DNA from: a plasmid
Length of the DNA stretch: 64,000 bases
Direction: 5' to 3' (one strand)
Sequence record: CP128686.1
Shown here: piece after piece, positions 1-64,000 of the stretch
How the letters are laid out: every line of letters begins with the position of its first letter
Numbering within the stretch: position 1 is the first letter of the stretch
Notes under the pieces: model-generated
What the model was told of the DNA's origin: nothing
Database searches by the model: none
Seen by the model: only the letters and a program-made list of their open reading frames with translations
Position numbers and translations under genes: made by a program

Positions 1-285
1 TGCCTTTTCTCGGTCAGAAAGCATGCCCTGGCCGGTTTCAATCACGGACCGTTCTGTCAGGTAATGCTCTGTCCAGTCATACAGGGCCGGGTTTGTCACC
101 CGGATAAGCTGGAGTAGGCACAAATCAGGGAAATACACAAAATCCCGCATCCCCGGATACAGAAAAATCAGGGAATTAATCGCCTGATGGATCTCCCGTG
201 GCGTCGAAAGTGCGCCACCATACGTATCCGTCACCGCGGCGAGATCCCCTGACATTCCAGAGTCTGGCGGTTGATTATTAATTTG
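1..285 (-). pseudogene. In-frame continuation of the KAP NTPase (..TPREIHQAINSL..) after the TAA stop. It runs off the window edge.
   Basis: Reverse-complement translation of 1-285 is in the same frame as 289-1149 and stays KAP-like. Confidence 0.45.
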
Positions 286-288
286 CTG

Positions 289-1149
289 TTACAGCGCCTC
301 AGCCCGCTGGCGAAATTCATTGCGTAAATCAAAGGCTTCAGGCCGGGGTAATTTAAAACTGAGCTGAATGATTTTCTGCAGGTAACGGCTGCCATCTTCT
401 ATATTCAGCGCATACTCAACGGCATGAGTGATAATCTGCCTGTCATAACAGAGAATATGGGTAAAGCGGGGCAGATCGGCTACAGCCCTCACCAGTCTGA
501 ACACTTCAGCAATCTGGGAAGGTTCAAGTCGATCAAGGTCATCCATAACGACGATGAATTTCAGATCCAGAGTAACCAGTTGTTTCGCAATTTCAGCCCG
601 CAGTTTTGTTGTCGTTTTTTGATCAACTGCGAGACGACTCTCGGTAAATACTTTTATCCCGCCTGCTATCCAGTTAATGATGCTGGAAAACTGCCCGATA
701 TACTGAACCAGCGGAAGAACGCGCGATGAAGTATCCTGAGCATACTCAATCACTTTCTGAGCTTCTGGTGACAACAGATATTTACGCCAGAACTTTTTGA
801 AGCCCTTCGGAGGATAGCGTTTTTCCATTTCCTGCTGAATAACCGTGGCAACAGGAAGAAAGAGCGCTTCAACCGGATCACTGCCACTCAGCCATGGGGA
901 AACATGCAGTACATGCGTGTGTCCATCCTTGTGCTGAAAAAGACTTTTCAGTATCAGATTCAGAAGGCTTGTTTTACCTGAGCCCCATGCTCCTTCAATT
1001 CCGATCACATTTGAAGCTTCCTGTGGAAGGGAAAGAATGGATCGGGAGATATTTTCTGCAATATTTCTGAAGCCATATCGATCCTCAGGTACATTCTCAA
1101 CTGCCGCATCAAGCCCTTTCTGGTTCCACAGTTGCCTCAGTATTTTCAT
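289..1149 (-). CDS. KAP-family P-loop NTPase, N-terminal 286 aa. Walker A is GAWGSGKTSL. The gene is cut by a single in-frame TAA at 286-288.
   Basis: ORF track; P-loop motif and KAP-like architecture; the same frame stays open downstream of the stop. Confidence 0.6.
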   Translation of the reverse strand: MKILRQLWNQKGLDAAVENVPEDRYGFRNIAENISRSILSLPQEASNVIGIEGAWGSGKTSLLNLILKSLFQHKDGHTHVLHVSPWLSGSDPVEALFLPVATVIQQEMEKRYPPKGFKKFWRKYLLSPEAQKVIEYAQDTSSRVLPLVQYIGQFSSIINWIAGGIKVFTESRLAVDQKTTTKLRAEIAKQLVTLDLKFIVVMDDLDRLEPSQIAEVFRLVRAVADLPRFTHILCYDRQIITHAVEYALNIEDGSRYLQKIIQLSFKLPRPEAFDLRNEFRQRAEAL

Positions 1150-1150
1150 A

Positions 1151-2053
1151 TTACAGATCTCCGTAAAGGCCGCGCAGCCCGGTCAGGGCCTCCGCCAGCG
1201 TACCTTCCGCACATCGCGTGGTAAGCTCCCGGACCAGCGTCTCAAAGGCCTCCGCCGGTAAAAAAATCCGCAGGCCGTCGATACCGAAAAATCCCTCTTT
1301 TGATACATGCCCGGGCGGGGAGAACATCACACGCGCCCCTTGGTGACCGTGCGCCAGGGCTTCCGGATGGCGGGAATACAGCGTGAACAGGCCCAGCAGT
1401 TCGTAGAACGCCTCCCAGCCGTACGGCACCACGAAGTCCTGGCCGGTGATCAGCAGGTGCAGACGGGGCGTGGTGTACCAGGCCCCCGGGCGTTCTCCGG
1501 GGGGCTGGCCGTCAATGCGGATATCAAGGCGCAGGGTGCCGGCCCCGATGGTTTCCGTTACGGCAGAAATAACCGGGCGCAGCTCCTGCGCCAGAGCGGT
1601 GGCCTTCTGTTCTGTCCAGCCCAGCCCGCGCAGGACCAGAGGGAATATGGTCTTCAGCCGCGGCAGGGTGAAAATTTCAGACAGGTTAGCGTCGGGAATG
1701 TCAGCCAGCTCAAAACAGTCGCTCTCCAGCGGACGCAAAAGATGCTCGGCATACATCTGATCCACGACCGGGCGCAGCGCTGCCCGGAACCGGTCAAACT
1801 CTTCCATCCAGTTTTCGCCGGCCAGGCGGAAGATCCCCTTCAGGTAGTGGTCATCCACCGGACGGTCATGCTCCACCTGCCAGGCCAGCAGGTCACGGGT
1901 GATGTCGAGCAGCGTGCCCAGGGCCGGCAGGGTTGCCAGCCTGTTATGCCCGCGCAGGAAGGCCTCCCTGGTATGAACCAGCATAAAGCGCAGCTCGTCG
2001 CGGGAGAGCACTGACGTGCCGAAGGTCTGGCCGAGAATGATATGCCGGTACAC
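1151..2053 (-). CDS. Hypothetical 300-aa GC-rich protein immediately upstream of the KAP NTPase. The 1-nt gap suggests the two are co-transcribed.
   Basis: ORF track; gene adjacency. Confidence 0.5.
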   Translation of the reverse strand: MYRHIILGQTFGTSVLSRDELRFMLVHTREAFLRGHNRLATLPALGTLLDITRDLLAWQVEHDRPVDDHYLKGIFRLAGENWMEEFDRFRAALRPVVDQMYAEHLLRPLESDCFELADIPDANLSEIFTLPRLKTIFPLVLRGLGWTEQKATALAQELRPVISAVTETIGAGTLRLDIRIDGQPPGERPGAWYTTPRLHLLITGQDFVVPYGWEAFYELLGLFTLYSRHPEALAHGHQGARVMFSPPGHVSKEGFFGIDGLRIFLPAEAFETLVRELTTRCAEGTLAEALTGLRGLYGDL

Positions 2054-2091
2054 AAAGCGTTATTGTCGTCTCAGCACAATTCACACGCGTC

Positions 2092-2319
2092 GTGTACGCT
2101 AAGCCTTCATTTTGCTCAGCACAGGACCGCGATCTTATGTTGGTGACTATGACAGACAAAGAACTCAGTCGGATCAACATCATTCAGTCAGTTATTGAAA
2201 AGCGCATGCGTCGTCGCGATGCTGCTCATCAGCTTGCTTTGACCGAATGTCAGACACAGCGTTTGATTGATGATCAGCACTACAGTGAGTCCATAAAACG
2301 GTCGTTTTATGGAGACTGA
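2092..2319 (+). CDS. Small 75-aa ORF with an HTH-like N-terminus (MTDKELSRINIIQ..). It may be a transposase N-terminal remnant.
   Basis: ORF track; weak resemblance to IS transposase HTH leaders. Confidence 0.2.
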   Translation: MYAKPSFCSAQDRDLMLVTMTDKELSRINIIQSVIEKRMRRRDAAHQLALTECQTQRLIDDQHYSESIKRSFYGD

Positions 2320-2337
2320 CAATTAATTGCGAAACCA

Positions 2338-2799
2338 TTAACTAGGTAATGGAAGTTGAGTGGTGTATTTTATTTCCTCCATGGAAAAACTGGATGTTAC
2401 ATCACTCAATCCGCTTACTGAGCTGACCAGCTTTTTGTAAAAACTATCGTAACCCTTCATATCTGAAACCACTACCTGAAGAAGATAATCATATTCTCCC
2501 GTGGTACGGAAAAAAGTCATCACTTCTGGCATACTATTGACCTGCGAAACGAAATGTTTATACCAGTCATGGCTGTGGTTTTGTGTTTTTATCATCACGA
2601 AGGCTGTAAGCGACAAGTTAAGCTTATCCTTACTCAACAGAGCAACCCGACCAGTGATGATCCCCTCATCTTCAAGACGTTTTATGCGCTTCCAGCAAGG
2701 ATTCGGCGTTAAATCGACAGCCGCTGCCAGGTCCTGTAGACACAGTGTACAGTCATGTTGTAACAGCCTGAGCAGCTCCTTATCTTTCTTATCCAGCAT
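2338..2799 (-). CDS. Lrp/AsnC-family transcriptional regulator
   Basis: Conserved [22 protein letters not shown] motif block; start taken as the internal Met of ORF 2338-2862. Confidence 0.7.
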
Positions 2800-2914
2800 A
2801 ACCGCCCCTTCTGATGGAGAATATTTTTCTCTAAAAGTATAAAATAAAAGTGAAGAAAACAATATTTTTCTCCCGTTAAAAAGTTAAATTAATTTCTTTT
2901 ACTGGGAGTATCTT

Positions 2915-3862
2915 ATGCGCAGAGTGACGATATTGGTATTATTCCTGCTGGTTTCACTGACCTGGGGGACCACATGGCTGGCTATGCGGATAGCCGCTGA
3001 AACTATCCCTCCGGTGTTTGCAACCGGGATGAGGTTTATGTTTGCAGCTCCATTCTTAATCGGCATTGCATGGTTAAGAAAAACACCGCTTTTATTTCCA
3101 CGCGGACAACGCTTGTTCCAGCTTGTAATTTGTATTTTTTATTTTGCCATTCCTTTCTCATTAATGATTTATGGTGAAACATATGTCAGCTCCGGGCTTG
3201 CCTCCATTATATTTTCAAACATGCCTGTGGCTGTTTTGATTGCATCAGTTTTGTTTTTGAATGAAAAAACAAACTCAATGCAGATTGCGGGTTTAACTAT
3301 CGCAATAGTGGCACTGGCGGGCATTCTTCTCGAAGAAACGAAAACAAGCACAGAGACCCAATGGCAGGGAATCATTGCGCTTGTTTCAGCCGTAATCATC
3401 CATGCCATAATATATACTCAATGCAAGAAAAGAAGCTGTGCTGTCTCTGTTATAACGTTTAATGCGCTCCCGTGCTTTCTGGCAGGATTGTTACTTTCTG
3501 CGGCAGGATGGTTCTTCGAAAGACCACTGGTGTCAGCCTTCTCAGCACACTCAATATTAGCTACCCTGTATCTCGGTGCTTTTGCCGGGGTTTTTGGGAT
3601 ATTGTGCTACTTTGCACTTCAGCAAAAGGCCAGTGCCTTTCAGGCTTCACTTGTATTCCTTATTTTTCCTCTGATTGCGGTAAGCCTGGAAAGCTATGTA
3701 TATGGATATGCAATTTCAACTCAATCAATGCTCTTTATTATACCGTTAGTTGCCGGGATATTTCTTACTCTTTTCTCACGGCGAGTGTCTGCAACCAACA
3801 AACATCGGGATTGCTCACCACAAACAAATAATGGTATTCATGAGCATACTGAGACTTCCTGA
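2915..3862 (+). CDS. EamA/DMT-family transporter with 10 predicted TM segments. It is divergent from the Lrp regulator.
   Basis: Hydrophobic 315-aa protein with the duplicated EamA pattern; divergent Lrp-transporter pair. Confidence 0.65.
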   Translation: MRRVTILVLFLLVSLTWGTTWLAMRIAAETIPPVFATGMRFMFAAPFLIGIAWLRKTPLLFPRGQRLFQLVICIFYFAIPFSLMIYGETYVSSGLASIIFSNMPVAVLIASVLFLNEKTNSMQIAGLTIAIVALAGILLEETKTSTETQWQGIIALVSAVIIHAIIYTQCKKRSCAVSVITFNALPCFLAGLLLSAAGWFFERPLVSAFSAHSILATLYLGAFAGVFGILCYFALQQKASAFQASLVFLIFPLIAVSLESYVYGYAISTQSMLFIIPLVAGIFLTLFSRRVSATNKHRDCSPQTNNGIHEHTETS

Positions 3863-4197
3863 GGATTTAAAGAAAAGGCTTTCGTTTTCAGTTAATGTGG
3901 GTCGGTTGAAATGAGGGTTAGCTGCCGATACCAGTGAGGGATAGAAAGGGATCACCTACCTATCCCTTCACCCTTGTATCTAACAGTTTGTGGTGATTAG
4001 CTACCACCACTGAAGCTGAGTGAGCCGCCCCCTTCACTTAAGGTCAGAAAAGCCAGCACCGCTGAACCTTGATTTGCAGCATATGGCCCTCCGCTTCACC
4101 TTTCACGCCAGCACATCAGGTTGAACGGTTACCGGGAGCTCGACTCCGTATGTACAAGGCGAACAGGCGTGACGGTTTATGTGAGAGGAGTTTGACC

Positions 4198-5193
4198 ATG
4201 TTTCCAGTCGGCATTGACGTAAGTAAAAACACCCTTGATCTTTGCATACTGTATGACGGTATCAAAGGACGCATAAAAACCCGTAACATCCAAAATAACA
4301 GACATTCAGTTGAAAATATTCTTCGCTGGCTCAGGCTCCAGCACTGCGGTCCTGAGGATGTTCATGTTGTGATGGAAGCTACCGGTGTTTATCACGAACG
4401 GCTGGCCACTGAGTTACATGATGCCGGTTTCCGGGTTTCTCTGGCCAACCCTCACCGCAGTCGGGAGTTTGCACGCGGCATGGGAATAATGACAAAGACG
4501 GATAAGGTGGATGCGTATATGCTTGCCTGTTACGCATTCCTTAAGAAGCCACACCACTGGGAGCCGCCGTCCCCCGAAATCAGATATCTCGCTGCACTCC
4601 TGCGACGGCGTGATGTTCTGCTGGGTGATGCCCTGCGTGAGGAGAACAGGCTGGAAAAATACCTGTCGACAGACACACCTGCAGATATTATCAGTTCCTG
4701 CAGGCGTATGGCGCAGCTTCTGCGCGAGGAGGTAAGTAATATCGAGCGGCAGATTAAAGCACATATCAAAGCCAGCCCTGCACTGAGGCGTGATTATACA
4801 CTGCTGAACTCAATTAAATCGGTTGGTCCCCAGTTGGGGATGCATATGCTGGTCGAGCTTCGCAGCCATAACTTTGCATCAGCTGAGCAGGCTGCCGCCT
4901 TTCTGGGCGTGGTGCCGATCGAGAAACGCTCAGGCACATCGGTCCGGAGCCGACCGCGGATGTCGAAAATCGGCCCCCCTCAGTTGAGAGCGAGGCTTTA
5001 CATGTCCGCCCTGTGCGGAAAAATCTACAATAAGCGAATGCGTAATATTTACGATGAGATGTGCCTGCGGGGTAAACCTAAAATGGTAGCCATTGGCGCG
5101 CTGATGCGGAAACTGGTGCACTGGTGTTATGGCGTCCTGAAGACCGGAACCGTTTTTAATGACGAAGGTCTGAAACAAGTACTGTCAACCTGA
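4198..5193 (+). CDS. IS110-family transposase (MFPVGIDVSKNTLDLC...)
   Basis: N-terminal DEDD (RuvC-like) GIDVSK motif and IS110-type C-terminal domain; start chosen at the internal Met. Confidence 0.75.
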   Translation: MFPVGIDVSKNTLDLCILYDGIKGRIKTRNIQNNRHSVENILRWLRLQHCGPEDVHVVMEATGVYHERLATELHDAGFRVSLANPHRSREFARGMGIMTKTDKVDAYMLACYAFLKKPHHWEPPSPEIRYLAALLRRRDVLLGDALREENRLEKYLSTDTPADIISSCRRMAQLLREEVSNIERQIKAHIKASPALRRDYTLLNSIKSVGPQLGMHMLVELRSHNFASAEQAAAFLGVVPIEKRSGTSVRSRPRMSKIGPPQLRARLYMSALCGKIYNKRMRNIYDEMCLRGKPKMVAIGALMRKLVHWCYGVLKTGTVFNDEGLKQVLST

Positions 5194-5398
5194 CTATACC
5201 TGGCTGGCATTAAACTCAAGGTAACGCTCACAGCAGTAAGTGAGCGCAGTCCGCTATGAGTGAAAAACGGAAGTTCGTAAAACGCAGACAATATCGAGGT
5301 GAGGCGTTTAACTGCAGGAAATCATCATCGACGAACAAACCTGTCTGCTCTTATGGCATAAGCCCCGGCCTTTAGTGGGCATCAGGGCTCTTTCTGCT

Positions 5399-6412
5399 TC
5401 AATTCATCGTGATGACCACTTTGCCAGTATGTTGCTGGCTTTCAAAATATCGCCATGCTTCAACAGCATGTTCAAACTCGAATACCCTGTCTATAACCGG
5501 CTGAAGCTGACTTTTTACCAGCGCCCGATTCATAGCGACAAAATCCTCGCGGCTGCCAACACTGAAAGGTCTTACAGTTGCGCCACTTTTGAACAAAGTC
5601 ATAAAATCGACTGATGCACTTCCCTGTGCAACAAAGCCCAGCAGAGCAATTTCCCCTCCCGGCGCTGCGGAGAGTAAAGACTGATTTAAGGTTCCCGGCC
5701 CGCCAATTTCCACAATACGGTCAACCCCCCTGCCTTGTGTCAGTTCCCGGACTTTTACTGACCATTCAGGATAATGTCGGTAATTGATGACATGATCGGC
5801 ACCAAGCGCCGACAATAGCTGTGCTTTTACATCATTTGACGTTAACGCAATAACGCGTGCCCCCATGATTTTGGCGAACTGCACCGCAAACAGTGAGACT
5901 CCACCTGTGCCCTGGGTAAGCACAGTCTCTCCCGGTAATACAGACCGCGACTGTTGAAGGCTGTTCCATGCTGTAACTGCTGCGCAAGGGAGAGTGGCAG
6001 CCTGTTCCCAGCTCAGGTAATCAGGTACAGAAACCAGAGACTCTTCATCAACCACTTTGTATGAGGTTAACCATCCATCGGCCTGAGTGCCATAAGTTCC
6101 TCTCCCTGCAGCGGCATCCCGTGCTCCACCAAACCAGTGAGGAAAGAAGGTTCCCACAACCCGATCCCCCTTTTTAAACAGGCCCACAGAATCGCCTGTA
6201 GCCACGACCTCACCAGCCCCGTCCGATAAAGGGATCAGCCCGGCTTTAGGGGTTAATGTGCCTGTTCCGTACAGAATGGCCAGATCACGATAATTAAGAC
6301 TACAGGCGCGGACCTTTATCAGAACCTGATTACGCCCGGGGACTGGCTGCTGTTCCTCAATTAACTTCAGTCCTTGTAAACTTCCGAAACTCTCAAGTCG
6401 ATAGCTATGCAT
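5399..6412 (-). CDS. Zn-dependent alcohol dehydrogenase/NADPH:quinone oxidoreductase (MDR superfamily)
   Basis: GxGxxG Rossmann fold (GGPGTLN...), MDR catalytic-domain pattern. Confidence 0.7.
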   Translation of the reverse strand: MHSYRLESFGSLQGLKLIEEQQPVPGRNQVLIKVRACSLNYRDLAILYGTGTLTPKAGLIPLSDGAGEVVATGDSVGLFKKGDRVVGTFFPHWFGGARDAAAGRGTYGTQADGWLTSYKVVDEESLVSVPDYLSWEQAATLPCAAVTAWNSLQQSRSVLPGETVLTQGTGGVSLFAVQFAKIMGARVIALTSNDVKAQLLSALGADHVINYRHYPEWSVKVRELTQGRGVDRIVEIGGPGTLNQSLLSAAPGGEIALLGFVAQGSASVDFMTLFKSGATVRPFSVGSREDFVAMNRALVKSQLQPVIDRVFEFEHAVEAWRYFESQQHTGKVVITMN

Positions 6413-6462
6413 ATTGCTCTCTTTGGTTTTGTTGAGTACGTCGCTACCTTAAAATTTTTTTA

Positions 6463-6480
6463 CTGGATGTAGAATGTCTG
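6463..6480. promoter_or_regulatory. Perfect palindrome AATGTCT-gaaa-AGACATT in the divergent promoter region between the oxidoreductase and cupin genes
   Basis: Palindrome seen in the sequence. Confidence 0.35.
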
Positions 6481-6524
6481 AAAAGACATTATTACTGACT
6501 AACCGTCCATGAAAGAGGGAAAAA

Positions 6525-7052
6525 ATGGATCCTCTCGATGATGTATTTGCTGCTATGCGTCTCAAAAGCGCACTTTATTCACGCCTTTTACCGCATGCCC
6601 CGTGGGGGATAAGCTTTGTAAGAAGTGCTTCAATTCGCTTTGGATTCATGGTTTCTGGACATGGAATGCTTATAGTGGAAGGCGTTGAAAACTCCATTGA
6701 ACTGCAGCAAGGAGATGGGTTCCTGGTGAAGCCTGAGACCCTTTTTTCTCTGGTAGATAACCCTTCTACTCCAACACAATGGTGCGAAGATATCTTTGCT
6801 GAATGTTCAGGTAATAGTCTCAGTTTTGGAGGTGATGGCGAAGTGGCCAATATTCTCTGTGGCTATTTCTCCTTCGATACTACGGGAGCAGAACCGTTGC
6901 TTTCACTGCTGCCCTCAGTCGTGGTCATCCCCTCTGACGCTGCCCGTTCACCACTTTTGGGCCTAGTGGGAGCGAAGCTGCAAAATGCGGCATCTGACTT
7001 TTTTGAACTGGATCTGAATAAAAATTACTCACCTGTGAAATGGTTACCATAG
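6525..7052 (+). CDS. Cupin-domain protein resembling an AraC-family N-terminal domain. It lacks an HTH and may be truncated by the downstream Tn3-family unit.
   Basis: ORF track; AraC N-terminal-like sequence; ends 10 bp before tnpA. Confidence 0.4.
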
Positions 7053-7062
7053 CGGTTACCCA

Positions 7063-10023
7063 TTGATGATTCAGGGAGTTGGGATGTTGTTACAGGAGAA
7101 GGCTTTTGATGACAGGGACGAGTGGCATTTGCTTGCTGACGAGCTTTCCCTGCTACCGGGGATGACCGATACGGGGCGTCTGGGATTTGCCCTTCAACTA
7201 AAATTCCGACAGGTTCAGGGCCATTATCCCGACTCTGTACACGATTTCCCTTCCGGCATTGTGCACACCATCGCTGAGCAGGTCGGATGCGCTTCCGTAT
7301 CCCCTGAAAACTATCCGTTTCAGGGACGGCAGGCTCAGCGACACCGACACCGACAACATATTCGTCGCTATCTGGGTGTCAGACTCCCCAGTAAAGCTGA
7401 TATCGCACGACTCAGCGCCTGGTTAACCGAATTTATCCTCCCGTTAAATCCGCAGGCCGTACATGGCAGTGAACTTGTTACTGACTGGTGTCAGGAACAG
7501 CTGATTGAACGGCCAGCCACCGAGCACCTGGAGCGGATTATACGTTCAGCTGTACACCAGTTCGAAACAAAGCAACAAAACACCATATTTACCCGACTTT
7601 CACTCGACAGTAAGGTTGCCATCAATCATCTACTGTCTGCCGAAGAACCGGGCGCTGCCCAGGTAAACGAAGTCACATTCAGCGGCCTCAAAGCTGACCC
7701 GGGAAGGCCCAGTCTGGAGAATGTCCTTTCCGTCATCGCCCAACTAAAATGCCTTGATGGTGTTGCGCTACTGCCGAATATTTTTCAGGGCATATCTCCT
7801 AAATTCATCGTCCAGTTTCAACAACGGTGTGCCAGTGAATCGATCAGGGAGCTTCGTCGCCACCCTTCAGCGATCCGTTACAGCATGGTAGCTATGTTTT
7901 GCTGGCGTCGCCGCCAGCAACTGACCGATGCGTTGATTGAGATGTTGATGGTGCTGATCCATAATCTCGGTACCCGTGCTGAAAAAAAGGTCGATAAAAA
8001 GCAGTTTGCGGCGTTTAAAAAGGTCAGGGGCAAGGCGCGTCTGCTATTCCGCATGGCCGAGGCTACCGTTGACCAGCCAGACGGTGTCATAAAGGAAGTT
8101 GTCTATCCTGTTGTCTCACAGAAAATGCTGCAAAATCTGGTCGATGAATTCAAAACTCTAGGGGTGAATACTGAGCAGGAAGTACATGAATCCATGCGTT
8201 CTTCTTACGGTAACCACTATCGCAGGATGTTGATGCCGGTACTGGACCGGCTTGAGTTTCAGTCCGGCAATGCCCTCTATCGGCCCGTGATTGATGCTAT
8301 CCAGATTATTAAGGAAAACAGGACCAGCAATCAGCATTTCTATGCGGTGGGTGATGTGCCTGTTGACGGTATTATTCAGAAAAAATGGCGGGATGTTGTC
8401 ATCGTACAGAGCCAGTCCGGTGAAGAGCGTATTAATCGTACCAACTATGAAATTTGTGTATTACGGGCTTTACGCAAAAGTCTGCGCAACAAAGAAATCT
8501 GGGTCACCGGCGCGGATCGCTATCGTGATCCGGCAGAAGATCTCCCTGCCGATTTTGCCACTAACCGCGCATATTATTATTCCCTGTTGCAGGCACCCAC
8601 TGATGCGACAACCTTTATTAATCAAATCAAAGACAGGATGCGCCAGTGGCTCGGTACGCTGGATAATGGCCTGCCGGATAATCCCAGACTTCGCATCAGG
8701 GAACAGGGGAAAAATCGTATCCACCTGACGCCGCTGGATAAACAAACGGAGCCGCCCAACACCGCAGCGCTGAAGCAGGAGATTGGCCAGCGCTGGGCCG
8801 ATCTGGAGTTGATAGACATACTCAAGGAGGTGGATTTACGGGAACATTTCTCGTGGTTATTTCGCACATCGGCCAGTCGGGAAGTGCTGGAGCCTGAGGT
8901 ATTACAACGCCGCCTGTTGTTATGTCTGTTTGGCCTCGGAACGAATGTAGGGCTGAAACGTATCGCCAGCCAGCAACCCCGCGTCAGTTATGATGAATTG
9001 CGTTACGTTAAACGGCGGTTTATTCAGAAAGATGCTTTGCGCTCAGCGATTTCACATATTGTGAATGGTATTTTCAGAATTCGTCAGCCCGCTATCTGGG
9101 GGAATGCGACGACATCCTGTGCGGCGGACTCCCGAAAGTTTGGTGCTTATGATCAGAATCTGATGACAGAATGGCATGCTCGCTATGGCGGGCGCGGCGT
9201 GATGATTTACTGGCATGTGGATACGCATTCCACCTGTATTTATTCACAATTGCGCCGCTGTTCCTCATCGGAGGTGGCCGCCATGATGGAAGGTGTTCTG
9301 CGTCACTGTACCGACATGGAAATTAACCACCAGTATGTGGACAGCCACGGACAAAGTGAGGTGGCCTTTGCGTTCAGTGATGTGCTGGGGTTCGATCTAT
9401 TGCCGCGCCTGAAAGCGATCGCCCGACAGAAACTGTATGTGTGTGAAAAGGAAGATACATCGTTGTACCCGCATCTTACGCCGATTTTAACCCGGGGGAT
9501 CGACTGGGAGCTTATTGCACAACAGTATGACGAGATAATCAAATATACAGCGGCACTTAAAACCGGAACGGCAGAACCCGAGGCCATATTACGACGATTC
9601 ACCCGCAATAACATTCAGCATCCAACCTATAAGGCACTCGCGGAGCTGGGCAAAGCGATTAAGACCATCTTCCTCTGCCGTTATTTACACGATGAGTCAC
9701 TGCGTTGCGAAATTAATGCGGGTCTCAACGTCGTGGAAAACTGGAACAGCGCCAATAATTTTATTTTTTATGGCGAACACGGAGAATTTACCAGCAACCG
9801 GCCTGCGGATCAGGAACTGTCGATGCTCTCTTTGCACCTGTTGCAAATCAGCCTGGTCTATATCAATACCCTGTTGATTCAAAATGTGCTGACAGAGCCG
9901 GCCTGGCAGCAGAGAATGACAGAAGAAGACTGGCGTGGTCTGACCCCATTGATATACCACCATGTTAATCCGTATGGACGTATCGAGCTGAACATGGATC
10001 AACGGCTGGCGCTGGCAGCCTGA
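7063..10023 (+). CDS. tnpA: Tn3-family transposase TnpA, full length at 986 aa
   Basis: N-terminal DUF4158-like region ([24 protein letters not shown]), length and DDE domain typical of Tn3/Tn21 TnpA. Confidence 0.85.
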
Positions 10024-10066
10024 TGGTGCCCAGAACCGTTCGGTTTCGTACACAGGGTCTTAATAC

Positions 10067-10098
10067 TGTCCGAAAGTAAGTGAAATTACTTTCGGATA
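10067..10098. promoter_or_regulatory. Candidate res subsite, an imperfect palindrome (TGTCCGAAAGTAA-gtgaaa-TTACTTTCGGATA) upstream of tnpR
   Basis: Palindrome resembling the TGTCY...RGACA resolvase-binding consensus, at the expected position. Confidence 0.45.
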
Positions 10099-10141
10099 TG
10101 CATTATGATTCGTACATCCTTTTCGGACGGAAATTTTCATC

Positions 10142-10702
10142 ATGTCACGCGTTTTTGCCTACTGCCGTGTTTCTACACTGGAGCAGAACACGGAAAACCA
10201 GCGCAGGGAAATAGAAGCTGCTGGTTTTACCGTCAAATCCCAGAGACTGATTGAGGAGCACATCAGTGGTTCGGTTGCTGCCAGTGAGCGGCCTGGATTT
10301 ACCCGTCTGCTCGACAGAATGGAAAATGGTGACGTGCTGATTGTCACTAAACTGGATCGTCTTGGACGAAATGCTATGGACGTTAGGAAAACGGTGGAAC
10401 AACTAGCAGCGTCCGGTATTCGCGTACACTGTCTCGCGCTGGGCGGCGTGGACCTCACCAGCGCGGCCGGCAGGATGACCATGCAGGTGATTTCGGCCGT
10501 CGCTGAGTTTGAGAAAGACCTGCTGATTGAGCGTACACATTCAGGGATTGCAAGAGCCAGGGCTTCGGGAAAACGCTTCGGGCGTCCTTCGTCACTCAAT
10601 GGGGTACAGCAGCAGGTGGTGCTGGAACGTCTTAACGCTGGAGTAAGTATTGGTCTATTGCCCGTGAGTTTAGCACTACACGGCAGACCATTCTTCGCGT
10701 AA
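10142..10702 (+). CDS. tnpR: Serine recombinase (resolvase TnpR). The C-terminal HTH ([14 protein letters not shown]) is only readable in another frame, suggesting a 1-nt frameshift near 10660.
   Basis: [15 protein letters not shown] catalytic Ser motif; frame comparison at 10650-10700. Confidence 0.75.
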
Positions 10703-10861
10703 GGAAAGCAGCCGGAAACGCGGATGCCGGGAACCTTTCTGGTGAAAAAATATCGTGAAACAGCGTCTGCTATCGAAACCTTAACCATGCATTGCAGGAA
10801 GAAAAGATTCCAGAGGATTAATTTTGCTTTTAATGACTAACTTGATAAAAGGACATATATA

Positions 10862-11725
10862 TTGATGGAAATTTCAACACAAAAACTGTCTGACGGCATC
10901 GTTCTGACGCTTCGCTCTCCCTCCGACAGTACAAAAAGCCCGGTGATCATTTTGTGCCATGGCTTCTGTGGTATCAGAGAAATTCTGCTACCTGATTTTG
11001 CTGAAGCATTTACCCGCGCCGGATTTTCCACCATCACGTTTGATTATCGTGGTTTCGGGGACAGTGACGGCGAACGCGGCCGCTTGGTTCCTGCTATGCA
11101 AATTGACGATATTATCTCTGTTGTTAACTGGGCAAGAGAACAGCCCTCCCTTGATGCGCAGCGTATTGGCCTGTGGGGAACATCATTTGGGGGATGCCAC
11201 GTATTTGGTGCGGCGGTCAGAGACCCGGGAATCAAATGTATTGTCAGCCAGCTGGCTTTTGCAGACGGTGAAGAGATAGTCACCGGGAATATGAATAATG
11301 AAGAGAAAGAAGCTTTTCTTTCAACCCTGGACAAGATGGCTGAAAAGCAGAAGAACACAGGTAAAGAAATGTTCGTGGGTGTCAACCGGGTACTGAGCGA
11401 TGCAGAATCAAAATCATTTTTCGAAGAAAACAGAACGCAGTACCCAAAGATGGACATTAAAATACCGTTTCTTACGGTGCGCGAAACTCTTCTGTACAAA
11501 CCCGCATTGAATGCCTCACAGGTGATGTGCCCGACCCTGATCGTTATTGCTGGTCAGGATACGGTTAATCCACCGGAGCAGGGACGGGCCTTATTTGACG
11601 CGGTGGGGGCCAAAGAAAAAAGGCTATATGAGGAAAGCAGTGCCCGCCATTACGACATTTATGCAGGAGAGCACTTTAAGCAGGTTATCAGCATTCAGAC
11701 AGAATGGTTTAAAACGCACCTGTAA
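10862..11725 (+). CDS. Alpha/beta-fold hydrolase of the dienelactone hydrolase/BAAT type
   Basis: HGFCG and GxSxG-like (WGTSFGG) nucleophile-elbow motifs. Confidence 0.6.
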   Translation: MMEISTQKLSDGIVLTLRSPSDSTKSPVIILCHGFCGIREILLPDFAEAFTRAGFSTITFDYRGFGDSDGERGRLVPAMQIDDIISVVNWAREQPSLDAQRIGLWGTSFGGCHVFGAAVRDPGIKCIVSQLAFADGEEIVTGNMNNEEKEAFLSTLDKMAEKQKNTGKEMFVGVNRVLSDAESKSFFEENRTQYPKMDIKIPFLTVRETLLYKPALNASQVMCPTLIVIAGQDTVNPPEQGRALFDAVGAKEKRLYEESSARHYDIYAGEHFKQVISIQTEWFKTHL

Positions 11726-11769
11726 TTTTAGATAACGACTTACGGTGGGTTCAACAGAGCCCGCCGTTA

Positions 11770-12050
11770 TGATAGACGTCAAATGTCGCATTTTGTAGCT
11801 TCGCTTCCGCTGGGCCCCATAGGATCTGCCGGATCGTAGAGGCTGGCTCCCAGCGCCAGCTTCACGCCTCTGGACTGTAGTGCATCCGCTATCTCTCGTG
11901 CGTCAGGAACTGACCGCGCCAGCCGGTCAAGCTTGGGAACAGAACAACCAGCGTATCACCGCTGCGCACAGCGGCCAGCGCCTGATCAAGTCCGGGCCGT
12001 TGCCGGTTTGAGCCGGTCAGCCCTTTATCGAGGTAAATCCGGTCCGAAGA
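11770..12050 (-). pseudogene. Serine recombinase (resolvase) internal fragment with a frameshift (..RIYLDKGLTGSNRQRPGLDQALAAV..KLDRLARSV..GVKLALG..). It is fused to the truncated IS903-like end.
   Basis: Reverse-complement translation in two frames. Confidence 0.5.
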
Positions 12051-13032
12051 TCTGGCATGCCTGTATTTGTCATTTTATTCAGCGCACGCACCATGGCCAA
12101 AGCCTCTGCAGCCTGACCATCGTAATCACGCTACGCCAGCGAACCATCGAACAACTGCTTTACCCTGTACATCGGCGTTTCAGCTATCGACTGACGGTTG
12201 TAATCTGTTGTCCATTTCCACCGTGCATTGCTCCCGCTCAGTCGCTGATTCGCAACAGCACGATTGCGCTCTGCATACTCACCAGGCAAGAATCCCGCTC
12301 CCTTTCGGGGAGGAATGAGCGCGCTGATTTTCTTGCGAGGCAGTTCGTCATGACATCGCTGCGTATCGTAAGCGCCGTCCGCAGCAACTGACCTGATTTT
12401 TCGGTGGGTCTGCCGGATAAGCCCCGGGGATGCTTCAGCATCCGTGACGTTGTTCAGTGACAGGTCCGCGCAGATGATTTCATGCCTACTCGCGTCAACA
12501 GTCAGATGCAGTTTCCGCCAGATACGACTGCGATCTTTGCCGTGCTTTTTGACTTTCCACTCACCTTCACCGAAGACTTTAAGCCCTGTGGAATCAATCA
12601 CCAGATGCGAAATTTCACCCCGGGTGGGCGTTTTGAAACTGACGTTAACCGACTTTGCCCGCTTGCTGACACTGGTGTAATCCGGACAGCGCAGCGGGAC
12701 ATCCATCAGGGCGAAAATGGAATCAATAAAGCCCTGAGCGGCTCGCAGGGTCAGCCGGAATACGCGTTTAATCACCAGGATGGTTGTGATGGCAAGATCT
12801 GAATAGCGCTGAGGTCGTCCCCGCGATGCAGGCGTTGCTGACTCATACCAGGCCTGAATCGCCTCATCATCAAGCCAGAAAGTGATGGAGCCACGATTAA
12901 TCAGGGCCTTGTTGTAGTTGCGCCAGTTGGTGATTTTGAACTTTTGCTTTGCCACGGAACTGCCAGTATAGTCAGGATAATGCGTGATCTGATCCTTCAA
13001 CTCACCAAAATTTCGATTTATTCAACAAAGCC
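12046..13032 (-). mobile_element. IS5-family (IS903-group) element diverged from IS903B. The 19-bp IRL is intact at 13014-13032. The IRR end is deleted, and the tnp gene carries a C-terminal frameshift.
   Basis: IRL GGCTTTGTTGAATAAATCG as reverse complement at 13014-13032; transposase 12131-13000; C-terminal ..MVRALNKMT.. in another frame. Confidence 0.7.
12131..13000 (-). CDS. IS903-group transposase, frameshifted at the C-terminus
   Basis: About 85% resemblance to the two intact IS903B transposases in this window. Confidence 0.7.
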   Translation of the reverse strand: MKDQITHYPDYTGSSVAKQKFKITNWRNYNKALINRGSITFWLDDEAIQAWYESATPASRGRPQRYSDLAITTILVIKRVFRLTLRAAQGFIDSIFALMDVPLRCPDYTSVSKRAKSVNVSFKTPTRGEISHLVIDSTGLKVFGEGEWKVKKHGKDRSRIWRKLHLTVDASRHEIICADLSLNNVTDAEASPGLIRQTHRKIRSVAADGAYDTQRCHDELPRKKISALIPPRKGAGFLPGEYAERNRAVANQRLSGSNARWKWTTDYNRQSIAETPMYRVKQLFDGSLA

Positions 13033-13456
13033 GTCTATTACTGGAAATCAATCATGGCGTGCCTGCACTACATCTGAATGTGTCGGGTGGGGATACGCTT
13101 CTCCACGTACATGCTGCACAAGGTGGACTTGTCCTGACACCAGACAGTTCCGGGGTACGGTTTCAGCGTGCTGGATGCGACAGGTATGCTTACAGAGATC
13201 AGAACTCATTACTTGTGAAGGAACAGTAATATACTGCCCTCCGCCAATCCAGAGTATGGGGTTACCGCATCAGATTTTACTGAGCACACAATCACGAAAA
13301 AGTTACTTTTTTCTCAGGAGGTGCCTGGACCCCTGCCCTTCATTTTGACGCGAGAAGGATGTTAGCACCTCACGTGCAGTTACTGTTATTCGCGTCCTGG
13401 TGGTATAGTGCAGCGGCTGGCAGAAGTAACCTACTATCCAACGGAATAAGATCACG

Positions 13457-14104
13457 ATGAACGTCATTCAGCCCCGCATGCTTTCTGTATTTGATTTTGA
13501 CGGTACGTTAACGCGGCATGATAGCTTTATCCCTTTTCTGCGGTTTGCCTTTGGCAATCGGGCGTTTTCGCGACGTATCGTCAGCATGGCTCTACCCACG
13601 TTACGCTGTATGGGTAAGCAGATGACGCGTGATGAGCTAAAAGAAACGCTCATTACAACTTTTCTTACTGGTGTTGAGGAAAAGTGGGTGTCTTCTAAAG
13701 CAGAGGAATTCTGTCAGCTCTACTGGCATCGCCTCATGCGCCCGGCAGGTTTGATTGCTGTGGCGAATGAAGTCACTTCCGGCGCGATCGTCACCTTATG
13801 TTCTGCGTCGCCGGAAATTGTACTCAGACCCTTTGCCGAAAAACTTAGGATCAAACTGATTGGTACACAATTAGAGACAAAAGACGGCATTCTGACTGGC
13901 AGAATCAGTGGTCATAATTGCAGGTGCTCACAGAAAATTATCCGGCTTGAAAAAGAATATGGACCTCTGACTGACTATCATCTTCGGGCATGGGGTGATA
14001 CGCGGGGTGATTATGAACTCCTTTCCGCAGCGACTGAGCCTCACTGGCGTCACTTCCATCAAGGTTTCCGTCGTAAACTTCCGTCGAAGCTAATCATCAG
14101 ATAA
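13457..14104 (+). CDS. HAD-superfamily hydrolase (HAD-IB-like, DxDGT motif)
   Basis: FDFDGTLT motif near the N-terminus. Confidence 0.55.
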   Translation: MNVIQPRMLSVFDFDGTLTRHDSFIPFLRFAFGNRAFSRRIVSMALPTLRCMGKQMTRDELKETLITTFLTGVEEKWVSSKAEEFCQLYWHRLMRPAGLIAVANEVTSGAIVTLCSASPEIVLRPFAEKLRIKLIGTQLETKDGILTGRISGHNCRCSQKIIRLEKEYGPLTDYHLRAWGDTRGDYELLSAATEPHWRHFHQGFRRKLPSKLIIR

Positions 14105-14440
14105 AAATTGCCCTTTATCGTTCTGTAATTTCTTCTTTACATAAAGGCAACATATATTCTACATTTAACCACTGTAACTGGTCAAAAAAAGAGTGCATCC
14201 TGGTAAATCGGTAGCTCGGACTATTAGGTATGCTTCAACCTGTTACCATTGGAATACCTACTTTCAGCCCGCTTTTCCGAGCGGGTTTTTTTCATCCCTG
14301 CCGATGTGTTCCTGGGTATAAATTACTGGGTGAAGTTGGGTTTCAGCGATCACATCTGCATATAGCCCTGTTTAGCTCTGCGTACTTTGAAAAGGTGTCG
14401 TCATGGCAGCAGGCCTATCGCCCCTTACCGGGGCGATGGG

Positions 14441-15682
14441 TCAGATAATGCCTTCCTTTTTTGCCAGTCCAAGCCAGTCTTTGAACTCTTCGAGAAGTTT
14501 TTCATACAACTCTTCGTCCTTTATGTGGGCAAAATTATCGATCGCAAAAAAGTTGCTGTTGTCTACGCGACGGTCGCTAAAGGTGTCCAGCCTCTCCAGA
14601 ATCCCATAATTTGATCCGCCCAGTCCCACGAACTTCCAGAAGACAGGATAGTTGGCTGAGCGGCGGATGGCCTCTTTAATTTCTCGTGTTTTGCTGATCC
14701 CGCCATCTGTAATGCACACGACAAAAACGGGTAGGGTGCTGTCCTTGAAATAATCGATAACCTCATTCATGACTGGCGGCTCATTGTTCGTCCCGCCAAG
14801 GCCGGGAAGGATTTCCCAGGCAGATCGTTTACCCGTGTTCTGAATTGCAGCAATGTATCCGTCAAGGTTGTCCAGTGTGACGTCAGGGTATTTCTTGTGA
14901 CGCTCAGCAAAGCCCCATACATCCATCGTGCCGTCATCATCGAACTGGACAGACAGGACAGCTATACGGTCAAGAACGGCCTGTACATGCCCTTTTTTAA
15001 ACTGGCCGGTCATTGAGCCTGAGGCATCGAGAACAAAAGCGACTCGTGCTTCAACGGTATCCAGTTTGTGTTTTGCCAGTGAAATACTGGCTTTCTTAGC
15101 CAGGCTGATAAGCGCAGGCGCTTTACCTTCGAGTTTCTTTTCAAGGCTGATCCTGGCTGGTTGCGGTACAACTTCTGCTGCAGGTTCCACGTCCACACCA
15201 TAGCTAACTGCCAGTGGCTCAAGCCCGCCATTAAATCCCTGCCCAAGCGCCCTGAGCTTCCAGTTGCCCTGGTATCGGTAAACTTCCCCCATAATTACTG
15301 CCTTTTCTGTGCGGCCATTGAGATCGACAAAAAAGGTGGCCTGACTTTCAGCAGAAAGTTTCAGTTGCGCGAGGCCGCTTATCGTATCACTGCCATCTAT
15401 CACCATAGAGATTGCAATCTTCTGAATCGTATCCGGGATCTGGTCAAGCGCAAAATGAACGACTGCGTACTGGTGACCGGGGTTGAGCTTCACACTGCCA
15501 CCGGCGGCACTGAGATTGTTGTAAAAGATAAAATCGGCATCGCCTGTCACTTTTCCCTCAGCATTCAGCATAAACAGGCAAGTCTCAGGGGTACTGTGAA
15601 ATCCAGGACTGGGGGGATAATCAAGCCGGAGAGTCAGTGTAGCTGTGTGAAGCGGAATGTTCTGTCCTGATTGTAATTGCAT
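14441..15682 (-). CDS. terF: TerF: N-terminal TerD domain plus C-terminal vWA domain
   Basis: TerD-like N-terminus, vWA motif VLDASGSM, 413 aa, position after terE. Confidence 0.8.
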   Translation of the reverse strand: MQLQSGQNIPLHTATLTLRLDYPPSPGFHSTPETCLFMLNAEGKVTGDADFIFYNNLSAAGGSVKLNPGHQYAVVHFALDQIPDTIQKIAISMVIDGSDTISGLAQLKLSAESQATFFVDLNGRTEKAVIMGEVYRYQGNWKLRALGQGFNGGLEPLAVSYGVDVEPAAEVVPQPARISLEKKLEGKAPALISLAKKASISLAKHKLDTVEARVAFVLDASGSMTGQFKKGHVQAVLDRIAVLSVQFDDDGTMDVWGFAERHKKYPDVTLDNLDGYIAAIQNTGKRSAWEILPGLGGTNNEPPVMNEVIDYFKDSTLPVFVVCITDGGISKTREIKEAIRRSANYPVFWKFVGLGGSNYGILERLDTFSDRRVDNSNFFAIDNFAHIKDEELYEKLLEEFKDWLGLAKKEGII

Positions 15683-15766
15683 TTAGGCTCCTTGTTGCCG
15701 GGTAAAGGGATCACTCAGCGGGTAGAAAAAACCCCGGACAGGCCGGGGTTTGGTTTTACTGGTTTA

Positions 15767-16342
15767 TCAGATGTTGATGCCGTGCTGGGTTGCCAGCGCA
15801 GCCAGGCCACCAGCAAAGCCCTGTCCTACAGCCTTAAACTTCCATTCCGCGCCATGGCGATACAGTTCACCGAAAATCATTGCGGTTTCAGTTGAGGCAT
15901 CTTCTGACAGGTCAAAGCGTGCAATCTCGGAGCCATTATCGTTGTTCACCACACGCATAAAGCTGTTACTGACCATGCCGAAATTTTGCTTACGGCTGTC
16001 TGCTTCATGAATGGTGACTGCGAATACGAGCTTCTTAACGTCTGCGGCCACTTTTGTCAGATCAATTTTGACCTGCTCATCGTCACCGTCGCCTTCACCG
16101 GTACGGTTATCACCCTGATGCTGTACTGCGCCATCCGGGCTGGTGGTGTTGTTATAAAATACGAAATGCGAATCGGACAGCACTTTACCGTTTTCGCCAA
16201 CAAGGAATACTGATGCATCCAGATCAAATGCCTGACCATCAGTAACGCGTGCATCCCAGCCCAGGCCAACCAAAGCAACATTCATGCTCGGGGCTTCTTT
16301 AGTCAGAGAAACATTACCGCCTTTAACGAGAGAAACAGCCAT
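15767..16342 (-). CDS. terE: Tellurium-resistance protein TerE (TerD family)
   Basis: 191-aa TerD-family protein, [13 protein letters not shown] Ca-binding motif, gene order. Confidence 0.85.
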
Positions 16343-16363
16343 TTTTTGCTCCTGCTAATCGTA

Positions 16364-16405
16364 GATATCGGGTCGTGGATATCGGGTCGTGGATATCGGG
16401 GGCAT
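16364..16405. repeat. Short tandem direct repeat (ATCGGGTCGTGGAT x about 2.5) in the terE-terD intergenic region
   Basis: Seen in the sequence. Confidence 0.5.
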
Positions 16406-16442
16406 CACCCCCGAATGATTTGGGTAAGAAAGTTACTTTTTA

Positions 16443-17021
16443 TCAGGACGCGTTGATGCCGTACTGAGCGCACACGGAAGCCAGTCCACCAGCATAACCC
16501 TGGCCAACCGCACGGAATTTCCATTCTCCGTTGTGACGATACAGCTCCCCAAACAGCATGGCAGTTTCAGTAGAAGCGTCTTCTGTCAGATCGTAGCGAG
16601 CAACTTCAGTCTGATTGTCATCATTCACCAGACGGATAAATGCGCCGGAAACCTGACCGAAGCTCTGGCGACGAGCCTGAGCATCATGGATAGTGACAAC
16701 GAAAATAATTTTGTCGACATCCCCAGGTACCGCGTCCAGTTTGATTTTGAGGGATTCATCGTCGCCATCACCTTCACCGGTACGGTTATCACCGGTATGA
16801 GTAACGGAACCATCAGCAGATTTCAGGTTGTTATAGAAAATGAAATCTGCATCGCCACGAACCTTGCCATTGGCTGCCAGCAGAAATGCGGAAGCATCGA
16901 GGTCAAAGTCCTGACCGTCCGTAGAACGTGCATCCCAGCCAAGGCCAACCAGCACGTTTTTCATGCTTGGCGCGGTTTTGCTCAGGGAAACGTTGCCGCC
17001 TTTAGATAGTGAAACGCTCAT
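16443..17021 (-). CDS. terD: Tellurium-resistance protein TerD
   Basis: 192-aa TerD-family protein with [13 protein letters not shown]; gene order. Confidence 0.85.
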
Positions 17022-17059
17022 CTATTTATCCTCTTTCGTTAATCATTAATCAGCTGAGA

Positions 17060-18100
17060 TCAGCTTTCTTTATTTTCAGCTTCCGGCTTTTCCGGAAAGA
17101 TGACACTGGCCAGAATACCAAGAGCCAGTACACCCAGTACGACATACAGACTGGTGGTCGCAGACAGGCTGTAACCATGGTGCCAGATGTGATCGGTAGC
17201 GTTCAGACCCAGCTTAAACGCAATGAAGAACAGCAGGACGATAACAGCTTTCTCCAGCTGGGACAGATACTGTTTCAGGGCTTCCAGTACAAAATACAGA
17301 GTACGCAGGCCCAGTATTGCGAACATCATGGCGCTATAGACAATCAGAGGTTCACGACTGACTGCAATAATTGCCGGGACAGAGTCGAAGGCAAACATTA
17401 CGTCAGAGAGTTCCACTACAGCCACACATAACATCAATGGGGTGGCGTAAAGCGCTGCCTTTTTCAGTCGCCCTACAGATACGTCTTTGTTTTCTGGCTT
17501 AGCCAGTTCGGCATCCACTTCTTTTTGTGTCAGCAGGAATGCATGTCCGGACAGTTTCGGCCAAATCGGGAAGAAGCGTTTAACCAGGCGATAAGCAAGG
17601 TGCTGAGAATAATCCTCAATTTCGTCATCATCCCCACCGCCTTTGAGCATCATGACCGCAGTCCAGGCAACAACAACGGCAAAGATCAGCTCGACATAAG
17701 GGCCAAGGCTAAGCAGACCGGTACCGATCGCAACGAAAATCCCCCGGAAGACGATAGCGCCAATGATCCCCCAGTACAGAACCCGGTGACGGTAACGGTC
17801 CGGAACTGAGAACCATGAGAAAATCGCCATCATGACAAACAGGTTATCAACTGACAGCACCTTCTCAAGGGCATAACCAGTGACAAACAGGCTGGCAACC
17901 TCGGCTCCGTGATGCACAAAAAGGAAACCGGCAAATGCCATCGCGACAACAACCCAGAAAACGGACCATAAGGCTGCGCTTTTGAGGGAAATTGGCTTGT
18001 CATGTCGGTGCATGAACAGGTCAATAAAGATGGCGCCGACCGACAGAGCAACAAAGACCGTCACTGTTTCAGCCGGAAAACCGATGTGAGTGGAAACCAT
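17060..18100 (-). CDS. terC: Integral membrane protein TerC
   Basis: 346 aa, multi-TM, TerC family; gene order. Confidence 0.85.
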   Translation of the reverse strand: MVSTHIGFPAETVTVFVALSVGAIFIDLFMHRHDKPISLKSAALWSVFWVVVAMAFAGFLFVHHGAEVASLFVTGYALEKVLSVDNLFVMMAIFSWFSVPDRYRHRVLYWGIIGAIVFRGIFVAIGTGLLSLGPYVELIFAVVVAWTAVMMLKGGGDDDEIEDYSQHLAYRLVKRFFPIWPKLSGHAFLLTQKEVDAELAKPENKDVSVGRLKKAALYATPLMLCVAVVELSDVMFAFDSVPAIIAVSREPLIVYSAMMFAILGLRTLYFVLEALKQYLSQLEKAVIVLLFFIAFKLGLNATDHIWHHGYSLSATTSLYVVLGVLALGILASVIFPEKPEAENKES

Positions 18101-18123
18101 ATCGTACCTTTATCCGTTGTTTA

Positions 18124-18579
18124 TCAGAGGCCAAATTCAGCCGGGTCGAAACCCAGCGAACGGGCAATTTCACGGACAGCACTCTTCTCATCATCATCGA
18201 AGTTGCCATCACTTTTAGCGACAGCAATACCGACACGAAGAGCCAGTTGAGCTGCCTCTGGCTGGTCTTTCAGGGCGAGGATATATTTCATCGTTTCGCC
18301 TTTTCCGATTTCCAGATCAAAGTCGAAACTGGTCACCAGCTTGTTAAAAAATTCGATAACTTCTGCTGTATCGAAGACTTTCAGCTCTTCTGAGGATCGC
18401 AGAAATCCAATCATCTTCTGTTTTTCTTCGGAGCTAACGCCGTCACTGGCAACAGCGATACGGGCGCATACCGCGACGGTACCCTGCATAAATTTCTTGT
18501 TTTTGTAACGGCCTACCTGGCGGGTCAATTCCTCACGACCCGAGGTCAAAGCCCCTTTTACTTTGTCGAAAAAACTCAT
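18124..18579 (-). CDS. terB: Tellurite-resistance protein TerB of 151 aa, starting at the internal Met MSFFDKVK with a GAGGG RBS
   Basis: TerB-domain sequence; RBS 8 nt upstream of the internal start. Confidence 0.8.
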   Translation of the reverse strand: MSFFDKVKGALTSGREELTRQVGRYKNKKFMQGTVAVCARIAVASDGVSSEEKQKMIGFLRSSEELKVFDTAEVIEFFNKLVTSFDFDLEIGKGETMKYILALKDQPEAAQLALRVGIAVAKSDGNFDDDEKSAVREIARSLGFDPAEFGL

Positions 18580-18601
18580 TCTCATACCCTCATCATTGCG
18601 T

Positions 18602-19753
18602 TTATTTGGAACCTCTGGACCAGCGAAACCCCCAGCCAAAAGCGCGGTCCATTTCCTCCTGGCCTCTGAAGTACTGGTTAATACGTTCCACACGAATGGA
18701 ACCGTTCTCGTTGACCAGACGGGCAATCGCACACAGCGTGCGTTTGTTATCACCTTCAGTCAGACGCGATTCAATCGGTGGTTGCTCAGGAACATGTAAT
18801 GTCACCACGCCATCGGTTTTGTCCCAGCTAGGCACGCCCTGATAGATAAAGGCATATATCAGTACCTGGCGAATTTCTTTCCATTCGCGGCCATTGATGT
18901 GTAGCCATTCCCCATCCAGAGCCTCGCCGGTACGATCATCACCCTGCAGTTGAACATATGGCTCAGAGTGATAGTTACCAAAAGCATTACCGAGTGCCTG
19001 AACAACTGACTTATAGCCATCTGCGAGCTCAACGAATGCACCGAGATCCAGGTCTATCGCTTTGTTCGAACCAAACATACCGCCCAGTAACCCGCCTGAA
19101 CCCGAGCCACGATGCCAGTTCAGATTGATGCGGATTTCACCAAAATTGTCTTTTTTGGCAAGGCTGATGGCAGGCTTCTCTTTGGTCAGAGAAACTTTAC
19201 TCAGGCTAACTTTAGGCGGAGCCGGAGGTGCTGGTGGCGGAGTGACTGGAGCTGGCTCATCCGCGACGTTGACGCCATAGTACTCAGCGAGAGGTTTCAG
19301 GCCGCCATTGAAGCCCTGGGCGATAAAACGAAATTTCCAGTCACCATTCCTGCGATAGACTTCACCGAGGATCAGAGCGGCTTCCTGACGGCCACTCAGT
19401 TCTACCTGACCACTGATCAGCGAGGTATTGCCACTTTCAATTTGTATGGACAGATGATTCAGGGAGGAAACGGTATGACTGCCGTCACAGGTAACGGTGA
19501 AGGCGACTTTCTGCACGTCGGGCTTGAGGCGGGACAGATCAACGGTGAAAACGCTATTGGTCCCTTCAGCACTGAAGCTAATGGAACCATCTTCATTACG
19601 GGGTTGCCCGTAAAAGACCATATCGCTGTCACCCCGAACTTTCCCGTCAGCGAATAATCGAAACGCCGAAGCGTCAACAGGACCACCAGAAATGACCCTC
19701 ACGCGGAGATCCTGAGCTATTAAAGGGGCATTGCCCCCCGGTGTCAGATTCAT
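18602..19753 (-). CDS. terA: TerA, a TerD-domain protein of 383 aa
   Basis: TerD-like domain, length, gene order; ATGA overlap with terZ. Confidence 0.8.
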   Translation of the reverse strand: MNLTPGGNAPLIAQDLRVRVISGGPVDASAFRLFADGKVRGDSDMVFYGQPRNEDGSISFSAEGTNSVFTVDLSRLKPDVQKVAFTVTCDGSHTVSSLNHLSIQIESGNTSLISGQVELSGRQEAALILGEVYRRNGDWKFRFIAQGFNGGLKPLAEYYGVNVADEPAPVTPPPAPPAPPKVSLSKVSLTKEKPAISLAKKDNFGEIRINLNWHRGSGSGGLLGGMFGSNKAIDLDLGAFVELADGYKSVVQALGNAFGNYHSEPYVQLQGDDRTGEALDGEWLHINGREWKEIRQVLIYAFIYQGVPSWDKTDGVVTLHVPEQPPIESRLTEGDNKRTLCAIARLVNENGSIRVERINQYFRGQEEMDRAFGWGFRWSRGSK

Positions 19754-20334
19754 GCTTTTACCACCGTACTTACGATATCGAATTGCATATCGTCGATTGT
19801 GCGGCCACCGCTTGCTTTACCGTGGGCGGTAAAATCCCAGTTTCCGTTGTTGCGGCGCAGGGAAGCGATGATGATACCCGTATGAGCACCTTGTTCCGTA
19901 AGCTGATAACGGGCCAGTTCTTTATTGGTCTGATCCACGACGCGACAGAAGGCGTTATCGACATCGTTGAAGGACTGCCCACGAAAGCTGTTCACGGTAA
20001 AGGCGAGGTATTCAACATTTGCCGGCAATTTTGTGAGATCGACGCGAATGATTTCATCATCTCCATCCCCCTCACCCGTCAGGTTATCGCCGGAGTGGAC
20101 GACAGACCCACAGCTGGATTTCAGTTTACGAAACCAGATGGTGTCAATTTTATTACCTGCGGCATCCAGAAGAACGCAACCTGCATCCAGGTCTATGGAA
20201 TCATTGCCACCAAAAATGCTGCCAAATAATCCCTTTTTCTTAACAGGATCCCAACCCAGTCCGAACTGAAGCTGGCTGAGAGCAGTGGATTGTTTGCTGA
20301 GTGATACTGTCTGGTTTTTACTTAAAGAAACCAT
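19750..20334 (-). CDS. terZ: TerZ, a TerD-family protein
   Basis: TerD-family protein with [13 protein letters not shown]; AAGGA RBS before the MVSLSK start. Confidence 0.8.
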   Translation of the reverse strand: MVSLSKNQTVSLSKQSTALSQLQFGLGWDPVKKKGLFGSIFGGNDSIDLDAGCVLLDAAGNKIDTIWFRKLKSSCGSVVHSGDNLTGEGDGDDEIIRVDLTKLPANVEYLAFTVNSFRGQSFNDVDNAFCRVVDQTNKELARYQLTEQGAHTGIIIASLRRNNGNWDFTAHGKASGGRTIDDMQFDIVSTVVKA

Positions 20335-20645
20335 ATTCATTCCTTAAAAGGTATTGACCGGGTTTTTATAAAATTCATTTTCAAACAGAATGCATCTAAA
20401 TCATATCATGACAAAGTTCACCCGCAAGGTAAAAACTGGTGGGTTTCTGGAATTTACGTTTCATTACATTGGATGGGTAGGTGGTGGTTTGATGTATGTT
20501 ATTGTTATTAAGTGGTTTTTGTGGTCTGGCCGGAAAGTCAAAAACAGCGAGTGATTATCATATTATGATTGACATGGCGCAGGTCAGTTCTTAGACTCAT
20601 GTATTAGAAAAATCTCATCCCCTTTTCAGGCGACAATTATAAAAA

Positions 20646-21704
20646 ATGAAAAAGAAAATTTGGTTTATGGAAGGGCTATCTTCCCAGCGAGACATTATCC
20701 TTGGAGTGAAATCATTTGCGGAAAAGGAAAATCAGGATATTGAAATCTTTTCTTCTCATCGCAACGAGAGGAAAGAGATCTTGTCTGTTTCCGATTTTTC
20801 AATGATCGAACCTAACAACGAAGAAGAACGTCTTTCTTTTATTCATTCCATTACTGACGCTCATGGTATTAATGCGATACATACTGGTCGCAACTGTAAA
20901 TGGTTTGAAAGCCACCGGGAAAACATTCAACGTTCTGGTGTCCACCTGACTACCGGGTCAACGGGGACTCACTGGTTTGAATTAGCCGATGAAAAAGTTA
21001 CTTTTTCCGAGTTTATGGAAAAAAATGGACTTCCGGTTGTCCCGTCGGTTCGGGTAAAAAATGTAGACGAGCTTCGTACTCTGCTGAGTCATCCCCCTTT
21101 CCCTTCTGATTGCCTCTGCATTAAACCTGTTACAGGCATTTATGGCATGGGATTCTGGCGTTTTGATGACAATGTTTCCCCGGTAGCTTTTCTCAACAAT
21201 CCTGATAGCCGTGTTATCCACCCATCACAGTTTCTGGCTGCTCATGCCCGGATGGACTGCTTTACTCCACAAGTACTGATGCCCTATTTACCCGGACCAG
21301 AATACTCTGTGGATATGGTGGTAAGTCAAGGCACGGTCCTGGCCGCTATCGGGCGGCGTAAAGAAGGTGTGCTTCAGTATCTGGAAAATGAAGGGGAAGC
21401 GATTGAACTTGCCATCAACTGCGCCCGCCTAATGAACGCAGACGGCATGGTCAATGTACAGACTCGCCATAATGCCGAAGGCAAACCGCTATTGCTGGAA
21501 ATTAACATGCGGCCTTCAGGAGGTATTGGTTATACGCGGTACAGTGGCGTGAATCTTCCGGGTCTGTATGCCTTCCATACACTTGGGCTGATGGATGATG
21601 ATCAGGTCAGGCAGTCAGCGAAAACTGATTTTTCACCTGCAGTCGTCCGCTCTGTCACCGATGTCATTCTCTATCCGGCATCATTGACCAACAGAATTGA
21701 TTAA
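20646..21704 (+). CDS. ATP-grasp enzyme of the Ter-associated biosynthetic module
   Basis: ATP-grasp fold pattern; divergent from terZ; translationally coupled to the next gene. Confidence 0.6.
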   Translation: MKKKIWFMEGLSSQRDIILGVKSFAEKENQDIEIFSSHRNERKEILSVSDFSMIEPNNEEERLSFIHSITDAHGINAIHTGRNCKWFESHRENIQRSGVHLTTGSTGTHWFELADEKVTFSEFMEKNGLPVVPSVRVKNVDELRTLLSHPPFPSDCLCIKPVTGIYGMGFWRFDDNVSPVAFLNNPDSRVIHPSQFLAAHARMDCFTPQVLMPYLPGPEYSVDMVVSQGTVLAAIGRRKEGVLQYLENEGEAIELAINCARLMNADGMVNVQTRHNAEGKPLLLEINMRPSGGIGYTRYSGVNLPGLYAFHTLGLMDDDQVRQSAKTDFSPAVVRSVTDVILYPASLTNRID

Positions 21705-22858
21705 TGGAGACAGATATGTCAGCAATTGATGGTAATTTCGTTTATCAAAAGACATTATCCTGTGGGCGAATTGAGGTAAGCAGCGAGGAAACCGATTATC
21801 CTCTTACTGATCTCTTTGATATCGCCGAACGGCGGAATCCAAAACGCGCATTTCTGTTTGTCAGTAAAGTGCTGGGTCGACATATTCCTGTCTCTCCTCT
21901 GGTCATGCGCAATGTTTATACACAGCTGGCGGAGAAGTTTCCCGGGACTCTGGACGGGCCGGTGGTATTTATCGGGATGGCTGAGACGGCTGTCGGCCTT
22001 GGGGCGGGAGTGTTTGATGAGGTGCGCAAGCATCACCCTGACTGTGTTTATCTGACATCAACCCGCCATCCGGTCGATGCCGAACTGTTGTGCGAGTTTA
22101 AAGAAGAGCACAGCCATGCCACAGACCACCTGATCTACTATCCAGTTTCTGCGGCCATGCGGAAAACCGTAGCGGAGGCACAAACATTAGTGCTCGTGGA
22201 TGATGAAGCCACGACGGGGAAAACGTTCCTCAATCTTCTCGCCTCATTACGTGCATCGGGTGCACTCCGGAAGGTACGACGGGTTATTGCTGTCACGCTG
22301 ACTGACTGGAGCGGAGAAGCACTCAGTCAGAACAGCCCCCTGCCCCTGCATACAGTATCGCTCATCTCCGGCAACTGGCGCTGGACACCCGAACCGGATG
22401 CCCCGCTTCCTGTCATGCCCCAGGTAAATGTGACCTCCAGAGGGAACGTCCCGATCACAGGCAAACAATCCTGGGGGCGACTCGGGATGCAGATACCGGC
22501 GAGTGACCTGGGTCTCCAGGTTCAGGTTTCGCACGGTGAAAACATTCTGGTACTGGGCACCGGTGAATTTGTCTGGGAGCCGTTCCTGCTGGCTGAGCGA
22601 CTTGAAGCGGCAGGTGCTCAGGTCGTGTTCAGTTCGACGACCCGCTCACCGATTTCCACTGGTTATGCTATCCAGTCCGCCATTGCTTTCAGCGATAACT
22701 ACGGACTGGGTATTCCAAATTATGTCTATAACGTTGCTCATCAGCAGTTTGACCGGATCCTGATTTGTTGCGAAACGCCAGCTTCCAGCGTGGACCCCCG
22801 GCTGCTTGAGGCGCTTTCCGCTGTTGCTCCCACCGTAGAGGTGATTACCTATGAATAA
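21704..22858 (+). CDS. Phosphoribosyltransferase-like protein (Ter-linked PRTase)
   Basis: PRPP-binding motif VLVDDEATTGKT. Confidence 0.6.
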   Translation: METDMSAIDGNFVYQKTLSCGRIEVSSEETDYPLTDLFDIAERRNPKRAFLFVSKVLGRHIPVSPLVMRNVYTQLAEKFPGTLDGPVVFIGMAETAVGLGAGVFDEVRKHHPDCVYLTSTRHPVDAELLCEFKEEHSHATDHLIYYPVSAAMRKTVAEAQTLVLVDDEATTGKTFLNLLASLRASGALRKVRRVIAVTLTDWSGEALSQNSPLPLHTVSLISGNWRWTPEPDAPLPVMPQVNVTSRGNVPITGKQSWGRLGMQIPASDLGLQVQVSHGENILVLGTGEFVWEPFLLAERLEAAGAQVVFSSTTRSPISTGYAIQSAIAFSDNYGLGIPNYVYNVAHQQFDRILICCETPASSVDPRLLEALSAVAPTVEVITYE

Positions 22859-23624
22859 GCCCGTCGTCTTCAGCGACCTCGATGACACCCTGTTCCAGAC
22901 CCGCCGAAAAATGGTTGATGAACTTGCCCTTGAACCGTTCCGGACCGGCGCACTGGATCGCAGCCTCACGCCTCGCAGTTTTATGACCGAAGAGCAAGCC
23001 ATGCTGGTGGACTGGTTGCTGGAACATGCGGACCTCATTCCTGTGACGGCCAGAGGTACGGAAGAAATCAGTCGGGTACAGATCCCCTTCCGTTCCTGGG
23101 CCGTGACCACTCATGGCGCGGTGATCCTTCGTCCAGATGGTACGCCAGACAGCGACTGGAAAGCCCATATGCTGGAGTGCCTGTCCTCCTACGCCGACCG
23201 CTTAACATCAATGCAACATATCATCACCGAGCTCATGGATGCGCGAGGCATTAATGCCTGGGCACGCCTCAACTACGAATATGAGGGTACACCGGTGTAT
23301 CTGGTCATGAAGCACCGCGACAGCACGAAGCTTGATGAACTGAACGCTGTCGGGGATGAGATTGAGCGCGTTTTTTCGACCGAAGGGTTTTACATCCACC
23401 GTAACAGCAACAACATTGCCTGGTTACCCTGCCCGGTAGAAAAAGGGCTGGCCGTTTCATGGTTGCTGGAGAAACTGCGTCAGGAGCGCGGGGTTTTCCC
23501 GGTGATGGGGCTGGGTGACAGCCTGAGCGACCATCGGTTCATGAAACTCTGCAGCTGGTTTGGTCTTCCACGCCAGAGTCAGTTTGCCGAGGCCATATCA
23601 CAGCGTATTTTTGGAGAGCAATAA
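22851..23624 (+). CDS. HAD-family phosphatase
   Basis: N-terminal FSDLDDTLF (DxDxT) motif. Confidence 0.65.
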   Translation: MNKPVVFSDLDDTLFQTRRKMVDELALEPFRTGALDRSLTPRSFMTEEQAMLVDWLLEHADLIPVTARGTEEISRVQIPFRSWAVTTHGAVILRPDGTPDSDWKAHMLECLSSYADRLTSMQHIITELMDARGINAWARLNYEYEGTPVYLVMKHRDSTKLDELNAVGDEIERVFSTEGFYIHRNSNNIAWLPCPVEKGLAVSWLLEKLRQERGVFPVMGLGDSLSDHRFMKLCSWFGLPRQSQFAEAISQRIFGEQ

Positions 23625-23625
23625 G

Positions 23626-24705
23626 ATGTCGCATTTTGCCCCGTTTTCTGGTTCCTATAAACCGGACGATGTTCACTTTTTGCTGAAACCCATTGTCATG
23701 GAGATGACACCGGTTGACCTGAAGGAAGAACTGATTCAGTCAGGAAAAATGCATTATTCCGACATGTTAAGCCAGGAACCAGAGCCGACCCGCTGGCACC
23801 TGGATCTTTTCACCCGTGCGCTTGACTCGGGAGCTGCACGTCTGGCACGGGAGGTATCTTATCTTGCTCGTGAACTGGCCCGTCGTGCTGGCGATGAACC
23901 CATTGCCCTGGTCAGCCTGGTCAGAGCTGGTGTTCCACTGGGGGTCATGCTGCATCAGGCTCTGCGTGCGATGGGAAAACAGTCTTTCCACTACGGGATC
24001 AGCATTATCCGCGACAGGGGTATTGATGCTGCGGCGCTTGATTTTATCGAATCACGCCATGGTACTGGTGGCATAGTGTTTGTCGACGGCTGGACGGGAA
24101 AAGGAGCTATTACCGGCGAATTATCCCGCACACTGAAGGACCGTCCCGGTTATCCGGAGCAGCCTCGACTGGTTGTGCTGGCTGACCCCTGCGGATGTGC
24201 CTGGCTTGCTGCCAGTGACGATGACTGGCTTATCCCGTTCGGTATCATGGGCGCGCCTGTCTCGGGTCTGATTTCGCGCTCTGTCTGGGCCGAAGAAGGC
24301 CTGCATGGCTGTGTGGTTTGCGATCACCTTCAGTCTTTTGAATGTAGCCAGATGCTGGTGGATACGGTAGCACATTTCCGTGAACAGCTTGACGGTAAAC
24401 CCCTTCCCGCTTCTGGCTGGGACGCAGGGAAAAATGCCGCACGCTGGCAGCTGAGCAGAAAAGTTATCCAGAGCCTTGCTGCGCGTTATGAGGTGGACAG
24501 CATTAACCGCATTAAGCCGGGTATCGCTGAAGCGACGCGGGCGGTTCTGCGTCGTGTACCTGATCATGTTTTTGTTCGCCAGATGGATGACCCGGATGTT
24601 TCTCTTCTGGTTGGGCTGGCAAAAGAGAAAGGTATCCAGGTGACGGAAGCCGGGGATACGCTCGGTCAGTATCGTGCGGTTACCATTATCAAAAAGGTAC
24701 GCTGA
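23626..24705 (+). CDS. PRTase_2/TRSP-like protein, a second Ter-linked phosphoribosyltransferase-like protein
   Basis: Architecture and position in the conserved Ter biosynthetic cluster; start chosen at the Met after the HAD stop. Confidence 0.45.
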   Translation: MSHFAPFSGSYKPDDVHFLLKPIVMEMTPVDLKEELIQSGKMHYSDMLSQEPEPTRWHLDLFTRALDSGAARLAREVSYLARELARRAGDEPIALVSLVRAGVPLGVMLHQALRAMGKQSFHYGISIIRDRGIDAAALDFIESRHGTGGIVFVDGWTGKGAITGELSRTLKDRPGYPEQPRLVVLADPCGCAWLAASDDDWLIPFGIMGAPVSGLISRSVWAEEGLHGCVVCDHLQSFECSQMLVDTVAHFREQLDGKPLPASGWDAGKNAARWQLSRKVIQSLAARYEVDSINRIKPGIAEATRAVLRRVPDHVFVRQMDDPDVSLLVGLAKEKGIQVTEAGDTLGQYRAVTIIKKVR

Positions 24706-25661
24706 TGAAAAAACAACCCAACCCATGGGAACTCGGTGCCACGCTGTATATGCCTGCCACACGCAAGGATATCGCTGAGGTCGTTCTGGAAGGGAAAATA
24801 CCGGGGCTACGCTCTCTGGTTGTCTGCCTGGAAGATGCGGTCAGCGAGCATGACATCCCTCTTGCGATTCAGAATCTTTCACTGTTTTTGAAGCAATTGA
24901 GACACGCAAGAGCCGTCAACGATGATGAGAAGTACCCACTGGTATTTATCCGCCCACGTCACACTGATATGGGGGGATGGTTAACGACTAATTTGGACCT
25001 GAGTGCAGTTGATGGTTTTGTACTGCCCAAATTCACCCTTTCCACGCTCCCGGTTTGGTGGGACATCATGGCAGGAACATCATTGATGATGATGCCAACG
25101 CTTGAAACCGAAGAAGTCTATGATGTTATTAAAATGCAGGCGCTGGCAAATGAACTTTCGAGTCATGACTGCCGTGACCGCATAATCGCTTTGCGGATCG
25201 GCGGAAACGATCTCATGAACGTCGTGTCTCTGCGACGGCCACGGGATCTGACCCTTTATGACACTCCTATGGGTTATGTCATAAAAATGCTTGTGTCAGT
25301 ATTCGCTCCTCGTGATTTTGCGCTTACCGCACCAGTATGCGAACACATCGACGATCACGGCGTTCTGGGACGAGAACTCTCTATGGATATCGCCCATGGG
25401 CTGGTGGGTAAAACGGCCATTCATCCTGATCAGATTAGTGTCATAGAGGAGGCGCTTAAAGTGTCTCCTGGTGAGCATTCAGATGCGTTACGAATTCTGA
25501 ATTCCACCCAGGCAGTCTTCAAATCTCAGGGAGCGATGTGTGAACCGGCCACCCATCGCCGGTGGGCTCAGGGGATCCTGGGACGGGGACAGGTATACGG
25601 TCTGACTACGGGGCAAAATCCGGAAGGAATCAGGCTTATTCCAGTTTCTAAGCAGCACTAA
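24705..25661 (+). CDS. HpcH/HpaI aldolase or citrate lyase beta (CitE)-like TIM-barrel C-C lyase
   Basis: CitE-like motifs (LYMPATR.., VVCLEDA); ATGA overlap with the upstream gene. Confidence 0.55.
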   Translation: MKKQPNPWELGATLYMPATRKDIAEVVLEGKIPGLRSLVVCLEDAVSEHDIPLAIQNLSLFLKQLRHARAVNDDEKYPLVFIRPRHTDMGGWLTTNLDLSAVDGFVLPKFTLSTLPVWWDIMAGTSLMMMPTLETEEVYDVIKMQALANELSSHDCRDRIIALRIGGNDLMNVVSLRRPRDLTLYDTPMGYVIKMLVSVFAPRDFALTAPVCEHIDDHGVLGRELSMDIAHGLVGKTAIHPDQISVIEEALKVSPGEHSDALRILNSTQAVFKSQGAMCEPATHRRWAQGILGRGQVYGLTTGQNPEGIRLIPVSKQH

Positions 25662-25671
25662 GGAAGCATAT

Positions 25672-26895
25672 ATGGGATTGAGATTTAGTAAATCGATCAG
25701 CATTATCCCGGGGGTCAGGGTTAACCTGAGTAACGGGACCCCCAGTCTGAGTATTGGCCCCCGTGGAGCTTCGCTGTCAGTGGGAAAGAATGGTACGTTT
25801 GCCAACCTGGGCCTTCCCGGAACGGGACTGAGTTACCGCACCCGGATTGACAGAACAGCACGGGAAAGAGTGAATACCAGGCATCAGGCAGATCCCGGTC
25901 TGAGGTCTGAACTGGAGCTGGTGGTGGAAAAACTGATGTCCACCGTAACAGCGATAACCAATATCCATGAACTCTCCCCTTCTCCAAAGGGAGGGAATAC
26001 CTGGGCCACGCTCGAGACACAGTACCTGGCGCTCCGTCAGGGCAGTTTCACTCTTCCTGCGCCGGTACGACCAAACAAACCTGAATATATACCTCTTCCA
26101 CCAGAACCTGATGAGCATGCCGGTCGCGGTTTCCTTGGGGGATGGTTTGAATCTGATGCAGCCCGACAGGAGCGACAGAACGAAAACCTTCGGCGGTGGC
26201 AGACGTCCGTCGCTGATATTGAACGTGAAAATGCGTTGCTGAAACAGCGTTATGAGAAACAGCGTATAGCGTGGGCTGAGCAGTACGCAGAATGGCAGCA
26301 TCAGTACCAGGAGCATGAAAAAAATCGCACGGACTCTGTAGCTTTAGCGAAAGAGCAATTCCGATCTAACGCCCGCTTCTTTGAACATTGTCTTGAGGAA
26401 GTTTTCTCGCAAACAGAATGGCCGCGAGAAACGCTGGTGACGTTTGAGGTACGGCCTGAAGAATCAACAGTCTGGCTTGATGTTGATTTACCTGAGATTG
26501 AGGATATGCCTGATAAAGTGTATAGCGTGAATGCCCGGGGAACTGATATCAATGAAAAAGCCATGACACAGAAAGCGGTCCGGGAAAGTTACGCTAAACA
26601 CGTTCACGGATGCCTGCTGAGATTAGCAGCAATCGTTTTTCAGACGCTTCCGTTTGAACAGGCCGTCATTTCAGGCTTCACTCAGCGGGTGAGTAAACGC
26701 ACTGGATATCTTGAAGATGAGTACATTATTTCCTGGCGGGTACGCCGCTCTGAAATCGAGCTAATCAACTTCGGGAATCTGCGTGGCGTTGACCCTATTG
26801 AAGCATTGGGTGATCGAGGTCTGATCAGGAAAATGAGTTCAACTTACATTTTTCAGCCTATAGAACCACTGACCCAGATGGCAGGTACCGACTGA
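25672..26895 (+). CDS. DUF4236-domain protein with a long uncharacterised C-terminal region (407 aa)
   Basis: N-terminal GLRFSKSISIIPGVRVNLS.. pattern. Confidence 0.45.
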   Translation: MGLRFSKSISIIPGVRVNLSNGTPSLSIGPRGASLSVGKNGTFANLGLPGTGLSYRTRIDRTARERVNTRHQADPGLRSELELVVEKLMSTVTAITNIHELSPSPKGGNTWATLETQYLALRQGSFTLPAPVRPNKPEYIPLPPEPDEHAGRGFLGGWFESDAARQERQNENLRRWQTSVADIERENALLKQRYEKQRIAWAEQYAEWQHQYQEHEKNRTDSVALAKEQFRSNARFFEHCLEEVFSQTEWPRETLVTFEVRPEESTVWLDVDLPEIEDMPDKVYSVNARGTDINEKAMTQKAVRESYAKHVHGCLLRLAAIVFQTLPFEQAVISGFTQRVSKRTGYLEDEYIISWRVRRSEIELINFGNLRGVDPIEALGDRGLIRKMSSTYIFQPIEPLTQMAGTD

Positions 26896-26897
26896 AT

Positions 26898-27356
26898 ATG
26901 CAATTAAACACCAGACAGGAAAGAGTTTACACCCTGGCTAACATACTTGGCTCAGGGAAGCCTGTATCGGCGCAATCCATCACCGCGACGCTGGCCTGTT
27001 CTGAGCCGACACTAAGCCGGGCGCTTAAAGAGCTGAGGGAAACTTACGCTGCTGAAATTAAATACAGTAAGGCTGGCCACTCCTATCAGATGGTACACTC
27101 CGGATTACTGGATAAGAAAACACTAAAGAGAATGAGTGAGGCACTGGACCTTAATTCTGATTTAAAAACACATGACCAGGGGGCACGGGTGGTACTGGAT
27201 AAGGATATAAAAACTTCCGTTTCCCTGTCGATAAGACGCCGTGTTCTTCGCAAAATTGACAAACTGGCTGCGCTAAGCGGTACATCAAGAAGCGAGGCAG
27301 TAGAAAAATTAGTAGAGTTAAAAATTGATGAAATTATCAATGAAATGAAGAAATAG
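26898..27356 (+). CDS. terW: TerW-like regulator with N-terminal wHTH and C-terminal ribbon-helix-helix
   Basis: 152 aa, CopG-like RHH C-terminus, position upstream of terY/terX as in known plasmid ter loci. Confidence 0.4.
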   Translation: MQLNTRQERVYTLANILGSGKPVSAQSITATLACSEPTLSRALKELRETYAAEIKYSKAGHSYQMVHSGLLDKKTLKRMSEALDLNSDLKTHDQGARVVLDKDIKTSVSLSIRRRVLRKIDKLAALSGTSRSEAVEKLVELKIDEIINEMKK

Positions 27357-27835
27357 CAGAATATTAGTGGGGTGGTTGTTCTCACTCCACTAATCGGCAA
27401 TCTTTACCATTTTCCCAACAGGTGTTTATTGTATAACTACAGATAAAAAGCAAATTAATAAAATAAATATTTTTAATTCATAAATAATCCCTGTGTTTTA
27501 TTTTATTAGTTTTCTTTTAACTGACCATCGTCACCGTATTATTAAATGCAAAAACGTTAAACCATATTTTATATAGATTATGACCTGTCCAGTTTCCCGG
27601 CGACGGGTTATCAATATGGCGAATGCCTACTAAAAATGGCGGGGATCGTATTGTTGAAATATTGCAAATTTGTATTGTTGTTCAACCAACTCGCGCGTTT
27701 GAAACAACGTGAAAATCTCACTTTGTGATTGCTGAACTAACTATATGCCTTTGTTTTTAGTAATATGATATGAAGTGTTTATAAAACCATGTTCAGGAAA
27801 TGAGCTCCCCCATCAACCATTAAGGAAAGTTTAAG

Positions 27836-28474
27836 ATGAGAAGACTTCCCGTCTATCTACTTCTCGATACATCAGGTTCAATGCACGGAGAGCCTATAGA
27901 GGCAGTTAAAAATGGTGTCCAGACACTACTGACCACCCTGAAGCAGGATCCTTATGCACTGGAAACTGCATATGTCTCTGTCATTACTTTCGACTCTACT
28001 GCTCGTCAGGCCGTACCTCTTACAGATCTCCTCAGTTTCAATCTCCCCTCTTTTTCGGCAAGCGGAACTACCGCTCTGGGCGAAGCCTTATCCCTGACTG
28101 CAAACCGAATTGATGCAGAAGTTCAGAAAACGACAGCGGAGACAAAAGGAGACTGGCGTCCACTCGTTTTCCTGATGACGGATGGCGGACCTACGGATGA
28201 CTGGCGTAAAGGACTGAATGAATTCAAAGCAGCCAAAAAAGGGGTAGTTGTAGCCTGTGCTGCCGGTCACGATGCCGACACAGCGGTACTTAAGGAGATT
28301 ACAGAGATTGTTCTCCAGCTGGACACTGCAGACAGTTCCTCCATCAAAGCTTTTTTCAAATGGGTGTCAGCCAGTGTTTCCGTAGGTAGCCAGAAAGTCG
28401 ATGCCGGTAAAAAAGAAGTTATCGGTCTTGATGATTTGCCTCCACCGCCGCCAGAAGTAAACGTGGTTTTATAA
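27836..28474 (+). CDS. terY: TerY, a vWA-domain protein with MIDAS motif DTSGSM
   Basis: vWA MIDAS motif; preceded by an AT-rich promoter region. Confidence 0.7.
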   Translation: MRRLPVYLLLDTSGSMHGEPIEAVKNGVQTLLTTLKQDPYALETAYVSVITFDSTARQAVPLTDLLSFNLPSFSASGTTALGEALSLTANRIDAEVQKTTAETKGDWRPLVFLMTDGGPTDDWRKGLNEFKAAKKGVVVACAAGHDADTAVLKEITEIVLQLDTADSSSIKAFFKWVSASVSVGSQKVDAGKKEVIGLDDLPPPPPEVNVVL

Positions 28475-28498
28475 GCAATTAACTTAAGAGAGGATCCT

Positions 28499-29140
28499 AT
28501 GACTGTCAGCTTACGGAAAGGGCAAGGCGTCAGCCTGCGTAAAAATGAGTTCGATCTTTCCTCAGTCACGATAGGTCTTGGCTGGGACATCAATGAAGAG
28601 AAAAAAGGGTTCCTGGGCGGAATTTTTGGCAAAAAAGAGGAGGAGTATGACCTCGATGTTATTGCCTTTCTCTGCAACGCAGCCGGTAAAGTGACTGATC
28701 TTGGCAATGTTGAAAATGGTAAGCCGACACTGGTTAACGGCGATATCGTCTTCTTCAACAGTCTTCGCCATAAATCAGGGCAGATCTGGTTGACCGGCGA
28801 TAACCGGACAGGTGCCGGTGACGGAGACGATGAGCAAATTATCGTAAAACTAAACAGCATCGATCCGAAGTACGAAAAAATTGTCTTTATTGTTCAGATC
28901 TACAACGGCGAAAAATTACAGCAGCACTTTGGAAAAGTGCAAAATGCATTTATCCGGGCGGTAGACGGAAAAAATGTGGAAATGGCACGCTTTGACCTCT
29001 CCGGCGGTGTAGCCTTTAATGGTCAGCGATCGATGGTCTTTGCTGAGCTTGTCCGGGAATCCAGTGGCTGGAAACTGAATGCGATAGGCGAGCCTTCCAC
29101 CTCCGATTCGTTCGTAAGCCATCTGAGGAACTATATCTAA
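28499..29140 (+). CDS. terX: TerX, a TerD-family protein
   Basis: GDNRTGAGDGDDE motif; 213 aa. Confidence 0.7.
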   Translation: MTVSLRKGQGVSLRKNEFDLSSVTIGLGWDINEEKKGFLGGIFGKKEEEYDLDVIAFLCNAAGKVTDLGNVENGKPTLVNGDIVFFNSLRHKSGQIWLTGDNRTGAGDGDDEQIIVKLNSIDPKYEKIVFIVQIYNGEKLQQHFGKVQNAFIRAVDGKNVEMARFDLSGGVAFNGQRSMVFAELVRESSGWKLNAIGEPSTSDSFVSHLRNYI

Positions 29141-29611
29141 ATGCGAAGACTACCCGTATATCTGCTCATCGATACTTCCGGCTCAATGAGAGGAGAATCG
29201 ATACATTCAGTGAATGTGGGTGTGCAGGCTATGCTGAGTGCCCTGAGACAGGACCCTTATGCGCTTGAAAGCGTCCATATCTCAATAATTACATACGATA
29301 ATGAAGCCCGGGAGTATGTTCCCCTCACTGCCCTGGCTGACTTTCAGTTTTCTGATATAGAAGTACCAAGTGCGGGCGGCACCTTTACCGGCGCGGCGCT
29401 TGAATGTCTGATCCAGTGTGTCGACCGGGATATTCGCCGCTCTGATGGTGAACAGAAAGGCGACTGGAGACCGCTGGTGTTTCTGATGACAGATGGTACT
29501 CCGTCAGATGCCTGGGCTTATGGGGAAGCTGTTAAAGAGGTTCAGCGGCGTTCGTTTGGTTCCATTATAGCCTGTGCTGTTGGCCCTAAAGCGGGACACG
29601 AACATCTGAAA

Positions 29612-30667
29612 GGCTTTGTTGAATAAATCGAACTTTTGCTGAGTTGAAGGATCAGATCACGCATCCTCCCGACAACTCAGACCATTCCGTGGCAAAGCAA
29701 AAGTTCAGAATCACCAACTGGTCCACTTACAACAAAGCTCTCATCAACCGTGGCTCCCTCACTTTCTGGCTGGATGATGAGGCGATTCAGGCCTGGTATG
29801 AGTCGGCAACGCCTTCATCACGAGGAAGGCCCCAGCGCTATTCTGATCTCGCCATCACCACCGTTCTGGTGATTAAACGCGTATTCCGGCTGACCCTGCG
29901 GGCTGCGCAGGGTTTTATTGATTCCATTTTTGCCCTGATGAACGTTCCGTTGCGCTGCCCGGATTACACCAGTGTCAGTAAGCGGGCAAAGTCGGTTAAT
30001 GTCAGTTTCAAAACGTCCACCCGGGGTGAAATCGCACACCTGGTGATTGATTCCACCGGGCTGAAGGTCTTTGGTGAAGGCGAATGGAAAGTCAGAAAGC
30101 ACGGCAAAGAGCGCCGTCGTATCTGGCGAAAGTTGCATCTTGCTGTTGACAGCAACACACATGAAGTTGTCTGTGCAGACCTGTCGCTGAATAACGTCAC
30201 GGACTCAGAAGCCTTCCCGGGCCTTATCCGGCAGACTCACAGAAAAATCAGGGCAGCCGCGGCAGACGGGGCTTACGATACACGGCTTTGTCACGATGAA
30301 ATGCGCCGCAAAAAAATCAGCGCGCTTATTCCTCCCCGAAAAGGAGCAGGTTACTGGCCCGGTGAGTACGCAGACCGCAACCGTGCCGTTGCTAATCAGC
30401 GGCTGAGCGGAAGCAATGCACGGTGGAAATGGACAACGGAATATAACCGTCGCTCGATAGCGGAAACGGCAATGTACAGAATGAAGCAGTTGTTGGGAGA
30501 TTCACTGACGCTGCGTGACTACGATGGTCAGGTAGCGGAAGCTATGGCCATGGTGCGTGCGTTGAACAGGATGACAAAGGCTGGGATGCCAGAAAGCGTG
30601 CGTATTGCCTGAAAATCCAGCCAGCTACAGGGTCGTTCGCACGAAATCTTATTTATTCAACAAAGCC
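29612..30667 (+). mobile_element. IS903B (IS5 family), intact, flanked by 9-bp direct repeats CATCTGAAA
   Basis: Terminal IRs GGCTTTGTTGAATAAATCG and duplication seen; 307-aa transposase. Confidence 0.9.
29644..30612 (+). CDS. IS903B transposase
   Basis: ORF track; identical to the copy at 37923-38891. Confidence 0.9.
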   Translation: MKDQITHPPDNSDHSVAKQKFRITNWSTYNKALINRGSLTFWLDDEAIQAWYESATPSSRGRPQRYSDLAITTVLVIKRVFRLTLRAAQGFIDSIFALMNVPLRCPDYTSVSKRAKSVNVSFKTSTRGEIAHLVIDSTGLKVFGEGEWKVRKHGKERRRIWRKLHLAVDSNTHEVVCADLSLNNVTDSEAFPGLIRQTHRKIRAAAADGAYDTRLCHDEMRRKKISALIPPRKGAGYWPGEYADRNRAVANQRLSGSNARWKWTTEYNRRSIAETAMYRMKQLLGDSLTLRDYDGQVAEAMAMVRALNRMTKAGMPESVRIA

Positions 30668-30921
30668 CATCTGAAACTACTGACTGACAAAGTTGTGGCT
30701 CTTGAAACACTGGATTCGACCGCATTTTCAGGCTTTTTCAAATGGGTCAGTGCCAGCGTGGCTTCAGGAAGCTCCAGTGCCGGAGTCACTACTGATTCGG
30801 ACACACTTCCACCGCCACCGCCAGAAATCCAGCTTGTTCTGTAACTTACGCCGGTATGGCAGGGAATAACCCTGCCTTATACCGATAAAGTCCATCTCTG
30901 CTATGGACGTCACATTTTGCT

Positions 30922-31977
30922 ATGAGGGAGTTTCCTGTGAGACGACTTCCCGTTTTTTTTGTTCTGGACTGTTCTGAGTCCATGATTGGTGAAAACCTGA
31001 AAAGGATGAATGATGGCTTGCAGAAGATTGTGAGCGATCTGCGTAAGGACCCTCATGCTCTGGAGACTGTCTGGGTGTCAGTAATTGCCTTTGCCGGTAT
31101 TGCCAGAACGATTGTCCCGTTACATGACATTGTGTCTTTTTATCCCCCTCGCCTTCCTGTCGGTGGAGGAACTAACCTCGCGACTGCCTTACGGGAACTG
31201 ACAACACAAATAGATTCTCAGGTCCGAAAAACGACGCTGGAAGAAAAAGGTGACTGGAAGCCAGTTGTCTACTTACTTACTGACGGCCGACCGACAGATG
31301 ACATTTCAGCTGAGGTTAAGCGCTGGAACGAATTTTACGCAAAAAAAGTGAATATGATTGCTGTGGGGATCGGACCATCAGTTGATCTCAGTGTACTCAG
31401 GCAACTGACTGAAAACGTCTTATCGTTTACCGAAAATCAGGAAGGCGATTTTTCGCGGTTTATCCAGTGGATCACAGCTTCAGTCACAGCTCACAGTCGT
31501 AGTGTTGGCGAGGATTCTCAGCCGCCCCTGAAACAAACTGACTATATCGTCAAACTTGCCAAAGATGACACAGCCCGTGCATACGATGAAAACTGTGTGG
31601 TATTAACCGGGCGTTGCAGTAAAACCCGTCGACCCTATCTGATTAAGTATGAGCGTCCGCCAGCCAGGGTATCGGGCCTCGCTTTCGATCTAAACCTTAA
31701 CAGCTTTAACATTGCTGGTTGTTATCCTGTGGATGAAGATTACTTCTCATGGACGGATATGTCCGTAGCCGGGGCGCAGATAAACACCAGTGAACTCCAT
31801 GGCGTACCAGGGTGCCCACACTGCGGAAACAGTAGTGCTTTTGCGATGTGTACCTGCGGAAAACTTCTCTGTATTGATGGGCCTGATGATGTGAACTGCC
31901 CATGGTGTGGGAAAGGTTTGTCCTTTCAGAGCGAGGGTGGAAATTCAGATTTTAACGTTAGCAGAGGACGCGGCTAA
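30922..31977 (+). CDS. TerY-P component A: vWA protein with a C-terminal Cys4 zinc ribbon
   Basis: DCSESM MIDAS motif; CPHCG...CPWCG. Confidence 0.7.
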   Translation: MREFPVRRLPVFFVLDCSESMIGENLKRMNDGLQKIVSDLRKDPHALETVWVSVIAFAGIARTIVPLHDIVSFYPPRLPVGGGTNLATALRELTTQIDSQVRKTTLEEKGDWKPVVYLLTDGRPTDDISAEVKRWNEFYAKKVNMIAVGIGPSVDLSVLRQLTENVLSFTENQEGDFSRFIQWITASVTAHSRSVGEDSQPPLKQTDYIVKLAKDDTARAYDENCVVLTGRCSKTRRPYLIKYERPPARVSGLAFDLNLNSFNIAGCYPVDEDYFSWTDMSVAGAQINTSELHGVPGCPHCGNSSAFAMCTCGKLLCIDGPDDVNCPWCGKGLSFQSEGGNSDFNVSRGRG

Positions 31978-33710
31978 TGAGCGAGTTCATTACACCTGAA
32001 CATAAAATTATTGCTCTCATTCTGGAGGCATCAGGGGAACCGACTGATGCTGATAAAGTATTCTGTCTTGGTAACATACCTGATGTTGCCCTTGCTGTGC
32101 GGCAGCTGAGAGAAATGGTCATTCAACACTCTGCAAGCGAAGCCATACCGGCGGAGAACACTCAAACAGTTTCAGAACGTCTTACCCAGCCCTTTTCTGA
32201 CAATATCCTCCCACCTCAAAACGCTGGTGAAAGCGAAGCTGATCGACCTGAGATTGAACCCGTCCATGCCGCTACTGCACTTCAGGGAAATGATAAGCAG
32301 GAAGCGCATAGTGAAATGGTGGATGATAAAGTGTCAGAAGGCGTTCAGGGACACACTGAAGAAGTTCCTGATGAAGCCGGGGTCTTACAGACTGAGGCTT
32401 CCGTCACGGTGCAAACAGAAGACATGGATAAAACCAGTCCGGTTGTTTCTGACAAGCTTTCACCTGACACCGCACTCAGTGCTTTAAGGCCCGGGGAAGT
32501 ACCTCAGAGAGTGGAGAATAAAACATCCCCTGCCCCCGGAAAAGTGCCGGAGGTGTTTATCATGCTGCCAAATGCACGGGCGGGTGAACCCTACGATGTT
32601 CGACTGGAAATAGCGACTGATACAGGTGTTGAGGCAGAGATTACGGAGGTTAACTTCTCTCAGGACATAGGGCTGATATTTGATATCAATGAGCGACGCC
32701 TCCAGGGGACGCCAGGGCACAGCGGAGACTTTGAACTGACTGTGAAATGGTCATGCAGCTCACATCGTGATAATGAAAAAAAGTTACTTTTTGTCGTGAA
32801 CCCTGATCCGAAAAGTCTCTGGAAAGTGATTGACCCGCCTTCTGATGCACCATTCTACAAGAAGAGTATCGACCACCAGAGTGTCTGTCGGTCAGGTATT
32901 CATATTGCCGGAGCAAGCCGTCGTGGACGCTCCCATGAACATGTAGGCTCTTTTCGTGACGACGATTATTACCTCAACTTCAGTGATGTATCCGGATGGA
33001 GTGTATTACTGGTAGCTGATGGCGCGGGGAGCGCTAAATATTCCCGGGAAGGCTCCCGTATCGTTTCTGAAACTGTTGGTAACTATCTCTTCAACCAGTT
33101 CAAGACTGAAAAAGGTCTTGAGATCAAAAACAGGGTCCTTCGCTGGAACAGTGAGGATCAGCGAGCAGTATGGGAGTTTATGAACCACCACTTCCGACAG
33201 GCAGCGGTACTGGCCGTAAACAATATCAGCAGTGCCGCAATTTTGGCTGAAGATAAAGTAAAGTCATTCTCAACGACTTTACTCGCGACCGTCACTTTTC
33301 GCGACGGTGCTGATCTTTTTGCCGCGTCTTTCTGGTTAGGTGACGGTGCGATAGCTGCATATGGACCTGCTGGCAAAGTCAGAGTGCTTGGGACTCCGGA
33401 TAGCGGAGAGTATGCAGGTCAGACGCGTTTTCTGGATGCCGATGCCGTCAGTGATGCCGGATTCAGTAAACGTATCAGTATCGGTAAGTGGAACGACATA
33501 TCGCATCTGGTTCTGATGACGGATGGTGTTTCCGATCCCTGGTTTGAAACGGATAACGGGCTTCAGAATCCACAAAAATGGGACAGGCTGATGGCCGAGC
33601 TCTCTCCCCTACTCACAGACCCTGAACATGCCTCGGCACAACTGGTGGAGTGGCTTAACTTTTTCTCTCCGGGAAATCACGATGATCGCACAATCATTGT
33701 GCTCTGGTGA
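31977..33710 (+). CDS. TerY-P component B: PP2C-family Ser/Thr phosphatase with a long acidic N-terminal extension
   Basis: PP2C motifs (LLVADGAGS.., VLMTDGVSD). Confidence 0.7.
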   Translation: MSEFITPEHKIIALILEASGEPTDADKVFCLGNIPDVALAVRQLREMVIQHSASEAIPAENTQTVSERLTQPFSDNILPPQNAGESEADRPEIEPVHAATALQGNDKQEAHSEMVDDKVSEGVQGHTEEVPDEAGVLQTEASVTVQTEDMDKTSPVVSDKLSPDTALSALRPGEVPQRVENKTSPAPGKVPEVFIMLPNARAGEPYDVRLEIATDTGVEAEITEVNFSQDIGLIFDINERRLQGTPGHSGDFELTVKWSCSSHRDNEKKLLFVVNPDPKSLWKVIDPPSDAPFYKKSIDHQSVCRSGIHIAGASRRGRSHEHVGSFRDDDYYLNFSDVSGWSVLLVADGAGSAKYSREGSRIVSETVGNYLFNQFKTEKGLEIKNRVLRWNSEDQRAVWEFMNHHFRQAAVLAVNNISSAAILAEDKVKSFSTTLLATVTFRDGADLFAASFWLGDGAIAAYGPAGKVRVLGTPDSGEYAGQTRFLDADAVSDAGFSKRISIGKWNDISHLVLMTDGVSDPWFETDNGLQNPQKWDRLMAELSPLLTDPEHASAQLVEWLNFFSPGNHDDRTIIVLW

Positions 33711-33737
33711 AATTAATGCGATAGCAGGTGGCTATTC

Positions 33738-35237
33738 ATGGCAAATATAATTACATGCAAAACTAAGGATGGAAAAACCATTCAGTATGTCGATGAAGTC
33801 ATCGGCTCTGGCTCAATGAAAGACGTTTATTTTTCTCCGGATAAATCATATGTCGTAGCCTTCTACCATAAACCTCAGAATGAACAGGCCCGGGAACGTA
33901 TCAACATGATCACCGGGAGGTACCGGCAGAATATTTTTGAGCAGACGGGTGGCGATTACTGGAAAGGGCTCTTCTGCTGGCCCACTGATGTGGTTGAGCA
34001 CGCTGATAAGGTGGGTATTGTTGTACCTGCTTATCAGCAGCATTTCTTCTTCCGATATGGTTCCAAAAACAATGATTTCCTCGGGATCAAAGGACGAGAA
34101 AAGGAAGGGAAATGGTTTGCCAGCGCGAACAATCAGAATAAATTTCTCGATCCGCGTGAACGTGGCAATACGCTTAACTATCTGAAGGTCTGCATCCTTC
34201 TAACGCGTGCAGTCAGACGAATGCATGCTGCGGGCTTGTGTCATAGTGACCTGAGTTATAAAAATGTGCTGATAGATCCGGAACTAGGCCACGCATGCAT
34301 TATTGATGTTGATGGGCTGGTGGTTCCGGGAAAATATCCTCCAGACGTGGTTGGTACACCTGATTTTATTGCCCCGGAAGTGGTGAAGACAAGCCATCTC
34401 CCCAAAGACGATCCCCGCCGCGTATTGCCGAGTATCGCTACCGACCGGCATGCACTTTCGGTACTCATTTACATGTACCTTCTTTTCCGGCACCCGTTAC
34501 GGGGAGGAAAAATTCACGATATCGATGATGAGGTCAGGGATGAGGCGCTTTCCATGGGAGAGCGGGCACTTTTTATCGAACACCCGACTGACAGAAGCAA
34601 TGCAGTAAAAGTTAATCAGGTCTCATCGTTTTCGCTCCCGTGGGCAGATCCTCAGAAAATCCCGTACACCATTATGGGGCCCTACCTGAAACCTCTCTTC
34701 GACCGGGCTTTTATTGACGGGTTGCATGATCCGTCGAAGCGCCCGACAGCCGATGAATGGGAGAGCGCCCTGGTAAAAACCGTCGATCTCATCCAGCCAT
34801 GCCAGAACAAGGATTGTGACCAGAAATGGTACGTTTTCAATGGCAAGACGAAACCCGTTTGTCCCTACTGCGGTACACCCTACAAAGGCAAACTCCCCAT
34901 CCTGAATCTGTATTCGTCGAGAAAGGCTGGAACTTTCAGGCCAGATGATCACCGGCTTATGGTGTGGAGCGGTCAGTCATTATATGCATGGCACGTCAAC
35001 CGACTGATTGCTCCTAACGAACGAACCACCGATGAGCAGAAGAAAAGGGTTGGATATTTCGTCTTCCATAATGACCAGTGGTGGCTGGTTAACGAGGGGC
35101 TTAGCGGGCTCATATTACTTCCCGATCGGAAAAAGGTCGGCATTGGTGAAAAGTTGCTGCTGGAGGACAACACCCAGTTCATCCTTTCTTCAGAGGATGG
35201 TGGGCGATTGGTGGTGGTTCAGCTTTTGAATAATTAG
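33738..35237 (+). CDS. TerY-P component C: Ser/Thr protein kinase with a C-terminal zinc ribbon
   Basis: Catalytic loop HSDLSYKNVLID, DVDG, APE motif. Confidence 0.7.
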   Translation: MANIITCKTKDGKTIQYVDEVIGSGSMKDVYFSPDKSYVVAFYHKPQNEQARERINMITGRYRQNIFEQTGGDYWKGLFCWPTDVVEHADKVGIVVPAYQQHFFFRYGSKNNDFLGIKGREKEGKWFASANNQNKFLDPRERGNTLNYLKVCILLTRAVRRMHAAGLCHSDLSYKNVLIDPELGHACIIDVDGLVVPGKYPPDVVGTPDFIAPEVVKTSHLPKDDPRRVLPSIATDRHALSVLIYMYLLFRHPLRGGKIHDIDDEVRDEALSMGERALFIEHPTDRSNAVKVNQVSSFSLPWADPQKIPYTIMGPYLKPLFDRAFIDGLHDPSKRPTADEWESALVKTVDLIQPCQNKDCDQKWYVFNGKTKPVCPYCGTPYKGKLPILNLYSSRKAGTFRPDDHRLMVWSGQSLYAWHVNRLIAPNERTTDEQKKRVGYFVFHNDQWWLVNEGLSGLILLPDRKKVGIGEKLLLEDNTQFILSSEDGGRLVVVQLLNN

Positions 35238-35368
35238 ATATATTCTCGACAATTGATATCATAACGTTAATATAAGCCCACCTTTTGGTGGGCCATAAAT
35301 TTCACGGATAAAACATTGCGGCTTTACTGTTTCTTCAAATTAAGTAAGCCTCATGTTCAGTCTTGTCA

Positions 35369-36016
35369 TTAGATATCGTTAATAATATTACCTTCAATGA
35401 AGGTCTTTCTTGCTATGTTACCTACAATATTGGTTGAAACCCCATCAAAAGTTCCACCAATAACTCCGCCTACAAGTGGGATCATTTTACCTAAGTTAAT
35501 AGCACCTTTTTCACCAAACTTAGTGAGGAGTCTGAAACCTACACGCTTATTGATAGCTGTTATTGTTTCTCTTGAAATGTTCTTAATTAACTGTGTGGAT
35601 AGTTTTGAACCAATGACAATCCCTGTGCCCTTAAGAATGTCTTTTGCAGCATTACCAGCCAGGCAAGAATAAACAAGTGCTTTTACACGATCGTCCTTTA
35701 CGTCATAACCACCCATGATGGCAATTGTTGTTATCATACTAATCTGGACATACATCACTGTCGCGATACTTGCTGGAATTGATACAGGTAGAGTAATAAT
35801 ACCTCCAAGTCCGGACACAAATCCGGTAGTGGCAGATTTTGTATTTTGCCATCTAATGAGGGAATTGACCTTTTTTGTTAGGTCCCCTTCACCCTTCAGG
35901 TAGTTTTCAGCCATCTCATAAGAAGAGTTTGTTCCCGGAATGGTTCCATCCAGTGCTTTATCGTAGGCCCAGTTGAGAGCCTGCATGATTTTTCCTTCAT
36001 TAAGTTTGCTTGCCAT
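35369..36016 (-). CDS. EcsC-family protein
   Basis: EcsC-like Gly-rich C-terminal half. Confidence 0.5.
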   Translation of the reverse strand: MASKLNEGKIMQALNWAYDKALDGTIPGTNSSYEMAENYLKGEGDLTKKVNSLIRWQNTKSATTGFVSGLGGIITLPVSIPASIATVMYVQISMITTIAIMGGYDVKDDRVKALVYSCLAGNAAKDILKGTGIVIGSKLSTQLIKNISRETITAINKRVGFRLLTKFGEKGAINLGKMIPLVGGVIGGTFDGVSTNIVGNIARKTFIEGNIINDI

Positions 36017-36042
36017 GTTATCATCCTGTTAATATATTGTTA

Positions 36043-36804
36043 TCACATTTTTAGGCGTGGAAGATCCAATTTATAAAGATCTGATTGTATTATATTTGTG
36101 GTGACACCCATGCCCTGAATTTCCGCCCGAAGATTTAAAAAATCTGAACTTGATAAACGTGGGTCAAGGCAGATTTCCTCAAAAAGCTCCTCAGGAGTTA
36201 TGTTTATTTTATATAGCCCCCCCCTCCCATGTTTATGACCTATATCATCGACAATCAGTCTGATTTCATTTTCATGGGAAAAGGCAGTTCTTTTTGTACA
36301 TAATACCTCCGCGAACTGGGTGTTTTGCCCGCCGAGGATGAATTCAGAAAATGTGGTTGAATTCATGAATTCAATTATCTCTTCTTTATCTTTATAATTA
36401 ACCTTTCCAATAAAATATTTTAGACTGCAATTTGTGTCAGAAGTGTCATATAAGGTCAAGAATAGTTTTCGAATGGTTGTTTTTACTCTAACACCCCGTT
36501 TTTCTGGGCTGTATATTCTCCACATTGCATCAGTGTCTTCGTTTTCAGTCCAGCACTGACCATACCACGAATTACAAAGGCTTTCCAAAGACCCGAATTC
36601 GCCATCATCAGAAACCACTTCAGTTTTAAGAAAGAAGTTTTCATATGGATCATCCCACATAGAAGGTTGAACCAATACCAGTTGATTTGTAGTAATTAGT
36701 TCGATAAAACGTTCGTAACTAAATATCCTATAGACAGGAGTGTCAATATTATTAATATTTATTGCGTTTTTAATGAATTTTTCTAGATCATTGGTCATTA
36801 ACAC
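36043..36804 (-). CDS. DUF2971-like hypothetical protein, low-GC
   Basis: ORF track; composition; weak family resemblance. Confidence 0.35.
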   Translation of the reverse strand: MLMTNDLEKFIKNAININNIDTPVYRIFSYERFIELITTNQLVLVQPSMWDDPYENFFLKTEVVSDDGEFGSLESLCNSWYGQCWTENEDTDAMWRIYSPEKRGVRVKTTIRKLFLTLYDTSDTNCSLKYFIGKVNYKDKEEIIEFMNSTTFSEFILGGQNTQFAEVLCTKRTAFSHENEIRLIVDDIGHKHGRGGLYKINITPEELFEEICLDPRLSSSDFLNLRAEIQGMGVTTNIIQSDLYKLDLPRLKM

Positions 36805-36898
36805 TATCCTTTTAGTTGTTATTTCTGTCTATATCTTCAGGGTGACTTAGAAATGCTTTGTGTACAATTATAAAGCTTCTCATCTTTACCCAGACTCG

Positions 36899-37291
36899 TT
36901 ACGTTATAATTAACAAGGAGCGATACTGTTTGCTCATATATTTTTTTTGGGTTTCTGTTACCGGATATTCAATTATATATGTATAAATCATAACATTACG
37001 ATTGTTTTCTGTCGTATTAATCGCCCTTATAGGAGGTATACTAATATTTGTAACCTGAAGACCTCGAACTGTCCGGTTGTGTTGCGCCGACAGGCCCATC
37101 CCCTGAGCGACAGGAACACCGTCCTTTACCACAAAATACTGAATGGTATTTTCATCTCCTCCGGTATCGAGGATCGTTGTTGTGTAACCTCCTTCACAAC
37201 TTGCAACTGCTTTTGTTAAATGTTCAGCCGCGAACACTGACTGGAATTTGCAGGAAAGTAAAACAACAACTATCGCGAGTTTTCTTTTCAT
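36899..37291 (-). CDS. Small secreted or periplasmic protein of 130 aa with a signal peptide
   Basis: N-terminal MKRKLAIVVVLLSCKFQSVFA. Confidence 0.45.
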   Translation of the reverse strand: MKRKLAIVVVLLSCKFQSVFAAEHLTKAVASCEGGYTTTILDTGGDENTIQYFVVKDGVPVAQGMGLSAQHNRTVRGLQVTNISIPPIRAINTTENNRNVMIYTYIIEYPVTETQKKYMSKQYRSLLIIT

Positions 37292-37395
37292 TCCGTTCTC
37301 TTAATGATTGTTTTTCATTGAAAATCGTCAAAAAATCGTTGATTTTAATGAGACAAAGCCTTGCTGCAAAGAAAAGTGTGTTGGATACAATGGTA

Positions 37396-37869
37396 TCATT
37401 CCAGGCTGTCGATCACTTCCCCCCATTTTTCTGCGTTGTTGAAACTCCCGCTCGATATACAGTTGTTGTGATAGTGGACTGCATATTTGACTCGCAAATT
37501 CTTAATCATCTCAGCATGTGCTGTACAAAAAACAAGATAGACAATAGCAACGATGACCTGCTCTGGGCCAGTTCCAAGATGAGCTATTGCTTTTCTGAAT
37601 GAGGGGGCTACATCTTCAAGAAGGTATGTGACGCCAGGGTTCTTCCTGCCCACATATGAGTTTTCTGACCTACGACCTTCATACTCCATCTCAAACAGAC
37701 GGAAAGGAAGATTACCCAACACCCCACGAGCCGAATGATTAAACGCAGACGCGCGATCGTAAAATTCAATGACAAACCAGTAAACATCTTGCTCGGTGGG
37801 GAGCTTACTTCCCAACTGTCGGGCCAGTTGTGCCGCCAAATCCATTGTCTGATCATCTGTCTCAGGCAA
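37396..37869 (-). CDS. Hypothetical protein. Its start abuts the IS903B at 37891.
   Basis: ORF track. Confidence 0.35.
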   Translation of the reverse strand: MPETDDQTMDLAAQLARQLGSKLPTEQDVYWFVIEFYDRASAFNHSARGVLGNLPFRLFEMEYEGRRSENSYVGRKNPGVTYLLEDVAPSFRKAIAHLGTGPEQVIVAIVYLVFCTAHAEMIKNLRVKYAVHYHNNCISSGSFNNAEKWGEVIDSLE

Positions 37870-37890
37870 TTTTGTTTTGACGCCACCAAT

Positions 37891-38945
37891 GGCTTTGTTG
37901 AATAAATCGAACTTTTGCTGAGTTGAAGGATCAGATCACGCATCCTCCCGACAACTCAGACCATTCCGTGGCAAAGCAAAAGTTCAGAATCACCAACTGG
38001 TCCACTTACAACAAAGCTCTCATCAACCGTGGCTCCCTCACTTTCTGGCTGGATGATGAGGCGATTCAGGCCTGGTATGAGTCGGCAACGCCTTCATCAC
38101 GAGGAAGGCCCCAGCGCTATTCTGATCTCGCCATCACCACCGTTCTGGTGATTAAACGCGTATTCCGGCTGACCCTGCGGGCTGCGCAGGGTTTTATTGA
38201 TTCCATTTTTGCCCTGATGAACGTTCCGTTGCGCTGCCCGGATTACACCAGTGTCAGTAAGCGGGCAAAGTCGGTTAATGTCAGTTTCAAAACGTCCACC
38301 CGGGGTGAAATCGCACACCTGGTGATTGATTCCACCGGGCTGAAGGTCTTTGGTGAAGGCGAATGGAAAGTCAGAAAGCACGGCAAAGAGCGCCGTCGTA
38401 TCTGGCGAAAGTTGCATCTTGCTGTTGACAGCAACACACATGAAGTTGTCTGTGCAGACCTGTCGCTGAATAACGTCACGGACTCAGAAGCCTTCCCGGG
38501 CCTTATCCGGCAGACTCACAGAAAAATCAGGGCAGCCGCGGCAGACGGGGCTTACGATACACGGCTTTGTCACGATGAAATGCGCCGCAAAAAAATCAGC
38601 GCGCTTATTCCTCCCCGAAAAGGAGCAGGTTACTGGCCCGGTGAGTACGCAGACCGCAACCGTGCCGTTGCTAATCAGCGGCTGAGCGGAAGCAATGCAC
38701 GGTGGAAATGGACAACGGAATATAACCGTCGCTCGATAGCGGAAACGGCAATGTACAGAATGAAGCAGTTGTTGGGAGATTCACTGACGCTGCGTGACTA
38801 CGATGGTCAGGTAGCGGAAGCTATGGCCATGGTGCGTGCGTTGAACAGGATGACAAAGGCTGGGATGCCAGAAAGCGTGCGTATTGCCTGAAAATCCAGC
38901 CAGCTACAGGGTCGTTCGCACGAAATCTTATTTATTCAACAAAGC
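37891..38945 (+). mobile_element. IS903B second copy, identical and in the same orientation, with 9-bp duplication GCCACCAAT
   Basis: IRs and duplication seen. Confidence 0.9.
37923..38891 (+). CDS. IS903B transposase
   Basis: ORF track. Confidence 0.9.
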   Translation: MKDQITHPPDNSDHSVAKQKFRITNWSTYNKALINRGSLTFWLDDEAIQAWYESATPSSRGRPQRYSDLAITTVLVIKRVFRLTLRAAQGFIDSIFALMNVPLRCPDYTSVSKRAKSVNVSFKTSTRGEIAHLVIDSTGLKVFGEGEWKVRKHGKERRRIWRKLHLAVDSNTHEVVCADLSLNNVTDSEAFPGLIRQTHRKIRAAAADGAYDTRLCHDEMRRKKISALIPPRKGAGYWPGEYADRNRAVANQRLSGSNARWKWTTEYNRRSIAETAMYRMKQLLGDSLTLRDYDGQVAEAMAMVRALNRMTKAGMPESVRIA

Positions 38946-39365
38946 CGCCACCAATCACAAACTCATTTTTATTCAAACCAAACCAACTTCCTATACCCAT
39001 GTTGCCCCCTCAATAATGTCTTAAGATAAATGTATCAGATCTATTTTTCTGCCTACCTACCATAGTCGGTATCCTTGTGGATACCGAGGGAAAAGGTTCA
39101 AGCGCTCGGTACCTGGAGAATGGCTGAAATAAGCATTTTAAATGGTCTAAAACGGGTGCTGGTTACTTCAGAGTTAACATCCCCTCAAATCAGCATTATC
39201 CTTGAATAAAACGAGGGCCGCTAGTTAATCCGCCTGGAAGTATTGCTGTACTGGCTAGTGTTGTCAATGAGCAGGGTTAATGTCCCTGGTTGCGATTTGC
39301 AACCTCCAGATTCTTCAATGAACGTCTTTTAGCGTGCTATGTCGTTCACGTCTTACAAAGTTTAG

Positions 39366-39821
39366 TTGGATGGTAAACACAAGAGTGGGTGTATACTCCC
39401 CTATCAATATCTGGCTCACTTAAAGGTTAAGCGTCAACCCATGGGAAGATTGTCTAATGCATTACTCATTTCGCTTATGTACACAGCACTAGCGATTATT
39501 CTTGATGCAGTTAGCATCTACTATTTCAAGCTGAACGCCCCCGTAACTGTCGTAATTACGACGTTTTTGGCGGTATTCGGTTTAACGTTCGAATACCTGC
39601 ATGCGACAAAGAGATCAGAGCTGCGATTCGCTGAGAGACGTAAATTACAGGTGGAGTGCGCGAAATTTTCCATGATGTGGGATGTACTAGATTCGGACAC
39701 GAAACTACGTTTTTACAAAAAAGTCGATGGAAATAGTGAATCCAGTGAGTTTAACCACAGATACCAGCTATTGCAGAACGAAATTCGATATTGGGAAAAA
39801 GAAATAGAACGGCTACGTTAA
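39366..39821 (+). CDS. Small membrane protein with two TM segments and a coiled-coil tail
   Basis: Hydrophobic segments. Confidence 0.35.
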   Translation: MDGKHKSGCILPYQYLAHLKVKRQPMGRLSNALLISLMYTALAIILDAVSIYYFKLNAPVTVVITTFLAVFGLTFEYLHATKRSELRFAERRKLQVECAKFSMMWDVLDSDTKLRFYKKVDGNSESSEFNHRYQLLQNEIRYWEKEIERLR

Positions 39822-40034
39822 TCAGATCAAGAGTGACAGGGGCTCGCCTGACACTAAGCCCATCTCTTCTTTAACGTTGATAATGTCCCACTCCATGCAG
39901 TGTAGAGGAAAATGCATAGATAACTTCAACGATTCACTTCTCAACAGCACACCGTGGACTCCGAGTCGCACCAGAAACGTCCGATCGTAAGAGACTGTTG
40001 GCCGTTCACGTACATACTCACCACAGAAAACCAT

Positions 40035-40517
40035 TCAGACTTTTATCGGGAATAACAATGTCAGCGTGTTGACTATGGAAGGCTCAAAGCCAAAACGGGT
40101 GTAAAAACATTTAACTTCTTCATTCAGCGCATGCACGGCCAGTGCTCTCACCCCGACCTGAAAGGCTATGTTTTGCGTACGGTATATAGCATCCTTAAGA
40201 AGTGCGGCACCAAGCCCATTTCCGGCCCAGGCCTGGTCGATGGCAAGCCGTCCCAAAACAATGACTGGAATGACATCAGGCGCGTTGCGTCTATAGGCCC
40301 CAGGCACTGTGTTACGGTGGACGCTACCCGAAGATAAACAATAATAACCGATGACCCGGTTAGTGTTTTCTGCGCAGACGACATAGACACGGGAAATGCC
40401 GGTACTGTGGTTTCTGAGAGCCTTCTTCTTTAACCACTCATTAAGGGCAGGCTCCTGGCAGCAGAACTCAGCGATGTTATGTTCAGACATCAGGGATTCA
40501 GGCGCTCTCATTCCCAT
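40035..40517 (-). CDS. GNAT-family N-acetyltransferase toxin (TacT/KacT/AtaT-like)
   Basis: GNAT motifs; 10-nt overlap with the upstream DUF1778 antitoxin. Confidence 0.7.
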   Translation of the reverse strand: MGMRAPESLMSEHNIAEFCCQEPALNEWLKKKALRNHSTGISRVYVVCAENTNRVIGYYCLSSGSVHRNTVPGAYRRNAPDVIPVIVLGRLAIDQAWAGNGLGAALLKDAIYRTQNIAFQVGVRALAVHALNEEVKCFYTRFGFEPSIVNTLTLLFPIKV

Positions 40518-40789
40518 GGTGATTTGCGGTTCATCAGGTTATCGATTCGCGCCTGGCGCTCCGGTGTTATTGGGGCGTCAAGCTCTTCAATAAACGCCTC
40601 AAACTGATTGTCATTGAGGAGGAACAGGCGTTGATCAAGCAGAATGTCCTGTGCCTCCCTGCAGGCAACCTCAAGCATAAAATCAGTCCGTGATTTTGAG
40701 ACCAGGCTTGCGGCCATGTCGATCAGGTCACGCTGTGATGTTTTGGCCCGGATATTAATCGGAGCTTCACGAACGTCTGGTTTCATAGA
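40508..40789 (-). CDS. DUF1778 (RHH) antitoxin of the TacA/KacA type
   Basis: MKPDVREAPINIRAKTSQRDLID.. pattern. Confidence 0.65.
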   Translation of the reverse strand, partial: SMKPDVREAPINIRAKTSQRDLIDMAASLVSKSRTDFMLEVACREAQDILLDQRLFLLNDNQFEAFIEELDAPITPERQARIDNLMNRKSPWE

Positions 40790-40907
40790 TACCTCATGTG
40801 TAGCAGATTTATACACGATTATAGCCTTTGTATATAGAAACGCTATACAAATCTGGCACACTTTCGTCGATCAGAAACACGAGCCGCGTTGTATCATCAT
40901 GCATCTT

Positions 40908-41120
40908 TCAGGACTTATAAAGTTGTATCCAGCTGATAATTTCATCAAGCTGCTGGTTGTCCAGTTGGCCGCAGTTTTCAAACACCGCTGCAGCTACGAT
41001 ACCCTGCATTCTCTCGGTTGACGAACCTACACCAGCAACCGCTCCCATTCCCTGTCTTCCATCATCTGTCAGCACTCCTCTGCCGCTGCCGGTAAGAAAC
41101 TGCTTCGCTTCGATGCTCAT
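40908..41120 (-). CDS. Hypothetical 70-aa protein
   Basis: ORF track. Confidence 0.25.
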   Translation of the reverse strand: MSIEAKQFLTGSGRGVLTDDGRQGMGAVAGVGSSTERMQGIVAAAVFENCGQLDNQQLDEIISWIQLYKS

Positions 41121-41227
41121 TTATTTTCTCCATAACATAGTAGGTGTTAATTCTGTTAAAGCGCTCGCCCCTCAGGCCAGTTCGCCACTTTCGGTGATAA
41201 GCGTGAGAACAAGCCGGGTATTCACAC

Positions 41228-41596
41228 TCAGAGAAATGGGATCTCAAAAAATTTATGGATGGTTCGTTTTTTATCGATACGTGCCTGTCGCCACGTCTGT
41301 AAGTCCGGGCCTGTGTCCGCCATCCTGACGGCTTCAACAGATAATACCTTATATTTGCCCTGCTGCAGTGGCACGCCAGGCCAGCGGCGTATGGGGGCGT
41401 CTATCCACAGACGGGAGTTCTTAAGTTGGTCGACGGTGATCCATTTTTCTGACCATGCATAAAATTTCTGGCATCGCAGCTGATAGCATCGCTCTTCTTC
41501 CCGTCTTTTCCAGTCGCTGTCTACAGCAAACGTTCGGAGATCAATAAGAATCTCATGGACTTTGCCCATACCTGCTCTTCCCCGGAATGTCGTCAA
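41228..41596 (-). CDS. Hypothetical 122-aa protein, possibly a truncated prophage-type gene
   Basis: ORF track. Confidence 0.25.
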   Translation of the reverse strand: MTTFRGRAGMGKVHEILIDLRTFAVDSDWKRREEERCYQLRCQKFYAWSEKWITVDQLKNSRLWIDAPIRRWPGVPLQQGKYKVLSVEAVRMADTGPDLQTWRQARIDKKRTIHKFFEIPFL

Positions 41597-42471
41597 TATC
41601 CAAGGTATCAGGTCATGGCCGTAACGACCAGCAGCTCCAGGGGGAATAGTCCGGCCAGTACCGGCACCTTACCCTGAATTGATGTCTACTGTATGCGATA
41701 TATTTGGGAAAACTGGCGATGGCTATTCTCCTGATTCTGATCGCCGGCAAGCGTTCCAGGCAGCAAAAGAGCCTGCGTAAGACAACATACCCTTGAGGGT
41801 CCTGACCTTCAACGTGCCCGACCCGGCCCCCGCCGCGCGGACGAAAAAAAGAGAAAAATAAAAAAAGAAAAAAAGAATATGCCGAAAATGTGCACAGTCG
41901 CGACCCACGCAGAGCGTGGCGCTCCGGGGCAAAGGCTTTGCAGGGCTATAAGGCATGTTGTCTTACGTTTTGAGTGTGATGGTCCGATCCCACCAGCTTT
42001 CATGAATTGTCCCGCCGGGTGGACTGCTATAAAGTGCATTCCTGCACTGCAGCCTCTGCCGGTGATGAAGAATAATTCCGTCCGGCGAGTATTGAGCAAG
42101 ACCTTCACTACGTATTAAAACCTGGAACTCCGGGATGACGATGCCTGAGGTGATTTACCACCGGGAGTAAAAATTCGTTTATGGCGCCAGCAGCTGGTAC
42201 CTGGCAGAGTTAAGTTCTTATCGCAAAGGATGATAAAAATGAGCCATGGCAAATGTGAGCCGACAAACACGAATGCCGCCGATTACAAGCTGTACGCGCG
42301 ATTCGATGCTGGTGAAACGCTTGAAAGCGTTTTAGCCTCTCCACCGACCACGAAGTACAATAAAGTAACTTCTGAAGGAAACATCAGGACAGAACACAGA
42401 ATGTGGATGGCGTGGAGAAAGAAGCATCCCAGACCACTCTGATTATCAGTGTCGATTAATAAGGATAAAAC

Positions 42472-42786
42472 ATGCGAACGACAAGTATCACCCTGTGTCT
42501 GGTTTTGGCGAGTTTTGGTGTATCCGCTAAAATCCTTGCAGACCCAGACCTTACTTACCAGGCAAATAAAACGTGTGCTAAACGAGATGTACTGGAACTG
42601 AAAGTCCCTTTAGAAGCCAATAATCCCTCCTCCCCCACATGGGGTTTGGACAAGGGCATGGTGCAGGCCACAATTGACGCACTGAAAGAAAATCCAGACA
42701 TCGCCCCGGCTGACTCTGTAGCCTGCCAACAGGCTGCAATAAAACAGTATCGGGCTGGGCAAAAACACTACAGTAAGCTCAGGTAG
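42472..42786 (+). CDS. Small secreted protein with a signal peptide
   Basis: MRTTSITLCLVLASFGVSA. Confidence 0.4.
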   Translation: MRTTSITLCLVLASFGVSAKILADPDLTYQANKTCAKRDVLELKVPLEANNPSSPTWGLDKGMVQATIDALKENPDIAPADSVACQQAAIKQYRAGQKHYSKLR

Positions 42787-42993
42787 CTGCCGTGATGCCC
42801 ACCAGCTGAAACCTGTGTGTGGTATAAAAAACCCCGTAGCGCTGGTGCAAAACAGACCAGCGCATTCCAGTTCTCAATCCCGTTCTGTGCTGTAGGCCCC
42901 TGTCGCATTCAGACCTGAATTACCGAGCAAGGAAACATGTCAGTAAGCCATCTGGATACAAAAACTGGTGGTATAGCCACTTTAGCGTAATGC

Positions 42994-43015
42994 TAATGTA
43001 TGCGTACATTAGCTT
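42994..43015. promoter_or_regulatory. 22-bp near-perfect palindrome GCTAATGTATGCGTACATTAGC
   Basis: Seen in the sequence; the reverse-complement copy is at 43534-43555. Confidence 0.5.
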
Positions 43016-43029
43016 TAAATTTATGTTAT

Positions 43030-43512
43030 TTACCCTTCTCCCTTCCTGGATGCCTTAACCTTGATCTGATAGTTGCGCTTTACCCGCTCAATTTCCGCCA
43101 GAGTTGCCGCCCAGTGCAGCCCTGCGGCGTGACGATATCTGGTTGCCATTTTTTCAACGGCCTCCGGAGTGCTGTCATCGCTGCGGTGCTGCCGTCCCTT
43201 CACCCCGAAAATTTCCACTATAAGCCACTGGCTACCGGTTCTGCCGAACAAGGCCTGACACAGCCGCCTCACGGCAAGCGGGGTCAGATCCGGGTCGGGA
43301 TCATACGCGATGGTGGCAAAAATAAAACGCAGCATCTCAGAGGTTTTGTAGCGTTTTACCGCTGCCGCCAGCCGGGCAGCTCTTTGCGGCGCTTCCCAGC
43401 GGTCGTCGCTGTAACCTGCCACTTCAGAGAGATAGTCCTTCTCGAGTTGTTTAGCCGTGTAGCAACGTCCCCCCAAAAACATCCGCATAGCTTCTTTCGT
43501 TTCAGCTCTCAC
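43030..43512 (-). CDS. Hypothetical 160-aa protein flanked by two 22-bp palindromic sites
   Basis: ORF track; flanking palindromes. Confidence 0.4.
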   Translation of the reverse strand: MRAETKEAMRMFLGGRCYTAKQLEKDYLSEVAGYSDDRWEAPQRAARLAAAVKRYKTSEMLRFIFATIAYDPDPDLTPLAVRRLCQALFGRTGSQWLIVEIFGVKGRQHRSDDSTPEAVEKMATRYRHAAGLHWAATLAEIERVKRNYQIKVKASRKGEG

Positions 43513-43533
43513 GAATCTTGTCCTCAGCCAAAG

Positions 43534-43555
43534 CTAATGTACGCATACATTAGCA
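43534..43555. promoter_or_regulatory. 22-bp palindrome GCTAATGTACGCATACATTAGC, the partner of 42994-43015
   Basis: Seen in the sequence. Confidence 0.5.
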
Positions 43556-43679
43556 TTAAGTATCAGGTTAAACAAAAATCAGGAAACCGATTTGATTCAG
43601 TGCAGGTGGCTGTCTCTTTTGAATTATAGCTTTTGCGTTCTGGTATACAGGTTACCCCTCCCCCCTCTTTTCCCGCTGG

Positions 43680-46600
43680 TCTACTGTAGTCGACACAAAA
43701 GACAGGAACCTCGGTATGTCCTGATAATTTTGTTTGAGTTTTAATCACGAAGCAGAGGGTATCGCATATAGTAGACACAACGCAGCCAGAATAACGCTCG
43801 ATGCAAAATTTAGATCGTTGTCGCCTACAGTAGACATTCCTGGTTTCGACGCTGGTGCTTCCAATACTGACCAGTCCCGGGCCATGGCATAGCATCCAAT
43901 AGAAATAGTGATTTCCTCCACCAGCTTTCCTTAAAAAGCTTACATTTACGGATAACCTCACCACAGCCGCACATACCAGCCAATGGCCAGTATGATAGTT
44001 GTAGCATGCAGTAGACCTTTACCCTCGAGGCTTCCCTGGTTGTCGCACACAGTAGACACATTATGTCAGCCACCAGTACGACCGGTATTATCCGGCCCCT
44101 GAACAAAAACTCGAATACAGTAGACCTTCGCCAAATATGTTGGGGTCGCACACAGTAGACATTAAACGTGGGTTTACAACATATCTGGCGCTTCCCGGCT
44201 ACCAGGCAGAGCGTCGGATACAGTAGACCGTTACCATCTCTGCCAGGTCTCACTGGTTGTCGCATACAGTAGACAGTAAATTCTTTCCACCACGGAAAAC
44301 CGGCACTGATCCGCGATTTAATCGGGCATCAAATACAGTAACCCATTGCCTTCAGCACCTACCCGGTGTGTGGGTTGTCGCATCCAGTAGACACCCGTTG
44401 TTCCTGCCCGGCAGAACCGGCGATGCCCGGCCTTTTAACCGGACATCGCATATAGTAGACCATTGCCTTTCAGAACCTACCCGGTGTGTGGGTTGTCGCA
44501 TCCAGTAGACACCCGTTGTTCCTGCCCGGCAGAACCGGCGATGCCCGGCTTTTTAACCGGACATCGCATACAGTAGACCATTGCCTTCAGCACCTACCTG
44601 GTGCGTGAGTTGTTGCATCCAGTAGACACCCGTTGTTCCTGCCTGGCATAACCGGCGATGCCCGGCCTTTTAACCGGACATCGCATACAGTAGACCATTG
44701 CCTTCAGCACCTACCTGGAGCGTGAGTTGTCGCGTACAGTAGACACCCGTTGTTCCTGCCCGGCATAACCGGCGATGCCCGGCCATTTAACCGAACATCG
44801 CATACAGTAGACCATTGCCTTCAGCACCTACCCGGTGTGTGGGTTGTCGCATCCAGTAGACACCCGTAGTTCCTGCCAGGCATAACCGGCTATGCCTGGC
44901 CATTCAACCGCACGTCGCATACAGTAGACCATTACCTTTCAGAACCTATCCGGTACGTGGGTTGTCGCCTACAGTAGACACCCGTTGTTCCTGCCCGGCA
45001 GAACCGGCGATGCCCGGCCATTTAACCGGGCATCGAATACAATAGACTATTGCCTGTCAGCACGTACCGGTGCGTGGGTTGGCGTATGCAGTAGACACCA
45101 GAGTTGTTCGTAACCTGCATAACCGGCAAGGATCGGCTATTTCAGCGCACGTCGCATACAGTAGACCATTGCCTTCAACATCGGTCCGGTGTCTCGCTTG
45201 TCGCATCCAGTAGACACCCGTTGTTCATACCTGGCAGAACCAGTGATTCTCGGCCATTTAACCGGGCGTCGAATACAGTAGACCATTGCCTGTCAGCACC
45301 TACCGGTGCGTGGCTTGGCGTATACAGTAGACACCAGTTGTTCATAACCTGCATAACCGGCGAGGAACGGCCATTTAACGGCACGTCGAATACAGTAGAC
45401 CGTTCTCCCACTAGCGCATATCCACTTGAGTTGGCCGTCGCATACAGTAGACACGAATAGGTAGCCTCCAGCACTGATCAACCATAGCCCGGTATCGCAT
45501 ACAATAGACCTTCCCCTATTTGGGCATAACCGATATGCGGTGATTGTCGCATACAGTAGACATAGATTCTTAGCCACAGGCTTAACAGGGATCATCGTGA
45601 CGTAAACGTCTTCAGCAAGCAGTTCGAGCAAAATTCTTAAGCTCCTTCCACTAATAGCCGCCCTATCTCAAACACCGCAGCTGAACGCCCCGACTTAACC
45701 GCTTCGACTTTATGATCGTCAACAAACCAGTGATTACCGTCCGTTCGGACCAGCTCAAACAGCCAGGACATATCGTAAACGTGCTCAGGGATTAGCGTCC
45801 CTTCTCCGGCCAGAATGCCAGCCGTTATTGAATGATTTCCGCCACCCACAAAGCCAATACGCCAGGGCAACCATAGCTCAACATAATGATTGCTATTATC
45901 CTGCTTCCACGGCTTCCCCTTATAGCTTCCAATACGTGAAACGTTATTGATAAAGCGTTGTAGGCTCCAAGGCCACGGCAGCACCATATCACTTGCCAGT
46001 GACAACGGGTAATCAGCGCCGTCCATCTCATGTTCTTTCATCTTTTCATACGATTTCACATGGATAAGCCCTTCAAAGAAGAACTTTTCAGGGGTCATAT
46101 TTGGTCGGGCATCTGTTCCTTCCTCGGCTACCGCCAGCAAGAAATCACTCTGTACTGGTCGCACGATAGCGCGAATGAGATCAGGCAGCGTCATGACAGG
46201 TAATTTCTCGGCCACCGAAAGCAGGTGATCGAAGCGCTTTTTTTCATTGCCGGTTGCTGCTTTCTCTTTCTTTTTTTGGTTCCAGAACATCACTTGCCGT
46301 GCCCTCCTTATCGTGATGATGATTTTCATGCTCATGCTGCGGTAGTTCTACATAGCGCACATGTTCTTCATACGTGGTGTAGTTATGCATGCCGCTATAA
46401 TCCGGGTCTACGTCAGAACTCCTCTCATCGTCCTTGTAGAACAGCAAACGTATACCGGTGTCCGGTTGTGACGCATGTCGCATACTGTAGACAATATGCG
46501 ATCGCAATCATTAAAACGCCCCTGTTCTGTAGCCATGGCAGTATTGAAATACGATAGGCCATTATCCACCAGCTCATACCCTATAGCGTGAATGGCCGCA

Positions 46601-46850
46601 TACAGTAGACATATACAATACACCACCGATAAATGCGGACCTGATCGAACATTCAACCGGGTGCCGCATACAGTAGATCGTCACCCGGCAGCACACCCCA
46701 GATTGAGATACTTGTAGCGTACAATAGACATCTGTCTTTAACGGCCACCTGCTTTTACCAACAGCATTCAAATATCGCATACAGTAGACATTTGTATTCC
46801 GTAGGGCTAATCGCGGTTCGCATGTCGCGTACAGTAGACTTTCTACCAGA
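43680..46850. repeat. Iteron field of more than 40 copies of the core (C/A)A(G/T)TAGAC(A/C). It includes about nine tandem composite units of 110-120 bp at 44389-45560.
   Basis: Repeats seen directly, for example gtcgcatccagtagacacccgttgttcctgcccggc... recurring. Confidence 0.8.
45637..46335 (-). CDS. Hypothetical 232-aa protein embedded in the iteron field
   Basis: ORF track; real-looking codon usage. Confidence 0.4.
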   Translation of the reverse strand: MSMKIIITIRRARQVMFWNQKKKEKAATGNEKKRFDHLLSVAEKLPVMTLPDLIRAIVRPVQSDFLLAVAEEGTDARPNMTPEKFFFEGLIHVKSYEKMKEHEMDGADYPLSLASDMVLPWPWSLQRFINNVSRIGSYKGKPWKQDNSNHYVELWLPWRIGFVGGGNHSITAGILAGEGTLIPEHVYDMSWLFELVRTDGNHWFVDDHKVEAVKSGRSAAVFEIGRLLVEGA

Positions 46851-47128
46851 CGAATTTACAAAACAGGCAACAGAAGACAAGCTCATGCATCATGGCAAAA
46901 AAGAAAAGTTACTTTCCTTCTTAGGAACCTGATGTGAAATTCACCGGCAGTTTCAGCTGAGCCACTACGTTTTCAAAAACTTTCACTGAAGTTGGAAGGT
47001 GTTACGACATGTCAGCGTTACTTTTGGTGTGTTTAACGTACAATCCGATAGCACTTTGTAGAGAACAATCCCCGGGTTCGACTGAAGAGGGCCCGTAAGC
47101 CCCCTCAGAGCGATTGTCGGAGGACTTT

Positions 47129-48028
47129 CTACTTCAGGGAGGGATTTCTCTTGATGATTTGAAACGCTATCTTGTTGCCTTCCTTAAGCTCCTGGTATTC
47201 AAGGTATCCAATGTCCTCCAGTTGCTTAAGTGCTTTTCTTACCGTTGAATTCTGAAGAGCGGGTCTGGAAGTGAGGGACAAACGCTTCCTGAACCTCTCA
47301 ATGCTGACAGGGATCGGATTAGGTGGCAGAGCCTCAATGAACGTATAAAGGGCCTGGGCTGACTCTTTCCTTGCAAGGGCTTTAAGGGCTCTCAGCTTAA
47401 GCAGGATCTTGTATTCACCAACATACAGATCCTTAAGCGTTTTCGACGGAGTGAGGATAACTTTGTCATTACCAATGTCCACGGTTGACTCACCAATGAG
47501 CTGAACAAATTTAGTGACTTCAATGTTTGTGCCTCTGTCCTTGGAGAATTCAACAACATTAGACATCAGTTTCCTGAGCGAATCTTTGATTTTTTCCCGA
47601 AATTCAGCCTTCAGACGTCCACGAGAAAAACCACATCGCATAGCAAACTCAGTAAATCGGATCGAGATAGTCCCATCCTCGTTAGACTCGAGTTCATTAT
47701 CGGTCAGTACCGATATGATTCCTGTCCAAACCTTGAAATCCGTATCCATGTCTAGCCTTGGACCTGAAATGGTAATCCTTTCAAACCCTTCGGATTTGGC
47801 TAGCTCCAGATGCCTAAGATCGTCTGACGCGTTGATGTTTGATCCGACATTGCTTTTCTTAGCGATCGCTTTGTTCGTCGACTTTAATGTTGGAACAAAG
47901 ACCCCCAAACGCATCAGAGGAACTGTCTGTACACTGGTCTCCGATGTGGAAGAAAGTGTGATAACTTCACCAGTAGTCTGATTTATTTCTTCTACATTTA
48001 GGTATGACTCATTGATTTTGTTAGACAT
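47129..48028 (-). CDS. repA: Iteron-type replication initiator RepA (Rep_3, RepFIB/IncHI1B-like)
   Basis: Motifs shared with RepFIB initiators (PLMRLGVFVPTLKS, ISGPRLDMDTDFKVW, ESAQALYTFIEALP); iterons on both sides. Confidence 0.7.
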   Translation of the reverse strand: MSNKINESYLNVEEINQTTGEVITLSSTSETSVQTVPLMRLGVFVPTLKSTNKAIAKKSNVGSNINASDDLRHLELAKSEGFERITISGPRLDMDTDFKVWTGIISVLTDNELESNEDGTISIRFTEFAMRCGFSRGRLKAEFREKIKDSLRKLMSNVVEFSKDRGTNIEVTKFVQLIGESTVDIGNDKVILTPSKTLKDLYVGEYKILLKLRALKALARKESAQALYTFIEALPPNPIPVSIERFRKRLSLTSRPALQNSTVRKALKQLEDIGYLEYQELKEGNKIAFQIIKRNPSLK

Positions 48029-48065
48029 TTCCCTTAAACCCTAAGTTTTGAATAACCATCAAAAA

Positions 48066-48175
48066 TATAGCATACAGTAGACACTTTTATAGCGCACAAT
48101 AGACAATATATAGCATTCAGTAGACTGTTTGTAGATTACAGTAGACATTTCGTAGCATACAATAGACACCGATCA
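48066..48175. repeat. Four to five iterons (..ACAGTAGAC/ACAATAGAC..) spaced about 22 bp apart, immediately upstream of repA. This is the probable origin.
   Basis: Seen in the sequence. Confidence 0.65.
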
Positions 48176-48348
48176 CCTTCCAAGCCAAGCGGCACAGGGC
48201 CTCCAGCGATCCGGGATCTTTTTGGTACTCTCTGGATCCTTTATGGATCAGTTATTGGATCTATCCTGTGGAAAACCTACTGCGGAGAAACTGCTTTACT
48301 ATCTACATCCTCGGCTTAGGAAAAGATACCGGACGCAGATTGAGAAGA

Positions 48349-49410
48349 TCACTTATTGGGATCATGAGTGAGAAACCAATCATGGAAAGCTCTCTCGCGA
48401 TCAAACTCTGGTAAGTTATGTATAGACACGTTCCAGTTCGCGATTTTAACTATGAAGCTAATGTATTCCTGCTCCGCCTCATTCAGTCCTCCCTCTCCCC
48501 TTTTACTGATGTAATAATCGTACCAACGTTCATACGCGGGTACGTTTATAGATTCCCAGGAATCCAGCATCCTCGGTGCATAGGATACCAGTTCATCAAA
48601 AACGGTACTCCCTGAAGGTATATCCGGCCGGGTAAGTTTAGCGAGTATTTCTATTGTCCATCGTAAATGTTGCCATTGCTGTGCAGGTGCCAGAGGCAAC
48701 GAATTCATATTCATGGGTAGATCTACCGGAATCATAGAAAGCAGCTGGTTGCCGCTGGCATTCAGGTGGCGTTTGTACTGATGTAAAGTATGTGGTGGTG
48801 CTGTCTGCATTAAGGGATGGTAGATCCACCGCTTGGCTTCATCTGAGGTGAAAAGTAACTTTTCTATCGCATCCATCATCTTTATGCCTTCCCCATTCTC
48901 ACGATATGGAGCGATGATACTTTCAATCCGAACGGCATCGATCTCCACCAGCGCCAGCTGGTCTGTTTGCGCTAACAGGTCTGGATTTGGCTGGATATCC
49001 TCCGACGTATCATTAATAAATATCCCGATTGTCGTATCGTTACATATCCCTGTGAGGTCAGCATTAAGGCCACAAACAATCCCACCACCAGCGAGATTTT
49101 TGAGGTTAACTATCCCTTTCTCCTTACCCTGCAGAAGATGAGGGAGAGCAAGGTATTTTTTTTCCTGTATTTTCACCTTTATGTATTTTTTTATATGTTG
49201 TAGTGTGAGCTCACTACAAACCCCTTTTACTTCTGTGCTGTGGCTAAAATGCCATTTTTTATTTTGACCCTGCCTGGCAATCAGGGAGGTCCCACAGATG
49301 AGGCAGATACAGTTACACGAAAGCCCATTTTCAACGCTGGCGATATCAACAATTTTATTTGAATCCGTATCAAATCCAAACGGGATCCATTTTTGTGCAT
49401 TACGTCGCAT
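48349..49410 (-). CDS. CoiA-like protein (competence protein CoiA family), with an N-terminal CxxC..HFSH zinc-finger-like motif
   Basis: CNCICLICG...KKWHFSHS pattern typical of CoiA. Confidence 0.45.
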   Translation of the reverse strand: MRRNAQKWIPFGFDTDSNKIVDIASVENGLSCNCICLICGTSLIARQGQNKKWHFSHSTEVKGVCSELTLQHIKKYIKVKIQEKKYLALPHLLQGKEKGIVNLKNLAGGGIVCGLNADLTGICNDTTIGIFINDTSEDIQPNPDLLAQTDQLALVEIDAVRIESIIAPYRENGEGIKMMDAIEKLLFTSDEAKRWIYHPLMQTAPPHTLHQYKRHLNASGNQLLSMIPVDLPMNMNSLPLAPAQQWQHLRWTIEILAKLTRPDIPSGSTVFDELVSYAPRMLDSWESINVPAYERWYDYYISKRGEGGLNEAEQEYISFIVKIANWNVSIHNLPEFDRERAFHDWFLTHDPNK

Positions 49411-49495
49411 GTATATTCCTCGTTAAAAATGAGTAAAGGAATTCTACATCATCCGTTTTTATCAAACCTGGAATAACAGCGTCTAATTACATTAT

Positions 49496-49750
49496 TCATA
49501 TCTCATCGGGGATGAGATGCCACACGGAAGCAGGTATTTTGTCATAGTTTTTTTTCATGTAGATCTCAGCCCTGCGGTGATCATAAGCTCCGTTCAGGCT
49601 GGTTATCTTATTTATATCCCCACCTTCATCATTTAATTTATCCAGGATACGCTCAAACACTCTGTCAAGGGTTTCAGTCGTACTGCACTTTCTGAACTTC
49701 AGGAGATAGGCTTCTCTCAGGCTACTGTGCGCATTTGGGCTTTTCAACAA
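49496..49750 (-). CDS. Hypothetical 84-aa protein
   Basis: ORF track. Confidence 0.25.
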   Translation of the reverse strand: MLKSPNAHSSLREAYLLKFRKCSTTETLDRVFERILDKLNDEGGDINKITSLNGAYDHRRAEIYMKKNYDKIPASVWHLIPDEI

Positions 49751-49927
49751 CGACGCTCTGGTGCATGTTCAAAAACACTGGCTATTTTCGAAAACAGTAA
49801 ACGAAGTTCCACGCACAGGCAAGAGAAGCAATTTGATTAATTTCCTGTTCTGCCTGGATTTGAAAAAAAACAATGTTACCATACTGGTTATAAAAACAGT
49901 ATCAGTAAAAAAACATGAGATCTTCCC

Positions 49928-51064
49928 ATGACAGATAAAACCAAACTGGTTGCTATCTCACGAACCGATGACATGAGCGCTCTGGATGCACTCAAGCTGT
50001 TGCGGTTTCGCCGGTACAATACAGCCAGAAGTCAGTTAAGGGTCACGAGTGTCTGGTCTGCATGGTGCGCCAGGCACGGTCTGACCCCCTTCCCCGTCAC
50101 AGCGGTTGATGTCGAGCGCTATATTAATGGGCTGAATGGATCCGTTAAAATGGCGACCATCTCTCATTTTATTGCATGCCTTTCAAGCGTTAACAGCAGC
50201 CTGGGTTTTCCAGACTTCCGCAACGTTCTGATAAAAGCACTGGTTCAGGTATGGCGGGCGCGGGAGAATGAGAAAAAAATCGTCACCGGCCAGGCCCTTC
50301 CATTTCTTATATCCGATCTCAATATTCTTCGCCGGTCGCTGCATAAAAGCGACGACCTGAGAGACATACGGGACCTTGCAATGATATGGGTTGGGTTTGA
50401 AACCCTGCTGCGTAACGTGGAAATTCGAAGGATTAAAACCGGCGACCTGAAATGGCAAAATGACACGTCCTGTTACCTTCTGGACGTCATGCGGACCAAG
50501 ACAAGCCTTTCAAGTAACCTGACATTTCAGCTCTCACCACAATGCAGTCAGCATATCAGACGGTTGATTGAGACGGTGGAATACACCGATACCGAAACCT
50601 TCGGGCACCGTTTTCTTTTTCAGCCTGTAAACATCCATACGAACCGATATTTCCCGTCCACCAGCAGTAAGCTATCCCGGGGTAAATCCATAGACAGGAT
50701 GCTGGTCAAAGCAGGATTCAGTGAGGGGTTACTGACGCAGTTACAGAATGAATCAAAGGTATCACGGGAAGATGTTGGTATGCTGTCGTCTAATTCACTG
50801 AACCAGGCATTTGCACGCCTCTGGGGGATTGCCGGAAAGGTCAGCGACAGTAACCGACAGTCCGGGCGGTACCGGACATGGACAGGACACAGTGTGCGTG
50901 TGGGGGGAGCCATAGAGCTGTTTAAGGCCGGGTACTCCCTGGAAAAGATTACCGAGATGGGGAACTGGTCTGATCCAAAGATGGTCTTCCGTTATATCCG
51001 GGGATATCTTGCCAGTGAAAAAGCCATGGTAAGCTTTATGCGTAATCATCTGGACGACATATAG
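49928..51064 (+). CDS. Tyrosine site-specific recombinase (phage-integrase family)
   Basis: C-terminal R..HSVRVGGA..Y catalytic motifs. Confidence 0.7.
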   Translation: MTDKTKLVAISRTDDMSALDALKLLRFRRYNTARSQLRVTSVWSAWCARHGLTPFPVTAVDVERYINGLNGSVKMATISHFIACLSSVNSSLGFPDFRNVLIKALVQVWRARENEKKIVTGQALPFLISDLNILRRSLHKSDDLRDIRDLAMIWVGFETLLRNVEIRRIKTGDLKWQNDTSCYLLDVMRTKTSLSSNLTFQLSPQCSQHIRRLIETVEYTDTETFGHRFLFQPVNIHTNRYFPSTSSKLSRGKSIDRMLVKAGFSEGLLTQLQNESKVSREDVGMLSSNSLNQAFARLWGIAGKVSDSNRQSGRYRTWTGHSVRVGGAIELFKAGYSLEKITEMGNWSDPKMVFRYIRGYLASEKAMVSFMRNHLDDI

Positions 51065-51129
51065 ATTTTACGGAGAGAAACACCAGCACTCAGCAACATA
51101 TTACTGAGCGCTGGTCACTTATGAACTTT

Positions 51130-51447
51130 TCAGATATTCAGTTCTTTCAAATCTGTCACAACAAAATCCCCTTTACCTGAAAGAGTGTCAAAATCATCGA
51201 GTGTAAATTCATGGGTGTGGTACCAAATGACCCTGCATGTGGGGCAGGTAACAGGTAACAAATCTTCCGCTAATTTTTCGCTGTTATGGATAACCTCACC
51301 CATCTCGTTATGTTCGACAATATAACCGCTTATGCAAAGGGTTTCGTACCCATGAGCACCGGTAACAATATGGGTTGCTGTTCTCTCACGAATTTCCCCA
51401 TTAATTTTAATCTGCTCTCGAGTGGTAATCGTTCTTTTATTATTCAT
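51130..51447 (-). CDS. Hypothetical 105-aa protein with a CPTC motif
   Basis: ORF track. Confidence 0.3.
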   Translation of the reverse strand: MNNKRTITTREQIKINGEIRERTATHIVTGAHGYETLCISGYIVEHNEMGEVIHNSEKLAEDLLPVTCPTCRVIWYHTHEFTLDDFDTLSGKGDFVVTDLKELNI

Positions 51448-51598
51448 GAAAACTCCGGATGATATTTAAAAACGGCTGACATTGCTCCCTGCTTCGGAAT
51501 AATTGTGAAGGCAGGCAGGAAATCGGAAAATGCGTTACCCTGTGCCTGAATCAGTTCTGGTGCGTCTCACGAAGGAAAATGAGAGGCGATATCATGGA

Positions 51599-51922
51599 TT
51601 ATCCTTTTTGAGCAGCTTTTTCTTCTTTTCTTTGTTTTTTTAATCTCCGTTTTTCCCTGAAATTTGCAACGGTATAGAGAGTGACTGATGCAATGAAATT
51701 CACCAGTGCAGCAAACTCTACTGCCAGATTGATCACGGCAGGTTTGACAGGAAGCCAGAGTGAGACAAGGAGAAGGAGGAACGATGTGATACACCGTAAG
51801 GCGTGTACATTAGAGCCTCCACTCTGGTTAATCATACCCGTACCGGAACAGATTTTGTTTGTCAGATAATTTAATCCGAATGCACAAACAGCAGTTACTA
51901 ACAAGAAAATCGCGTAAGTCAT
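51599..51922 (-). CDS. Small membrane protein of 107 aa
   Basis: Hydrophobic segments; 4-nt overlap with the upstream gene. Confidence 0.4.
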   Translation of the reverse strand: MTYAIFLLVTAVCAFGLNYLTNKICSGTGMINQSGGSNVHALRCITSFLLLLVSLWLPVKPAVINLAVEFAALVNFIASVTLYTVANFREKRRLKKQRKEEKAAQKG

Positions 51923-52191
51923 TTTTCCTCCAGAGGTTTTAATCTTAATTTGACCACGTTAACCAGTTTCATTATTCCCGCCTCATCCGGTACGAAAATG
52001 TAACGACATCTCGGCCATGTTGCGTGTGTAAATATCTTACCAGCGGTGTTGATATTCAGAGGAATAAGCCTTTCGGTCTTGCTCAATGGCATTTTCTCTA
52101 TCGGGATCAACCCTGACTTAAAACTTTTTATCATTAAGTCGAGAGGGGTTTTACAATCTTTATTGCTCATCGTTTCTGTGTAACGGATCAT
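51919..52191 (-). CDS. Hypothetical 90-aa protein
   Basis: ORF track; operon context. Confidence 0.35.
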   Translation of the reverse strand: MIRYTETMSNKDCKTPLDLMIKSFKSGLIPIEKMPLSKTERLIPLNINTAGKIFTHATWPRCRYIFVPDEAGIMKLVNVVKLRLKPLEEK

Positions 52192-52206
52192 CCCGGCAAT
52201 CGTTAC

Positions 52207-52677
52207 CTATATCGTTCCTATATCAGATTCGAATTTCGGCAGCACCGGCCAGTAAGGAATTTCAAAATCCACACTGGTAAGCGCCTGTTCGTAACCCTGC
52301 TCATTTGTTTCTGCAACCGTTTTAAGGCCTGGGAACCGGGCGTGCATAAATTTGATAATCTTTACCACATTGGGCGTGCTGGCCTGACGCTGATATATCT
52401 CTGGCAGCCATGTGGACGTGGTGGCCCATGTCGTGGTGCATGCATAAGTTTTTTGCTCCATATGCCATAAAATAGAGGTGTCAGCCAGGAAGTGATGAAC
52501 AGTCAACAGCTCGGCCAGCAGCCGATCTTCATCTGGATGTGTTATGGCATTTTTGAAACAGACCTGTACGCGGAAACGTTCTTTTGCAGACAGAAAAGTG
52601 TTTCCCCTACTGACGGCCACTTTGTATAACCTCCTGGCCGGATCAGCTTCACAAATCCCGGTTAGAATCCGGCTCAT
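52207..52677 (-). CDS. Hypothetical 156-aa protein
   Basis: ORF track; 4-nt overlap with the upstream gene. Confidence 0.4.
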   Translation of the reverse strand: MSRILTGICEADPARRLYKVAVSRGNTFLSAKERFRVQVCFKNAITHPDEDRLLAELLTVHHFLADTSILWHMEQKTYACTTTWATTSTWLPEIYQRQASTPNVVKIIKFMHARFPGLKTVAETNEQGYEQALTSVDFEIPYWPVLPKFESDIGTI

Positions 52678-53633
52678 TTTGACTCCCTGATGACTTCCAC
52701 CAGCCCTATACGGGGCAGGACAGAACGATATTTTTCATTAAAATCGCCGCGCTTCTGCCTTTCACCTTTTACGTAATTTTTTAACGGATTAAACCGTCCC
52801 GGTTCGCTGAACAAAATTAATGGTAAAGGCGCGCGAAAGTTGAGTTTGTACGGCCCATGAACATCATCTGGATCTTCAGGACTGGTGTACCGGATATTGA
52901 CGTTAACAGCCGGAAAGTTACTTTCCCGGATGAGCCGAAATTTTCTCGAACTTTCATCGTCATGACTCACTTCATCATTGAGCAACGACAGCATCATGAT
53001 TTCTTCGGTTCGTTCCTGTTTCAGCCGTTCAACATCCTGTTTTGTCAGACTGATATCCGGCTGGAGCTCAGTTATCTCCCTGCGCAAGCGGTCGATAACC
53101 GTTTCCAGCCGGGTAAATTTATGAATGACAGGGATTTGCCAGGTGAACCCCAGGGAGCGAATTTGCTCAGTAACGATCCGGATATTACGGGACACCTGTA
53201 AAGTCACCAGCCACGGGTAAACCTGATGCAGAATTTCTGACCGGGAGTCCTGGTAATGAGTGATAGCTTTTACAGCCTCAGCAAATTTGTCGCGAAGCCG
53301 GTTGATTTCACCCACCAGCGACATCACCTGATCATGATTGTTTCTGACCACAACGAATCCGGGATATTTTCGGGTGATTTTGGTTGAATAATGCTCATCC
53401 CTGACATGGACTTTATCAACCCGCTGCTGCCGGTAAATATCCACCAGGGTGTCGACGTCGGGTACCGAATGAGTCACATTGATTTCCTGTGGAGGATTCA
53501 ACTCCTCAACACTACGGGGCTCCGGGAGCGTGGCAAGGTAAGATGAGCCGATATCGCTGTGACGGAGTAAACTGTGCAGCTCACCGAGTTTGCGTAGTTG
53601 CTCTTCGTTGTAATGGGCAAAGTCAGTATTCAT
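52674..53633 (-). CDS. Hypothetical 319-aa coiled-coil protein
   Basis: ORF track. Confidence 0.45.
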   Translation of the reverse strand: MNTDFAHYNEEQLRKLGELHSLLRHSDIGSSYLATLPEPRSVEELNPPQEINVTHSVPDVDTLVDIYRQQRVDKVHVRDEHYSTKITRKYPGFVVVRNNHDQVMSLVGEINRLRDKFAEAVKAITHYQDSRSEILHQVYPWLVTLQVSRNIRIVTEQIRSLGFTWQIPVIHKFTRLETVIDRLRREITELQPDISLTKQDVERLKQERTEEIMMLSLLNDEVSHDDESSRKFRLIRESNFPAVNVNIRYTSPEDPDDVHGPYKLNFRAPLPLILFSEPGRFNPLKNYVKGERQKRGDFNEKYRSVLPRIGLVEVIRESK

Positions 53634-53675
53634 ATCGTCTCCCGTATCGTATTCCTGAACGTGCGACGGTAATCG

Positions 53676-54083
53676 TTAAACAAACTCTGGTAAAGACTTA
53701 AACGTCAGCCATACAGGCTGGCGTCGCCCGTCCCTGCATACTCTGACGAGGCGATAACGGTTTTTCTCCATCGTGACCAGCCAGTACCCATCGGAGACAG
53801 GGCGATCGAGAGTGAACAGTTTTAACCCGTAAAAACCCATCGAGGTAAACAGACGCCCTTCCCGCTCCCGGAAAGAGACCGTAAAGGACGGGAACAGAAG
53901 CCAGAATGCAGTGAAGAAAACATACCAGGTATACGGAACAGTCAGTTGTAGAATTTCATAGTTCCTGACGGTAGCTGTGACCAGGCCAAGGCTGAATACA
54001 GCAGCAATGCTGGCATATACTTTGAAAGACGCGCTATCGGAGTTTTTCCAGGTAATACCACTAATACAATGCACTTTGCTCAT
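53676..54083 (-). CDS. Small membrane protein with a bacterial PH (bPH)-like domain, 135 aa
   Basis: Two TM segments followed by a PH-like region. Confidence 0.35.
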   Translation of the reverse strand: MSKVHCISGITWKNSDSASFKVYASIAAVFSLGLVTATVRNYEILQLTVPYTWYVFFTAFWLLFPSFTVSFREREGRLFTSMGFYGLKLFTLDRPVSDGYWLVTMEKNRYRLVRVCRDGRRQPVWLTFKSLPEFV

Positions 54084-54092
54084 CGCCTTGCC

Positions 54093-54542
54093 TCAATGTA
54101 GTTGTCTGCGCACTTTCATCCGGGGAAGAATTTCTTTCTCCCACAGAGACCTTGCATTCCCATGCCCCCCCAGGAGTTGCATTGCACAAACCCTGTTAAA
54201 CACGGTTACTTCTTTCCTGATTGCCTGGGTTTGGCTGTCTGTGAGCTCAATGCATTCCGGTACCAGCTGCATAACACCGTTCATCATTTCGGCCTTTATG
54301 AGGCCTGGACCGTCTTTAGGGTCGGCCTCACAGGATTCCTTTACATTAAACCCGAATGAACAAAGAAGCTGGCCCTGTGCCTTAGGCCCCATCTGGCCCC
54401 CCCGGCTATCGACGGTAAAGCGGACGATCGCGTAATCCCCTCCCTGATCGCTGGTTATGTTTCTTACCAGCATGCTGACCGGAGTCATATGAAGCCAGCT
54501 GTAGATACCCAAAACAATTTCTTCTTTTAAAATCATATTCAA
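54093..54542 (-). CDS. Hypothetical 149-aa protein, first gene of the cluster
   Basis: ORF track. Confidence 0.4.
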   Translation of the reverse strand: MNMILKEEIVLGIYSWLHMTPVSMLVRNITSDQGGDYAIVRFTVDSRGGQMGPKAQGQLLCSFGFNVKESCEADPKDGPGLIKAEMMNGVMQLVPECIELTDSQTQAIRKEVTVFNRVCAMQLLGGHGNARSLWEKEILPRMKVRRQLH

Positions 54543-54556
54543 TTTTGGATTGGCCC

Positions 54557-55462
54557 CTATATTTCCATACCCTTTTTATCACTTAACCCATTACTGGTTC
54601 GCCGCCGCAGATATTCCCGTGGCGAACGATACCCCAGCGCACTATGCGGATGCCATTCGTTGTAATGTTCGAAGGCCTCCGCAAGGTTCTTTACCGCTGT
54701 TAACCCGTCGGGTTTCGGCATGATGCTGATGTAATCGCGCTTCATCGTTTTCACGAAGCTCTCTGCCATACCGTTGCTTTCCGGGCTACGTACCGCCGTA
54801 TGTTTAGGCTCCAGTCCTACCATTCTGGCGAACTGACGCGTCTGATAAGAACGGTAGGCTGAACCGTTGTCTGTCAGCCACTCAACGGGGGATGTCGGCA
54901 GGCTGTTACCGAAACGACGCTCCACGGCACCCAGCATGACGTCCTGCACGGTTTCACTGTCATATCCACCGTTACTGGCCGCCCAGTAAAGTGCCTCGCG
55001 ATCGCAACAGTCCAGAGCGAACGTGACCCGCAGTTTTTCACCGTTATCACAGCTGAACCCGAAGCCGTCAGAGCACCACCGCTGGTTACTTTCTCCAACG
55101 GCCACTTTCCCTGTATGCGCCCGCTTCGAGGGCGGTATTTCCGGTTTACGCTCAAGCAGCAGCGCATTCTGACGCATGATGCGGTATACACGTTTGGCAT
55201 TGATCACCGCCATGTCGTCAGTTTCTGATTGTCTGCGTAGCAGTGCCCATACCCGACGATAACCATAGGTGGGCAGATCGCCGATAACAGTATGGATACG
55301 GGCCAGCGCTTCAGTATCATCAGGCTTGCGCTTGCGTCGGCGATCCTGCCAGTTCTTCGACCTACTGACTATGGCATGCAGTTGCGCACGTGAGATCCGA
55401 AGGCAACGACTGACGAGGCCTATTTGCCATCCTCCGGCAACAAGGGCACGTGCGCTATCCAC
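54557..55462 (-). CDS. IS2-like OrfB (InsD-type DDE integrase)
   Basis: Near-identity with the IS2 InsD pattern. Confidence 0.85.
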
Positions 55463-55644
55463 TTTTTTTGTCGGCCATATTCAACGGCTTCTTTCAGCAG
55501 CTCGTTTTCCATGGTTTTCTTGCCCAACAGGCGCTGCAGCTCTTTAATCTGCTTCATCGCAGATGCCAGCTCCGACGCGGGTACAACCTGTTCACCAGCG
55601 GCAACAGCAGTGAGACTGCCTTCCTTGTATCTTGAAGACTGATT

Positions 55645-56791
<1,147 letters not shown>

Positions 56792-57006
56792 GATATTGCT
56801 TACGCCACAGGAACAGCTGACTGGCAGCAACACCATGCTGACGGGCGACCAGCGACACGGTCATTCCGGGTTCAAAGCTCTGCTGAACAATGGCGATTTT
56901 TTCCTGAACACTTCGCCGCCTGCGCTTCTCTGGACCTAAAACATCAATCATCCGGACTCCAACGACTAGTCTAAAAACTAGTATTAAGACTATCACTAAC
57001 TTAAGT

Positions 57007-57064
57007 GTAAGCGTTAAGTGAGCGCCGTATTGACGGTTATTTATCGGTAAGAACCACGTTCCAT
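57007..57064. repeat. 58-bp tandem duplicate of the IS66 terminal inverted repeat (GTAAGCGTTAAGTGAGCGCCGTATTGACGG...)
   Basis: Exact repeat of 57065-57122. Confidence 0.8.
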
Positions 57065-57095
57065 GGTAAGCGTTAAGTGAGCGCCGTATTGACGG

Positions 57096-58688
57096 TTATT
57101 TATCGGTAAGAACCACGTTCCATGGCAGCAGTTCGGCCACTTTGTTGCTGGGCCACTCCGGCAGTACGCTCAGGATATGGCGAAGGTAGGCTTCCGGATC
57201 GATACCATTCAGCCTGCACGTCCCGATCAGTCCGTACAGCAGGGCTCCGCGCTCACCACCGTGGTCGCTGCCGAAGAAGATAAAATTCTTTTTCCCAAGA
57301 CAGACGGCACGAAGGGCTCGTTCGGCAGCGTTGTTATCAGGCTCTGCCAGGCCATCTTCACAGTAGTAGCACAGCGCATCCCACTGGTTCAGGACATAAG
57401 CGAACGCTTCGCCCAGACGGGACTTTTTCGACAGCGTCTCATTTTTTTCTACCAGCCATTCATGCAGCGATGCCAGCAGTGGTTTGCTTTGCGATTGTCT
57501 GGCTGCCAGACGCTCTTCTGTCGTGAGGCCGCGTATTTCTTCTTCTATCGCGTACAGCTCACCGATACGTTTCAGGGCTTCTTCTGCTGTCGCTGTGTGA
57601 GTGCTTATATAGACATCATGGATTTTTCGGCGGGCATGGGCCCAACATGCGGCTTCTGTCAGCGGCCCTCCTTCACGTTCCGGACTGAACAACCGATCGT
57701 AGCCTGCGAAGGCATCCGCCTGCAGCACACCATGATAGTGGCGAAGGTGTTGCTGAGGATGTTTTCCCTGCCGGTCTGGCGAGAAGGCGAACCATGCCGC
57801 TGGCGGATCTGATGAACCTGCGCTTCTGTCGTCACGTACATACGTCCAGATACGCCCGGTTTTCGTCTTCTTTCTGCCCGGTGCAAGCACCGGAACCGGA
57901 GTGTCATCCGTATGCAGTTTGTGGCAGTCCATCACGTAGTGGTAAAGGGCCTCATCCAGCGGGGCCATTAACCGGCAACAGGCATCCACCCAGTTGGAGA
58001 GCAGAGCCCGGCTCAGATCCACGCCCTGACGGGCAAAGATTTCGCACTGGCGATACAGCGGCAGGTGTTCGCAGTATTTGGCCGTTAACACGCGGGCCAG
58101 CAGACCCGGCCCGGCGATACCCCGATCGATGGGACGTGATGGCGCAGGTGCTTCAACGATACAGTCACATCGGGTGCAGGCCTTTTTCACCCTGACCGTG
58201 CGGATCACTTTCAGGGCGCTGGAGACCAGTTCCAGCTGCTCCACGCTGACTTCGCTGAGGTACGCCATACCGCTGCCGCATTCCGGACAGCTGGTTTCCG
58301 CAGGATCCAGCCGATGTATCTCGCGGGGAAGGTGTGCCGGTAACGGGCGACGATGGCGGGACTGACGTAACTGGCGAGGTACCTGCGGATCGTCTTCCCG
58401 TCCGTTGTAGCGATCGCTTTGCTGCTCCTGCTGTTTCAGCAGGGCTTCGGCTTCTTCAACCTGTCGGCGAAGTTTTTCGGAGCGGGTACCGAACAACATT
58501 CGACGCAGTTTTTCTATCTGTGCCCGCAGATGCTCTATCTCGCGCTCTTCGTTCTCTATTTTCTCTTCTGCGCGGGCCAGTGCAGAACGCAGGAACGACT
58601 CAGTCTCTGCAACGAGACTGAGCTGACTGTCTTTCTGGCGAAGCGCGTCTTCCAGCGCAGCGATACGGGCGAGATAGTCGTGATTCAT
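57096..58688 (-). CDS. IS66 transposase TnpC
   Basis: Zn-finger CPECG.., DDE domain. Confidence 0.85.
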   Translation of the reverse strand: MNHDYLARIAALEDALRQKDSQLSLVAETESFLRSALARAEEKIENEEREIEHLRAQIEKLRRMLFGTRSEKLRRQVEEAEALLKQQEQQSDRYNGREDDPQVPRQLRQSRHRRPLPAHLPREIHRLDPAETSCPECGSGMAYLSEVSVEQLELVSSALKVIRTVRVKKACTRCDCIVEAPAPSRPIDRGIAGPGLLARVLTAKYCEHLPLYRQCEIFARQGVDLSRALLSNWVDACCRLMAPLDEALYHYVMDCHKLHTDDTPVPVLAPGRKKTKTGRIWTYVRDDRSAGSSDPPAAWFAFSPDRQGKHPQQHLRHYHGVLQADAFAGYDRLFSPEREGGPLTEAACWAHARRKIHDVYISTHTATAEEALKRIGELYAIEEEIRGLTTEERLAARQSQSKPLLASLHEWLVEKNETLSKKSRLGEAFAYVLNQWDALCYYCEDGLAEPDNNAAERALRAVCLGKKNFIFFGSDHGGERGALLYGLIGTCRLNGIDPEAYLRHILSVLPEWPSNKVAELLPWNVVLTDK

Positions 58689-58718
58689 AACCGCTTTTAT
58701 AATGCGGTTATGATTTTT

Positions 58719-59069
58719 TTACAACATTGTCAGTGAGTTAAGGCGGGATATTTTTGGCTGGCGCCAGTCCAGCTTATCAAGGAGCATGGCAAGTTGTGAG
58801 CGGGTGATCGCGATTTTGCCGTCGCGTACAGCAGGCCAGACGAACTGTCCCTCTTCCAGGCGTTTGATAAACAGGCACAGACCATCAGCATCAGCCCAGA
58901 GTATTTTCACGGTATCGCCACGGCGTCCCCGGAAGATAAACAGATGGCCGGAGAAGGGATCCTCATCCAGAACGTGGTGTATCTGTTCGCCCAGCCCGTT
59001 GAAGGATTTACGCATATCCGTGGCCCCGGCGACCAGCCAGATGCGGGTGCCTGACGGGAGGGATATCAT
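58719..59069 (-). CDS. IS66 TnpB
   Basis: Conserved IS66 orf2. Confidence 0.8.
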   Translation of the reverse strand: MISLPSGTRIWLVAGATDMRKSFNGLGEQIHHVLDEDPFSGHLFIFRGRRGDTVKILWADADGLCLFIKRLEEGQFVWPAVRDGKIAITRSQLAMLLDKLDWRQPKISRLNSLTML

Positions 59070-59506
59070 TGTGTCCTCCCGGTCAGTTCGCGGATCAGCA
59101 CAGTCAGCAACTCTGACGACGGGTTCTCCAGCGTCATTTTGCCGTGGCGGAACTCAACATGACAGGAAGTGGCGCTGGCGTGAGCGGAGGAGAACGTACA
59201 CAGAGTGTCATTCTCTGCTGCGGGCAACGGGTCGTTGATAACGTCGACGGACAACAGAATCGGAGAAGCCGGAAGAGATTGAGGTACCACCGGCCCCACG
59301 ATAGTTGCAGGCATTCGACGAGAGATTCGCCCCTCTCTCTGCCAGAGGCGTAGCCACTTAAAAATGAGATTATTATCAACGCCATGTTCCCGCGCCAGTT
59401 GTGCGACGTTGGCATCTGGTCGTGAAGCCAGTTCGACCATCCGAAGTTTGAAGTCACTGGAATAGACGGTACGCGATTCAGTTCGCCAGTTGGCAGCATT
59501 TTCCAT
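59066..59506 (-). CDS. IS66 TnpA, an HTH protein
   Basis: Conserved IS66 orf1. Confidence 0.75.
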   Translation of the reverse strand: MENAANWRTESRTVYSSDFKLRMVELASRPDANVAQLAREHGVDNNLIFKWLRLWQREGRISRRMPATIVGPVVPQSLPASPILLSVDVINDPLPAAENDTLCTFSSAHASATSCHVEFRHGKMTLENPSSELLTVLIRELTGRTQ

Positions 59507-59963
59507 GAACAGAACTCCTTCTAAATTAGACGGAGCTCTAAGCTAGCGATCCCGGGACTGGAATCACAGGCGGCAGTGACTTGACGCTTACGACATATTT
59601 CCGTTTCCATCAAAACGTCTCCGTTCGCCGTTAAAGAGCCTTACTACGGCAACGTGGCCACGGAGAAACTGCTTACACCCACTCAGGACACCAGGGACAT
59701 CATTGCTGACGCCACGGCCTCACAGTGCTGAGCTGATGATGGTTCTGGACGGGATCAACAACTCAGGGCTGGGTAAAGTATGGTTTGCCGGTAGAGGAAT
59801 TGCCCCGGAATGGCCGATGAAACGTGAGATGCCTTCATCGGCATATACCACCCGCTGGAAGGAGCTGCCGGTTGCCCGTTTCTGACCGGCGAAATGACAG
59901 ACGGAACTTGCTGCCAGATCATACTTTACCGATCATGCAGATGACTTGTCTCAGGGGGGAACC

Positions 59964-60180
59964 ATGACAAATATCATTCTGTGTGATGTAACTGCCAGCG
60001 TCAGCGAACTTAAAAACGATCCGGTGGCCAGCGCCGGTGCCGGCTGCGGCTACCCGGTCGCTATTATTGACAGCAACCGGCCTGTTTTTTTATTGTGTGC
60101 CCGCGGTTCTGTAGGAAAAAATGCTCGATCTTCTGGACGCAAAAGACCTGGCGCAATTGATAACAGAACGTCAAAACCAA
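59964..60180 (+). pseudogene. Phd/YefM-type antitoxin remnant. The N-terminal part is in one frame and the C-terminal EKMLDLLDAKDLAQLITERQ.. in another, with a T7 homopolymer and an in-frame TAG.
   Basis: Three-frame translation around 60080-60180. Confidence 0.4.
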
Positions 60181-60544
60181 TATATTTTGTGATCGGACAA
60201 CGTGACAAACGACATCACAGTGGAGACACTGCTGACGAGGTGATCCCAAGGTCGTAAAACGGCCGGAACTGGTTACCGGCCGAACGAAGGACCGGCCTAC
60301 GCGCAGCGGCGACAACTGGCTTTAAAAATGCTGGCGGAAATTTAAAATTAAGCCGCATACCCTGCGAAATTTTGCAGATTTCACTCAACATGCATGCTTC
60401 GTTCATTTCCCAACAGAGCTCTCACCATCGCCTGTAATAGCAGTCCTGCTGCGTGATTACTCCGCTCAACGGGTCACCGGCGCCATGCCAATACCTGTTC
60501 GTGACAGGCATTGATGGAACTGCGATCCCAAACTAATAATGTAA

Positions 60545-61034
60545 CGACGATGCAGGTGGGACCGTGGTCCCAGGCTGAAAACCTAAACGACGATACAGGT
60601 GGGACCGTGGTCCCAGGCTGAAAACCTAAACGACGATACAGGTGGGACCGTGGTCCCAGGCTGGAAGCCTAAACGACGATGCAGGTGGGACCGTGGTCCC
60701 AGGCTGAAAACCTAAACGACGATACAGGTGGGACCGTGGTCCCAGGCTGAAACCTAAACGACGATGCAGGTGGGACCGTGGTCCCAGGCTGGAAACCTAA
60801 ACGACGATGCAGGTGGGACCGTGGTCCCAGGCTGGAAGCCTAAACGACGATGCAGGTGGGACCGTGGTCCCAGGCTGGGAGCCTAAACGACGATGCAGGT
60901 GGGACCGTGGTCCCAGGCTGGGAGCCTAAGCGGCGATACAGGTGGGACCGTGGTCCCAGGCTGGAAGCCTAAACGACGATGCAGGTGGGACCGTGGCCCC
61001 AGGCTGAAAACCTAAACGACGATGCAGGTGGGAC
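60545..61034. repeat. sopC: sopC-like centromere: twelve 43-bp direct repeats, each with the inverted repeat GGGACC-GT-GGTCCC
   Basis: Repeats counted directly; same architecture as F-plasmid sopC. Confidence 0.85.
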
Positions 61035-61133
61035 CGTGGTCCCATAGAGAGTATTCAGGCCAGTTATTTTTTCTGGCCTGTGAGAAAGGAAATGAAGTAA
61101 AGGGAGATAACCGTAGACTAAAGCGTGTCCGCA

Positions 61134-62105
61134 TCAAACTCCTAGTTTCTCAAGCTCCTTAAGAATGGCTTCTATTTTCTCTATACACTCCGCAGGAATG
61201 CGGGACCTATCCAGGTTAAGCACCATTTTATCGCCCTTGTACAATGCTGTTGCCCCTGGAGCAAACTGATGACGTGAGCTCAGATTAACTCTTGATGCGG
61301 AAGATTGTTTCAGTACGGATGTTAAAAGACTAATGACCTCTTCAGCTTCGAAGATTAGTCCCGCTTTCTTCTGATCGTGGAGAGTCTCAGCCTGCTGCTT
61401 CAGTAATTCTTCTTTATCTGCAAAAGCCTTCTGAAGGGCTTCACCTGACCGGGCAGACAGTTCTCCAGGATGTGCAAACAGGGCAACAACGGATTTAGGC
61501 AGTTTGGCCGTATTGATACAGCGGGTAATGATCTTACGAGAGATGTTTTCCGCATCGGCAAGTGCAGAAATATTTCCAGCAAACTCATTCTGCAGCCGGC
61601 TTGTATAACGCAGACCACGTTCATAAGCACTCGTCGGCCGATAATCGTTACCCAGTCGGGACAATGCTGCCATCTGCTCATCGTCCAGTTCACCAACCAG
61701 AATGCGATAATCACTTTCCGTCAGGATTGCGGCTTTACGGCGACGGCTGCCGTCTGCAATTTCAATGACATCGGAAACCCGGCGGCCGAAAGCTGGAGTC
61801 TGCTGACCAGTCAGTAAAAATGAAGGAATGAGATCATCCAGAGCATCTTCGGTAAGTAGTTCCTGATCGCGCTCATTGCCTGACCATACGCGTGAAGCGC
61901 TCTCAACAGAGTCTCCCCGGAGCACTTCAAGGGTAAATTTTACTTCCCGTCCACATACCGGAAGAGAGATGGCATTACCGCGGGCCATAGCACCCACGCG
62001 CGCAATTAATGAATCCACCATAGGCGCAGCCGGCGCCGGTGATGAGGTATCTTCAGTCGATTGAGTATGTGTGGTATGTCTTGGAATGACAGGGGCACGC
62101 TTCAT
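61134..62105 (-). CDS. sopB: ParB-family centromere-binding protein SopB, 323 aa
   Basis: Near-identity pattern with F SopB. Confidence 0.85.
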
Positions 62106-63280
62106 TATCTAATCTCCCAGCGTGGTTTAATCAGACGATCAAAAATCTCATCGCAAACAGGCTCCCAGATAGAGAGGGCATTACGCCAGGCACCTGTTGA
62201 AGAACGTTGATCAATAGCCTGTTCAAAAACGGTTCTCATACGGATCTGACCTTTACCGACTTCATCCGTTTCGCGCACAACATTTTTAAGGACCATGCTT
62301 CCCCAGGCATCCCGAATTTGTTCTTCCATCCACGGGGACTGCGAGCCGTTATTATTACTGTATTTGGTAAGCAGAATACGGACATCTGGCTCGAAGCCTT
62401 TAAGATCCACGTTCTTAAGCAGGTCACGAAGCATATCGAAAAACTGCAGTGCGGAGGTGTAGTCGAACAGCTCTGCCGGAGTAGGGACAATCAATACATC
62501 AGCAGCGCATACAACATTTATCGTACCGATACCAAGGTTGGGTGCACTGTCGATAACAATCACGTCATAATCATGAGCGACCGTTTCAATGGCCAGACGG
62601 AGCATCAGGTGCGGGTCAGTAGGTAATTTGCCTTCGTCAAATTTCCCCATCAGCTCAGTTTCAATGCGGTGCAGTGCCAGACAGGACGGGATGATATCAA
62701 GGCCAGGCCAGCAGGTGGGCTTAATAGCGTAGCTGGCATCATCCTTTTCCCCAAGATAAAAGGGCAGGAGAGTGTCCTCAGCATGAATATGAAGATCGGG
62801 CACCCATCCGTGATACATAGAAGCCGTTCCCTGTGGGTCATTGCCTTCAACGAGAAGAACACGGAGTCCTTTCAGGGCTAGGTCCTGAGCTAGGTGAACA
62901 GAAACGGAGGTTTTGTAAACCCCCCCTTTATGAGCCGCAACCCCGATCACCGGAGGGAAAGCATCTTCTGCACGCCGCAGTCGGGTACCGAACACATCCC
63001 GCATATGATTGATTTGTTCGATGGTATAACCAACACGTTGTTCAACTCTGCCACGGGTTTCCATATCAGGGTGAGGTAACCGGCCGGCTTTCTCTGCATC
63101 CCTGATTGCCTGAGAAGAAACGCCAACCAGATCCGCCGCTTCACCAATTCTCCAGCGGCGGGTGATCTTCCTTGCTTCCGGACTGTCGTCATTAAACTGC
63201 GCAATGGCGATAGCCTTCGTCATCTCATGTCCAGCAGTAATGCACTGGTTAAGTATATCCATCAGTCCCATTCTGAGCAT
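62105..63280 (-). CDS. sopA: ParA (Walker-type) partition ATPase SopA
   Basis: Deviant Walker A KGGVYKTS; near-identity pattern with F SopA. Confidence 0.85.
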
Positions 63281-63399
63281 CCTTTAATCATCGCTTTGCA
63301 TCATTTTATTAAATCTTGGGATTATTTGCAAAGCAACAATAAAATCGCAAAGTCATCTGAAAATTGCAAAGCTGACTGTAATGAAAGCTGTAAACCGGA

Positions 63400-63975
63400 G
63401 AAGAGAGGCTCAATCACATACCGCAGTCAATATTTCTCACTACCGCTCGCCGCAGTAAGCGATCTCACGAAGTGAGGAAGTGGAAAAGCACAGAGACTGC
63501 ACAAAGCACGAACGCTACGATGCCGGATACTTCTCCGGATTAGTCTATCTTCATGAAATTGACTGTGATATGTGAAAAATTGACTATGGTATGAAACTAA
63601 AAGCCGAGGGCTGGTCAACAACAAAAGAAGATTCTACATATCGCAGTCAATATTCAATGTTAAATCAGGGAGAGTTACTCATGCGGCATTCAGATTACCC
63701 TTGCAGAACCCCGAATGTGGTGGGGTAGATCTGGCTGGGGATTAACGTTATTCATTGCTTCGATCCAGTAATTGATCCCAAAGAGATCATATCGAGATCC
63801 TAAAGAGATCCCCGGATCGTTGCAGCAGGCGCTATAACTGGCTTGAGCGTCATACTGGATCGACTGTGGAATGTAAAAAGTTGACTGCTGTATGCGAAAT
63901 CTAATACTGTGATATGCAACGGTATTTACTGAGGTATGTATATCCGTTGACTGCGATACGTATAACGACATTCTT
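63400..63975. promoter_or_regulatory. sopA promoter/operator region with at least five copies of the motif TTGACTG(C/T)GATA(C/T)G in both orientations
   Basis: Motif copies at about 63416, 63551, 63571, 63628, 63881 and 63951. Confidence 0.55.
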
Positions 63976-64000
63976 TTGTGGATAACCGTTGAGGATCAAG

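Follow-up and report, generated by a model that had tools for sequence, protein, structure and literature searches.

The window analyzed here, a 64,000-nucleotide stretch of the plasmid sequence record CP128686.1, carries a long field of short repeats around a replication initiator gene, repB1. The repeated motif is conserved relative to its spacers and is retained across plasmids. We propose, with a probability of roughly 0.68, that the array it forms downstream of repB1 is a control and incompatibility locus working by handcuffing and titration, an expanded form of the P1 incA, mini-F incC, and RepFIB E-K type. The array is most likely an unusually long form of the known “brake” by which plasmids of this type are limited to roughly one copy per cell. 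Rep_3 replicons with downstream control iterons are a known kind; in the literature searched, on the motif and on IncFIB, pLVPK, and repHI5B in combination with iterons, we found no description of this specific repB1 array. The features of the field are as follows:

41684-41698, minus strand: isolated strong inverted iteron (31 bits), 2 kb left of the array
43679-43693, minus strand: inverted iteron (TCGACTACAGTAGAC), left boundary of the field
43762-45561, plus strand: putative distal control-iteron array, 30 iterons (28 strong, 2 decayed), from the weight-matrix scan and unit alignment
44316-45401, plus strand: homogenized core of the distal array, 9.2 copies of a 117-bp two-iteron unit
45637-46335, minus strand: DUF6710 gene between the distal and proximal iterons (Pfam PF20457, E = 7e-49)
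46478-46839, plus strand: putative proximal control set of 6 iterons, whose cores start at 46485, 46603, 46671, 46722, 46782, and 46832
47129-48028, minus strand: repB1, encoding a 299-aa Rep_3 initiator (WH1 + WH2), WP_004026560.1
48066-48168, plus strand: putative origin iterons, 5 copies 21-22 bp apart, directly upstream of repB1
48171-48275, no strand assigned: putative origin accessory region with a GATC cluster and a DnaA-box-like site

Judged from their sequence, the repeats of the field are iterons, because the same 15-bp motif makes up the set of five 21-bp repeats directly upstream of the Rep_3 (WH1 + WH2) gene. A preliminary description of this DNA had regarded them as iteron-related, counting more than 40 copies and noting some on both sides of the rep gene, and these points are borne out. 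A 24-column weight matrix built from iteron sites, applied at a threshold of at least 14 bits, finds 42 copies of the 15-bp iteron T(C/A)GCATACAGTAGAC in the window, whereas 20 shuffled sequences contain 0.15 on average and never more than 1. All 42 fall within 41684-48167. The core ACAGTAGAC(A/C) by itself occurs 24 times where 0.13 copies are expected, a number reached in none of 100 shuffles. Five sites lie upstream of repB1 (48066-48168) and 6 + 30 downstream, and two of the copies, at 43897 and 44336, are decayed. The extent given for the field, 43680-46850, needs revision, since the left end is at 43679 and an isolated site lies farther out at 41684.

Identity is 0.86-0.89 inside the iteron compared to 0.23-0.31 in the spacers, old diverged units included. 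The two site variants of the array, called A-type and C-type, are 0.88 identical within the iteron and 0.28 in their flanks, and the origin set and the 36 downstream sites share 0.80 identity over the 15-bp motif and 0.23 in the flanks. Origin iterons have TAGC where the control iterons have TCGC; at position -6, A is found in all five origin sites and also in two sites of the array, whereas 34 other sites have C.

The product of repB1 is annotated as “RepB family” or “RepFIB replication protein A.” The 299-aa protein exceeds the Pfam cut-offs for both domains, scoring 34.7 bits against 22.4 for Rep3_N and 23.5 bits against 21.1 for Rep3_C. NCBIfam gave no match for RepB1, and a PDB sequence search returned nothing meaningful, with no solved-structure relative detected by sequence. 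The “RepFIB” and “IncFIB” labels stem from annotation pipelines and MOB-suite, and may even denote repB2, a second initiator gene in the same record.

The origin iterons lie 38 bp upstream of the repB1 start codon and are reported by Tandem Repeats Finder with a period of 21 and 4.9 copies. Beside them are six GATC sites in 90 bp (48171-48261), compared to a window average of 4.2 per kb, and an 8-of-9 match to the DnaA box, TTTTCCACA, at 48267-48275 on the minus strand, a kind of near-match that is barely enriched window-wide (22 versus 14.3 expected). The A+T content of 48150-48400, taken in 40-bp windows, is only 0.40-0.60. With a Rep_3 initiator, two-turn origin iterons, and downstream iteron copies all present, the locus has these sequence features of an iteron-controlled Rep_3 theta replicon of the P1, mini-F, and RepFIB type.

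The distal block repeats a two-iteron unit in degenerate form. All of its iterons have the orientation of the origin iterons, and each unit runs from an A-type iteron (GTCGCAT[A/C]CAGTAGACA) through 68-70 bp to a C-type iteron (ATCGCATACAGTAGACC), with the next unit following after 35-52 bp. Alignment resolves 13 such units within 43828-45445, each holding one ...CAGTAGACA(CCC) and one ...CAGTAGACC(ATTG) copy. Tandem Repeats Finder describes the core at 44316-45401 as 9.2 copies of 117 bp with 84% matches and a score of 1411-1440. The nine or more composite units of 110-120 bp reported earlier, with two iteron variants in each, are thus recovered; the near-identical units assigned to 44389-45560 do form a homogeneous core, whose boundaries are those just given. 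The reported spacing of 55-120 bp between copies proves to be 35-70 bp in the distal array, alternating between about 68 and about 49, and reaches 112-119 bp only at the decayed copies.

The same DNA was examined for other kinds of content. With regard to a coding repeat, there is no ORF of at least 50 aa on either strand of 44508-45104, though the period is a multiple of three. With regard to a structured RNA, 41000-50000 gave no Rfam match at E <= 1. Promoter- and terminator-like sites show no excess in 43500-48400, where their counts are at or below shuffle expectation. Two units folded as single-stranded DNA yield a z-score of -3.4, which is due to short G+C spacer hairpins that are not conserved in the diverged units. 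The 36 downstream sites have a mean spacing of about 58 bp in DNA of 52% G+C, and origin features are absent from this DNA.

The proximal iterons are spaced 118, 68, 51, 60, and 50 bp apart, which repeats the 68/50 rhythm of the distal array. They are kept in all 15 plasmids that we sampled from the 239 PLSDB records carrying the window's repB1 at 98.9% nucleotide identity or better. At the left end of the field, the iterons at 43679, 43769, and 43828 persist in two plasmids with a different Rep at the locus, and the isolated iteron at 41684 is conserved at the matching position in four plasmids.

The DUF6710 gene is accessory cargo and probably encodes a FipA-like fertility inhibitor, as suggested by its sequence relatives: a UniRef name for the protein's cluster is “Fip,” and a homologue is located directly after a MobF relaxase in an MPF_T plasmid. 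NCBIfam and PADLOC gave no match for this protein, the 353-aa neighbour, or the 160-aa ORF. A role as a replication factor or as part of the replicon was considered and rejected, since many plasmids lack the gene and still retain the array; it is deleted in six of the plasmids compared and absent from another, L005.

In the explanation that we favor, the field would be a set of binding sites for the plasmid's own initiator, RepB1. The five packed upstream copies, about two helical turns apart, would form origin 1 together with the GATC cluster and the DnaA-box-like site, probably overlapping the repB1 promoter, and the 36 downstream copies (6 proximal, 30 distal) would be a greatly expanded control locus. 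RepB1 bound to the array would pair with origin-bound RepB1, whether that origin belongs to the same molecule, to a sister, or to a rival plasmid (handcuffing), and the array would also soak up free initiator (titration). Origin 1 would then fire rarely, a plasmid of 110-430 kb would stay close to a single copy per chromosome, and others that use the same Rep would be excluded. Unequal recombination between units could lengthen or shorten the array, which would make the brake tunable. Titration by itself is regarded as weak control where an iteron replicon is autoregulated. The mechanism therefore rests on handcuffing, which we infer together with RepB1 binding and the effects on copy number and incompatibility.

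Several observations make the control and incompatibility reading the best supported one. First, the layout matches those of the P1, mini-F, and RepFIB replicons. Second, sibling Rep genes at the same backbone locus carry 42-bp arrays of 18-24 copies. Third, additional copies of the sibling repeat region are reported to go with a lower plasmid copy number: for pLVPK repA, 0, 1, and 2 copies of the 10-repeat “iteron-1 region” correspond to copy numbers of 3.00, 2.43, and 1.33 in a set of three plasmids, with repA truncated in two of them (PMC9602619).

The plasmid also has a second replicon, which the preliminary description did not include. Its initiator gene repB2, a pLVPK-type repB beside sopAB, starts just past the right edge of the window, and origin 2 is located at about 63400-64000. 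Two Rep_3 replicons about 16 kb apart are present in the window's twin record and in pCAV1015-114. MOB-suite lists only “IncFIB,” but we rejected repB1 as the sole replicon because of this second RepB-family gene beside sopAB, found also in pCAV1015-114. The window holds other pLVPK-type backbone genes as well, including the ter operon, tus, and sopABC. Given the second replicon, origin 1 may not set the copy number of the plasmid, and a very strong brake could mean that origin 1 is nearly silent.

One possibility is that the array is mainly a weapon or silencer acting between plasmids rather than what sets the copy number of its own plasmid. In such a case repB2 would drive replication, origin 1 would be almost shut, and incoming RepB1 plasmids would be handcuffed and excluded; the array might also coordinate the two replicons. 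The presence of two replicons in close proximity fits this arrangement, as does the far wider distribution of repB2 (2852 PLSDB records versus 239 for repB1), and the origin-2 iteron TCGCATACAGCAGTC (63879-63900, minus strand) shares 13 of 15 positions with the RepB1 iteron. Furthermore, the downstream FIB iterons are a potent trans-acting determinant in E. coli, where the EFGHIJ set alone displaces the replicon, and F retains its downstream FIB iterons although its FIB replicon is weak (PMC11983097). However, repB1 and all five origin iterons are intact in each of the 15 sampled plasmids, which argues for a working replicon rather than a relic, and we regard an array serving mainly this purpose as unlikely. 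The proposal overlaps with the copy-number brake that we prefer, since the same handcuffing, when it acts in trans, amounts to incompatibility. We are more doubtful still that the array is an initiator “sponge” or pairing platform that keeps origin 1 almost silent and itself talks to origin 2, with copy number tuned quickly by gain and loss of 117-bp units, and possibly with parts in pairing, tethering, and fork arrest.

The sampled plasmids are large Klebsiella plasmids of 114-433 kb, and the same RepB1 protein accession appears in 10 annotated records. All 15 carry distal iterons, in numbers from 20 to 35 (30, 33, 33, at least 33, 27, 31, 33, 33, 33, 35, 29, 31, 20, 32, and 32), and none has collapsed to a small array; the downstream total in plasmids with the window's repB1 is 26-41. 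The count of 20 belongs to L284, in which a transposon has cut the array and the plasmid has not been lost. In L005, whose RepB is 97% identical, the core TACAGTAGAC is embedded in a different, 58-bp single-iteron unit. When its spacers were aligned with the window's to look for a second conserved motif, 2 of 20 tests reached p = 0.01, which is not convincing once multiple testing is taken into account. The constant feature is therefore the putative binding site and its number. Among the matches listed for the exact 14-mer GCATACAGTAGACA in metagenome and viral contigs, almost all are single chance matches; the only real replicon copy is on a contig whose locus ends before the distal array.

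These comparisons also bear on the idea of neutral repeat expansion by slippage or unequal crossing-over, tolerated by a dual-replicon plasmid and without function beyond the original few control iterons. The near-identical central units, in which a 235-bp higher-order period is also seen, point to recent amplification that requires no selection. Likewise, unit number differs from 27 to 35 between close relatives, and plasmids have been retained with insertion sequences inside the array (L005) or with a transposon-truncated one (L284). However, the old outer units tell against this idea: their spacers no longer align and have fallen to the random-level identity of 0.29, whereas the 15-bp iteron remains 0.89 identical and the 68-70-bp spacing from A-type to C-type site is preserved. 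The lack of any collapsed array in the sample, the about equal number of sites reached by the second architecture in L005, and the retention of 18-24-copy arrays in sibling Rep lineages also argue against it. We therefore judge neutral expansion to be improbable as the full account of the array.

The window has a normal centromere beside its partition genes:

60543-61044: sopC, 11.7 copies of 43 bp with the GGGACCGTGGTCCC palindrome, next to sopB

This canonical site, with complete sopA and sopB, leaves the second centromere-like site of the preliminary description unsupported, and we consider it highly improbable that the array is such a site, a pairing or tethering site, or a polar fork barrier, comparable to the family of repeats (FR) that EBNA1 binds in Epstein-Barr virus. 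In favor of such a role, the many initiator sites all point the same way and are set apart from the origin, and the Tus protein encoded by the backbone shows that fork traffic matters on the plasmid. However, the array motif lacks the palindromic core of ParB/SopB-type centromeres, the array lies about 15 kb from sopAB with no partition gene adjoining it, a 10-mer search found no Ter-like site in the window, and nothing points to fork arrest.

The tightness of plasmid copy-number control affects gene dosage, host burden, and stability, and a unit number that changes by recombination would amount to a simple heritable copy-number dial. Because downstream iterons alone displace a resident plasmid in E. 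coli FIB replicons (PMC11983097), the array is a ready-made candidate for incompatibility-based plasmid curing. Together with its relatives, it also offers a natural series for relating control strength to the number of downstream iterons: distant relatives have 0-7, the 42-bp arrays of the siblings about 18-24, and plasmids with repB1 26-41. A further question raised is that of the systematic difference between origin iterons, which are TAGC and in phase, and control iterons, which are TCGC and widely spaced.

Among known systems, one parallel is an analogy only. The oriP of Epstein-Barr virus has about 20 EBNA1 sites in its FR, separate from the dyad-symmetry origin, and is thus another case of a large initiator-site array apart from the replication start. 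The FR acts in tethering, segregation, and fork pausing; it belongs to another domain of life and another protein, and the repB1 array shows no sign of these functions.

Close parallels are the sibling replicons that occupy the same backbone locus as repB1, namely repA of the IncHI1B/pNDM-MAR type in pLVPK-like plasmids and repHI5B of IncHI5. They share the gene order of rep, a 353-aa hypothetical gene, hha, an integrase gene and, further on, tus, although gene orientation at the locus is inverted relative to repB1. Sibling Rep_3 initiators (repHI5B, repHI3B-like) are 40% identical to RepB1, and the siblings follow the same plan, with a small group of tightly spaced iterons upstream of the gene and, on its downstream side, an extended tandem array of 18-24 copies in a single orientation. 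For example, repHI5B has 18.3 copies of 42 bp and the repHI3B-like gene 13 + 10.6 copies of 42 bp, and the number of units in sibling arrays varies between plasmids (PMC9602619). The sibling iteron is of the CCCGCCAGCGTTGA type compared to TACAGTAGAC in the repB1 array, and the sibling unit of 42 bp holds one iteron, whereas the 117-bp unit of the window holds two variants in 68/49-bp alternation. The repB1 array is also distinct in being split by a cargo gene and in having more sites (26-41).

In RepFIB (P307, F, pO157), iterons BCDD'D'' lie upstream of the rep gene and E-K downstream, the latter being the control and incompatibility set (PMC11983097). The repB1 locus resembles this arrangement, in which origin iterons precede rep and control iterons follow it, and the six proximal iterons of the window occupy a position equivalent to RepFIB E-K (E-J) and P1 incA. 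However, the nearest Escherichia relative found shares no more than 48% identity with RepB1, and its iteron differs (TTGTTGACTGT type). On the basis of the relatives found, we rejected a strict assignment to the RepFIB of E. coli (P307 / F / pO157).

P1 (incC, repA, incA) and mini-F (ori2/incB, repE, incC) share their architecture, and presumably their logic, with the repB1 locus: five origin iterons that overlap the promoter of rep (probably so at repB1), more iterons in a block downstream, and origin sequences with GATC sites and DnaA boxes, for which the repB1 locus has the candidates named above. The P1 incA block comprises 9 iterons and F incC 5, and both are smaller than the repB1 downstream set, which has 36 in higher-order tandem units. 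In P1 and mini-F, the downstream block lowers copy number by handcuffing (Chattoraj 2000, as cited in PMC11983097). The description of the window's field as exceptionally large holds against such textbook replicons and against 29 distant Rep relatives, in which the downstream iterons number 0-7 and span about 400 bp, compared to 36 over 3.1 kb for repB1; within RepB1's own Rep group, the array is less exceptional.

The iteron field of the window is built around repB1, whose product is annotated by pipelines as "RepB family" or "RepFIB replication protein A." Its parts are as follows.

43762-45561, plus strand: distal block of 30 iterons, on the far side of the embedded gene
45637-46335, minus strand: DUF6710 gene, embedded in the field just downstream of the proximal six iterons
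46485-46839, plus strand: proximal set of 6 iterons, just downstream of repB1
47129-48028, minus strand: repB1, encoding a 299-aa protein of the Rep_3 initiator family (WH1 and WH2 domains)
48066-48168, plus strand: origin set of 5 iterons at 21-22 bp spacing, beginning 38 bp upstream of the repB1 start codon
43679 and 41684, minus strand: two inverted iterons

The origin set is recovered by Tandem Repeats Finder as a 21-bp unit in 4.9 copies (48066-48168). Adjoining these iterons, six GATC sites cluster in 90 bp and one sequence matches the DnaA box at 8 of 9 positions; in this combination origin 1, which lies upstream of repB1, may resemble the origin type of P1 and RepFIB. A single degenerate tandem array with a two-part repeat unit makes up the distal block, wherein an A-type iteron (GTCGCAT[A/C]CAGTAGACA) is followed after 68-70 bp by a C-type iteron (ATCGCATACAGTAGACC), with a further 35-52 bp to the next unit. 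The same rhythm is present in the proximal six, which are spaced by 118, 68, 51, 60, and 50 bp.

The 64-kb window contains 24 occurrences of the 10-mer ACAGTAGAC(A/C), compared to 0.13 expected, and none of 100 dinucleotide-preserving shuffles of the window came near this count. A 24-column weight matrix was then built from all CAGTAGAC-like sites between 41 and 49.5 kb. Scanning the window with this matrix yields 42 sites scoring 14 bits or more, whereas 20 shuffles averaged 0.15 and never exceeded 1. This bears out the claim of the preliminary description that an oversized field of more than 40 copies exists. Two iteron copies (43897 and 44336) are clearly decayed. The nine or more composite tandem units of 110-120 bp that had been proposed were likewise recovered (117 bp in 9.2 copies, 44316-45401; Tandem Repeats Finder). 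Thus, the field itself stands as first described, with small corrections to its spacing and boundaries.

The information-rich part of the motif spans 15 bp, T(C/A)GCATACAGTAGAC, and a position-by-position comparison of the sites was made for this part and for its flanks. Identity between A-type and C-type sites is 0.88 in the motif and 0.28 in the flanks. The corresponding values are 0.86 and 0.31 for the distal array against the proximal six, 0.80 and 0.23 for the distal array against the origin five, and 0.89 and 0.29 among the diverged outer units. Therefore, the preserved element is the iteron, which is shared by array and origin. The array is not coding, given that no ORF of at least 50 aa lies between 44508 and 45104. 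An Rfam search of the array matched no family, and promoter-like or terminator-like sites are not in excess within it.

Origin iterons carry TAGC where 34 of the 37 other sites have TCGC, and a split of this type between origin and control iterons is also present in the related Klebsiella sp. plasmid L005 (L-numbers denote public plasmid loci compared with the window). The occurrence of this split in two array architectures hints at a functional difference, such as one of binding affinity or of monomer-versus-dimer binding mode. In full, the origin iterons read TAGC(A)TACAGTAGAC and nearly all control iterons (43762-46839) read TCGC(A)TACAGTAGAC, with TCGAC in L005.

Architecture, conservation, and close analogues support the reading of the field as a probable control, incompatibility, and handcuffing array. 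RepB1 would bind all 41 sites of the same orientation, and the 36 downstream sites would pair with the origin, both in cis and in trans, and sequester the initiator. Pairing and sequestration would in turn keep origin 1 tightly throttled and cause strong incompatibility with other plasmids that use RepB1. For the FIB replicons of E. coli, the downstream block alone suffices to displace a replicon, and this has been cited as support for handcuffing of the downstream block with the origin iterons (PMC11983097). Sites in the array have a mean spacing of ~58 bp in G+C-rich DNA, compared to the 21-bp packing at the origin. We speculate that tight packing and wide spacing reflect a division of labor between DNA opening and mere pairing.

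A single-replicon reading of the plasmid is ruled out by a second iteron-type origin (origin 2) and a second RepB-family gene. Origin 2 occupies the right end of the window (~63400-64000) and continues past it, with iterons of the CATACCGCAGTCAATAT type at ~63419, 63557, 63579, 63640, 63879, and 63945, a GATC cluster at 63729-63860, and a perfect DnaA box at 63977-63985 on the minus strand. In the twin record NZ_CP107353.1, the second RepB-family gene begins at the first base past the window, beside sopA. This gene is the repB of pLVPK and pK2044, found in 2852 PLSDB records, and plasmid pCAV1015-114 carries the same replicon pair. One origin-2 iteron, TCGCATACAGCAGTC (minus strand, 63879-63900), shares 13 of 15 positions with the RepB1 iteron, raising the possibility of cross-talk between the replicons. 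Given the existence of a second replicon, the array may be mainly an anti-competitor device, directed at rival plasmids, or a link between replicons, with origin 1 possibly nearly silent. The anti-competitor reading overlaps with the handcuffing explanation, and sequence alone cannot separate them. Between the two replicons (~51.7-54.6 kb, as mapped from NZ_CP107353.1, with tus at record positions 161204-162163) lies a gene for a Tus-like "DNA replication terminus site-binding protein." Tandem Repeats Finder also reports a perfect 59-bp direct duplication at 57007-57125 (2.0 copies, 100% identical).

It is also conceivable that the array is a neutral expansion, which would account for the near-identical central units of the distal block. 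However, it would not account for the outer units, in which the A-type and C-type iterons and their step of 68-70 bp persist although the spacers can no longer be aligned. Several Klebsiella pneumoniae plasmids, including NZ_CP107353.1, match the 4.9-kb region at 100% identity. By its annotation, the corresponding 64-kb stretch of NZ_CP107353.1 is a large-plasmid backbone of the pLVPK type, with a ter operon, a plasmid-borne tus, sopA/sopB, and transposons. The repB1 gene and its origin are present at ≥98.9% nucleotide identity in 239 PLSDB records, almost all from Klebsiella, with a few from Escherichia, Raoultella, and Pluralibacter (114 to 428 kb among the matches listed). Using the same weight matrix, the distal iterons in the window and 14 further repB1 plasmids number 30, 33, 33, at least 33, 27, 31, 33, 33, 33, 35, 29, 31, 20, 32, and 32, and in the plasmid with 20 a transposon has truncated the array. 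Neutral expansion likewise does not explain why collapsed arrays are lacking. Every one of the 15 plasmids has repB1 intact and retains the complete origin set of five, and in four of these mobile DNA separates repB1 from the downstream iterons: an IS66 element (L042), a 6.5-kb Tn3-like element (pCAV1015-114), and an IS3-family element (L286, with equal extra length in L285).

A second architecture, also unaccounted for by neutral expansion, is found in L005, the most telling of the plasmids compared. Its RepB is 97% identical, and ~37 downstream iterons with the TACAGTAGAC core sit in a 58-bp single-iteron unit, unlike that of the window, in an array broken by IS200-like, IS5-like, and IS30-like elements. 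Its spacers do not convincingly resemble those of the window. Therefore, two architectures exist with about equal site number. In 29 more distant Rep relatives from other species (40-48% identical), by contrast, the origin holds 3-5 iterons, and the few hundred bases downstream of rep hold 0-7 more. In many relatives (L036, L037, L043-L046, and L282-L286), the omptin protease gene kop (pgtE-like), which the window lacks, is found as an insertion between a 483-nt ORF and the array's left edge. These plasmids also differ from the window in the initial part of the array, where the spacings are 41, 41, and 59 bp.

The embedded DUF6710 gene is cargo: six sampled plasmids have lost it and L005 lacks it, and the array is retained in all. 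Its homologues are common on conjugative plasmids (1373 of the 1700 PLSDB records that carry one are conjugative), and one directly follows the coupling-protein and MobF relaxase genes of an MPF_T plasmid. This context and the UniRef name of its cluster, "Fip," suggest a role as a FipA-like fertility inhibitor (compare PMC5696584). DUF6710 is unmentioned in the literature searched. RepB1 occupancy of the proximal six might affect its expression.

A fork barrier or tethering site, as exemplified by the Epstein-Barr virus FR element, would be only an analogy, and a simple search of the window for the Ter core found no site. The preliminary suggestion of a second centromere-like site is rejected because a canonical sopC-type centromere (43-bp unit in 11.7 copies, GGGACCGTGGTCCC palindrome) is already present next to sopB at 60543-61044 and the array motif is not ParB-like. 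Repeats of this 43-bp kind are reported to range from 8 to 23 copies among IncFIB-4 plasmids (PMC8957301).

The repB1 locus has the order rep, a 353-aa hypothetical gene, hha, an integrase gene, and, farther on, tus, and other Rep alleles occupy it in related plasmids. RepHI5B of the IncHI5 plasmid p11219-IMP is 40% identical to RepB1, and a 42-bp repeat in 18.3 copies lies downstream of its gene. A repHI3B-like gene (L039), whose product is 87% identical to RepHI5B, has a 42-bp repeat in 13 and 10.6 copies, the core of which also occurs upstream of its rep gene. [quoted passage not shown] This 42-bp array is apparently the "iteron-1 region" of pLVPK-type virulence plasmids, described as ten 34-nt repeats in 413 bp and occurring in one to three copies; plasmids with 0, 1, and 2 copies of the region had copy numbers of 3.00, 2.43, and 1.33 (PMC9602619). 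The left boundary of the window's array (43650-43903; iterons at 43679 on the minus strand, 43769, and 43828) matches L038 6001-6202 and L039 6001-6255, and is 94-96% conserved across the majority of the 1133 Klebsiella plasmid records matching the array query. Those records carry a different Rep (repHI3B- or IncHI1B-like) at the locus in the opposite orientation. It looks as though recombination exchanged the replicon and RepB1 iterons remained as orphans.

Given the 42-bp arrays at the repHI5B and repHI3B-like genes, long downstream arrays are typical of this Rep group, of which the array of the window is so far the largest and most elaborate. No description of this array was found in the literature searched, and it is apparently an undescribed, unusually large case of a known kind of element. 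It is common in clinically important plasmids, is experimentally tractable, and is a candidate tool for plasmid curing. The layout of the field is that of P1 (incC, repA, incA), of mini-F (ori2, repE, incC), and of RepFIB (BCDD'D'', rep, E-K).
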